Translations under genes and position numbers: made by a program
Part shown: one piece after another, positions 1-42,103 of the stretch
Numbering within the stretch: position 1 is the first letter of the stretch
How the letters are laid out: the number at the start of each line of letters is the position of its first letter
The notes under the pieces: model-generated
The model's database searches: none
Told to the model about the DNA's origin: nothing
What the model saw: the letters and a program-made list of their open reading frames with translations, nothing else
IMG/VR virus record: IMGVR_UViG_3300045410_000017
Span: 1-42,103 of that record
DNA length: 42,103 nucleotides
Reading direction: 5' to 3' (one strand)
DNA from: a virus
Lineage: Duplodnaviria > Caudoviricetes

Positions 1-272
1 GGTGACCTCCCCGAACCGCAAGGTCGTGGACGCCTTCGCCGCCGTGTACGGTGGGCGGGCCAAGAAGTGGACGGACGGCCCCGGCGGCGGCCAGCACGAG
101 GTGTTCCTGCCCGTGTCCCGCCTGCCCGTCACGTTCATCGGCGGCCAGACCCTCACCCAGCATATGGAGCTGTGGGGCGGGAGCGTGTGCAAGCGGCGCT
201 GCGACAGCGTGACCATGAGCGACGGGAAGCCGTGCGCCTGTGGGGCCGACAAGCCCATCGAGGAGCGGGACT
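1..272. repeat. Terminal direct repeat, left copy (circular assembly overlap)
   Basis: Matches 41832-42103 except at 128, 170, 184 and 194; lies inside one ORF that crosses the junction. Confidence 0.95.
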
Positions 273-583
273 GCAAGCCGACGAGCCGCCTGACCGTGGC
301 GTGCCCGGACGTGCCGATCGCTGGCGTGGGGCTGCTGACCACACACTCGGTGATCGCTGCCGGGGAGTTGGACGGCGTGATCTCGCTGATCCGGCCAACC
401 CTGGAGAACGGGTGTAGCGTCAATGCTATACTTCGTGTCGACCAGATGAGCGGCCCGAACCGGCAGTACGCCGTTCCTCGCATCGAACTTGAGGGCGTGT
501 CGTTCCAAGACCTGGCCCTCGCCGCCCAGTCCCAGCCCGCTCTCGGCGCAGCCGAGCCCCTCGCCCTCCAGGGAGGTGAATAA
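2..583 (+). CDS. phiC31 gp3-like (recombination directionality factor-like) protein, 3' part; full gene starts at 41731 (227 aa)
   Basis: Motifs VTSPNRKVVDAFAAVYGG, MELWGGSVCKRRCD, GKPCAC and YAVPRIEL recall phiC31 gp3 as I remember it; high GC3. Confidence 0.7.
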   Translation: MTSPNRKVVDAFAAVYGGRAKKWTDGPGGGQHEVFLPVSRLPVTFIGGQTLTQHMELWGGSVCKRRCDSVTMSDGKPCACGADKPIEERDCKPTSRLTVACPDVPIAGVGLLTTHSVIAAGELDGVISLIRPTLENGCSVNAILRVDQMSGPNRQYAVPRIELEGVSFQDLALAAQSQPALGAAEPLALQGGE

Positions 584-762
584 TGGCAGCTCCCCGCAAG
601 ACATCCGTGGAGACCGACCGCAAGATCGCCTACGCTTACGCAGCCGGCGACACCGTGGCTTCGATCTCCAACACGTACAGCGTCAGCGCCGGCACGGTGC
701 GATCCATCGTGCTCCGCACCGGAGGCACGCTTCGCCCGGTCGGTCGGCCCCGCAAGGGCTAG
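583..762 (+). CDS. Small HTH DNA-binding protein (59 aa)
   Basis: Not in the ORF track. MAAPRKTSVETDRKIAYAYAAGDTVASISNTYSVSAGTVRSIVLRTGGTLRPVGRPRKG; SD GGAGG and TAATG coupling; HTH pattern with GRPRK tail. Confidence 0.8.
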   Translation: MAAPRKTSVETDRKIAYAYAAGDTVASISNTYSVSAGTVRSIVLRTGGTLRPVGRPRKG

Positions 763-768
763 CAAGGT

Positions 769-840
769 TTGGTGGCCGGGAGGGCCGACGCCCCCTCGTT
801 GGTAGTGTGGCAATAGCTTCACCTGCCTCCCGGCCGCCAA
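769..840 (+). promoter_or_regulatory. Intergenic multi-stem RNA structure
   Basis: 15-bp stem 769-783/826-840 (one G-U) enclosing two small hairpins. Confidence 0.55.
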
Positions 841-892
841 GGTTCTACTCAACCGAGTCGGATTCGACTCAACCTCGAAAGGCAACACAACC

Positions 893-1378
893 ATGAAGTT
901 CGGCGATCTGCTCAAGCAGGCCAAGGAGTCCGGGGCGATGGGCGATACCGTCATCCCCGATGGTGATTTCCTCTTGGAGATCACCAAGACCAACTGCAAG
1001 GACCCCGAGGAGGGGCCGATCGGCCTGCTCATCAAGGTCATCGGCGACGAGGACGGCAACGAGCTGCCGGACGGCGACGAGGCCAAGAACGTCACGTCGT
1101 GGGCCAACCTCTACTTCTCCGAGGCCGCCGCCCCCATCTCGTTCCGCCAGCTCAAGGACTTCGGCTTCACCGAGGAGTTCCTCGCCAACAGCGAGGACGC
1201 CGAGAGCATCGCCAACCTCGCCCAGGGCATCAAGTTCACCGCTTCGGTGGGCCACCGCAACTGGGGCAAGGAGAAGGACCGGGTGTCCAACGAGTTCAAG
1301 GGCGTGAAGATCGTCGCTGGCCCCGCTGGGCAGGACGTGGACCCTACGCCCCAGGACTCGGACGAGGAGCCCTACTAG
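893..1378 (+). CDS. Single-stranded DNA-binding protein-like (DUF669-type)
   Basis: IPDGDFLLEITK start, beta-rich core, acidic tail ending DSDEEPY; SD GAAAGG; replication context. Confidence 0.65.
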   Translation: MKFGDLLKQAKESGAMGDTVIPDGDFLLEITKTNCKDPEEGPIGLLIKVIGDEDGNELPDGDEAKNVTSWANLYFSEAAAPISFRQLKDFGFTEEFLANSEDAESIANLAQGIKFTASVGHRNWGKEKDRVSNEFKGVKIVAGPAGQDVDPTPQDSDEEPY

Positions 1379-1401
1379 TCTCGGGCCGGCCAAGGTGGGA
1401 G

Positions 1402-1665
1402 ATGGAGCCGCTCGAACGGTTCTTCTACGCCTTGGTCGGCGCTGGGCTGGTCCGGGACCGGGACTACGAGTGGAGTGGCAAGTTCGCCACGGCCTGCTGC
1501 CCGGCCTGTCGGGCGTCGTCATACCTGTGGTTCACGGACGACGACGGGGAGTTTCGGTTCGGGTGCCGGGAGAAGTGTGACCGGCGGGAGATCCTCGAAC
1601 TGCTCGGCTTGGATGGATACGACGTGCTGAGGGTGGTGCCGAAATGGCTACGCAAACGAGGGTAG
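1402..1665 (+). CDS. Stand-alone primase-type zinc-binding domain protein (87 aa)
   Basis: CCPAC...LWFTDDDGEFRFGCREKCDRREILELLGL resembles primase N-terminal zinc-binding domains. Confidence 0.6.
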   Translation: MEPLERFFYALVGAGLVRDRDYEWSGKFATACCPACRASSYLWFTDDDGEFRFGCREKCDRREILELLGLDGYDVLRVVPKWLRKRG

Positions 1666-1772
1666 GCGAGTTCCGATACTACGGTGCTGTGCCGGCACCG
1701 AAGGCCCGCAACCTCGCCGAGTGGAAGTGGCTGGAGGATCGAGTCGTCGCTTTCAAGGATTCATTGCGATGA
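1644..1772 (+). CDS. Hypothetical protein (42 aa)
   Basis: ATG overlaps the previous gene; ATGA-coupled to the next ORF. Confidence 0.4.
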   Translation: MATQTRVGEFRYYGAVPAPKARNLAEWKWLEDRVVAFKDSLR

Positions 1773-1924
1773 CCCAACCAGTCCACATCCTGGTGCTCGC
1801 CTCAGCCACGTCCCCGTGGATTCTCCATGGATGCCAGTGGTCGAGGCGCTTCGAGGACGAGGAAGGCAACACCTTTCTGCTCGTTGGGCCACGTCTGAAT
1901 GGTAGACTAGGCACAGACCTGTAG
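1769..1924 (+). CDS. Hypothetical protein (51 aa)
   Basis: ATGA coupling; fills the gap before the holin-like gene. Confidence 0.4.
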   Translation: MTQPVHILVLASATSPWILHGCQWSRRFEDEEGNTFLLVGPRLNGRLGTDL

Positions 1925-1952
1925 CCCATACTACCACCCCGGAGATGACCCT

Positions 1953-2174
1953 GTGAAGTGGCGTGACACGATCGAACGACTGTTCTGGGCCGTTGTGGCC
2001 GCCGGCCTCGGCGCTCTGGCTGTCAGTGATGTCATCGGCATCAGCGCCCTGGAGGCGGCGGTCGTGGCGGGAGCGGGGGCCGGCGTCGACTTCCTCACGC
2101 TTGTGGCCCGATCGAGGCTGAACGTCCTCCCCTCACCCGGCGAGGGGCTGCCAGGGCTCCCGACCACGCAATGA
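1953..2174 (+). CDS. Holin-like membrane protein
   Basis: Two hydrophobic segments; DTIERLFW start like r1t-type actinophage holins; SD GGAG. Confidence 0.6.
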   Translation: MKWRDTIERLFWAVVAAGLGALAVSDVIGISALEAAVVAGAGAGVDFLTLVARSRLNVLPSPGEGLPGLPTTQ

Positions 2175-2389
2175 GGCTCGTCGGGGCGGTGGCGTTCATT
2201 GTCGCCATTGCCCTCCCCTCACTAGCGATAGCGATTGCGGTGACCGGGGCCGGGGCCGGGGTCATTGCGCTGGCCGTCGTTCTTCACAACGCCCGGCAAC
2301 TTGAGGCGTTCGTCACGGAACAGACTGAATCCCTTTCCTCCCTGAAAGAGCGAGTCCGGGCACTAGAGCCGACGCGGCCCGTGGGGTAG
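2171..2389 (+). CDS. Membrane protein with C-terminal coiled coil
   Basis: Long N-terminal hydrophobic stretch; ATGA coupling. Confidence 0.7.
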   Translation: MRLVGAVAFIVAIALPSLAIAIAVTGAGAGVIALAVVLHNARQLEAFVTEQTESLSSLKERVRALEPTRPVG

Positions 2390-2391
2390 TC

Positions 2392-2688
2392 GTGCCTGTC
2401 GAACTTGCGGTTGCTTCCATCATCGCCTTCGGTGGTGTGCTCACAGCGGTCGTGGCTGGCGTCTTTGGGTTCATCACGGCCCGGTCGTCCCGAGCCGTGT
2501 CCGACAACACAGACGAAATCGCTGCTGTGACGGCGCAGGCCCTCAAGCTCGTTGACCACTACAAGGCGCTGGCCGAGAGGGCTGAGGCCAGGCTAGCCAC
2601 GAAGGATAGGACCATCACCGACCAGCGTGAGACTATTGATAGACTACTGGAACGGCAAGACATTCTACGAAGGGCGGCAGAGAAGTGA
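2392..2688 (+). CDS. Membrane protein with coiled coil (lysis-module type)
   Basis: N-terminal TM helix followed by heptad-rich helix. Confidence 0.7.
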   Translation: MPVELAVASIIAFGGVLTAVVAGVFGFITARSSRAVSDNTDEIAAVTAQALKLVDHYKALAERAEARLATKDRTITDQRETIDRLLERQDILRRAAEK

Positions 2689-3071
2689 GTGAACCGGAAT
2701 ACCAGACTCTAGATGTCTGCACCGAGCATCTCGGGGTCATCGACAAGAACCTCAAGGCGCTCAACAGGCAACTCGGGTGGATCGTCGTCGCTGGAGTGGT
2801 GAGCGTCGTGGTGCTCCTTGTGGTCGGTGTGCTCTACGTGCAGGACATCCGCAGTTCCCGGAAGGCCAGCGTGAACGTGGCTTGCACGGCCGTCGAGCGG
2901 CTCGCCGTTGCCAACGAACGGTTCATCCGGGACATCGCAGGCCCAGGAGTAGTGACTGATGAGCGACTCGCAATCTACCACCTCTACGTCGACCCCGCCA
3001 TCGAGGACTGCCGTGAAAGCGCACTTCAAGGCGTGCTCAGAGTGCCCGTCGCCAGCCGCCCCAAGCCGTAG
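2685..3071 (+). CDS. Single-pass membrane protein
   Basis: Central TM WIVVAGVVSVVVLLVVGVLYV; GTGA coupling. Confidence 0.7.
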   Translation: MSEPEYQTLDVCTEHLGVIDKNLKALNRQLGWIVVAGVVSVVVLLVVGVLYVQDIRSSRKASVNVACTAVERLAVANERFIRDIAGPGVVTDERLAIYHLYVDPAIEDCRESALQGVLRVPVASRPKP

Positions 3072-3122
3072 CCGGTGCTATACTCACTATCGACTCAACC
3101 TCCTACGGAAGCGGGCCTCTAA

Positions 3123-3854
3123 GTGCGTCTCCTGATCCTTGACATTGAGACAGCTCCAGCGACAGCCCTGGTGTGGGGCATCCACAAGCAACATATCGGA
3201 GCCCACCAGATCGTGGAGCCCGTGCGGATGCTGTCCTTCGCCGCCAAGTGGTACGACGAGAAGCAGGTGTTCTACACCGACGAGCGCAACGGCCGGGAGC
3301 AGATGCTCGCCGACCTGTGGGCGCTCCTCGACGTGGCCGACGCCGTGATCCACTACAACGGCACCTCGTTCGACATGCCTCATATCAACCGGGAGTTCCT
3401 CCTCGGCGGGCTCGGGCCGCCCACGCCCTACGCTCAGATCGACCTGTGGCGCACCGTGCGCTCCCAGTTCAGGTTCATGTCCAACAAGCTCGACAGCGTG
3501 GCCGGCGAACTGGGCATCGGCCACAAGGCCGCCCACGAGGGCTTCGGCTTGTGGGTGAAGTGCCTGGCCGGCGACGAGAAGGCGTGGCGGCGGATGAAGC
3601 GGTACAACATCCAAGACGTGCGCCTCACCGAGAAGCTCTACACCGAGCTGCGACCGTGGATCAAGGGCCACCCGTCCTCGAACCTCGTGAGCGGCGTCGA
3701 CTTCTCGTGCCCGACGTGCGGCTCCGGTGCCCTCACCAAGAGGGGCGTGGCCCGCACCAAGATCAGCACCTTCCAGCGGTACCAGTGCCTCCAGTGCGGG
3801 TCCTACAGCCAGGGCAACAAGCGGCTGGCCGGCGTGACGGTGAGGTCGTGCTAG
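3123..3854 (+). CDS. DnaQ/RNase H-like 3'-5' exonuclease with C-terminal zinc ribbon
   Basis: ILDIET, HYNGTSFD and YNIQDV motifs; CPTC...CLQC ribbon. Confidence 0.85.
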   Translation: MRLLILDIETAPATALVWGIHKQHIGAHQIVEPVRMLSFAAKWYDEKQVFYTDERNGREQMLADLWALLDVADAVIHYNGTSFDMPHINREFLLGGLGPPTPYAQIDLWRTVRSQFRFMSNKLDSVAGELGIGHKAAHEGFGLWVKCLAGDEKAWRRMKRYNIQDVRLTEKLYTELRPWIKGHPSSNLVSGVDFSCPTCGSGALTKRGVARTKISTFQRYQCLQCGSYSQGNKRLAGVTVRSC

Positions 3855-4096
3855 TGGGCGATGAACTGACCGCCGAGGAGATCGCCGTGGCGTCCAAGAT
3901 CGCTGCGCTCGACCAAGAGAACTGCGAATGGCTGACCGACGCCCAGAACATGGCGGCCTTCTACGGCATCCTGATCCAGGGCGGCGTGCCCGAACCGGTC
4001 GCCAACCTCATGGTCCTCAACGCTCAAGCGAACTACTACGAGGCCGACACCCCCTCGATGTCCTGCCCGATCTGCGACGACGAAGATGACGATTGA
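3854..4096 (+). CDS. Hypothetical acidic protein (80 aa)
   Basis: GTG overlaps the upstream stop; high GC3; ends CPICDDEDDD. Confidence 0.65.
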   Translation: MGDELTAEEIAVASKIAALDQENCEWLTDAQNMAAFYGILIQGGVPEPVANLMVLNAQANYYEADTPSMSCPICDDEDDD

Positions 4097-4322
4097 GCGT
4101 CTTCGTCGGCCCTTGTTCGGTCGTCACGGCCACCTTGTCGTGGCTGCGCTGTGCGGCTACGAGGTGGCTGCCATCGCCAGCGGGCGGACCTCCCACCTGC
4201 CCAGCCTGCCCACACTCACGGCCCTCGGACGCCGGCACCCCGCCATCAAGTGGGCGTTGACCGGAGCCATCACACACCACCTCCATCTTGAGTTGGTGGA
4301 AGTCATCACCCCCACGGAGTAG
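4086..4322 (+). CDS. Hypothetical, possibly membrane protein
   Basis: Overlaps the upstream gene end; hydrophobic segments. Confidence 0.6.
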   Translation: MTIERLRRPLFGRHGHLVVAALCGYEVAAIASGRTSHLPSLPTLTALGRRHPAIKWALTGAITHHLHLELVEVITPTE

Positions 4323-4325
4323 GCC

Positions 4326-4913
4326 ATGTTCAGGAAGATCCTGTCGGCGGCAGGAGTCGTCGCCATCCTCATCGGGGCGGCGACGTTCGCTTCGGCTGCC
4401 CCTCCCCCCAAGGTCACCATCTGCCACGCCACGGCCTCGGCCACCAACCCGTACGTCCAGATCACGGTGGACGCCGACGCTGTGAACGGGGCCGGCCACG
4501 GCCAGGACCACTCGGGCCACGCCGGGGACATCATCCCTCCCGTGGCGGGCGTCACGTCCGGCCAGAACTGGGACGCCACCGGCCAGGCCATCTACAACGC
4601 TGGATGCCGGTTTGCCACGCCTCCCACTACCGTTCTGCCACAGCCTCCGACGACGGTGCCCCAGCCGCCACCCACCACTACGGCGCCAGTAGAGCCACCA
4701 GTTCAGCGTCCGCCAGCCCCAGCGCCCACCATTCCGCCCACACAGCCGCCTGCTGCGCCCGAGCCCGAACTGGTGCCGCCGGCCGCCGACGCCCCCGCAG
4801 TCCAAGAGCGGGCACCTGAGCTGCCCAGGACGGGCCGTTCGCTGTGGCTTGTGTGGCTGGGGGCGGGGCTCATCACAGGCGGGGCTTGGCTCGTGTTCCT
4901 CGGCCGACGATGA
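4326..4913 (+). CDS. Secreted Pro/Thr-rich surface protein with LPXTG-type sorting signal
   Basis: Signal peptide, KVTICHAT...NPYVQITV...GDIIP...GQNW domain, Pro-rich linker, LPRTG, hydrophobic stretch, terminal RR. Confidence 0.85.
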   Translation: MFRKILSAAGVVAILIGAATFASAAPPPKVTICHATASATNPYVQITVDADAVNGAGHGQDHSGHAGDIIPPVAGVTSGQNWDATGQAIYNAGCRFATPPTTVLPQPPTTVPQPPPTTTAPVEPPVQRPPAPAPTIPPTQPPAAPEPELVPPAADAPAVQERAPELPRTGRSLWLVWLGAGLITGGAWLVFLGRR

Positions 4914-4943
4914 TCTTCTGCGACGTGTGCGAGGGTGAGCCCG

Positions 4944-7871
4944 CTACCCCTTGACGGCCGGGGCGTCCGTGTCCTCCACGATGCGCTCGACCTGGCGCTT
5001 CGACAGCCCGGCCTCGATGAGCGCCCGAGCGAGCTGGCCGCTGGTCATGCTGTAGGCGTCCTCGACGCCAGCCTCTAGGGCAGCGTCGACCAGCCGGATC
5101 TTGGTCGTGGTGGGCGAGAGGTGCGGCTTCTCCTGCCGGTCAGCGATGCGCTGTTCGAGCTGCTGGCGGAACCTGTCCTTGTCGGTCTCCGCAGCGTAGT
5201 CGACACCCGTGCGGACGCCCGCCAGCGAGCGGAGATAACGGCTGCGCTTCTCCTCGTTATCAACGAACCCTTGCGCCCGCTTGACGTTGCCGAGGGGCGG
5301 CACGATGTCCTCTGGTCCCTCGACGCCTCCAGGGTTGAGGATGGCTCCAGCGAGCGGGTTGAGTTGTTCGATCGGCCCGTCGCCGGCCTCGGCCCCCAAC
5401 GCAGTAAGGAACGAGAGCGGACCAGAGAGCCGTGGCCCTTCCAGTTCGCCGTACTCGTTGTGCTCTCGGTCGTACCACTTGCCGCCCATCTCCAGCCGTG
5501 CCTGGGCGTTGAGCAGGCCGGGGCGCTGGGCGTACGTCTTGACGATCGCCGAGGGGGCACGCATGAGCCACGTCGGGAAGAACAAGAACCGGGTGATCTT
5601 GTCTCGCTCCACTCGGGTACGCCCGAACGCTGTGTAGTCGAGGTGCGTCTCTCGCACGATCCTCGAAGCGTCGTCCACCGACATGCCCAGGTCTCGGGCT
5701 CGGTTGAACGCTGCGCCACGGAGGAGTTGTTCGACGTGGGCGTTGGCGTTGGCCGTGTGCTTGGTGCCGAACCGTCCGACCTTCTGGATCTTGGAGGCCG
5801 GGTTGATGATCTCGGACACGTCCTCGAAGCCGTGAGCCGCATCGTAGACGCCGGCCTGACGGATCTCGACAGCACGGGCCGCCTGCTCGGGGGGCAGGAT
5901 CTTGGCGATCGCCTCATCGAACCCACGCTCGCCGCCCTGCTTGAGAGCCCTGGTGACGGCACGCAACTGGCCGACAGCCTTGCCGTACTCGCCCGGCCCC
6001 ACGCCAAGCTTGGCGGCGTTCATGGCGATGCCGGTCATCAAGTTCTGCATGACGTACGGCGGGAACGACACGATGTTGAACAAGGTCTGGGTCTTGATGA
6101 TGCCGTTTACAGCGTCCCAGCCCCGCACGATCTTGGAGTTGGTGCCGCTCTTGGCGATGTCGAGCATGTCACGGGCGATAGTCTCGTCAACCCACCGGCC
6201 GGGGGCGACCTCACGGAACCCGGCCTTCGGACTGTGCCGCACGACCGAGGATACGTCGAAGTTGTGGAGTTTACTGGCGAAGTCCTCCAGCGCATCTATA
6301 GCGAACGCATTTCCACCGACCTCGTTGGCGATGGCGAACGACGACTTCACAAGATCGGCCGGGTCGTCCAGATATGAGATCAGATCGTCGGCCTCGTTCT
6401 GAGCACTGATCGAACCCTCCCGTGTGCGCTGCTTCATCCTGCCCGAGCGGGTCGTGCCGGGGCGGACAGCGTTGGGATCGACGCCGAACTGAGCAAGGCT
6501 CTCGGGCGTCAACTGGTGGCGCAGGTACTCGTCGGGGGACATGAGTTCGTCTGGCGACTTGCCCATGCCGATCCACTTGTTGTACGTCTCGTCCCGCACG
6601 CTCACGAGCGTGTCGAGGAGCTGCTGCTGCTCGGGCAGATCAGCGAGCAGGACACGGGCCTCGTCCACGGACCCGCCCACGTCGAGCGCATTGCGGATGA
6701 CCGACAGTTCGTCGTCTGTGATGTTGGCAGGGATGGCCTGCCCGATGCGCTTGCCCACGTCGATCATGGCCGAGTCAACCAACTGCTTGCGGCGCAGGCC
6801 GATGGTCGGGAGGATCTCGGCGATGGCCCGCCCGAACTTGTCCTTGGAGGCCGTGTACGGTGTCCACGCCTTGCGGATCTCCGTGCCGAGGGCGCTGCCC
6901 TTGGCGCCGGCCACCCCACGGCCGAGGCCCTGCACGCCAGGGATCTTGCCGAGAGTCTCGCCGGCCACGAGCGTGCCGCCGCCGAGCCGGCCGAAGTCGG
7001 CGCCGATACCGCCGGCCCCTCGCCGCCCGATCTGGCTCAGTGTGCGCTCCAGCCCCTTTGCGCTGACTCCTTCGCCGAGGATCTCTCGGACGGTGGGGGC
7101 CGTTGCATCGAGGATGGCGGGGCGGGCGACGGGCGACAGCCGGGGCAGTTCGTTGGCGGCCTCGTCCAGCAGGTTGAGTTGGAACCCCTCGTCTGCGAGA
7201 GTCGCTGCCCGCTGCTCGGCGGCAAGAACGCTGTTGGCTTCTCTGCGAGCCAGCTCGGAAGCGGCGTCGGCCTGCTCCTTGGCGAATCGCTCGGCGAGAA
7301 GGCTGTCGCCGGCCTCGACGCCCTCACGAGCGACGGTTTCGGCGACATCTTCGCCGGCCCGTGCGCCGAGCCTCCGCAGCCCGGTCTTGGCCGCTGTGCC
7401 CGTACCGAGCGTCACGAAGTTCAACGGGTCGGTGCCGACATCGCCGACGAGTCCGAGCCCACGCTTGACGTTCAGAGGCAGGCCCTTGGTGAGGGTGTTC
7501 TCCTCAAGGATGTCGCCTGTGCCCATCCGCCGGTTGATGTTCTTGCGGATGTCGTTGAGCGAGAACTCGCCTTGGGGGCCGAGGCCGGAAAGGGTGGCGA
7601 GCAGGTCGCCGGTCTCTAGCGCAGTCGACGCTACAGCGGCCCGCCCGTAGTCCAGTGCGCTGCCAACGGGCTCCACGACATCGAGGAGTCCGCCCTTGAC
7701 CCGCTCAAGGATGCTCGGCGACCGCTTGTCAGCGTCGGGGGACTGCTCCTCATCGAGCAACTTCTCTGTGGCCTCGGGTCCGCTGCGGGCGGTCTGAGGC
7801 AGCCCGGCCAGCCCTCCTCCACCGAGGATACGGCGGTTGGCGCTGAGGATCTGCGACGGGGTGAGAGGCAC
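4944..7871 (-). CDS. Large internal virion (ejection) protein, putative
   Basis: 975 aa Ala/Gly-rich helical protein, last gene of a podovirus-like virion arm; function inferred from position. Confidence 0.6.
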   Translation of the reverse strand: MPLTPSQILSANRRILGGGGLAGLPQTARSGPEATEKLLDEEQSPDADKRSPSILERVKGGLLDVVEPVGSALDYGRAAVASTALETGDLLATLSGLGPQGEFSLNDIRKNINRRMGTGDILEENTLTKGLPLNVKRGLGLVGDVGTDPLNFVTLGTGTAAKTGLRRLGARAGEDVAETVAREGVEAGDSLLAERFAKEQADAASELARREANSVLAAEQRAATLADEGFQLNLLDEAANELPRLSPVARPAILDATAPTVREILGEGVSAKGLERTLSQIGRRGAGGIGADFGRLGGGTLVAGETLGKIPGVQGLGRGVAGAKGSALGTEIRKAWTPYTASKDKFGRAIAEILPTIGLRRKQLVDSAMIDVGKRIGQAIPANITDDELSVIRNALDVGGSVDEARVLLADLPEQQQLLDTLVSVRDETYNKWIGMGKSPDELMSPDEYLRHQLTPESLAQFGVDPNAVRPGTTRSGRMKQRTREGSISAQNEADDLISYLDDPADLVKSSFAIANEVGGNAFAIDALEDFASKLHNFDVSSVVRHSPKAGFREVAPGRWVDETIARDMLDIAKSGTNSKIVRGWDAVNGIIKTQTLFNIVSFPPYVMQNLMTGIAMNAAKLGVGPGEYGKAVGQLRAVTRALKQGGERGFDEAIAKILPPEQAARAVEIRQAGVYDAAHGFEDVSEIINPASKIQKVGRFGTKHTANANAHVEQLLRGAAFNRARDLGMSVDDASRIVRETHLDYTAFGRTRVERDKITRFLFFPTWLMRAPSAIVKTYAQRPGLLNAQARLEMGGKWYDREHNEYGELEGPRLSGPLSFLTALGAEAGDGPIEQLNPLAGAILNPGGVEGPEDIVPPLGNVKRAQGFVDNEEKRSRYLRSLAGVRTGVDYAAETDKDRFRQQLEQRIADRQEKPHLSPTTTKIRLVDAALEAGVEDAYSMTSGQLARALIEAGLSKRQVERIVEDTDAPAVKG

Positions 7872-7872
7872 G

Positions 7873-8595
7873 TTAGCCCCGGCTTCGGATGGCCGACTCC
7901 AGCCCGGTTGTCAGGAACGACTGACGCTTCGGGGCGGGCGTGGGCGGGTTGAGGCGCTTGAGGTTCACGGCCCCGCCCTGGATCGCTCGGAAATACTCGG
8001 TGGCGTACTTGCGGAGCACGTCCTCCTTGATGCCGGGCGCCCAGCCGAACTCGTCGGGGTGGCGCTTGGCGTTGCGGAGGATCGCCACAGCCTCGGCGGC
8101 GCTCGTAGCGTTGCCGAGCACAGCGGTCAGGGCGGTCTGGAAGCGAGGGCCACGGTTCATCATTGAGTGGCGAATCACACTGTCGCCGGCCGCATCCCAC
8201 TCGGCCTGGTCGTCGGTTCCGCCGGCCTTCGCCTGTCGGAGGCGCTCCTCCTCCAGCCTGCCTTGGTCACGGGCGGCCTCGCCCTCGGCGTCAAGGCGCA
8301 TCTGGGCGGTCTGCATCTGCTCCAACTGGAGCTGGCGGGCACGGTCGGCCTGGGCCTGGGCGGCCTCTTGGGCCAGCCGGCGGCTCTGGGCGGCCCGGTT
8401 GTCCTGCGCCACGATCGTGCCCTGGTTGACGCCCGCAGCGTAGCCCTTGGCCTGGTCGGCCATCACGGCGAGATCCTGGGCCACGGCCCCGGCCTGGGAA
8501 GCGGCGGCGGGGTCGCCAGTGGACGCCTGCTTGGAAGCGGCGGTCTTGAGCACGGCGGCCTGCACGGCGGCGAGCGGGGCGGGTTCGCCAGCCAT
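7873..8595 (-). CDS. Internal virion protein, putative
   Basis: Ala/Gln-rich helical protein, coupled to neighbours. Confidence 0.55.
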   Translation of the reverse strand: MAGEPAPLAAVQAAVLKTAASKQASTGDPAAASQAGAVAQDLAVMADQAKGYAAGVNQGTIVAQDNRAAQSRRLAQEAAQAQADRARQLQLEQMQTAQMRLDAEGEAARDQGRLEEERLRQAKAGGTDDQAEWDAAGDSVIRHSMMNRGPRFQTALTAVLGNATSAAEAVAILRNAKRHPDEFGWAPGIKEDVLRKYATEYFRAIQGGAVNLKRLNPPTPAPKRQSFLTTGLESAIRSRG

Positions 8596-9206
8596 CAGCG
8601 GAGAATCCCGCCGCCGGGAAGGATCGACCTAGGCGTGAACGGCGAAGAACCGATGGCGGCCTCGGCCTCGTCGGGCTGGAGCCCGAGCAGGATGAGGCGC
8701 TGGAACTCGGCGTCCCTGGCCTGGCGCTCTCGTTCGAGTTGGGCCTGGAGAGCGGCCTGGGCGAGGAGTTCCTGGTCCCGGCGGGCAGCGGCGGCCACAG
8801 CGGCCTGGCGCTCGGCGTAGGCGGCCTTGTACTGGTCGGTGATCTGGGAGGCGGCGGTGCGCTCCAGCGGCACGGCCTGGCGCACCTGATTGAAGTAGTT
8901 GCCGGCCACCTGGCCGAGCGCCCCGCTCTCGGAGGCCATCGTGTCCACCAGGCCCTTGCTGTTGGCGGCGTACGCCTGGCGGGCGCCGGCCCCGAGGGCG
9001 TCCAGTTCGGCCTGGCCCCCGGTTCCCACGTTCAGCGACGAACCGAAGCCAGCGTTCTCGGAGGAGGCGTCTGTCTGGATCTTGGCCCCCTCCTTCTGAG
9101 CGACGACGGCCGCTTCGAGGCCCCGGCGCCCGAACTGGGCGAGGGCGTCGAGGGCGCTCTTGCGCTCGGCGTCGACCGCTGCTTCTGCTCCGTCAAAGGC
9201 GGACAT
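8595..9206 (-). CDS. Internal virion protein, putative
   Basis: Ala/Gln-rich helical protein; SD GGAGG. Confidence 0.55.
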   Translation of the reverse strand: MSAFDGAEAAVDAERKSALDALAQFGRRGLEAAVVAQKEGAKIQTDASSENAGFGSSLNVGTGGQAELDALGAGARQAYAANSKGLVDTMASESGALGQVAGNYFNQVRQAVPLERTAASQITDQYKAAYAERQAAVAAAARRDQELLAQAALQAQLERERQARDAEFQRLILLGLQPDEAEAAIGSSPFTPRSILPGGGILR

Positions 9207-9208
9207 CT

Positions 9209-9622
9209 CTAGCCTCCGTAGGCCGACGTTGCGCCGGCAATGGTCTGGCGGGTGCGGGCGTCGAGCTGCTGCTGGGCGGCCCCGTACCGAAGGTCTGCGA
9301 TCTGGCGGGCGGCGGCGAGGGCGGACTCGGACTGCTGGTCGGCGCTCATAGCGAGGGCCTCGTTCTGCCGCAGGGCGACTTGGTTGCGGGCCAGCGCCAC
9401 GTTCCGGGCCGTTGCGCCCGAGCGGTACACGCCACGAGCCTCGGCCGAGTCCTGGGCCTGCTCGACGCCCTGGCGCTCCTGCTCCTGGAACGACGGGATC
9501 GACCGCTGGTACTGCCGGTCGGCCATGTCGGAGCGAATCCGGTTCTCGGCGTAGATGTTCTGCTCTTGGGTGCCCATCTGCCGCAGGAAGGCGGCGAGGG
9601 TCGAGTCGTAGCCGAATGCCAT
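9209..9622 (-). CDS. Internal virion protein, putative
   Basis: Gln/Ala-rich with ARGVYRSG motif; TAGACT 6 nt upstream of the ATG. Confidence 0.55.
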   Translation of the reverse strand: MAFGYDSTLAAFLRQMGTQEQNIYAENRIRSDMADRQYQRSIPSFQEQERQGVEQAQDSAEARGVYRSGATARNVALARNQVALRQNEALAMSADQQSESALAAARQIADLRYGAAQQQLDARTRQTIAGATSAYGG

Positions 9623-9638
9623 AACGCTAGTCTACCAC

Positions 9639-9887
9639 CTAGGTGATGTAGATGTACTCGTAGTCTGTGCCCTCAGAACCCAGGACAAAGGCGAAACCGA
9701 TATTGATGTATTCATACGCATATGCACCGTGGCGAGGGCCGGCGTATTTATAGAGTTTGCCGACGACGTTGGGTAGTGCGAAGAAGCCGATTTGGATATA
9801 CTCGTACGCCACCGCTTCATCAGTGAGCGTATCGAAGAACCCAATGCTGAGGTACTCGTACGCAGTTGCGTCAGGTGATGACGCCAC
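9639..9887 (-). CDS. Small repeat protein (four YEY(L/I)xI units), probable tail component
   Basis: AYEYLSIGFF / AYEYIQIGFF / AYEYINIGFA / DYEYIYIT; tail-gene context. Confidence 0.65.
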   Translation of the reverse strand: MASSPDATAYEYLSIGFFDTLTDEAVAYEYIQIGFFALPNVVGKLYKYAGPRHGAYAYEYINIGFAFVLGSEGTDYEYIYIT

Positions 9888-9888
9888 T

Positions 9889-10731
9889 CTATGTCCATGA
9901 TGCGGCTGTAGCTACAAACCTGGACCACCACAGCCCGGCAACGGCCGAGGGTGACGTGGCCCGCTTCACATACAGCGTGCCACTTAGAGCGCCGGGCGCT
10001 AGGTTACCTATGTTGATCGTGCCGAAATACGACACACCGTCCGTTGAGAATGTGTGCTGGGCGGCGGCGGTCGGTGATGCGTCTGTCAGTGCCTCGATGC
10101 TAATACCGATGCTGTTGGCCGTGAGCGTAGAGGAGTTGTTCTTGATTCTGAACGCCACGATGTTCGTAGCGCCACGGATGACATCACCCAAATCGAAGTA
10201 CGGACCAGTGACCTCAGCGTCCGTTGGGTCCTGCCAGAACTGGAGGCGATCAGGGTTCTCTCCAGAGGCGAGAGAACCGAACAGATGTACTGCGGAGAAG
10301 TCGTTGGAGCCACCGAACGTGCCGCCTGTGCCGTGGAAGCGCACGGCCTTGATGCCTGACCAACTGACAGATTGAACAGTACGGAGCCCCGCCCCGATTG
10401 TCGTGTTGACGAAAGTGCCCCGGCTCACCCAAGTGCCGTCGAACCCGTTGGTGGTGTCGACCGACGTATACACGGTGCTGGGCGAGGAGCCGTCTGTGCT
10501 AGAGTAGACAGCGGCGTAGCCACCGATGTCCCGCAACTCTGGGAAGATGACGGCGAGCGAAGTGGTCGCAGGGGCCATGTGCACGAAGTCGCTGGACTCG
10601 TTGTTAATGGTGACCATTTCGGCCCCGGTGAGTGCCGTGATGCCGCCGCCGGATGTGACAAAGGCACCAACCGACCCATCACGATCATGCGAGAATCGCC
10701 TGGCTGGTACGTCGGGATAGGTTCCTGCCAT
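9889..10731 (-). CDS. Tail/receptor-binding-type structural protein
   Basis: Ser/Thr/Gly beta-rich, downstream of the nozzle gene. Confidence 0.6.
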   Translation of the reverse strand: MAGTYPDVPARRFSHDRDGSVGAFVTSGGGITALTGAEMVTINNESSDFVHMAPATTSLAVIFPELRDIGGYAAVYSSTDGSSPSTVYTSVDTTNGFDGTWVSRGTFVNTTIGAGLRTVQSVSWSGIKAVRFHGTGGTFGGSNDFSAVHLFGSLASGENPDRLQFWQDPTDAEVTGPYFDLGDVIRGATNIVAFRIKNNSSTLTANSIGISIEALTDASPTAAAQHTFSTDGVSYFGTINIGNLAPGALSGTLYVKRATSPSAVAGLWWSRFVATAASWT

Positions 10732-11186
10732 TAGTTGAACGCTCCTTGCACAACAAGACCTGCGCCACCTGCGCCTGCGTTGCTCACGTACGATTGAAAG
10801 TAGTCGCCGTCACCATATGCGATGTTACCCGTCCATGTGACTGCTTGAGTGGTCGCAGGCAGCGTTAGAGTCAAGACAGCAATACCGTTCTTTAGAATAT
10901 CAACAATGATATCGGCTGATGCCAGGGCAAATAGATGCACAGAAACGTGGTTGAGCGTAATCGACTTGGATGCTCTGAACGCCTTAGAGTGGCCGACATA
11001 GATGACATCTCCGTGGTCAATGATGATTTCACCAACGCCACCGCTTCCACGGAGGAAATCCTCCAGGTCACGATCCCGCTGTTCAAGCAACTCAACGAGT
11101 TCGTCAGAGAGTTTGGGATCGAAATACTTGTTGATCTGTGCATAACGCTCCAAATACTGGAACGGCAGATTGTGTGTTGCGCCCAT
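10731..11186 (-). CDS. Tail structural protein
   Basis: N-terminal helix plus beta domain (IIVDILKNG...GDGDY...GAGLVV). Confidence 0.6.
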   Translation of the reverse strand: MGATHNLPFQYLERYAQINKYFDPKLSDELVELLEQRDRDLEDFLRGSGGVGEIIIDHGDVIYVGHSKAFRASKSITLNHVSVHLFALASADIIVDILKNGIAVLTLTLPATTQAVTWTGNIAYGDGDYFQSYVSNAGAGGAGLVVQGAFN

Positions 11187-12775
11187 TACTCACCGATCCG
11201 GGGGCCGTCCACATCCACGAGCACCTGCACTCGGTTGATCGCCACGCCCCGAATGTTCTGGAACTTGAGCTGGAGACCAGGCCCATCCAAACCGAACCCC
11301 ACGCCGCTGTATCGCTCACGGCGCCGTGTGCCTACGAGCGTGGCGGCCGACGCTGATCCCAGTTCATCAAACGTGATGGTCGAGCCGACCTGCGTGGTGT
11401 CACCGAACGTGCGAAGAATGTACGGCACGATCTCGAAGTGGTTGGTAGCCGGCGAGCCCGTGTTCCACGTTGTGAAGTCAACCACGATGTCCACCGGCCC
11501 TACGTCCATCCCGTCGTCGGCGTGCCACTCAGGGAGGGCAAACTCGGCGGCGAACGGTGTGGTCGTGTCATCTCCTGGCTGCTTAGCTGTGTCGCCTGTG
11601 AAGGCCGGGCGGTTGTTGTACGCCCTCCACTCGAACAGGCGAATGTTGCTGCCATCGTGAGACAAGAACTGGTGGCGGTCGGTGCGGCGCATCGAGATGC
11701 ACCAGCCCAACAGCGTGGTCGACGCCACGGCCCACTCGATCTTGTGCCATCCGCTGTTGCGGTACAGCATCGCCCGGTTCGGGGCCGTGTCGACACCGCC
11801 CTGCACGAGCCAGTCCTCGGGTCCACGGAGTGTGACGGCCTGGTAGGTGGGTGGGTGGGTCGTGTAGTTCTGCCCACTACCGAATGGCAGATGGCTAGCG
11901 TACTCCAGTGTCGTCCCGGTGAACAGGCCGAGGCTATGCACAGCGATCTCGCCCTCGTCCTCCCCGTCACGCTGCTGGAGCGAACCATGTACGAAAGCAA
12001 GGTTGCAGGATGGCTCGACAATCGTGCCCTGCGTAGGGTAAGTTGGGAACTCAGCCTTGGTGGGACGGCGCAGCGTGTCAGTGATGCCAGCCACGCCAGT
12101 CAGAATCCACCAGCCTTCGGTCGTGACGATCACGAGGTGCGTGCGCTGCGAGTACAGGCCAACGATGGCGCCGGTCACGTCGATGAAGTTGAGGAGCGGC
12201 CAGTCCTCGGGATCGGCCGGCTCGCTGTACCACAGGCGGTTCGCCGAGGCCGTGGTGCCGTCCGGCCCCTTGGGAACGCCGCCCGTGTCGCCACCACCAG
12301 CGAAGAATCGGTCGCCGTGCTGGATGAACGAGCGGCAACCCGGCCCGGTGGCGAGCTTGGTGAAGTTGCCGCCCGTGATCGTGTAGAGCCCGTTGCTGAC
12401 GATCGACAGGTACTCGATGTCCTCGTAGACGAGCGACTGGATCGGTTCGGTGGCGGCCGGGACGGCATCCACGGCCGTGATGTTGCTGACTGTGCCGTCG
12501 TCCGTGATGGTCTTGACCGAGCGAGATCCGGCGTTGTCCACCAGCACCCAAATATCAGAGTTGGTGCGTCGGCTGTACGCCCCGGCGCTCATCACCTGCC
12601 CAGTGATCGTAGCCGAAAGCACCACCTCAGACAGCCCATTGCGAGGGCCGAGCGACCCGTTGTCGTACTGCACGATGTTCTTGCCGGTGAACGTGCCAGG
12701 AGGGGCACGCCACGGCTCCAACACGCCGTAGTCGCCACCAGTGAAGTCGCTGTAGTCGATGACTCTCTGAGCCAT
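11186..12775 (-). CDS. Tail nozzle / head-stabilisation protein (P22 gp10 / T7 gp12-like)
   Basis: DFTGG N-terminus, RLWYSEPADPEDW, beta-propeller character; follows the adaptor gene. Confidence 0.75.
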   Translation of the reverse strand: MAQRVIDYSDFTGGDYGVLEPWRAPPGTFTGKNIVQYDNGSLGPRNGLSEVVLSATITGQVMSAGAYSRRTNSDIWVLVDNAGSRSVKTITDDGTVSNITAVDAVPAATEPIQSLVYEDIEYLSIVSNGLYTITGGNFTKLATGPGCRSFIQHGDRFFAGGGDTGGVPKGPDGTTASANRLWYSEPADPEDWPLLNFIDVTGAIVGLYSQRTHLVIVTTEGWWILTGVAGITDTLRRPTKAEFPTYPTQGTIVEPSCNLAFVHGSLQQRDGEDEGEIAVHSLGLFTGTTLEYASHLPFGSGQNYTTHPPTYQAVTLRGPEDWLVQGGVDTAPNRAMLYRNSGWHKIEWAVASTTLLGWCISMRRTDRHQFLSHDGSNIRLFEWRAYNNRPAFTGDTAKQPGDDTTTPFAAEFALPEWHADDGMDVGPVDIVVDFTTWNTGSPATNHFEIVPYILRTFGDTTQVGSTITFDELGSASAATLVGTRRRERYSGVGFGLDGPGLQLKFQNIRGVAINRVQVLVDVDGPRIGE

Positions 12776-13407
12776 TAGAACCCGGTCCAGATAGACTCTC
12801 TGACCCGCTTGATGCGGTGGGACTGTGTGTTGCGGTTGCGCTTGGCCTCACGAACGGCCTTGGAGCGCCAGTCGCCGGCCTCCTCTTTGAGAATAGCGTA
12901 CTTGGCCGGTGAGTTGGTACGGAACGCCAGGCGCAGGGCGGCCTCGGCCACCAGCCACGGACTGTAAACGTCGGGGAGAAGCGGCACGTCACCGTCCACA
13001 GCAAGGGCAGGCTCGGAACGGAAGTACACATGCGTGTACGATTCGGCGGTGGCGGGCGTCGGCCACAGATGGAAGTTGGCCCCGGCCAGGGCGAAGGACA
13101 GCGGCTCGGCCGACGCCTCGTCAGGGTCCACGAGATCGGCCAGCGAGCGTTCGCCAAGCGGAGCACGGCCGTCGATGGAGAAGTAGATAGTGCGAAGGTA
13201 GCCGTCCGGGATGGCGACCGTGTTGTCATCGGCCGTGGTGGAGGCGGTCTCGGTGGCAAACAGCCAGTGCCACTCCCACTCGGCGCTGATCGACTTGAGG
13301 GCGTCGTTTATGGCCGACAGGACCACGGCCACGGGAAGCGCAGCCGTATCCAGCTCGGCGAGCCCGAGCGTCCGGCGCACAGCCTTCTGGTATTCGAGGT
13401 TCGTCAC
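12775..13407 (-). CDS. Head-tail adaptor (tail tubular protein A-like)
   Basis: AINDALKSI..EWEWHWL, LWPTP and DVPLLP motifs; GTG coupled to the upstream stop. Confidence 0.75.
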   Translation of the reverse strand: MTNLEYQKAVRRTLGLAELDTAALPVAVVLSAINDALKSISAEWEWHWLFATETASTTADDNTVAIPDGYLRTIYFSIDGRAPLGERSLADLVDPDEASAEPLSFALAGANFHLWPTPATAESYTHVYFRSEPALAVDGDVPLLPDVYSPWLVAEAALRLAFRTNSPAKYAILKEEAGDWRSKAVREAKRNRNTQSHRIKRVRESIWTGF

Positions 13408-13829
13408 AGCATCGTCTCGAATCCTTCGGTGGTCACAGGGACACGACCTTTCCACGACTTGGACAGCATACGGTCGATTGCCAAGAACTTGGACTCGATC
13501 TCTCGGTCCTCTGCATCTTTCTGGACCTTGGCGTTGTGGCGGATGATCTCCTCCATCGGAGCGTGGCCACCACGGGTGTCACGCATCTGGAGGCGGTGGA
13601 TGATCTCTGGTGAGAGCACGGCATCGGGCCGAGAGCGGCAGATGCACACGGGAGGGGCGCCGTTCTCGGGCACCCGGAAGATGCTCCAGCTTCGGTCGCC
13701 GTTCTGCACGAGCGCCAGCCGGGGATCAAGGGCCTCTAGACGCTGAATGAAGTCCCGAGTCTCGGGGGCCATCCACACACGGGAGCCGTCCGGCAAGGAG
13801 GCCGGCGCAATCAGATTCAGGTCAGACAC
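13404..13829 (-). CDS. Hypothetical virion-arm protein (141 aa)
   Basis: SD GAAAGGA before GTG 13829; between capsid and adaptor genes. Confidence 0.7.
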   Translation of the reverse strand: MSDLNLIAPASLPDGSRVWMAPETRDFIQRLEALDPRLALVQNGDRSWSIFRVPENGAPPVCICRSRPDAVLSPEIIHRLQMRDTRGGHAPMEEIIRHNAKVQKDAEDREIESKFLAIDRMLSKSWKGRVPVTTEGFETML

Positions 13830-13850
13830 GGTGATCCTTTCGAGGGGGAA

Positions 13851-13897
13851 GATGAGTGTGGCCGGGGATCCCCCCGAAGCCCCGGCCACACGTCATC
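13851..13897 (-). terminator. GC-rich hairpin after the capsid gene
   Basis: Perfect 12-bp stem 13856-13867/13880-13891 extended by GATGA/TCATC; weak U-tract. Confidence 0.6.
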
Positions 13898-13916
13898 ATT
13901 CTGTTGTCTCGCTGGT

Positions 13917-15125
13917 CTAGGCGGCCAGGTTGACGATCTTGCCGTGGGCGTTGCGGTAGGATGTCGCTTGTTCGCTATACTTGAAGAGGGTTGCCCCGTA
14001 GCCATCCTTGCCGTTGCCGGTCACGATGCGCTGGAGCACGTTGCCGTCCTCCTCCATGAACTCCCAGTCCGACGCCTTGTACTCGGTGAGGGCCGAGCGG
14101 TTGACAGCGAACAGGGTCTGGACAGGAGCGTCTCGCAGGGTCGAGAGGACGAGCGTGCCGGAAGCGGTGCCCACCTCCAGGCCCTTGAAGCCACCGAACA
14201 GCTCACCGTCAGAGGTGAACCGGCGCTGGTCTGCGAGAGTCGCAGCGTAGACCCGAGCCTGGCGGTGATCGGTGATCGCCCAGTCCGGCACACCGAGAGG
14301 AGACACGATGTCAACCTCGTCAATGAGTTCCTCGATCAGGGCGTCCGAGATGGCCGCCGAGGAGGCGTCCTTCTCGTACGAAACCCACTCGGGGTACGTG
14401 GCCGGATCGACACCGAACAGGCTGCCGGTCGAGTCCACGATGGTCTGGAGACCGGTGATCTCACGCTGGTTGGCGCCGCTGCCGCCCGAGCCGGCCCGGA
14501 AGATCCGGTCGGTCGTGGCCGTGGTCACCGCAGCACCGGAAATGGTGAACACCGTGTCCGAGACGATCGCCGTGATGGTGCGGGCCGACGCAACGGCGGT
14601 GGGCGAAGCCACGGTGCCGATGTCGATGAGCATACCCACCTTGAGGTGGAGGCGCTGGGTCTTGGTTGCGGAGTGAACCACGTCGGTGTCGGCCGTAGTG
14701 ACGCCCGTGGCCGCAATCACGCCGTCCGAGGTGCTGAGGAGCTGACGCTCCGTGTCCCTCTTGAGGTCGGCGACGATGCCCTTGGTCTCAGACTCCAGTG
14801 CACGGAGCCACGAGCCGTTGTCCGACTTCATGGCCCGCATGACGGGGCCGCTGACCTGGATCTGGCCGTAGTTGTACTTGAGGTTCACTCGGGCCTTGAC
14901 GTAGGCCTGGTTGCCGGGAGCCGGCAGATCCTCAAGCTCCTTGCGGGCGCCGATGCCCTGGTTGCGTCCGACATGGAGGGAGAGGACGGCTTCGGTGCCT
15001 TCCACGTCCTCCGTGTTCTTCTCCAACTGGGCGAGATACTCGTTCTTGTTTACCAGTTGATCGTTAACCGTGGGGATATAGAATTCCTTTAGAACGCCAC
15101 TGGCGGTCGTCTTGTCAAGAGACAT
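13917..15125 (-). CDS. Major capsid protein
   Basis: LKEFY..VNDQL, HVGRNQGIGAR, EITGLQTIVD, RNAHGKI; follows the scaffold gene; SD AGAAAGG before ATG 15125. Confidence 0.9.
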   Translation of the reverse strand: MSLDKTTASGVLKEFYIPTVNDQLVNKNEYLAQLEKNTEDVEGTEAVLSLHVGRNQGIGARKELEDLPAPGNQAYVKARVNLKYNYGQIQVSGPVMRAMKSDNGSWLRALESETKGIVADLKRDTERQLLSTSDGVIAATGVTTADTDVVHSATKTQRLHLKVGMLIDIGTVASPTAVASARTITAIVSDTVFTISGAAVTTATTDRIFRAGSGGSGANQREITGLQTIVDSTGSLFGVDPATYPEWVSYEKDASSAAISDALIEELIDEVDIVSPLGVPDWAITDHRQARVYAATLADQRRFTSDGELFGGFKGLEVGTASGTLVLSTLRDAPVQTLFAVNRSALTEYKASDWEFMEEDGNVLQRIVTGNGKDGYGATLFKYSEQATSYRNAHGKIVNLAA

Positions 15126-15220
15126 GATGCAGTTACCTTTCTTGGGTTGTGAGTGAGAAACGGTCGCTGCATCAAGCAACTCAAGCCCAACACGGGTCCA
15201 GCCCCTATCGTGCTCTAAGG

Positions 15221-15724
15221 TTAGTGTACCACACGATACCGAGCCAAGTAGGCTGTCGCTCTCTCCCAGTGATCTTCAAGCCGCCCTAATGACGTATTGC
15301 ACGCAAAGCAAAGAAGCCCACGACGACACTGATCGCACGCTCGCCCAGGTGGGCAGCAGGCATGGTTGTGATCGACTGCTAGTTCTCTCGCAGCCCCTCG
15401 CACCTCGCCTCGGCGATGTTCGATTACCTCGCTGCACCCACATATCGCACAGAGTCCATCCTGCTCAGACTTCATGCTTTCGTATTCTCCGGGGGTGAGC
15501 CCAAGATGAGATAGTCGCTTCTCCGTGCTGCGAGCGAGCACGGCCTGTGGGTTGGCTTCTGCCCACGCCCTCGCCCGTTCCCGGTTCTTCGCCTGGAACT
15601 CTGGTGTATCCCGCACCTTCCGGTAGTACGCCTTCTGCCGCTCATTACAGCAGTCCCGGCACCTCCGCTCGGACGGCGAGAAGCCACATTCAGGGTCGAT
15701 ACGCTTGCAGGTGGAACAGGTCAT
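15221..15724 (-). CDS. Endonuclease VII-family HNH homing endonuclease
   Basis: QDGLCAIC, LAVDHNH, RGLLCFACNTSLG; lower GC; between scaffold and capsid genes. Confidence 0.9.
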   Translation of the reverse strand: MTCSTCKRIDPECGFSPSERRCRDCCNERQKAYYRKVRDTPEFQAKNRERARAWAEANPQAVLARSTEKRLSHLGLTPGEYESMKSEQDGLCAICGCSEVIEHRRGEVRGAARELAVDHNHACCPPGRACDQCRRGLLCFACNTSLGRLEDHWERATAYLARYRVVH

Positions 15725-15760
15725 GCAGACAGTCTACTACATCCCACTCTACATCCCAAC

Positions 15761-15804
15761 GCAAAGAGCCCCGGCCCGAGTGATCGGAGGCCAGGGCTCT
15801 CTAC
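15761..15804 (-). terminator. Hairpin downstream of the scaffold gene
   Basis: AGAGCCCTGGCC...GGCCGGGGCTCT stem on the minus strand. Confidence 0.5.
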
Positions 15805-15834
15805 GAGCGGTCCTAGGTAGCGGTGCCCGGAACG

Positions 15835-16710
15835 CTAAGCCTTACCCGCCTTGGCGGCCAGGTAGGCGGCGGCGGCCTTGCGGGCACCGCCCCAACCCAC
15901 AGGAACGCCTGCGTCGGGGTCGCCGGGAGCGTTCGGGGCGGACGGGGGAGCCCCGCCCGGCCACTTGTCGGCGTTCTCGGTGACCTTCGTGCGGTACTTC
16001 TCAACGATGGCCTGCTCGTACGCCTCGACCTTGGCGACCGCCTTGTCCATGTCGCCGGCCACGTCTGGCTCCATCAGAGACGACAGGAGCACCGTGTAGC
16101 CGGGGCTGTCGGGCGGGTAGCCCTTGTCGGTGGCCTCGGATTCGAGCTGCTTGAGGGCCTGCTCCTGGGCACGGGTCTGGTCCTTCTGGGCCTCCAGGCG
16201 CTCCCACTCCTTCTTGGTGAGAGGCTTCTCGTCGGGGTCCTCCTCGCCTGTGGGGCGCACGGGCGGGCCGTCAGCGTCGAGCACCTTGGCGGCGATCTCG
16301 GACAGCTCCTTGGCGGCCCGCTTCTGGGCTTTGGGGTCGGAGAGGTCGTGGAACATCTCCAGCAGGTAGTCGATCTCCTCGGGCTTGTAGCCGGCGAGGG
16401 CCGTGTCGAACTTCTCGACCTTGCCCTTGAGTTCCTTGGCCTCGACACGCCGGGCGGCGGCCTCGGCCCTGGTCTCCTTGAGGGCGGCTACCGCATCATC
16501 GACCGTGGCGAAGCCGTGGTCCGGCCCCTCGGGGGCGTCGGATGCGGGATCTGTCGGGGCCGGTGCACCCGTTTCCGGGGCGGCGGGGTCGGATGGCGGA
16601 TCGCCGGGTTCGGGACCGTCTCCTCCTCGGACGACAGGGACCGTGCGGCCATCGGTAGCGTCAATCCAGAACTTCCCGTCAGGGGAGAGAATCGGGTCTT
16701 GCACTGTCAT
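15835..16710 (-). CDS. Capsid scaffolding protein
   Basis: Acidic Pro-rich N-terminus, RAEAAARRVEAKELK coiled coil; between portal and capsid; SD AGGAGG. Confidence 0.85.
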   Translation of the reverse strand: MTVQDPILSPDGKFWIDATDGRTVPVVRGGDGPEPGDPPSDPAAPETGAPAPTDPASDAPEGPDHGFATVDDAVAALKETRAEAAARRVEAKELKGKVEKFDTALAGYKPEEIDYLLEMFHDLSDPKAQKRAAKELSEIAAKVLDADGPPVRPTGEEDPDEKPLTKKEWERLEAQKDQTRAQEQALKQLESEATDKGYPPDSPGYTVLLSSLMEPDVAGDMDKAVAKVEAYEQAIVEKYRTKVTENADKWPGGAPPSAPNAPGDPDAGVPVGWGGARKAAAAYLAAKAGKA

Positions 16711-16748
16711 TTCGGTAGCCTCCTGGGCTGTTGGGGATTTGCATTACA

Positions 16749-16795
16749 TCCACACTCTGAAAGATATCATCCAGAACGTGGACAGCGTCAGTATA
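16749..16795 (-). promoter_or_regulatory. TATACT -10 box and 13-bp leader hairpin of the scaffold gene
   Basis: AGTATA at 16790-16795 on +; stem 16749-16761/16770-16782 pairs fully on the minus strand using G-U. Confidence 0.55.
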
Positions 16796-16846
16796 CCTCA
16801 CTGTGGTGGTGGGGTATAAGGGATCACTGAGGCATTAGCACCACGC

Positions 16847-18910
16847 TTATACCCCGCCCTGGGTGATGGCGGCGAGTTCGAGCAAGGCGTCCCGCTCGAT
16901 CTGTCCTTGGTCGAGGGCAGCACCCTGACCCATCAGGGCGGCGGCCTCCCGCTCAGCGGCGGCGGCCGGGTCACCTTCGAGCACGTCCGTGGAGGTGAGG
17001 CCCTCCATGCCGAGCGGCTCCTCGGACACGGGCAGAGCCTCGCTGCCGTCGACCTTGGGCGTGGCGGCGAGCGCCGGCCCCCCGGCGTTCATGGCACTCT
17101 GCTGGCGGGCGGCTTCCTCGGCCCCGAGCGTCTCGTGGGCTTGGATGTGGGCGGCGCACACGTCCTTGATCTCCGACGACAGCCGGTCGTACCGGGCGGT
17201 CTTGCGGAAGGCGTTGTGCTCTTGGATGTGGATGCCGTGGTCGTCCCAGTCCTCGGGCATCCGAACCTCACCCTGCGCCATAGCGTAGTTCTCACGCCGG
17301 GCACGGGCCACGTCCGGGCGCACGGCCTCCACGATCTGCCGCTCGCCAGGCGCTTCGGCCAGGCGGGTCAGTTCCTCGATCGTGGTGATGAGCCCCATCT
17401 GCATCATCTTCTCGGCCATCTGCGCCTGGGCGGCGGCCGACCGGGGGGCGACCAGCTCGATCGGCACGACGGCCGTGGTCTGGCCGGCGAGATCCTTGCC
17501 GGTCCACTTCGTGGTCTCGGGCGGCTGGCCTGGCATCACGGTGACAGCGGTGCGCTTCTCCTTCACGTTGTCGGCGTACAGCGCCAGCACGTCGGAGGCG
17601 ATCTCGCCGAACATGCGGGCCATGCTGCCGGCCATCTTGCCGATCGGGGTGGCGTCCTGCTCGGCCAGCACAGCCAGCCCGTAGCCGGACTCGATGTTGG
17701 CCGGCGCAGAGCCCCGGCTCACGTCGTGGACGCCCATGATGTTGTCGATCTCGGCCCCCAGCTCGCCTGGCATCTGCAAGAGCCAGGCAGGGAGTTGGGG
17801 CGGCGACAGCCACGACGGCTTGTCCATGCCGTCCGCATAGACGATCTGCTCGCCGATCACGTCCGAGTAAACCTCGGTGAGTTCGATGGCGGACTGCGGG
17901 GTGGCGAGGCGGGCGTTGCCGGCCACGTCGGCGTGCTCCAGAATGTTCGACCACGCAGCGTTGAAAGCGGCCTGCACGGGGCGGGCCACGGTCATCACGG
18001 TCTCGCCGATCCAGGTGTTCTCCACCACGGTCTCTCGGGCCGTAGTGAAGTTCAGGTGGTCAACGAACGGGAACGGCCAGGGCTTCGGCCCCCACACCGT
18101 CTTGTTGTTGACGATGACCTCGATCTTGCCCTTCTCGTTGTTCGGGTTGGGGCGCTCGTAGTAGGTGAGCACGAGCGTGAGCGGCGTGTCGGTGCTGTCC
18201 TTGTCGGCCTTGGGGCCGTCTAGTCCGCTAGACAGGCCACCGACCAGGCCACGCTCAAGCGAGGACAGCCCGTTTGTGGCGTCCGAGTCGGGCTCCTTCT
18301 CAAGTCCGTAGGCGGCCTTGACCTCGGACGGGGCGAGGGCCTGCGCCTTGATCCACCAGTGCCCTTCACGGGCCACTCGTGCTCCTGGCTGGACAACGAA
18401 CTCGGCAATGGACAGTGCGGTCTCGGACGTGTCGCCGCTCGGGAGCAGGCGGCCGTCGTCGGCGAGCGCCGATGGCTTGCCCTTCGACGGAGCCCAGTCC
18501 GTGCAGATGGCCCCGGTGCCGCCCTTGAGCGTCGACCAGGCAATGCTCTCTCTGAGCGTTTCCCACTGGTGCTCTCGGGACACGGCGGCGAGGATGGCCT
18601 CGGCGATCTTGGAGCCTTCGATTGCCACGTCGTCGGCGCTGTTGGGGCGCACCTCGAACACGAGCGGGCGCTGCACCAACTTCGAGATGATCGTGCGGCT
18701 GGCCGGCCACAGCTTGTTGATGGTGGCCCGGAGCCGGTCCTCACTGTTCGGCACCTCCTCCAACCACAGGCTCTCCCGGTTGAAGTGAACCCACTGGTTG
18801 CCACGGAGGAACGCAGAGTTGACCCAATATTCTCTATTAGCCTTCCGTTGGCTCTTGAGCCCGGCACGATACAAGTCAACGACCGGATGATTGTCCTTGT
18901 TCTTAGCCAT
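16847..18910 (-). CDS. Portal protein (P22-like)
   Basis: 687 aa; AFLRGNQW, GVHDVSRG, ESGYGLAVLAEQD, DDHGIHIQEH; between TerL and scaffold. Confidence 0.88.
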   Translation of the reverse strand: MAKNKDNHPVVDLYRAGLKSQRKANREYWVNSAFLRGNQWVHFNRESLWLEEVPNSEDRLRATINKLWPASRTIISKLVQRPLVFEVRPNSADDVAIEGSKIAEAILAAVSREHQWETLRESIAWSTLKGGTGAICTDWAPSKGKPSALADDGRLLPSGDTSETALSIAEFVVQPGARVAREGHWWIKAQALAPSEVKAAYGLEKEPDSDATNGLSSLERGLVGGLSSGLDGPKADKDSTDTPLTLVLTYYERPNPNNEKGKIEVIVNNKTVWGPKPWPFPFVDHLNFTTARETVVENTWIGETVMTVARPVQAAFNAAWSNILEHADVAGNARLATPQSAIELTEVYSDVIGEQIVYADGMDKPSWLSPPQLPAWLLQMPGELGAEIDNIMGVHDVSRGSAPANIESGYGLAVLAEQDATPIGKMAGSMARMFGEIASDVLALYADNVKEKRTAVTVMPGQPPETTKWTGKDLAGQTTAVVPIELVAPRSAAAQAQMAEKMMQMGLITTIEELTRLAEAPGERQIVEAVRPDVARARRENYAMAQGEVRMPEDWDDHGIHIQEHNAFRKTARYDRLSSEIKDVCAAHIQAHETLGAEEAARQQSAMNAGGPALAATPKVDGSEALPVSEEPLGMEGLTSTDVLEGDPAAAAEREAAALMGQGAALDQGQIERDALLELAAITQGGV

Positions 18911-19299
18911 CAGGACACGTACTCCAGGGCGCTCGTGATCAGGGTTGGGGAATCTCGGAGATGGCCGATACCGATGTTACAGGTGCGGCAGAGAAGCCCA
19001 CGCACTTCTCCGGTCTGGTGGTCGTGGTCAACGCAGGTGTGCCGTGGCTTCATTTTCAACTCACAGATAGCACACAAGCCGGCCTGGCGAGTGACGAGAG
19101 CTGCGAATTCGTGGTGTTGGAGTCCGTAATCACGGAGCCGTCGCTGGGCGGCGGCGTAGCCGGGTTTCGCAGCTCGCCTTGCCGCCCCTGACTTCTTGTT
19201 GCACACACGACAATAGGAAGTGAGGCCGTCCTTTGACGCCCGATTGACGTAGAACGTCTCCGGTCCTCCCTGCTTCCCGCATTTCCCGCAGGACTTCAT
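18910..19299 (-). CDS. Endonuclease VII-family HNH homing endonuclease
   Basis: QAGLCAIC, VDHDHQTGEVRGLLCRTCNIGIG; stop overlaps the portal ATG. Confidence 0.9.
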   Translation of the reverse strand: MKSCGKCGKQGGPETFYVNRASKDGLTSYCRVCNKKSGAARRAAKPGYAAAQRRLRDYGLQHHEFAALVTRQAGLCAICELKMKPRHTCVDHDHQTGEVRGLLCRTCNIGIGHLRDSPTLITSALEYVS

Positions 19300-19535
19300 C
19301 CGAGTCCCAACCCTCGCAGGCGAGGCTCAGGGAAGTCGGCCTCAACCTCGGGGATGCGCCGCTTGGCGACGGTCGTGGGGCGGGCGGCCTTGTCGAGCAT
19401 GGCGAGTTCCTTCGAGTTGTTGGCGATAAGCGCCCGGGTGAGCGCATGTACCTCTCGGAGGAGGAGGCGAGCGGTGGCGTAGTTGAGAGCGGCGAGCCCA
19501 ACCACGGAACCTACGAAATACTCGACGCCGATCAC
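19296..19535 (-). CDS. Small membrane-anchored hypothetical protein
   Basis: N-terminal hydrophobic helix; coupled on both sides. Confidence 0.65.
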   Translation of the reverse strand: MIGVEYFVGSVVGLAALNYATARLLLREVHALTRALIANNSKELAMLDKAARPTTVAKRRIPEVEADFPEPRLRGLGLG

Positions 19536-19930
19536 AGGGAAGAGGCCACGGCGTCGACCAACTTAGCGTCGGCTTCGAGATACACAGAGCCGACCAGACG
19601 TTCTACAACATCCCGGTCGATGCGGGCCTGGGCGGCGGCGGCCAGGACCTCCTCGGACTCGGTGGTCGCCTCGTCAGCGATCTGGCGGGCCTGTTCGAGG
19701 ATCTCGACTGCCTCGGAGCGAGGAACACAGTGGAGGACCCGAGCCACCTGCAAGCCGCAGTCGTAGCACAGCCCGAAATGGCCCAGGAAGTCGTCACGGG
19801 CACCCAAACTGATGCACTGAACGCCGACCTCGGCCCCCAGAGTGGACACGTTGCTACCGCAGGCGAGGCATCCCGAGCCCTTGGCCCACTTTACCGTAGA
19901 GTCGAAGTTGTGGTGAGCGGTGATCGTCAT
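19532..19930 (-). CDS. Hypothetical zinc-finger protein
   Basis: CLAC...CYDC then coiled coil; SD GAGGA before ATG 19930. Confidence 0.65.
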   Translation of the reverse strand: MTITAHHNFDSTVKWAKGSGCLACGSNVSTLGAEVGVQCISLGARDDFLGHFGLCYDCGLQVARVLHCVPRSEAVEILEQARQIADEATTESEEVLAAAAQARIDRDVVERLVGSVYLEADAKLVDAVASSL

Positions 19931-19977
19931 GGTTGGGGGAGTCCTCTCGGTTCCTGGCAAGGGTCTGGCTTAGTATA

Positions 19978-21522
19978 TCAGTTGCCGGTCATCATGGCCC
20001 GGCGAGCGACCCCGTCCTTGGGCTTGCGCTGGCGGGCCTTGATCTGGCGGGCGATCTTCTCCTGCACCGTCAAGAGGGGCTTGACAGGAGCGGGCTGGGC
20101 GGCTGTGGGGCGGCCCTTAGCGAACTCGATGGCTCCGTACGAGATCGTATCCACAATGTCGTCGTGGAGTCCGTTGTCGAACGACAGCAGTTCCCGGCGG
20201 GCCTCATCGAGCCACGGCGCGTCCTCCAACATGAGGAGTTGTCCCTGCGTGGAGAGCGTGGCAGCGGTCTGCGCTCGGGCCACCTTGTCGGCCTCGGCGG
20301 CCTCGGGGCGGAACAGCGGCATCCCGTTGCGGCCGAACTTGCGGGCCGTCGAGAGCAACGTCGAGCCGAAGGTCTTGTCCTCCACACCGATGAACACGGG
20401 CCACTCGGCTCGCTCCAGGGTGCGGATCTGGTTGTCGACCCACTCGATGTGCTCGCCCGAGTCCACCCGGTCACGGAAGATGTGGGTGACGTAGAGCTTC
20501 GGGTGGGGCGGTGCGGAGGCGAAGAACAGCGTCAGCACCGTGTAGTCGGCCCTCGACTTCTTCGAGTGGGCGGTGTCGAGCATCCCGAACCGCCGGCCCT
20601 TGGTCTCGGGCAACTTCTTGTAGGTGAGCAGGTTCTTGCCCTTGAAGATGTCGCCGTCCTCGGGGGCCGGTCGGCACTGATACAGCGACGTGAAGGTCGA
20701 CGGCCGGCGTACCCGGATCTTCTCCAGATCCTCGGCGCTGTAGCGTTGGGGGCACAGCGGCTCGCCACGCTCCCGGCCGAGCGGGTCGTCGTCCTCGGCG
20801 AGAGCGGGCAGGCGGATGACCTCCCACTCTCCGGTCGCCACGGCTCGTCCGATCACGTCGTCCTCGTGGCGGGGCGTGCCCAGCAGGATGGCCTTGGCGT
20901 CAGGTTCGAGGCGGGTCAAAGCGTCGTCCACGAACCAGTCCCACGTCTTGTCACGGATGACCTTGGAGTCGGCCTCCTCCTTGTTCTTCACAAGGTCGTC
21001 CATCAGCAGCCAGTTGGCGGGCAGGCCGGTGATCTGGCCGCCCACTCCCGTGCCCACGTACGAGCCCTCGCCCTCGGCCGGGTGCACCAGGAAGTTGTCG
21101 ACGGCCTTTGCGGACGGGTCGAGCCGGGGCGTCAGGTTCTTGGCGTTGGCGAGCTGCATCAGGTTGCGGGTCTTGCGGCCGAACTTGACGGTGAAGTCGT
21201 GGGCGTAGGTGGCATGGATCACGGCGGCGGACGGGTCATTGGCGAGCACCCACGCTGGGACCGTCTCGGAGAGCAGGTAGCTCTTGCCGTGGCGGGGCGG
21301 CATCATCAGGATGACCTTGGCCCCCGGCCCCATGCCGGCGATCACGTCGCTGATGAACCGGCTGTGCCGCCACTCCTTGGCGTCCTCACGGGTGGCGATG
21401 GCGAAGTCGAGCGGCGACAGCAGCGCAACGTGCTTGGCGAGGGCGGCGTGGTAGGCACGGCGCTCCGAAGCGGAGGCTAGCGCCAGCAGGTCGTCGGGGA
21501 TGATCTCAAAGGCCACAGACAA
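19978..21522 (-). CDS. terL: Terminase large subunit
   Basis: Walker A MPPRHGKS, Walker B LLMDDLVK, LYQCRP, HDDIVD; true start may be GTG 21516. Confidence 0.95.
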   Translation of the reverse strand: MSVAFEIIPDDLLALASASERRAYHAALAKHVALLSPLDFAIATREDAKEWRHSRFISDVIAGMGPGAKVILMMPPRHGKSYLLSETVPAWVLANDPSAAVIHATYAHDFTVKFGRKTRNLMQLANAKNLTPRLDPSAKAVDNFLVHPAEGEGSYVGTGVGGQITGLPANWLLMDDLVKNKEEADSKVIRDKTWDWFVDDALTRLEPDAKAILLGTPRHEDDVIGRAVATGEWEVIRLPALAEDDDPLGRERGEPLCPQRYSAEDLEKIRVRRPSTFTSLYQCRPAPEDGDIFKGKNLLTYKKLPETKGRRFGMLDTAHSKKSRADYTVLTLFFASAPPHPKLYVTHIFRDRVDSGEHIEWVDNQIRTLERAEWPVFIGVEDKTFGSTLLSTARKFGRNGMPLFRPEAAEADKVARAQTAATLSTQGQLLMLEDAPWLDEARRELLSFDNGLHDDIVDTISYGAIEFAKGRPTAAQPAPVKPLLTVQEKIARQIKARQRKPKDGVARRAMMTGN

Positions 21523-21540
21523 GTTTACTCCCCTGTGAGG

Positions 21541-22857
21541 CTATGAGAGGCCGTAGAGGCTGAACACGGAGCCGGTGACGAACTGAGACAGCGACAGCAG
21601 GTCGATCTGCGTGATGGCCGCCGTGTCCACCCACCCACCAGCCCCGGAGACCGCGCGCCGATCTGTCGCTGAGTACCGCAATCCCCCTACGAAGTGGAGC
21701 CCCTTGTGGAAGGCGGTTCCCTTGTAGTTCGGGATGTCGATCGTGACCGTGGCGGCTGAGCCCGCTGGGGCGTCGTTGCCGGGGAGCCAGGAGAGGTCGA
21801 CGTAACCGTTGGTGCCGACGTCCGCACCGTTGCCGGAGACGGTGGTTCCGTGTGACAGGTTGTATTGGTTCCAGTAGTTGCTGGCGGTGTCGCCGTTGAA
21901 CCGCAACCGGACAATGTCGAGGGACTGGCCGGAGCGGTTCGTGCGGGCCAGGATCTCAAGTCGCAGGTGACGGTAGGTGCTTGCGATGCTTGAGAAGGTG
22001 ACTGTGGTCGTCGCCGACCCAAGCACCTGCTCACTGATGAGCGTGACCGCCCCGCTCCCGCCACCACCGGCGGCCGCTTCCCACGCTGCACCACCAACCC
22101 CATCAGCAGTGAGGACATGGCCGTCAGCGGCAGCGCCCGAGCCCTGATCGGCGGCGTCGTCGCCCGGCTGAGTGGCGCTGTCAGCGAGCGTGCCCTGGGC
22201 AGCCGTGGCGAACGCAGCAGACGTGCTGCCGTCAAGCAGGTCGGCGTCGAGCCCGGACCCGGACCCGTCCACGGTGAGGAGTTTCGTCAGGATCTCGGCG
22301 GCAGAGTCGTTGACCTCGGCCCCGGCTTCGATGCCTGCGAGCTTGGTCGTGATGGCCGCCTCGACCGCCACAATCGGGTTGGCGGGGTCGGTGGCGTCAA
22401 CTCCGATGCCGGTGCCGGCCACGACGGAATCAACAGATCCGCCCCCGGCGGGCGAGGCCCACGCCCCGTCTCCCCGAAGGAAGGTGGAGGCGTCGGGCGT
22501 GCCGGTGGCGGCGATGTCGCCGGGCACGGCGATGTCGTCCTGGGAGGCGAGCGTGCCGAGATCGCCTGGCTGTGTGGCCGAGTCGGCCAAAGCGCCCTGC
22601 GCCTGAGTGGCAAAGGCTCCTCGGGTGCCGTCAGCAAGAGCGTACTGCGTGTGGTCGTCGTCGCCCAGGCCCGTGAGAGCGCCGTGGTCGGTCACGCCGA
22701 TCACGCCCTCTACGGCTGTGACCCGCCCGTCCAGAGCGTCGGCGTCGGACTGGGCCGTGGCAATGCCTGTTTCGATCTGCTCCAACGCAGCCCCGTTGAT
22801 CGGGGTGGCGGTGGACGGCAGATCCTCCCAGTTCTCGTGGACCTTGGTGTACGGCAC
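21541..22857 (-). CDS. Fibre-like virion protein
   Basis: TPINGAALEQIETGI, DHGALTGLGDDDHTQY, GSGLDADLLDG, C-terminal VTFSSIASTYRHL...FSLYG domain. Confidence 0.75.
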   Translation of the reverse strand: MPYTKVHENWEDLPSTATPINGAALEQIETGIATAQSDADALDGRVTAVEGVIGVTDHGALTGLGDDDHTQYALADGTRGAFATQAQGALADSATQPGDLGTLASQDDIAVPGDIAATGTPDASTFLRGDGAWASPAGGGSVDSVVAGTGIGVDATDPANPIVAVEAAITTKLAGIEAGAEVNDSAAEILTKLLTVDGSGSGLDADLLDGSTSAAFATAAQGTLADSATQPGDDAADQGSGAAADGHVLTADGVGGAAWEAAAGGGGSGAVTLISEQVLGSATTTVTFSSIASTYRHLRLEILARTNRSGQSLDIVRLRFNGDTASNYWNQYNLSHGTTVSGNGADVGTNGYVDLSWLPGNDAPAGSAATVTIDIPNYKGTAFHKGLHFVGGLRYSATDRRAVSGAGGWVDTAAITQIDLLSLSQFVTGSVFSLYGLS

Positions 22858-22860
22858 CCG

Positions 22861-23031
22861 CTAGACCTCCACAGAGCCGGGGAACGTCGTCAGCGACGGG
22901 AAAGTCGTGGCGGACGGATAGAGCAACGGAATGGTGTAGTCAGGGAACGTGCCCTCGTTGCGCTGCATCACTACGCTCGTCCGCCGACTCTCCCCGATCC
23001 TCGTGTAACCGGGTGTGGCGGGGCGGGGCAT
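22861..23031 (-). CDS. Small virion-associated protein (56 aa)
   Basis: Not in the ORF track; ends LLYPSATTFPSLTTFPGSVEV; TACACT 6 nt upstream of the ATG. Confidence 0.65.
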   Translation of the reverse strand: MPRPATPGYTRIGESRRTSVVMQRNEGTFPDYTIPLLYPSATTFPSLTTFPGSVEV

Positions 23032-23057
23032 GAACAGAGTGTATCACGGCCCGGTCG

Positions 23058-23337
23058 CCCGGAACGGGGAGAGCCGGCCCTCGAACCCGAACGCAGCCTC
23101 CCGAAGGAAGCCAACCGCTCCGAGTTGTCAGGCCGGCTCAGAACCGGCAGTAATCGGTGGCGCCTAGTGTGCTTTCGCAGACCGCACAGACACATCTCCG
23201 TCAGGAACCGAGTCAGGTCACCGTGAGGTTTCCAGCCCCGGCACGAACATCTGGCCCGAAAGCCGTCCGTTCTCCGTTCTTCAACGTGCTGGGTGTGCGC
23301 CCCACTTGGGCCTCACGTCGTCAGCACCGGACTTGCA
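23058..23337 (-). ncRNA. Large structured non-coding RNA candidate, family not recognised
   Basis: TGC-TACACT box at 23343-23348; no credible ORF; many stems with cUUCGg and GAAA loops and minus-strand G-U pairs. Ends approximate. Confidence 0.65.
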
Positions 23338-23384
23338 CAGATAGTGTAGCACACCTCCCCTCTTGGCCGGGGCGGACAGGCCGC

Positions 23385-23444
23385 CTACAGGAGAATGACG
23401 AGGATCACTACGAGGAGTATGACGCAGATGGCACCGTAGCTCAT
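23385..23444 (-). CDS. 19-aa hydrophobic micropeptide MSYGAICVILLVVILVILL
   Basis: Not in the ORF track; TAGACT 5 nt upstream of the ATG; small hairpin after the stop. Confidence 0.6.
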   Translation of the reverse strand: MSYGAICVILLVVILVILL

Positions 23445-23452
23445 GCCCCAGT

Positions 23453-23890
23453 CTACACCGTGGCGATGAGCCCCAACTCCTCCAAGCGGGAGATGATCGC
23501 CACCACGGCGGTGCGAACGGCCGCCGCCTCGGACTGGGAATAGACGACGCTCGGCGCTCCGGGGTCGGCCACGGATGCTGGTTGGTCAACGGGGGCAGCG
23601 CCCCAGAACCCCAACTTCTGGGTGGGGGCCGTGGCGATCTGGGTGCCGGTGGTTGTCCCCGCCTCGATGTTGCTGGCGTCGGCGATCACCAGCCCGGCGA
23701 AGGCCCCGCCCTCTCCGAGGACCGCTTCGGGGGGCTCTGTGCCGTCCCCCATCAGGATCTCGCCTCGGGGCGTCAGGTGGAGCCGCCATTCGGTGTCGCC
23801 GGCCAGCCCCAGCTTCACGCCCTTGTGCGTGTCGTCTCGGCCGTCAGAAATCTCAAAGTCGGAGGCGGGCGTTCGCTCGGGCTTGGGCAT
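23453..23890 (-). CDS. Head decoration/fibre-like virion protein
   Basis: TQKLGFWGAAPVDQP...LEELGLI motif; first gene of the minus arm; TATACT 5 nt upstream. Confidence 0.65.
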   Translation of the reverse strand: MPKPERTPASDFEISDGRDDTHKGVKLGLAGDTEWRLHLTPRGEILMGDGTEPPEAVLGEGGAFAGLVIADASNIEAGTTTGTQIATAPTQKLGFWGAAPVDQPASVADPGAPSVVYSQSEAAAVRTAVVAIISRLEELGLIATV

Positions 23891-23959
23891 GGTCTAGTAT
23901 ACCTTATGTGCAGGTTAGAAATAGTGCGGCAGAATAGGACGCCATTCGTCTACAAGAGA

Positions 23960-24080
23960 CGGGGGGGCCAAAGGGGGTACACCCCCCATGCCGCACCCGA
24001 TCGACACCCCACACCCCACACAACGCAACGACAACGACACCCCACACAATCGACACACACCCCACACCCCACACACCCCG
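23960..24080. repeat. C/A-rich short-repeat tract, candidate terminus/packaging region
   Basis: Repeated ACACCCCAC units, a G run and a GGGGGTACACCCCC inverted repeat between divergent arms. Confidence 0.6.
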
Positions 24081-24101
24081 AGGATGGGCCATCCTGCCTA
24101 C

Positions 24102-24130
24102 TTGACACCCGCCCCTACCTATGCAATGAT
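24102..24130 (+). promoter_or_regulatory. Housekeeping-sigma early promoter (leaderless)
   Basis: TTGACA-17 nt-AATGAT, then 6 nt to ATG 24137. Confidence 0.7.
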
Positions 24131-24136
24131 CGCCCC

Positions 24137-24460
24137 ATGACAAACACCCCGCACACCTACTGGGTCAGCATCGGCCGCAACGTCGGCACAGTGCCGATGG
24201 GCCACCACGAATGGCAAGGATTCCAAGACGCCATCGCCGCCGTCATCGACCATCTACCCCAAGCAGGGATCATTACCGAAGTAGACGGATCGAGCACGTG
24301 GGACGCTACCCCTGAGGAAACGCACCTGTTCCTCGTCACGGTTCCCGCCCAGTACGTCAACCTGTTCCGGGCACGCCTAGCACTGCTCGTGCCGATCTAC
24401 CGTCAAGACGCCATCGGGTTCGTCGGCGGCCCATCCACCGACACACTCATTCGCCCCTAG
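24137..24460 (+). CDS. S-adenosylmethionine lyase (SAMase)-like protein (107 aa)
   Basis: YWVSIGRNVG, GSSTW...EET and YRQDAI match the pattern I recall for Svi3-3/T3 SAM lyases; first early gene. Confidence 0.65.
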   Translation: MTNTPHTYWVSIGRNVGTVPMGHHEWQGFQDAIAAVIDHLPQAGIITEVDGSSTWDATPEETHLFLVTVPAQYVNLFRARLALLVPIYRQDAIGFVGGPSTDTLIRP

Positions 24461-24517
24461 TGCACACTGAGGGTTGCCACGCTCGCCCCGGTGTGGCAAC
24501 CTGACTGTATTCACTAG
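24457..24517 (+). promoter_or_regulatory. Intergenic hairpin with tandem GA, copy 1
   Basis: CTAG..CTGAG-stem-CTGACTG..CACTAG between stop and SD. Confidence 0.6.
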
Positions 24518-24533
24518 CCCGAAAGGCCTTACC

Positions 24534-24644
24534 ATGATCCGAGCATGGCATGTCGCAATCGTCGCCACCATCCTGGCAACACTCACCATCATCCTTCCGG
24601 CCGTTCAGTCTGCGGCCGATTCGCTCGGGCAGGTGACCCCATGA
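24534..24644 (+). CDS. Small membrane peptide (36 aa)
   Basis: SD GAAAGG; hydrophobic VAIVATILATLTIILPAV. Confidence 0.6.
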   Translation: MIRAWHVAIVATILATLTIILPAVQSAADSLGQVTP

Positions 24645-24787
24645 GGAAGGTCGCAGCTTTCGCACTGTGCGCCGGGTTGGCAGTCTTGGGTGCCTACCGT
24701 CCAGCCGCCACCCCGCTCCAAGAGGATGACCCTAGGTGGAACTGTGCATTGCACGGTAACCTGATCTGCGGTACGGTGACCCCATGA
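24641..24787 (+). CDS. Small exported protein with EDDPRWNC...GNLICG motif (48 aa)
   Basis: Signal-like N-terminus; motif I recall from actinophage small membrane proteins; ATGA-coupled. Confidence 0.7.
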   Translation: MRKVAAFALCAGLAVLGAYRPAATPLQEDDPRWNCALHGNLICGTVTP

Positions 24788-25440
24788 CCTTTACCGCCCC
24801 GTGCCTCCCGACCAACCGCCCGAACCGACAACGTCGCATTGCAAGCGTGGTCGCCGAGCTGCCGGACCCTGCCACCTCCCGTGCCAGGATTCTGGACATT
24901 CTCGAGCGGGCCACGGACTCCGAGCACCTAGACGGTGCGGCATGGTATCCCGGCGCCAATGACATCGCCCACCTAGTGGCCGAGATCGGCGGTTGGACTG
25001 TCGAAGCTGGGGCCGGGATCATTGCCGCTCTTTCGCCCCAGTGCTCTTGGGATGAGAATGTCGCACGGGCGCTAGCGTTCGCCCGAGGCGAGGATGTCGG
25101 AGGGTTGGCCGATGGCCTAGGGAAGGCTGCCAGGATTGCAGCGGGCTTCCATCCTCTGGAGGTGCTAGGCGGTAGGAAGGTGCGGTCATTCTACTGGAAC
25201 ATCCTGGGCCACGCATCCCACGTAACGGTGGATCGCCACGCTGTAGCCATCGTCTACGGCCGGGCGTTGTCCGATCGGGAAATCAAGATTCTAGAGCGTT
25301 GCGGCGCCTATGCCTACATTGCAGCTAGCTACCGTGCGGCGGCTCGCTCGCTCGGGCTGGAGCCGAGCACCCTACAGGCCATCACCTGGCTAGCGTGGCG
25401 CCGGCTCAAGGGTCTCGACTACGATCCGGCCCCGTTCTAG
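24784..25440 (+). CDS. Conserved phage protein, helical DNA glycosylase-like (putative)
   Basis: WY, AALSPQCSWDEN, GRKVRSF, VTVDRH and LQAITW motifs. Confidence 0.6.
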   Translation: MTFTAPCLPTNRPNRQRRIASVVAELPDPATSRARILDILERATDSEHLDGAAWYPGANDIAHLVAEIGGWTVEAGAGIIAALSPQCSWDENVARALAFARGEDVGGLADGLGKAARIAAGFHPLEVLGGRKVRSFYWNILGHASHVTVDRHAVAIVYGRALSDREIKILERCGAYAYIAASYRAAARSLGLEPSTLQAITWLAWRRLKGLDYDPAPF

Positions 25441-25451
25441 CCTTCCTGTCA

Positions 25452-25690
25452 GGCTCGCTAACCTACACAATCATGGTGGTTAGAGGGCTATCTGGCCCTA
25501 ACCCCTAGGATTGTGTAGGTTATAGCCGGGCGTCGGCCGGCGTTCTCACTCTTCCCATTGCCCCGAACCTGTCGATATGAAGTGTGCGCCGTTCCCTATC
25601 CCCTTACACCTTAACTATACAAGTAGGACTACCCTATATAACATCACTAGATGTAAGGTCAGGGTGTAAGGGGGTGGGGATCACCGCACA
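25452..25690. other. Two long inverted repeats with AT-rich core, candidate replication origin
   Basis: Perfect 14-bp IR 25459-25472/25509-25522 and 11-bp IR 25600-25610/25663-25673. Confidence 0.5.
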
Positions 25691-25813
25691 GCGCACAAAG
25701 CATTTGTTCTGACCAGGACTCTAGCGAAACGTCGCCTATGTGCAGCGCCCCTTTGCGTTTCCGGCCAACCTGCTAGACTGTAGCCTCGCCTACCTATAAT
25801 CAGGAGCGTTTCC

Positions 25814-26302
25814 GTGCCTACCTTTGCCGAAACCCTAGCCGCCGCTCGGGGCGTGGGTCCCGACCACAAGCCCGCCGAAGAGCTGGACTGGTCCATCATT
25901 CACCCTGACCACCGAGACAGACTGCTGGACCAGTACCGTGGGTCGTCCCTCGCCCAAACCACTGTGGATGCGCTCGCCATCACTTACCCTGCCGAGGGCA
26001 AGATTTCGGTTCGCTCGGAGTCGGGGCGTCGGCATCTGGTGGACCTTGTGCCTGCCGAGCTGGCGGGCCTGGTCGACGCCATCGCCGAAGCCGAGGGCCG
26101 ACTCTCTCGTGCCAAGGATGACGAAGCCGATGCCCGTACGCTCGCCCGATCGGCTCGGGCCACACTGGACAGTCTGGTGCGTGACCGCAACCGAGTCGTC
26201 CGAGACACCTACGCATCTGGCGTGCCAGCTTCGCACCTTGTGGACGCAACGGGCCTGAGCCTGCCCCGAGTGAACCAGATCGTTGCGGGCGCAAGGAAAT
26301 AA
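25814..26302 (+). CDS. Coiled-coil protein with C-terminal HTH
   Basis: SD AGGAG; GVPASHLVDATGLSLPRVNQIV. Confidence 0.75.
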   Translation: MPTFAETLAAARGVGPDHKPAEELDWSIIHPDHRDRLLDQYRGSSLAQTTVDALAITYPAEGKISVRSESGRRHLVDLVPAELAGLVDAIAEAEGRLSRAKDDEADARTLARSARATLDSLVRDRNRVVRDTYASGVPASHLVDATGLSLPRVNQIVAGARK

Positions 26303-26330
26303 TACTTGCAAACACCCTGGTCAGAGGGCC

Positions 26331-26359
26331 TTGACAGATCCGGCGGGCGGGCGCATGAT
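26331..26359 (+). promoter_or_regulatory. Housekeeping-sigma early promoter
   Basis: TTGACA-17 nt-CATGAT. Confidence 0.7.
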
Positions 26360-26396
26360 GGTCTTACAAGCCAACCACGACCCAGGAGGTCATCCA

Positions 26397-26606
26397 GTGG
26401 CGTACGTCGAACCCAACTTCAAGACCAAGAAGGCGCTGAAAGAGGCGCTCGCCGCCGGCACCTACGTCCCGATCTTCTCGCCCGGCCCGTTCCCCTGCAA
26501 GACCGAGGGCGTCGAGTTTGTGGAGGGTCCGCACTACCCGAAGCCGCACTCTTGGTACGCCAAGGTGCAGGTGGAAGGAGGGCGAGTCGTCAAGGTCCTG
26601 AGCTAG
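26397..26606 (+). CDS. Conserved phage hypothetical protein (69 aa)
   Basis: SD AGGAGG; FKTKKALKE...GPHYP..HSWYAKV. Confidence 0.8.
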   Translation: MAYVEPNFKTKKALKEALAAGTYVPIFSPGPFPCKTEGVEFVEGPHYPKPHSWYAKVQVEGGRVVKVLS

Positions 26607-26659
26607 CGTTGGCTGAGGTCGGCCCGGAGAGATTCGGGCCGGCTGACTGCCTACACTAG
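26603..26659 (+). promoter_or_regulatory. Intergenic hairpin with tandem GA, copy 2
   Basis: Same flanks as 24457-24517 around a different stem sequence. Confidence 0.6.
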
Positions 26660-26669
26660 GAGTTGCAAT

Positions 26670-26999
26670 ATGAGTGATTCCCCGTTCGAGGTCGTGGGCG
26701 AGTTGACCTACGATCCGGCCACCGACACGTTGCGCCCGCCCGCCGGCCGCCACGTCACTTTCACCGAGGGCTGGATCGGCGACCCGTCGCCGAGCACCCG
26801 CACCCGCCGGCTCAACCCGACCGAGGCCCTGTGCATCGGTGAGGGCTGGTCGCAGGTGCCGCTGAACGATCCCATCCGCCCTGAGCGGGTGGTGCGGGCG
26901 TTGCTGACGATCTTCGGCACCCGCCACAACCTCGACGCCCACGACGCCGCCGTAACTCAACTCTGCTGGTACCACACCCGGAACGGAGATGGATCGTGA
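26670..26999 (+). CDS. Hypothetical protein
   Basis: SD AGGAG; high GC3. Confidence 0.7.
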
Positions 27000-27163
27000 C
27001 CCACACGGAGCCCACCTACAGAATCGTGCGGGCGTTCTTCGACGCCGACACGCCCGCTAAGGTGATCGCCCGGCGCCTGTCGCTGGCCGATGCCCAGGCC
27101 CATTGCCGGCGTGACGACACGCACGGAGACGGATGGTTCGATGGATATGAGGAAGAGCGGTGA
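26996..27163 (+). CDS. Conserved phage hypothetical protein (55 aa)
   Basis: Not in the track; YRIVRAFF...[10 protein letters not shown]...WFDGY; GTGA-coupled. Confidence 0.75.
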
Positions 27164-27315
27164 ACCTCTGCAAGCGCTGCCAGGTGGCCGGCGAGGAGAC
27201 TCGTGCCACGCATCTCGTGCCGGGCGCACCGCCCCGCTACCTGTCTCTGTTCGCCTGCACACTCCACGCCGCCCCCTACAAGACGGCCCGCCGACTGCCC
27301 CTGGAGGCACCATGA
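27160..27315 (+). CDS. Small Cys/His protein (51 aa)
   Basis: CKRC...CTLH; GTGA-coupled. Confidence 0.55.
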
Positions 27316-27466
27316 GCTACGATCCCACCTACTGCGCCGGTCGACGGCGAGTGGTTCCAGAGCCATCGAGGGCGCCATCGAGGCGAGCGGGTTCGAGGCT
27401 CGTTAGGCCGTCCTAACAGGAAAGATCCTCTTGCCCTAACGGGCCTGGCCATGAGAGAGTGACGAC

Positions 27467-27685
27467 ATGAGCACATCCCACACCATCATCGACCGCCGGC
27501 ACGCTGCCCCGGCCATCCCGGCCGTCAACCTGCGAGAGGGCGACACGTTCCTCGACCAGTCCACGGGCCGCTACTTCACGGTCGACACGGCCGGCACCAA
27601 CGCCGAGGGCGACACCGTTGTCCGCTGCGGCCGGCTCCTGCTGACCATCGACTCGTCCCAGCTCGTGAACCTGGAGGGAAAGTAA
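27467..27685 (+). CDS. Hypothetical protein
   Basis: High GC3; NLREGDTF, small beta-domain-like. Confidence 0.7.
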   Translation: MSTSHTIIDRRHAAPAIPAVNLREGDTFLDQSTGRYFTVDTAGTNAEGDTVVRCGRLLLTIDSSQLVNLEGK

Positions 27686-27686
27686 G

Positions 27687-27893
27687 ATGAGCCTGTCCCG
27701 CAAGAACTACGAAGCGATCGCCGAGATCATCGAGGCGCAGACACCGGCCAAGGATCGGGCGTTGGACGACTGGGACAACGGATTCCTGGCCGCCGTCAAC
27801 AACATCTCCGAGGCCCTGTGCGTCTACTTCGAGGGCGACAACGCCAACTTCGATCCGAACCGTTTCCTCAAGGCGTGCGGGGTGCAGTCGTGA
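27687..27893 (+). CDS. Conserved phage hypothetical protein
   Basis: SRKNYEAIAEII...DNANFDPNRFLKAC; SD GGAGG. Confidence 0.8.
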   Translation: MSLSRKNYEAIAEIIEAQTPAKDRALDDWDNGFLAAVNNISEALCVYFEGDNANFDPNRFLKACGVQS

Positions 27894-28150
27894 GCATCGA
27901 CAGTATCTTCGACTTCCCCGAGGGCACCACCGCCAAGTGCGTCCAATGTCACGAGCCCATCCTCCTCGACCAGCAAGAGGGCGGCGGCACTGGCAAGGAT
28001 TGGGGCGCTGGCCGCCCCGCTGACTGGCAGCCGAACGGTGGCCTCGGACTGGACTACGGCTGCTTCGATAGCCCGCTGAACGACAACGACGGCACGGGCG
28101 GTCACTCGCCCCAGGCCGGGACCATCATCACCCCCGGAGGTACCACATGA
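27890..28150 (+). CDS. Hypothetical protein
   Basis: GTGA-coupled; CVQCHE. Confidence 0.65.
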   Translation: MSIDSIFDFPEGTTAKCVQCHEPILLDQQEGGGTGKDWGAGRPADWQPNGGLGLDYGCFDSPLNDNDGTGGHSPQAGTIITPGGTT

Positions 28151-28620
28151 CCATCACCGACGCCACCCAGGACGACGAGGGCACGAACGTCAACGTGTTC
28201 GAGTCGAACAGCGAGGGGCTGGTGGCCCTGTTCGTGAACCGGGAGGACATCTCGTCCTTCGCCCAGCTCACCCCCGACGAGGCCCGCACGATCGCTAGCC
28301 TGCTCCTCAACAATGCCGAGCTGGCCGCTCGCCGGGTGAGCCCGGCCTACAGCATCCAGTCCGCCATCCACGAGGCCACGGGCCAGCCGATCCCGCCGTC
28401 CGGCACGTCGTTCCTGGCCGAGAAGTTGACGGCGGCCGGCTACCGGCTCGTGAAGGGCGACGACGAGCGCCGCCCGATCACCGACGAGCACGGCGACGAG
28501 CTGGCCGAGCCACTCGGCGTGATCGCTGCCTGCCTGCCCTACAGCGGGGCCGGCGAGGACGAGGCCCAGGCCTTCCTCGACCACCTGCACGACGCCGGGT
28601 TCACGGTGGTGTACTCGTGA
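28147..28620 (+). CDS. Hypothetical protein
   Basis: SD GGAGG; ATGA-coupled; high GC3. Confidence 0.75.
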   Translation: MTITDATQDDEGTNVNVFESNSEGLVALFVNREDISSFAQLTPDEARTIASLLLNNAELAARRVSPAYSIQSAIHEATGQPIPPSGTSFLAEKLTAAGYRLVKGDDERRPITDEHGDELAEPLGVIAACLPYSGAGEDEAQAFLDHLHDAGFTVVYS

Positions 28621-28754
28621 CGTTCTATGACCAGGATGCCCAGTGCCACGAGTGTGGGTGCCACCTCGTGCTGATCTCGTACGTCCAAGTCTGCCCCGAG
28701 TGTGACCAACCATCTCGCTGGCCCAGCCAATCGGAGGAGCGCAATGGAGCCTGA
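28617..28754 (+). CDS. Zinc-ribbon microprotein (45 aa)
   Basis: CHEC...CPEC; GTGA-coupled. Confidence 0.55.
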   Translation: MTFYDQDAQCHECGCHLVLISYVQVCPECDQPSRWPSQSEERNGA

Positions 28755-28893
28755 CATCGACTGGACCAACGACCCGTGCATCCTGCTCGACGGTCTCAAA
28801 TGCGTGGAGTGCGGCGGCGTGCTTGTTGCCGAGCCTGCCGAGGTTTACGAGACCACGACGGTGCGCTGCCGCTCGTGCGGTGCGCTGGCATGA
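28744..28893 (+). CDS. Zinc-ribbon microprotein (49 aa)
   Basis: SD GGAGG; CVEC...CRSC. Confidence 0.6.
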   Translation: MEPDIDWTNDPCILLDGLKCVECGGVLVAEPAEVYETTTVRCRSCGALA

Positions 28894-29054
28894 ACGCCTC
28901 GGAGCAGATCATCTACGATGCACTGATGTTCTACGCTGCTGCCGACGCATCGCCAGGCACGGCGAGCGAGGGGCGGACTGCGCTTGACCTCGCAGACGAG
29001 ATCGAGAGCGGCGAGTTGCGGCTGGTCGTCGTCGTCAAGATGAGGAGCTACTGA
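28890..29054 (+). CDS. Hypothetical protein (54 aa)
   Basis: ATGA-coupled. Confidence 0.55.
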   Translation: MNASEQIIYDALMFYAAADASPGTASEGRTALDLADEIESGELRLVVVVKMRSY

Positions 29055-29191
29055 TGAGCAAGCACCTCGATGACCTGGACCGTCTGTTCGCTGACCTCGA
29101 TGAGGCCGGGGATCTGGCCGATCTCGATGCCCGCCAGGCCGAGGCTCTCCGCAAGGCCGCTGCCCGCCGCAAGGCCGCTCGTGCCGGGTGA
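29054..29191 (+). CDS. Hypothetical protein (45 aa), acidic N-half and basic C-half
   Basis: SD GAGGAG; TGATG coupling. Confidence 0.55.
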   Translation: MSKHLDDLDRLFADLDEAGDLADLDARQAEALRKAAARRKAARAG

Positions 29192-29388
29192 TACACTCAA
29201 TGACCCGCCGGCTCGGCGAGCGTGGGGCCTGTACTGGTGGGCCACCTCGCAACAGGGCCGTGACATTGAGGGCGTGCTACTATCGTGCTGGGCTGATAGC
29301 CAGTCCGATCGTGGTCCGTGCGATCTGCCCGCCTCATCTTCTCTCGGCCTGTGCGCCGAACATCTCAACCAACTAAGGAGCAATACTA

Positions 29389-29565
29389 ATGCGTAGCATC
29401 CCCGGAACCATCACCTCCTACACCGAGCACGCCGATCAGGTCGACCTGCTCGACCTGAGCCCGGCCGATCGGGCCGCCAAGATCAAGGCGAACAAGATCG
29501 CCGAGGCCCAGCGTATCGCCAACGACGCCGCCGCCGAGCTGCGCCGACTGGAGGCCGAGGGTTGA
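29389..29565 (+). CDS. Hypothetical helical protein (58 aa)
   Basis: SD TAAGGAG; high GC3; not in the track. Confidence 0.7.
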   Translation: MRSIPGTITSYTEHADQVDLLDLSPADRAAKIKANKIAEAQRIANDAAAELRRLEAEG

Positions 29566-29566
29566 G

Positions 29567-29635
29567 TTCAACGACGACCAGCACAGGATGAAGCTGGCGA
29601 TTCAGTATCTCGAACACTTCCAAGGAGAGACGTGA
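29567..29635 (+). pseudogene. C-terminal relic of an endonuclease VII gene
   Basis: Reads FNDDQHRMKLAIQYLEHFQGET*, like FRDDPALLVTAAQYLK in the intact copy at 35506. Confidence 0.55.
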
Positions 29636-30513
29636 AGAACCTACTGCCCCCGCTCACGGATGAAGAAGCGGCAAACCTGGAGGAGTCCATCCTCACGCAT
29701 GGCTTCTGGCCCACCTCGGCCATCGTGCTTTCAGAAGATGGAGAAGTCCTTGACGGCAACAACCGCAAGGCCATCTGTGACAAGCACGGCATCGAGTACA
29801 CGACGGTCGTGCTGCCTGGTCTCACGCCCTGGGATCGGATCGCTTACCAGATCAAGAGCAACGTGGTCCGACGCTCTTTGTCTCCAGCGCAGAGGCGAGA
29901 CCTGTTGAAGAAGCTTACGGCCGAGTACGACGTGGAGTTGCGTCGGCAAGGGGCCGAGGCCCAGGCCGAGGGAGCGAGGAAGGGCGGCCAGGCAAGGCCC
30001 GTCCAGACCGAGACGAACCTTGAAGGCCCGACGCCCGATGCCCGTGCCCGCACAGCCGCCGCCGAGGCCAGCGAGACCCGGTTCGATGAGCCGGTCGTCG
30101 CCAAGCCCAAGGTCGACCGCCTCACCACGCTCGGCAACATGCTCGGGCGCAGCAGGGCTACCGTGCACCGGGACGAGCAGATCCTCGACCGCATCGAGAA
30201 GATCGAGACCGAGGCCAGCCGCCAGCACCGAGATGATGTCGTGCGCCTGCTCAACCAGCCTCGCCCCAACCTCGATGAGTTAGAGCGGGCCGTGGGGCTG
30301 CGGGCTGCGCTGCCCGAGGTCGAGGCCCCGGACGAGGACAGGGTGGGGTGGGTGCACAACCTGGCGCAGGCCCTCAACAACCTCGTGCCGGCGCTCACGC
30401 CCGACGAGGCCGACGTGCTGTTGGCGAAGGTGGCGACCCCGGATCTGGTGCTGGTGCAGGTGGGCCAGCTCCGAGGCGCGCTGGCCGAGGCCAAGCAGAG
30501 GCGAGGCAAGTAG
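29632..30513 (+). CDS. ParB/Srx-like N-terminal domain protein
   Basis: LLPPLTDEE..LEESI..G, VLDGNNR, NVVRRSLS; possible HTH LGNMLGRSRATVHRD. Confidence 0.8.
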   Translation: MKNLLPPLTDEEAANLEESILTHGFWPTSAIVLSEDGEVLDGNNRKAICDKHGIEYTTVVLPGLTPWDRIAYQIKSNVVRRSLSPAQRRDLLKKLTAEYDVELRRQGAEAQAEGARKGGQARPVQTETNLEGPTPDARARTAAAEASETRFDEPVVAKPKVDRLTTLGNMLGRSRATVHRDEQILDRIEKIETEASRQHRDDVVRLLNQPRPNLDELERAVGLRAALPEVEAPDEDRVGWVHNLAQALNNLVPALTPDEADVLLAKVATPDLVLVQVGQLRGALAEAKQRRGK

Positions 30514-30891
30514 GTGGCTGTCGGCCGGCCGTTCCGCTACGATCAGACGCTCACCGACTACGGTGAGGGTCCGATCAAGATGGCGTCGACCAAGCTCACC
30601 AATGCACAACTTGATTCCCGCCGGGCGCAGCAACGGGCCTACGCCAAGCACAAGAGAGCGACGGACCCGGCGTGGGTGGCCCGGCGCAACGAGATGCAAC
30701 GCAAGCTGCGGGCCAAGGCCCCGACCCTAAAGGAAGAATCACCGAACGACCCCCGCACCCCGGCCGAGCACGGGACCCCACAAAGGTATCGTCGGCACGG
30801 GTGCAGGTGTGTAAGATGCACGATGGCCGTGCGTGACGACATGAGAATCTACAGGACCGGAGATGCGGGGCCAGAGTTCAACCTCAGATGA
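30514..30891 (+). CDS. Hypothetical basic protein with HGT...CRCxxC finger
   Basis: EHGTPQRYRRHGCRCVRC. Confidence 0.7.
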   Translation: MAVGRPFRYDQTLTDYGEGPIKMASTKLTNAQLDSRRAQQRAYAKHKRATDPAWVARRNEMQRKLRAKAPTLKEESPNDPRTPAEHGTPQRYRRHGCRCVRCTMAVRDDMRIYRTGDAGPEFNLR

Positions 30892-30903
30892 TACACTGGC
30901 TGC

Positions 30904-31449
30904 ATGTGTGCTGTAGAAGGATGCAACGGAAAGATCAGAAGTCGGGGTGTGTGCAGCGCCCACTACCAACGGCTACGCAAGGCCGGCGTTCTTGTTAGCC
31001 AGCGTCAGAGGGCGGCTGGCTGTGTTTGTTCCGTCGAGGGATGCGAACGCCCGGCCAAGGGGCGTGGACTGTGTAACACACACTACTCACGACAGCGCCG
31101 CCGAGGGACGACCGACGATCCGATCCGAGCGGAGGGAGCAGAGAGTTCAGCTTGGCAAGGCGGACGGTGTGTAACTTCACGAGGCTATGTGATCGTGACG
31201 ATACCGAAAGATGACCCCTTCGTGTCGATGTGCCCGCAGAAGTCACGGCTACTGGAACACAGGCTTGTGATGGCACGACATCTCGGACGCCCGTTGCGGA
31301 CAGAAGAAACCGTCCATCACATCGACGGCAACAAGCAGAACAACAAGATCGAGAACCTCCAACTCCGAGCCGGTCATCATGGTCCTGGGTTCGTCGTCAA
31401 GTGTGGCGACTGTGGATCTCACAACATCGTGTCACTCCCACTAGATTGA
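30904..31449 (+). CDS. HNH homing endonuclease
   Basis: Two CxVEGC..LCxxHY-type repeats; EHRLVMA..LGRPL...VHHIDGNKQNN. Confidence 0.9.
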   Translation: MCAVEGCNGKIRSRGVCSAHYQRLRKAGVLVSQRQRAAGCVCSVEGCERPAKGRGLCNTHYSRQRRRGTTDDPIRAEGAESSAWQGGRCVTSRGYVIVTIPKDDPFVSMCPQKSRLLEHRLVMARHLGRPLRTEETVHHIDGNKQNNKIENLQLRAGHHGPGFVVKCGDCGSHNIVSLPLD

Positions 31450-31457
31450 GGTCGAGC

Positions 31458-31790
31458 ATGGAATCGTACGAGTCCGCCATCCAGAGCATCATGCGAGAGC
31501 GCAGGGTTGATGAGCAAACAGCAGGGCTGATCGTCGCTGAGGTCTATCCGGCGCTCGTGGCGTTCGACCGTGACGCCGAGCCGGACCTGGCGTTCGATGA
31601 CTTCGACAGCGTGGACGTGGGCGTGGTCTACACGCCGCCCGCCAAGCCGGGTCGGGTCGTGCCGGTGGACGAGGACCGCTCGCCGGCCGGGTCGCTGCTC
31701 GCCCAGGCCGAGCGCCTCGCCGCCAAGCGCAACGGCGACCGCTATCGCAAGATGTCCAAGGGCACCTCGATGCACACGGTGGATCTGTGA
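31458..31790 (+). CDS. Hypothetical protein
   Basis: SD GAGG before ATG 31458; high GC3. Confidence 0.7.
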   Translation: MESYESAIQSIMRERRVDEQTAGLIVAEVYPALVAFDRDAEPDLAFDDFDSVDVGVVYTPPAKPGRVVPVDEDRSPAGSLLAQAERLAAKRNGDRYRKMSKGTSMHTVDL

Positions 31791-31987
31791 GTGCGGGCCG
31801 AACGTGGTACGAGCAAGGCGACTGGCAGGTGGCGAGAGTTGACGGCAAGTACGTGGTGATGGCCCGAGGGGGCAACTGGAGCAGTTCACCCAGCCGCACC
31901 GATCTCCCGCTGTGGATTATGGCGACGTGTGCTAGTGATCTCGACGCTCACCGCATCGTCCGTGGGCTCAAGGCTGGCACGAAATGA
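31787..31987 (+). CDS. Hypothetical protein
   Basis: GTGA-coupled. Confidence 0.6.
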   Translation: MSAGRTWYEQGDWQVARVDGKYVVMARGGNWSSSPSRTDLPLWIMATCASDLDAHRIVRGLKAGTK

Positions 31988-32148
31988 TGCGCTGGCTCAA
32001 GATCGACTGGTCGACGTTCGCCCGGACGGCGCACTGGATTCCGCTCCCGCCAGGTGCGTGTTGGTTGAACGACACCGGGCCTCTGTCGAAGGGGACGATG
32101 CTCCTGCTAGAGGCCGAGGCCCGTTACCGGCTGGGCGATAGACTGTAG
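31984..32148 (+). CDS. Hypothetical protein (54 aa)
   Basis: ATGA-coupled; ends 1 nt before the helicase start. Confidence 0.5.
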   Translation: MMRWLKIDWSTFARTAHWIPLPPGACWLNDTGPLSKGTMLLLEAEARYRLGDRL

Positions 32149-32149
32149 G

Positions 32150-33469
32150 GTGACTACGCAAGACAAGCCCTCGGATGCCAAGGTTCTGCTGATGGTGCAG
32201 GACCAAGCACCAGCCCCGATCCTGCGAGGCCACGACGAACAGCTCTACCGCTACAACGGCAAGTGCTGGGACAGGCGTGGCACCGACGAGGTGCAGCGCC
32301 GGCTGGAGATCCTCTTTCCCGAGGACTTCTCTGCGGCGCTGGCCCGCAACGTGCGGTACCTGCTGCGGGGGATCGAGCCGCTGATGCCGCCCGCCCCCCC
32401 GCCCGAGACGAAGTACCTCATCAACGCCGCCAACGGCACGGTGGATATTTCAACCCACCCGCACCCGTCGCTGCGCCCGCACGATGCCGCCGACTGCTTC
32501 CAGTACGTGCTCGACCACGACTACGACCCCAACGCCTCGTGCCCGAACATCGACGCCTCGCTGGAGACGATGTTCCCGGACCCGGACATGGTGGCCCTGG
32601 TCCACGAGATCTTCGGCTACTGCCTGCTGCCCGCCTTCAACTTGAAGAAGGCCATTCTCCTCTACAGTCGTGCCCCGCACACCGGCAAGAGCACCCTTCT
32701 CAACCTGCTTGGAGCACTGGTCGGTTCGGAGAATGAGGCCACCGTTTCCTTGCAGGATCTCGATGACCACCGCTTCGCTCGTGCCTCTTTGCAAGGTAAG
32801 TTGGTGAACCGAAGCGGCGATCTTGGTGCCTATGCGCCCAAGACTTCGACCGTATTCAAGTCAATCGTGGGTGGTGACCCGGTGCTGGCCGAACATAAGG
32901 GCCAGCAAACCTTCGCCCTTTACAACACGGCCAAGCTGTTGTTCGCCGGCAACTCGTTCGCCGGCACGCACGAGAGCGGGGCCGCATACACGCAGCGGTG
33001 GCTGGTCATACCGTTCACGGTCGAGCACCCGTCCAACCCTGACTTCCTCAACAAGGTGACCACGCCCGAGGAGTTGCGTGGCCTGCTCGCCCACGCCGTG
33101 CGGGCGGCGGCGAGGTTGGTGGCCCGCAAGGAGTTCGAGCGGCCGGCGGCCGTGGCGCTCGCCGAGGCCAGCCTCCAACTGGAGACTGATTCCGTGGCCC
33201 GCTATGTCGAGGAGACCATGACCGTTGTGCCTGATGACCCGGACGCCCGGCTCGACGGTCCCCGCACCTACGAGCAGTACGAGTCGTGGGCCAAGGACGG
33301 AGGGATGCGGCCCGTGTCCCGCCCCAACTTCTACACCCGGCTCGGCGACATGCCCGGCATCAGCATCGTGGAGGGCAACAGCCGCAAGCGATTCATCAAG
33401 GGCGTGCGAGTGGCGTTCCCGAGTAGCGACCCGTCAAGTGTGGTCGCAGGATGGAAGAAAGCAACATGA
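32150..33469 (+). CDS. D5/P4-type SF3 replicative helicase (no primase domain seen)
   Basis: LYRYNGKCW, LINAANG, Walker A HTGKST, FKSIVGGD, KLLFAGN, QRWLVIPF. Confidence 0.9.
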   Translation: MTTQDKPSDAKVLLMVQDQAPAPILRGHDEQLYRYNGKCWDRRGTDEVQRRLEILFPEDFSAALARNVRYLLRGIEPLMPPAPPPETKYLINAANGTVDISTHPHPSLRPHDAADCFQYVLDHDYDPNASCPNIDASLETMFPDPDMVALVHEIFGYCLLPAFNLKKAILLYSRAPHTGKSTLLNLLGALVGSENEATVSLQDLDDHRFARASLQGKLVNRSGDLGAYAPKTSTVFKSIVGGDPVLAEHKGQQTFALYNTAKLLFAGNSFAGTHESGAAYTQRWLVIPFTVEHPSNPDFLNKVTTPEELRGLLAHAVRAAARLVARKEFERPAAVALAEASLQLETDSVARYVEETMTVVPDDPDARLDGPRTYEQYESWAKDGGMRPVSRPNFYTRLGDMPGISIVEGNSRKRFIKGVRVAFPSSDPSSVVAGWKKAT

Positions 33470-33795
33470 GTGAAGTCTCTGGCGAGTATGTGCACCCGCT
33501 CCGCTACCGCTCTCGCCCCTGTGAGGTCGAGGCGATGCGCTGGACGGGGAGCAACGCCGACGCCATCCGAGCGTGGATAGACCAGCCCTCCCACCAGTAC
33601 GGGCTCGGCGTGGACTTCGAGGGTGCGGCGTCCCTGTGGGTCAAGAAGGCCCAGCGGTGGGTCCCGATTGAGGTGGGCGACTACGTCATCGCCGAGCCTG
33701 ACGGCGACGGGTTCTACCCCTGCGCTTGGTCCATCTTCGACCAGCGATGGGAGCCGGCCCAGGCAGCCCACTTCGGCAGAAATGAGCAGTCGTGA
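33466..33795 (+). CDS. Conserved phage hypothetical protein
   Basis: YRSRPCEVEAMRWTG...GDYVI...FYPC..IF; ATGA-coupled. Confidence 0.8.
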   Translation: MSEVSGEYVHPLRYRSRPCEVEAMRWTGSNADAIRAWIDQPSHQYGLGVDFEGAASLWVKKAQRWVPIEVGDYVIAEPDGDGFYPCAWSIFDQRWEPAQAAHFGRNEQS

Positions 33796-34208
33796 CGCCC
33801 GACGACGAGGTGCTGGAGATGTACCTGGAGATGCGGCGAGACGGTGTCGGCGAGCGGTCGGCCGCCCGCCAGGTGCACGCCGACCACCGTGAGCTGGCGG
33901 CCTGGTTCGAGATGAACCCCGATGCCCGAGCCCGGCTAGAGGATGCGCTGATCGAGCGCATCGAGCGGGTCGAGGCCAAGATGTGGGCCGCCGGCCAGGA
34001 GGGCGACATCAACGCCGCCACGAAGGTGCTGGAGAGCCACCTGCCGGCCGAGTGGACGAAGCCCACGCCCGAGATGATCCTGCGGGTGCAGCAAGTGGAC
34101 GCTGACATTGACGTGGGCGACCTCAAGGCCCGGCTCGAAGCGGCGCAACGGAAGATCGAGTTGGACAGCGTAGCGATCGAGGTGGAGGCAGACGATGGGG
34201 CAAACTGA
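33792..34208 (+). CDS. Terminase small subunit-like protein
   Basis: HTH-like start, W..MNPD, VEAKMWAAGQEGDINAATKVLE..PAEW. Confidence 0.6.
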   Translation: MTPDDEVLEMYLEMRRDGVGERSAARQVHADHRELAAWFEMNPDARARLEDALIERIERVEAKMWAAGQEGDINAATKVLESHLPAEWTKPTPEMILRVQQVDADIDVGDLKARLEAAQRKIELDSVAIEVEADDGAN

Positions 34209-34362
34209 GTGGGACGTGTGGCAGGACGGCAAGCGAGTGGCCGACTGGCTCCTGTTCGCTATCGAGAACAGTCGTGGTCCTTTGCCCTACGGCTACCGCC
34301 TGCCCGTCGAGGTAGCCAAAGCCGCCGCTCGGCTAAGAGGTAACCGAGATGGTTGTGGCTGA
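34195..34362 (+). CDS. Hypothetical protein (55 aa)
   Basis: SD GGAGG; overlaps the upstream gene end. Confidence 0.5.
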   Translation: MGQTEWDVWQDGKRVADWLLFAIENSRGPLPYGYRLPVEVAKAAARLRGNRDGCG

Positions 34363-34490
34363 CCCCGGCCACGTCGATTCGTGGTCCTCGCCGGCCGGCG
34401 GGTGGCCCTCGTTCTGCCAGTTCTGCGGACGGCGCTTGACAGGCGATATATGCTGGTCTTGTGATAGTCTACTTTCCCAGGAGGACGAAC

Positions 34491-34685
34491 GTGCGACGAG
34501 TGAACACACCTGACGGCGAGTACCTGATCCGAGTCTCGGACGAGTACGTTGAGAAGGCGCTGGCCCGAGGCGAGATCGTGGAGACCGAAGGCAAGCATCT
34601 CGTGGTGGTGCCCCAGCCCATCCGAGAACTGAACGAGGACGAGAAGCGGCGCATCCGCCTCGCCAAGGAAAGGAAGGCACGCTAG
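34491..34685 (+). CDS. Hypothetical protein
   Basis: SD AGGAGG before GTG 34491. Confidence 0.7.
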   Translation: MRRVNTPDGEYLIRVSDEYVEKALARGEIVETEGKHLVVVPQPIRELNEDEKRRIRLAKERKAR

Positions 34686-34942
34686 TGGCACACCGCAAGC
34701 ACAACATCGGGGGCGGCGGCAACGCCCACCTGCGCCGAGAGATCGCCAACCTGGAGCGCAACCTGGCCGAGGCCACCGAAGCCTACAAGGGCTGCGCCGC
34801 CACGCTGTACGAGACGTACTGCGCCGGCATGGGTGTCGACCCCCAGGGCGACGACTTCGTGCCGCCCGACACGGACGGCCCGGCCGCCACGGTGCGGCGC
34901 CGGATGGACGAGCTGGCCGCTGCGGCCAAGGTGCTGGTGTGA
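34685..34942 (+). CDS. Hypothetical protein
   Basis: Coupled; high GC3. Confidence 0.7.
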   Translation: MAHRKHNIGGGGNAHLRREIANLERNLAEATEAYKGCAATLYETYCAGMGVDPQGDDFVPPDTDGPAATVRRRMDELAAAAKVLV

Positions 34943-35097
34943 GCGCCCCCCAGATCGACGTGCGGCGGGTGGCGTTCAGGTTCTACACCTGGAGGTTCGA
35001 GTGGGACGGCAAGGCCACCATCGGCTTCGGCGCAAAGTCCCATGCCCGTGCTGCGGCCCGGAGGTTCTTGATGGACAACGGCGGGGAGTTGGTGTGA
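34939..35097 (+). CDS. Hypothetical protein (52 aa)
   Basis: GTGA-coupled at both ends. Confidence 0.55.
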   Translation: MSAPQIDVRRVAFRFYTWRFEWDGKATIGFGAKSHARAAARRFLMDNGGELV

Positions 35098-35261
35098 CCT
35101 ACGCCGCCGGCAAGGGCCACGAGACGTGCTCCTCGCCCAAGCCGTGCTGCCAGCCCGCCGAGGTCGAGATCAAGCACGCCCTCGTGAACGACCAAGACGA
35201 AATCTATGCGATCGTGCCGCTCGGCTACTGCCTGGAGCACGGAATGGGAGAACAGACGTGA
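35094..35261 (+). CDS. Small Cys-rich hypothetical protein (55 aa)
   Basis: GTGA-coupled at both ends. Confidence 0.55.
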   Translation: MTYAAGKGHETCSSPKPCCQPAEVEIKHALVNDQDEIYAIVPLGYCLEHGMGEQT

Positions 35262-35509
35262 GCGCTGAGACAGACGACATCCTCGCCAAGTTCACCGACA
35301 TGCTACGTATTCCCACGGGCGATGGTGCCAGCAAGAGGGACGCTGGCACTAAGGTACATTGGATGATTGACACCTCGCACCCGGACGCCGCCGCCGCCCA
35401 CTACGGAGAATGGCTGCTCGGGCACACGTTCGACACAGAATCAGGCGCACACCATTTGATCCACGCAGCCTGGAGATTCTTGGCTATCGCAGCCCAGGAG
35501 ACAGCATGA
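35258..35509 (+). CDS. DUF5664 / dATP-dGTP diphosphohydrolase-like protein (83 aa)
   Basis: AAAHYGEWLLGHTFDTESGAHHLIHAAW. Confidence 0.65.
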   Translation: MSAETDDILAKFTDMLRIPTGDGASKRDAGTKVHWMIDTSHPDAAAAHYGEWLLGHTFDTESGAHHLIHAAWRFLAIAAQETA

Positions 35510-36111
35510 AGCAATGCACGAAGTGCCACGAGACCAAGCCGCTAGATCAGTTCTATGCACAGCGGAGCTGCAAGGACGGGCGGCGGCCAGACTGCAAGGA
35601 CTGCCGCCGCAAGTACAACAGCCAGCGCATCGAACGTCAGGCAGAACTACGCAGACGACGGACGCTAGGGCGTTACGGGGTGGACGAGCAGGGCTGGGCG
35701 GATGTGCTGGAAATCCAAGGAGGTGTCTGTGCCATCTGCGGACTCTCCCCCGAGACTGGCGCTCGCCCTCTCTGTGTTGACCACGACCATGAGACAGACG
35801 ACGTGCGGGGACTGCTGTGCCCCACCTGCAACGGCGGGCTAGGGATGTTTCGTGATGACCCAGCCCTTCTTGTCACGGCAGCACAGTATCTCAAGTTCTG
35901 GTCAGACGGATGGGGAAAGGCGAAGGAGATTATCGGCCAGGCCCAGTTCTGGAAGGAGGTGCAGGACGGGAGGCTACGGACCACGCCCTACTTCGACCGT
36001 GCACCGTGCGCCACCAAGCTCGCCGGCATGAACGTGGTGGTCGACCGCAACGTCCCGCCCGGCACGCTCTGGTTACGCTGTCTCTCGGATCGACATGGAG
36101 CCCTTCGATGA
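35506..36111 (+). CDS. Endonuclease VII-family HNH endonuclease with C-terminal extension
   Basis: KQCTKC..KPLDQF, QGGVCAIC, VDHDH...VRGLLCPTCNGGLG. Confidence 0.88.
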   Translation: MKQCTKCHETKPLDQFYAQRSCKDGRRPDCKDCRRKYNSQRIERQAELRRRRTLGRYGVDEQGWADVLEIQGGVCAICGLSPETGARPLCVDHDHETDDVRGLLCPTCNGGLGMFRDDPALLVTAAQYLKFWSDGWGKAKEIIGQAQFWKEVQDGRLRTTPYFDRAPCATKLAGMNVVVDRNVPPGTLWLRCLSDRHGALR

Positions 36112-36160
36112 GGCCCGTGCCCACGTCGAGGCGGCGTGGCGGGATGAGGTAAACTAGAAC

Positions 36161-36949
36161 ATGCCGACCGACCGTGACCCCGCCATCGTCTGGCGTCCGC
36201 TGCCCGAGCACCTGACCCAGCCCGCCATCACGCCCGTCCAGTGGATTCTCCACACGGCCGTCGATGCGCCCGGCCCCACGAATCTCTACGGCTACTTCGA
36301 GCGCCACGACATCAACCTGGAGAGCCATACGTGGCTGCGGTGGAACAGCCACGAACAGTTCATCCCGTTCAACCGTTCGGCCGACGCCAACTACAAGGCC
36401 AACAGGTGGTGGAACGACTCGCTCGGCGGGTGGGTCGGCGCCATCTCGACCGAGACCGAGGACGACGGCAACCCCGAGGGCAAGCCGTGGAACGAGTACC
36501 AGATCAACGAGCTGGTGCGCTCCGGGGTGTGGCTCAACCGCAACCTCGACATCCCGGCCGTGATCCCAGCCTCGCCGTTCGCCCCTGGCATGGGCTACCA
36601 CTCGCTGTACCCTGGTGTGTGGACGAACGTGCGAGGCAAGACGTGCCCCGGCTCGACCCGCATCAAGCAGTTCAGAGACCTTGTGTTGCCCGCCATCCAG
36701 CGAGCGACGACCGCAACACCCGACCCCACGGAGGATATCGTGGAACGCATCATCTTCTTCACCAACGGAGCGAGCGGCAACCACGCCTACCGCTGCACGG
36801 GCGGCATCGGCAAGTACCTGCCCACGGCCCAGGCCATCGCCGCCGCCGAGTACATCGGAGTCAAGCGAGCCAACCAGCCGTCCGCTCCGTGGAACAAGGA
36901 TCTTGCTGCCGGGTACGCCTTGCTCGACGGTCCGCTCAAGAACGTCTGA
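36161..36949 (+). CDS. Endolysin, N-acetylmuramoyl-L-alanine amidase (Amidase_2-like)
   Basis: ILHT, AISTETE, GYH and KTCPG zinc-amidase motifs. Confidence 0.85.
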   Translation: MPTDRDPAIVWRPLPEHLTQPAITPVQWILHTAVDAPGPTNLYGYFERHDINLESHTWLRWNSHEQFIPFNRSADANYKANRWWNDSLGGWVGAISTETEDDGNPEGKPWNEYQINELVRSGVWLNRNLDIPAVIPASPFAPGMGYHSLYPGVWTNVRGKTCPGSTRIKQFRDLVLPAIQRATTATPDPTEDIVERIIFFTNGASGNHAYRCTGGIGKYLPTAQAIAAAEYIGVKRANQPSAPWNKDLAAGYALLDGPLKNV

Positions 36950-36961
36950 GGCTCGTCTCAA

Positions 36962-37396
36962 ATGAGACTGGGTTGTCTGCATGGACATGATGCTGCGCAC
37001 TATGTTCGGGACCGCTCAGGACGGCCGTGGTGCAGAGAGTGCAACAGGATTCGCCAGCAGGGATACAGGAATCGGCTAACACCAGAGCAGAAAGAGGCGT
37101 CTCTCGAACGCTACCGAATCTCGGTTAGGCGGACGGGCGAAGCACTACGCCAAAGCGTCTTGGATGCGTACGGACGAGCGTGTGTTTGTTGTGGCGAGGC
37201 GCATGAGCGATTCCTGTGTGTCGATCACATAGACGGCGGCGGCAACAACCATCGCCGTGAGATTGGGAATGGACGAGCCTTCTATCGCTGGCTCAGGGAC
37301 AACGATTGGCCGACAGGATTCCAGATCCTTTGTCACAACTGCAACTTTGCAAAGTCGCATGGAGGATGTCCTCATGGACAGAGTGCCCCCCGCTGA
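36962..37396 (+). CDS. HNH endonuclease
   Basis: CLHGH, YGRACVCCGE..FLCVDHIDGGG, QILCHNCN; overlaps the polymerase start. Confidence 0.88.
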   Translation: MRLGCLHGHDAAHYVRDRSGRPWCRECNRIRQQGYRNRLTPEQKEASLERYRISVRRTGEALRQSVLDAYGRACVCCGEAHERFLCVDHIDGGGNNHRREIGNGRAFYRWLRDNDWPTGFQILCHNCNFAKSHGGCPHGQSAPR

Positions 37397-39086
37397 GATT
37401 GAACTAACGCTTGTGGACTCGGAGGCAGAGCTTGAGAACTTTCGGGCTTGGCAGCCAAACGGTATCGTGAGTTGTGATATCGAAACTACTGGATTGCAGC
37501 CGTACGGCAAGCATGCTGACAGGATTCGCCTCGTGCAGTTCGGCGACGAGAACCACGGGTGGGCGCTGCCTTTCGGGGAGGCCAACGGTGGGCCGATCCA
37601 AGAGGCGCTCAAGCGTTTCGCCGGCCGCATCGCCAACCACAACAGCCGCTTCGATGAGGCGTTCCTCCAGCAGGCGTGTTTCAACACGGGCGAACAATGG
37701 CAAGATACGTATATCGCCCACCACCTGCTCTACCCCGCCGACTGGCACGGCCTCAAGAGCGTGGCCGGCCAGCTCTACGGGAGGGAAGTGCGGGCCGGCG
37801 AGCGGTGGCTGGATCAGGTCAAGGCCAAGAACGGGTGGGACTGGGCGACCGTGCCCGTCGACCACCCTGCGTACTGGGGCTACGGTGCGCTCGACACCTG
37901 CCTCTCGGCCCGGATCTGGAACGACCTGTCGCCGAGCCTCGACAAGGTGCGCCCGCAGTACGACCGGGAGATGCGGTGCGCCCGTATGATGGCGGACGTG
38001 TCGGCCCGAGGGCTGGCCGTGGACCTCGACTACGCCGAGCGCCTGCTCGACGGGTGGGCCACCGAGAAGGCCGAGATCGGTGAGCGGCTCGCCGGCTACG
38101 CCATCGCCAACCCGAACAGCGGGCGGCAGGTGGCGGCGGCTCTGGAGAACGAGGGCTGGGAGCCCGACCTGTTGACCGAGACCGGCCAAGTCTGTGTCAA
38201 CAAGGACGTGCTCGCCGGCCTCGACCACGAGATCGCTGGGATGGTGCTGCGGTACCGCCGGCTCGGGAAGTGGGCCACGTCGTACGTTCAGCCCATGCTC
38301 GACAGCGGTGGCCGGATGCACGCCAACATCTCGTCGCTGCGGGCGGCGACCGGGCGCATGGCGATCTCCGAGCCGCCGCTCCAACAGCTCCCGAAAGGTC
38401 CCGAGGTGCGTGACTGTGTGCTCGCCGACGAGGGCACCGAGATGTGGGCCATCGACTACGACGGCCAAGAGGCCAGGCTGATGGCAGCCTTTGTGGCTGA
38501 CCCTGGCTTCACTGACGAAGTGCTGAACGGTGGTGACATCCACGGCAACATTGCCCACAAGATGTACGGTCCTGACTACACCAAGGAACAGCGAGGGTGG
38601 GCGAAGAACGCCTACTACGGATACTGCTACGGTGCCGCCAAGAAACGCCTTGCACTCACCGCACACACCCGGCCTGGCGACTTCGAGAAGGCGGTCAAGG
38701 CTGCGTACCCTGCTGTGTCGGGGTTCATGCAACAGGTCATCAATAAGGGCAAGGAGCGCCACGCCGAGGATGGGCTGGCGTGGGCCAAGACCGCTGGCGG
38801 ACGAACTGTCGCTGTGCCAAAGAGCAGGATGTACGCACTCACGAACTATCTCCTTCAAGGAAGCGGTGCGGACCTGATGAAGGCAGGGTTGGAGAGGATT
38901 GACGACGCTGGCTTGGCCGACACAATCCGGCTTGTCGTCCACGACGAGGTGATCTGTTGCTTCCCCAAGGGAGAGGGTGAGAAGATGGCGGCTCGTGTAA
39001 AGGAATGTTTGGAGACAGAGTTCCGAGGCGTGGAGTTTCCTGCCCACGCCAACGGACCAGGCGAGCGATGGGGTGACGTGGCATGA
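37374..39086 (+). CDS. polA: Family A DNA polymerase with 3'-5' exonuclease
   Basis: DIETTG, HNSRFD, YGALD; ATGRMA, DYDGQEAR (A), RGWAKNAYYGYCYG (B), VHDE (C); SD GGAGG before ATG 37374. Confidence 0.95.
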   Translation: MDRVPPAEIELTLVDSEAELENFRAWQPNGIVSCDIETTGLQPYGKHADRIRLVQFGDENHGWALPFGEANGGPIQEALKRFAGRIANHNSRFDEAFLQQACFNTGEQWQDTYIAHHLLYPADWHGLKSVAGQLYGREVRAGERWLDQVKAKNGWDWATVPVDHPAYWGYGALDTCLSARIWNDLSPSLDKVRPQYDREMRCARMMADVSARGLAVDLDYAERLLDGWATEKAEIGERLAGYAIANPNSGRQVAAALENEGWEPDLLTETGQVCVNKDVLAGLDHEIAGMVLRYRRLGKWATSYVQPMLDSGGRMHANISSLRAATGRMAISEPPLQQLPKGPEVRDCVLADEGTEMWAIDYDGQEARLMAAFVADPGFTDEVLNGGDIHGNIAHKMYGPDYTKEQRGWAKNAYYGYCYGAAKKRLALTAHTRPGDFEKAVKAAYPAVSGFMQQVINKGKERHAEDGLAWAKTAGGRTVAVPKSRMYALTNYLLQGSGADLMKAGLERIDDAGLADTIRLVVHDEVICCFPKGEGEKMAARVKECLETEFRGVEFPAHANGPGERWGDVA

Positions 39087-39343
39087 GACCGAAGCAGATG
39101 CTCACGACGAAGGATGTTGACTACTGGCGCTCGGCCGACCCGGACGCCAAGGCCACAGTGTTCCAGCCGCCCGACGACATGGCCGGATGCCAGCCGTGCC
39201 CCGCCGTGGTGGCGCTGGGTGCCGTGCGTGTGGCGTGGGAACTGGACGAGATAGAACTAACCCACCTAGCCCAAGGCGGGACGCTGTGGCTCTCGACTTG
39301 GGGCGGCCTCCCACCTCATATGCTGGAGGTGCAGGAGCCGTGA
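39083..39343 (+). CDS. Hypothetical protein
   Basis: ATGA-coupled; WELDEIELTHLAQGGTLWL. Confidence 0.75.
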   Translation: MRPKQMLTTKDVDYWRSADPDAKATVFQPPDDMAGCQPCPAVVALGAVRVAWELDEIELTHLAQGGTLWLSTWGGLPPHMLEVQEP

Positions 39344-39367
39344 TCGACTGGCTGAGTTGGATGGTGG

Positions 39368-39544
39368 ATGATCCCGATGGTGGATGAGTTCCTCGGCTAC
39401 GCTGACGGCATCATGTTCGCCGTGGGGCGAGGGCTGTACGAGCGCCTGCCCGTGCCGTGCCGGGTGTGCCGGCGGTGCGGGGCCGTGGTCATTGACGAGG
39501 AAATCCACGACATCTGGCACGGTAGACTAGAGGCTCAGACGTGA
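39368..39544 (+). CDS. Small zinc-finger protein (58 aa)
   Basis: CRRCGAVV....HDIWH; stop overlaps GTG 39541. Confidence 0.6.
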   Translation: MIPMVDEFLGYADGIMFAVGRGLYERLPVPCRVCRRCGAVVIDEEIHDIWHGRLEAQT

Positions 39545-40296
39545 CGAGAGAGACAGATGACACCGACAGACGATCGCTATTCCCCGGCAAGCCTCCGACA
39601 CCGAGCATCGGTAGCGAGGGAGCGGGCCGCGTACTTCATCCAGCAGGCCGAGCGCCTCGAACAGGCATCAAGGGAACTGGCACCCACAACGACCGAGCCG
39701 CCTGCCAAGAGTGCGGAGGCCCCAAAGAACCAGGAACCAGGAAGATGCGGTGCGCCCCCTGTATCGCTAAGTGGTACTACACCACACCTTCTGGCGAAGT
39801 ACGACGCCGAATCCTATGCCGGTGTGGTGGGCTAAAGGAGCAGGGCAAGTGGTACTGTGATGAGTGTCGTGTCATCATCCAAGCGACAAACGGTGTGGCG
39901 GCCAATGAGCGACGACGAGACAAGTATCTCCAGGCGCAGTATGGAATCAACCAAGCCCGCTACCTTGAGATCAAGGAAGAACAGGAAGGCGTGTGCGCCA
40001 TCTGTTCTCGGCCAGCGCCCGGCGGCAGGAATCTCGACGTAGACCATTGCCACAAGACGGGGGCCGTGCGTGGCTTGTTGTGCGCCCGGTGCAACCAACA
40101 ACTCTTGCCGATCGCCAAGGACGACCCTGTTCTGCTGCGGGCGGCGGCCGACTACCTAGAGCGAGAGCCGCTCGGGTGGGCGCCCCAGCCTGAGGATCTC
40201 CCTGATAGTCTAAAGGGACACCTTCGGAAGAACCGTGACGTTGACCGGCCCTTGAAGGAACTTCCTCGATGGATGAGTAAGAACAAAGGATGGTAA
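39541..40296 (+). CDS. Endonuclease VII-family HNH endonuclease
   Basis: QEGVCAIC, LDVDHCHKTGAVRGLLCARCN, LRAAADYLE. Confidence 0.88.
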   Translation: MTRETDDTDRRSLFPGKPPTPSIGSEGAGRVLHPAGRAPRTGIKGTGTHNDRAACQECGGPKEPGTRKMRCAPCIAKWYYTTPSGEVRRRILCRCGGLKEQGKWYCDECRVIIQATNGVAANERRRDKYLQAQYGINQARYLEIKEEQEGVCAICSRPAPGGRNLDVDHCHKTGAVRGLLCARCNQQLLPIAKDDPVLLRAAADYLEREPLGWAPQPEDLPDSLKGHLRKNRDVDRPLKELPRWMSKNKGW

Positions 40297-40496
40297 CTAT
40301 GAATGAGCCCGTCGCCCCGCTCTCGTGGTCAACGGTCAAGATCGAGACTCCGTTCGGGTCGATCACCTTGACGCTCGACTCGTCGGTCGAGAGCTACAAC
40401 GCCGCCGATGTGGCCGGCGCTCTGCTCCGTCCGGCCCTACTCGCCCAAGGCTACGACCAGCGTGTCGTGGACAAGTACGTTCCCGAGGTTTACTAG
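40290..40496 (+). CDS. Hypothetical protein
   Basis: Overlaps the upstream stop; high GC3; start may be 40299. Confidence 0.65.
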   Translation: MVTMNEPVAPLSWSTVKIETPFGSITLTLDSSVESYNAADVAGALLRPALLAQGYDQRVVDKYVPEVY

Positions 40497-40648
40497 TGCC
40501 GGATTACGTGGTGTACCTAACGAGCGTGGCCGAGATCACGGCCGACAGCCCGGCGCACGCCGAGGAAGTCGCTGCTGACCTGGGGCCGAGAGACTTCGAT
40601 GTCCGTGACATCGAGATCGAAGAACTGGGCACGGGCGGCGGGCTTTGA
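40496..40648 (+). CDS. Small acidic protein (50 aa)
   Basis: YVVYLTSVAEITADSPAHAEE; TAGTG-coupled. Confidence 0.6.
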   Translation: MPDYVVYLTSVAEITADSPAHAEEVAADLGPRDFDVRDIEIEELGTGGGL

Positions 40649-41448
40649 CTTCCCCGCTGAACGCAGCCAGCAACGACGACGGCCGGTGGTACACCTGGAA
40701 CGACGAGAAGTTCCTGTCGGTCACCAACATCCTCTCCAAGTCGCTCGCCAAGGAGGCGCTCGTGCCGTGGGCCTGCAAGCTCACGGCCATCGAGGCCCGC
40801 AAGACCCTCGACTACGTGCTCAAGCACGGCGAGGAGCCGCCCCTGCCCGTCGAGAAGGTGCTCAAGACCAAGACGAGGTACGTCAAGGACTGGGAGACCG
40901 ACTGGAAGCGGGAGCACACCCGTGTGAAGGACGCTTCGAGCGTGCGGGGCAACATCATCCACGACTGGGCCGAGAACTGGGTGCTGGGCCACGAGCCCGA
41001 CCCGCCGGCCGAGTACGTGGACGAGTGCCTCGGCATCATGCGAGCGTTCGAGAAGTACGGCATCGAGCCGATCGCTGCCGAGGCCACCGTCTACAACCGC
41101 CAGTTCCGCTACGCCGGCACGGGCGACCTGTTCGCCAAGGTCGAGGCGTGGGGCGGGGCCGTGGCGATGCTCGACTACAAGACCGGCAACAATGCGTGGG
41201 CCGAGACCGCCTACCAGCTCGCCGCCTACCGCTTCGGTGAGTTCCTCGGCCTGCCGGACGGCTCAGAAATGCCCGTGCCAGAGACCCAGGCCGGTGGCGT
41301 GCTGCACGTCGACCACGGGACAACGCACCTGATCCCGTACCGGTGCGGCCGGGCCGAGTTCGAGGCGTTCACCCATATGGTGGCCGTGGCGTACGAGGTG
41401 GTCGAGCGGATGCCACAGGTCAAGGACCACGCAGCGATCCTCTCCTAG
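40645..41448 (+). CDS. PD-(D/E)XK (RecB/Cas4-like) exonuclease
   Basis: SVTNIL, RGNIIH, YAGTGD, LDYKTG, QLAAY. Confidence 0.88.
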   Translation: MTSPLNAASNDDGRWYTWNDEKFLSVTNILSKSLAKEALVPWACKLTAIEARKTLDYVLKHGEEPPLPVEKVLKTKTRYVKDWETDWKREHTRVKDASSVRGNIIHDWAENWVLGHEPDPPAEYVDECLGIMRAFEKYGIEPIAAEATVYNRQFRYAGTGDLFAKVEAWGGAVAMLDYKTGNNAWAETAYQLAAYRFGEFLGLPDGSEMPVPETQAGGVLHVDHGTTHLIPYRCGRAEFEAFTHMVAVAYEVVERMPQVKDHAAILS

Positions 41449-41470
41449 AAAGGTATGGTACACTTTCCCC

Positions 41471-41734
41471 ATGAACACAGAATCCCTCCGGATCAACCTG
41501 GACGGCGGCACCTGGCGAATCGACTACAGGGGCTACATCGAGACACCGATCCACCCCGACTGCCCTGACGAGGGCTGTGCCGAGATCGCTGTCGATGAGA
41601 TGGTCGGATCGACCACCTCCCTCGCACTCGCCGTGGCCGACGCTCGGGCCTGGGCGCTGGGTAGTGGCTTCAAGATCGGCTCGCCCAGGTTCGAGTACGG
41701 CAACGTCGTGACTTTCAAGTTGCGCCGCCCGTGA
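41471..41734 (+). CDS. Hypothetical protein
   Basis: TACACT 6 nt upstream of the ATG; GTGA-coupled to the next gene. Confidence 0.7.
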   Translation: MNTESLRINLDGGTWRIDYRGYIETPIHPDCPDEGCAEIAVDEMVGSTTSLALAVADARAWALGSGFKIGSPRFEYGNVVTFKLRRP

Positions 41735-42103
41735 GCATCCTCCAGATCCAGCGCAAGCACGCCGAGCTGTTCCGCATCCGGCTCGGCCAGAAGAACGGCT
41801 CGGCGCCCTCCCGCCTCGTCAACGAGATCCGGGTGACCTCCCCGAACCGCAAGGTCGTGGACGCCTTCGCCGCCGTGTACGGTGGGCGGGCCAAGAAGTG
41901 GACGGACGGCCCCGGCGGCGGCCAGCACGAGGTGTTCCTGCCCGTGTCCCGCCTGCCCATCACGTTCATCGGCGGCCAGACCCTCACCCAGCATATGGAG
42001 ATGTGGGGCGGGAGTGTGTGCAAGAGGCGCTGCGACAGCGTGACCATGAGCGACGGGAAGCCGTGCGCCTGTGGGGCCGACAAGCCCATCGAGGAGCGGG
42101 ACT
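41731..42103 (+). CDS. phiC31 gp3-like protein, 5' part (continues at 2..583)
   Basis: MSILQIQRKHAELFRIRLGQK... in frame with the ORF at the window start. Confidence 0.75.
   Translation, partial: MSILQIQRKHAELFRIRLGQKNGSAPSRLVNEIRVTSPNRKVVDAFAAVYGGRAKKWTDGPGGGQHEVFLPVSRLPITFIGGQTLTQHMEMWGGSVCKRRCDSVTMSDGKPCACGADKPIEERD
41832..42103. repeat. Terminal direct repeat, right copy
   Basis: 268 of 272 bases identical to 1-272. Confidence 0.95.

What the first reader, a model, noticed from the sequence alone, without database searches (positions are those of the whole stretch)
23058..23348. Unrecognised ~280-nt structured ncRNA with its own promoter in the late virion arm
Seen: a gap with no credible ORF begins just after a TGC-TACACT box like those that drive neighbouring genes. 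On the minus strand nearly all of it can pair. GTGCTG (23327-22) pairs with CAGCAC (23291-86) and CGTGAGG (23317-11) with CCTCACG (23228-22); these helices cross, so they form a pseudoknot or a switch. Further stems include GGCTTCC-TTCG-GGAGGCT, GC-GAAA-GC, GCCGGTT/AGCCGGC and GAGGGC/GCTCTC, and CTGAC recurs four times. Tetraloops and G-U pairs fix the strand. It does not match tRNA, tmRNA, RNase P or group I intron hallmarks as I know them. Inference: a late phage RNA near the packaging genes; packaging, decoy or catalytic roles are all open.
Basis: partly seen in the sequence, partly recalled or inferred. Interest (0 to 1): 0.85.

Follow-up and report, generated by a model that had tools for sequence, protein, structure and literature searches.

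The report
Orphan phage RNA upstream of terminase
A podovirus-like phage carries a 290-base non-coding stretch behind a promoter-like box that matches no Rfam family; it is likely a folded accessory RNA that would act as a decoy for a host RNA-binding factor, but its expression, fold and target are untested.

Summary
The gap is real and non-coding (all six frames score below real genes). It starts 6 nt behind an extended -10 box; the four flanking boxes all open leaderless ORFs, this one does not. The named motifs sit at the stated coordinates. But 'nearly all can pair' is chance level (fold z -0.44; 7-bp helices 3 vs 3.1 expected). The crossing helix is unsupported, and two named stems lose to a 9-bp helix. 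Real signals: 5 tetraloop hairpins on the minus strand (1.2 expected, p=0.01), a 69-nt UUCG-capped 3' hairpin, and one low-depth relative whose listed changes fall in loops or keep a pair. Rfam, tmRNA, RNase P, Ms1 and purpose-built phage group IA2 intron models all fail. The two closest relatives also have 180-250-nt structured gaps before terminase, but homology is not significant, so there is no covariation proof. One relative carries a tRNA-like-domain-only tmRNA. Best reading: an accessory trans-acting structured RNA (about 0.6 that it is a functional transcript), most likely a host-factor decoy (about 0.33). Packaging or ribozyme roles are less likely. No RNA data were available.

The parts
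23343..23351 (-). extended -10 promoter-like box TGCTACACT, no start codon 5-6 nt behind it
   Evidence: 10 of 28 TAnACT hexamers in the genome are followed by ATG/GTG at 5-6 nt (p=9e-6); promoter function is inferred
23047..23336 (-). candidate non-coding RNA, about 290 nt; inferred start G23336, 3' end about 23047-23069
   Evidence: ends inferred, no transcript data
23286..23327 (-). 5' arm GUGCUG/CAGCAC, holding CGUGAGG
   Evidence: pair probability 0.82-0.84 for 4 of 6 pairs
23222..23317 (-). crossing 7-bp helix CGUGAGG (23317-11) / CCUCACG (23228-22): possible pseudoknot, unproven
23253..23264 (-). GGCU-UUCG-GGCC hairpin
   Evidence: probability about 0.5
23200..23221 (-). GUGACC-N6-GGUU-CCUGAC bulged hairpin; the 6-nt loop takes 4 of the 6 listed changes in run X4; same pattern in the L004 gap (not significant)
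   Evidence: probability only 0.03 in the full-length ensemble
23160..23193 (-). arm ending in UGC-GAAA-GCA
   Evidence: probability about 0.55
23071..23139 (-). 69-nt 3' hairpin closed by 9-bp GAGCCGGCC/GGCCGGCUC and capped by C-UUCG-G
   Evidence: closing helix probability about 1.0; -44 kcal/mol, z -3.8; 3rd lowest energy of 1752 windows, but 34 windows reach z<=-3.5
23050..23063 (-). last hairpin with GCGA loop, no U-tract
23038..23046 (-). next box TGATACACT, with the ATG of a 56-aa ORF 6 nt behind; bounds the gap
23385..23444 (-). upstream leaderless 19-aa hydrophobic ORF with its own box
23453..23890 (-). 145-aa ORF, first gene of the virion arm; N-terminus shared with a fibre-like gene of L326
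21541..22857 (-). tail-fibre-like gene
   Evidence: PHROG hits E 1e-9
19978..21522 (-). terminase large subunit
   Evidence: phrog_38 E 1e-86

Best explanation
The 290-base stretch is non-coding, lies between two extended -10 boxes in the variable module before terminase, and is likely a separately transcribed, folded accessory RNA that would act in trans as a decoy for a host RNA-binding factor during infection. Shown: the box, the lack of coding signal, the minus-strand tetraloop excess, the dominant 3' hairpin, and no match to any tested family. Inferred: host sigma-A-type polymerase starts at about G23336; the RNA folds into a multi-arm 5' domain (possibly pseudoknotted) and a long UUCG-capped 3' hairpin that would stabilise the 3' end; it is swappable cargo rather than a core virion part; it works by binding a host protein (polymerase, ribosome-rescue or defence factor) rather than by base-pairing or catalysis. 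About 0.6 that it is a functional transcript, about 0.33 for the decoy mechanism.
For: (1) The four flanking boxes (23901, 23455, 23043, 21527) each open a leaderless ORF; this one has none at 5-6 nt, and the next gene has its own box, so it needs no 290-nt leader. (2) Non-coding in six frames. (3) 5 tetraloop hairpins vs 1.24 expected, 1 on the other strand. (4) A 174-nt contig in run X4 differs at 9 letters, against 17 of 142 for a fibre-gene contig in the same run (Fisher p=0.038; interior 6/113 vs third codon positions 7/27, p=0.004). Of the 6 listed changes, 4 cluster in one 6-nt loop (p=0.002), one turns UUCG into UUUG and one turns an A-U pair into G-U. (5) The two closest relatives with sequence there (L004, TerL 52%; L326, TerL 59%) each have a 184-247-nt non-coding gap in this module, with sense-strand z -2.0 and -2.1. 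(6) The L326 phage (G018) carries an 82-nt tRNA-like-domain-only tmRNA behind a similar box (63.4 bits). PMC4131195 (passages read) reports such an RNA in mycobacteriophage DS6A and suggests SmpB titration. So mimic RNAs occur as cargo in this clade. (7) The longest perfect complement to the rest of the genome is 12 nt, and there is no above-chance duplex with the upstream peptide mRNA.
Against: Whole-region folding is at chance (z -0.44). No covariation set: 0 of 17 related records matched by DNA. The three gaps do not align better than shuffles (local p=0.12 and 0.89, global p about 0.6), and a structure model scores the L004 motif at 10 bits, E=1.7. The X4 evidence is one depth-3.3 contig, not physically linked to the fibre contig; the run was found through words of this region (ascertainment bias), and 3 of its 9 changes are not listed. 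In the full-length ensemble 2 of the 4 clustered sites are predicted paired. No U-tract terminator, so the transcript may read through. No target or binding partner is identified; the decoy step rests on analogy only.
Confidence: 0.33

Rival explanations
1. It is a cis-acting structured leader or stabiliser: the box starts a longer late mRNA that reads through the hairpins into the 56-aa gene, the fibre gene and terminase, and the folds tune stability or attenuation.
For: No U-tract terminator. In L004 the gap directly precedes the TerL start codon and a GGAGAGG stretch. Other boxes in the window also have no start codon behind them, for example before the capsid gene.
Against: The next three genes have their own boxes or leaderless starts. 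290 nt with five tetraloop hairpins is more than a stabiliser needs (inference).
Confidence: 0.25
2. It is a non-functional spacer or decayed gene or mobile-element remnant in a mosaic module; the structure is what 65% GC gives.
For: Fold z about 0 and helix counts not enriched. No significant homology in relatives. The genome has at least 7 HNH/EndoVII-type genes.
Against: Strand-specific tetraloop excess, an intact box, low and loop-clustered divergence in X4, and no residual coding signal.
Confidence: 0.2
3. It is a ribozyme with a group-I-like double-pseudoknot core. CGUGAGG/CCUCACG and ACGGACG (23270-64)/UGUCUGU (23192-86) cross as P3 and P7 do, with a P8-like hairpin between them and a GNRA arm behind.
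For: The helix order can be drawn this way, and GAAAC and GGAGAU..GUCUG resemble the T4 td intron read.
Against: Own IA2 HMM: element 0.0 bits, at another place, vs 35.6-72.6 for 6 of 6 held-out introns. Own IA2 covariance model: no hit at E<=10 vs 57-106 bits for 5 of 5 held-out introns. RF00028 gave none. The invariant AACGACTA and AGATATAGTC are absent, there is no room for P5, and no split gene flanks it.
Confidence: 0.08
4. It is a packaging or virion RNA (works like phi29 pRNA): the crossing 7-bp helix forms between molecules to build a ring on the prohead of a phage with no recognised small terminase.
For: It lies 1.5 kb before TerL, near the probable genome end. No small terminase was found by PHROGs, and candidate small-terminase ORFs of L006 and L007 have no tblastn match in the window.
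Against: TerL is a two-domain nuclease-type terminase (PF03237 + PF17289), not a phi29-type ATPase (established knowledge). An essential RNA should be alignable in relatives at 52-59% TerL identity and is not. 7-bp helices are at chance frequency.
Confidence: 0.07
5. It is the antitoxin or regulator of the upstream 19-aa hydrophobic peptide.
For: The peptide has the size and hydrophobicity of type I toxin peptides (recalled resemblance) and is adjacent.
Against: Same strand, no overlap; duplex energy -67.1 vs -71.0+-4.1 for shuffles. No comparable peptide was seen near the gaps of L175 or L326.
Confidence: 0.04

Closest known systems
TLD-only tmRNA of mycobacteriophage DS6A (PMC4131195, passages read) and of relative G018
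   Same: Phage-borne, separately promoted, non-coding cargo proposed to titrate a host factor; G018 belongs to the same phage clade.
   Different: The window's RNA is 290 nt, has no intact T-arm (G-G at the loop-closing pair), no acceptor/CCA end and no RF00023 or ARAGORN hit.
Ms1 RNA (RF02566), actinobacterial RNA-polymerase-core binder (PMC9130861, passages read)
   Same: About 300 nt, high-GC, multi-hairpin; the paper notes that distant homologues can be dissimilar in sequence.
   Different: No RF02566 match at E<=10 (no control genome passed the cut-off, so the test is weak). Ms1 is chromosomal with conserved synteny; central-bubble architecture not shown here.
Phage group IA2 introns (T4 td type)
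   Same: A P3/P7/P8/P9-like helix order can be drawn; UUCG and GNRA loops.
   Different: Fails own HMM, own covariance model and RF00028; catalytic-core invariants and P5 absent; not inside a gene.
phi29 pRNA (recalled)
   Same: Separately promoted phage RNA near a genome end, with crossing complementary loops.
   Different: Different terminase class; no Rfam hit; not alignable in relatives.
Candidate viral structured RNAs of Fremin et al. 2023 (PMC10690425; abstract, outline and a partial supplement search)
   Same: Intergenic phage structured RNA candidates of unknown function.
   Different: No hit for 4 motifs and 2 contig ids in the 3 of 6 supplement files that could be searched; the two zip archives, one table and mmc1-3 could not be read, so inclusion is not excluded.

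Membership tests
any Rfam 15 family | covariance-model match | tested here: not met
   0 at gathering score in the window; 3 weak unrelated matches at 13-20 bits, far below their cut-offs
group I intron (IA2) | invariant P7/J8-7 sequences and model match | tested here: not met
group I intron (IA2) | P3-P7 pseudoknot topology | tested here: inconclusive
   crossing helices can be drawn, but at chance frequency and with zero nested probability
group I intron (IA2) | interrupts a gene; P4-P5-P6 domain | tested here: not met
   flanking ORFs are complete, with their own boxes; 40 nt between the P3-like and P7-like strands leave no P5 (sequence)
group I intron (IA2) | self-splicing | not testable with these tools
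   needs an in-vitro assay
tmRNA / TLD-only RNA | tRNA-like domain with T-arm, acceptor stem, CCA | tested here: not met
   (the same search finds the G018 TLD)
RNase P RNA type A | RF00010 match | tested here: not met
   (controls rang in 11 of 14 genomes)
Ms1 RNA | RF02566 match | tested here: inconclusive
   no match, but no control genome passed the cut-off and the model misses distant homologues (PMC9130861)
Ms1 RNA | binds RNA polymerase core | not testable with these tools
   needs a pull-down
tRNA | cloverleaf with anticodon | tested here: not met
phi29-type pRNA | phi29-type packaging ATPase in the same genome | tested here: not met
   TerL carries PF03237 + PF17289 and matches phrog_38
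phi29-type pRNA | intermolecular loop pairing and prohead binding | not testable with these tools
   needs native gels and virion analysis
type I antitoxin | extended complementarity to the toxin mRNA | tested here: not met
phage structured ncRNA motif (covariation-defined) | compensatory changes across homologues | tested here: inconclusive
   only one close variant; no compensatory change, loop changes and one A-U to G-U; distant gaps not significantly homologous
phage structured ncRNA motif (covariation-defined) | discrete transcript | not testable with these tools
   no RNA holder listed

The most novel reading that the evidence does not exclude
The window, L004 and L326 gaps are diverged members of one new pseudoknotted RNA family of this podovirus clade. 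They would share a GU(G/C)ACC-N6-GG...GAC hairpin and a long 3' hairpin (base G(A/G)GCCGG/CCGGCUC in the window and L326, with the next two pairs swapped C-G to G-C). The family would serve as a packaging RNA in place of the missing small terminase, or as a group-I-like ribozyme core without P5.
Probability: 0.12. Interest if true: 0.9.

Novelty: new variant of a known kind. Interest (0 to 1): 0.45.

Why it matters
Phage non-coding RNAs of 200-300 nt are few and mostly unexplained. This uncultured clade of Jasmine-like podoviruses appears to keep a structured non-coding slot before terminase, and at least one member carries a tmRNA mimic. If expression and fold are confirmed, it is a new RNA motif and a lead to RNA decoys that phages use against high-GC hosts. 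A packaging or catalytic role would be a major surprise. At present it is a well-bounded single-sequence candidate without covariation proof.

Tried and rejected
Homologue hunts. blastn against phages gave only 19-37-nt chance pieces, plasmids one. nhmmer against L001-L018 found none; DNA search of 17 related records found 0 of 17. Pattern of the crossing helices in IMG/VR: 42 hits, none similar. Core-motif pattern: 26 hits, 1 the L004 contig it was designed on, 25 unrelated by eye. Composite pattern: 10 hits, 1 the L326 contig it was designed on. g145 pattern: 1 hit, the same contig. A looser core pattern missed L326 itself (0 of 5), so its match to the core is looser than first noted. GTDB scan: 67 hits, none from this phage clade. 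The contigs of the proteins at 65-81% TerL identity could not be reached. Expression: no RNA holder listed. Our earlier findings: 4 look-ups, nothing. Models: IA2 HMM and covariance model, RF00028, RF00010, RF00023 and RF02566 were negative. A single-sequence model of 23197-23270 found nothing below E=0.06 in relatives. Resemblance of the core to the G018 tmRNA 5' strand is not significant (p=0.61). Hammerhead, pistol, HDV-like, group II domain V, T-box and K-turn readings were considered from recall, not supported by the sequence or by Rfam, and not modelled separately. The sigma-70 two-hexamer scan found no site. The ARAGORN tRNA in G003 is a coding-repeat artefact. An atlas search for the 142-aa gene behind TerL gave hypothetical proteins only. 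Literature searches found no paper on such an RNA; the library lacks most subscription papers.

Full report
Context. The window is a 42,103-base virus record, complete by CheckV's estimate, 64.7% GC. Its capsid protein is about 32% identical to those of Arthrobacter phages Jasmine and Adat and Microbacterium phage Shocker (13 records). Jasmine is a podovirus with direct terminal repeats (PMC5513430, passages read). An actinobacterial host is inferred from this and from the promoter style; it was not shown. Virion genes run on the minus strand: a 145-aa ORF (23890-23453), a 19-aa hydrophobic ORF (23444-23385), the gap, a 56-aa ORF, a fibre-like gene, TerL, portal, capsid. Runs X1-X3, all sediment metagenomes, hold the gap with no differences; X1 may be the source.

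Observation. The gap is non-coding: six frames score -0.34 to -0.64 against +0.05 to +0.49 for 8 control genes (a doubtful 99-aa ORF and a mis-framed entry are left out). TAnACT hexamers mark gene starts in this genome: 10 of 28 are followed by ATG/GTG at 5-6 nt (p=9e-6), including all four boxes that flank the gap. The box at 23351-43 has only a GTG at 4 nt, which opens 5 codons, so its transcript would start near G23336 without a start codon (inferred). The claim that nearly everything pairs is not above chance: z -0.44, and 7-bp Watson-Crick helices number 3 against 3.06 expected. The crossing CGUGAGG/CCUCACG helix has zero probability in the nested ensemble; leaving its strands free costs 12.6 kcal/mol against a -10.4 duplex. 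GCCGGUU/AGCCGGC is displaced by a 9-bp helix that closes a 69-nt UUCG hairpin at 23139-23071 (probability about 1.0; z -3.8), and GAGGGC/GCUCUC overlaps the same helix. That hairpin has the third lowest energy of 1752 windows, although 34 windows reach z<=-3.5 and my window was placed on it. The best single-sequence signal is 5 tetraloop hairpins on the minus strand against 1.24+-1.08 in 300 shuffles (p=0.01) and 1 on the plus strand.

Relatives. One 174-nt contig of run X4 covers 23072-23245 with 9 differences; a fibre-gene contig of the same run has 17 in 142. Fisher p=0.038; against third codon positions (7 of 27) the interior rate of 6 in 113 gives p=0.004. Four of the 6 listed changes fall in one 6-nt stretch (p=0.002), the loop of the GACC/GGUU hairpin; one turns UUCG into UUUG; one turns A-U into G-U. 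Caveats: depth 3.3, unlinked contigs, the run was found through words of this region, 3 changes are unlisted, and in the full-length ensemble 2 of the 4 clustered sites are predicted paired. A TerL search gave 30 relatives at 48-81% identity, but only two with the upstream module could be fetched. L004 (52%) has a box followed by a 184-nt gap directly before TerL, holding GTGACC-N6-GGTTTCCGAC and UUCG and UUUG hairpins. L326 (59%) has a 247-nt gap ending in a long hairpin with the same base as the window's. Their sense strands fold at z -2.0 and -2.1. However, local and global alignments are no better than shuffles, and a structure model gives the L004 motif 10 bits, E=1.7. Homology is therefore a hypothesis. 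In L327 (40%), the 1.47 kb held upstream of TerL shows no such gap by eye. Other hunts were empty (see Tried and rejected).

Identity. Rfam gave nothing at gathering score and three weak unrelated matches at E<=10. Because the helix order recalls a group I core, I fetched T4 td and 14 other phage intron regions and built an HMM and a covariance model from 8 of these 15. The HMM scored 6 of 6 held-out introns at 35.6-72.6 bits and the element at 0.0; one long intron was left out. The covariance model scored 5 of 5 held-out introns at 57-106 bits and did not hit the element. RF00028, RF00010, RF00023 and RF02566 were negative on this genome (the Ms1 test is weak). The tmRNA search did find an 82-nt tRNA-like-domain-only RNA in the L326 phage (G018:8665-8746, 63.4 bits, E 2e-26) behind a TGCTAGGCT box, with a full T-arm; a gathering-level Rfam scan and ARAGORN missed it. 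PMC4131195 (passages) describes the same kind of RNA in mycobacteriophage DS6A and suggests SmpB titration. The window's RNA has no intact T-arm and no significant likeness to it (p=0.61).

Mechanism. An RNA with its own box, no reading frame, no extended complement in its genome (longest 12 nt) and no alignable counterpart in relatives at 52-59% TerL identity looks like exchangeable cargo rather than a core virion part. A sister phage carries a host-RNA mimic as such cargo. I therefore favour a trans-acting decoy for a host RNA-binding factor (0.33), within about 0.6 for any functional transcript. Rivals: a structured leader of a read-through mRNA (0.25; no U-tract terminator), a non-functional spacer (0.2), a ribozyme (0.08), a packaging RNA (0.07; no small terminase was found, but TerL is of the nuclease type), an antitoxin (0.04). 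The promoter's function, transcription, the fold and the target are all inferred.

Novelty. No family or paper was found. Fremin et al. 2023 (PMC10690425; abstract and outline read, 3 of 6 supplement files searched without a hit) could still list it in the files that could not be read. I rate it a new variant of a known kind, a phage-borne structured ncRNA with an unrecognised fold, at interest 0.45. The bold case (a new clade-wide packaging RNA or ribozyme) has probability 0.12.

Noticed in passing
G018:C1:8665-8746 (L356 1166-1247, +): tRNA-like-domain-only mini-tmRNA (RF00023, 63.4 bits) behind an extended -10-like box in a related phage; resembles the DS6A case and may titrate SmpB. Missed by ARAGORN and by a gathering-level Rfam scan.
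   Followed up: partly
window 764-841 (+): Strongest hairpin of the genome (z about -10): a long stem with two short arms in an intergenic gap; no credible Rfam match. Possibly a second small RNA.
   Followed up: partly
window 23385-23444 (-): Leaderless 19-aa strongly hydrophobic ORF with its own box, directly upstream of the element; small membrane peptide candidate.
   Followed up: partly
window, genome-wide: Many genes carry an extended -10 box with the start codon 5-6 nt behind it (10 of 28 TAnACT sites), pointing to wide use of leaderless mRNAs.
   Followed up: partly
window 15221-15724, 18910-19299, 30514-30891, 30904-31449, 35410-36111, 36962-37396, 39541-40296: Seven HNH or endonuclease-VII-type genes; no group I intron found by RF00028 or by my IA2 model.
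   Followed up: partly
window 23960-24080: G/C runs and CACACCC-type repeats where the long X1 contig stops; probable genome end or packaging-start region.
   Followed up: no
L004 4444-4627 (+); L326 14414-14660 (-): Structured non-coding gaps (z -2.0, -2.1) in the pre-terminase module of the two closest relatives; each is an ncRNA candidate in its own right.
   Followed up: partly
L006 and L007, about 200-250 nt upstream of the TerL match: Shared AATAGATACTGTCCGC-CCTAGAAC stretch between a small-terminase-like ORF and TerL; possible packaging or promoter site.
   Followed up: no
window 19532-19960 (-): 142-aa gene directly behind TerL, conserved in L004, L095 and L326; no family found, and no small terminase recognised in the genome.
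   Followed up: partly
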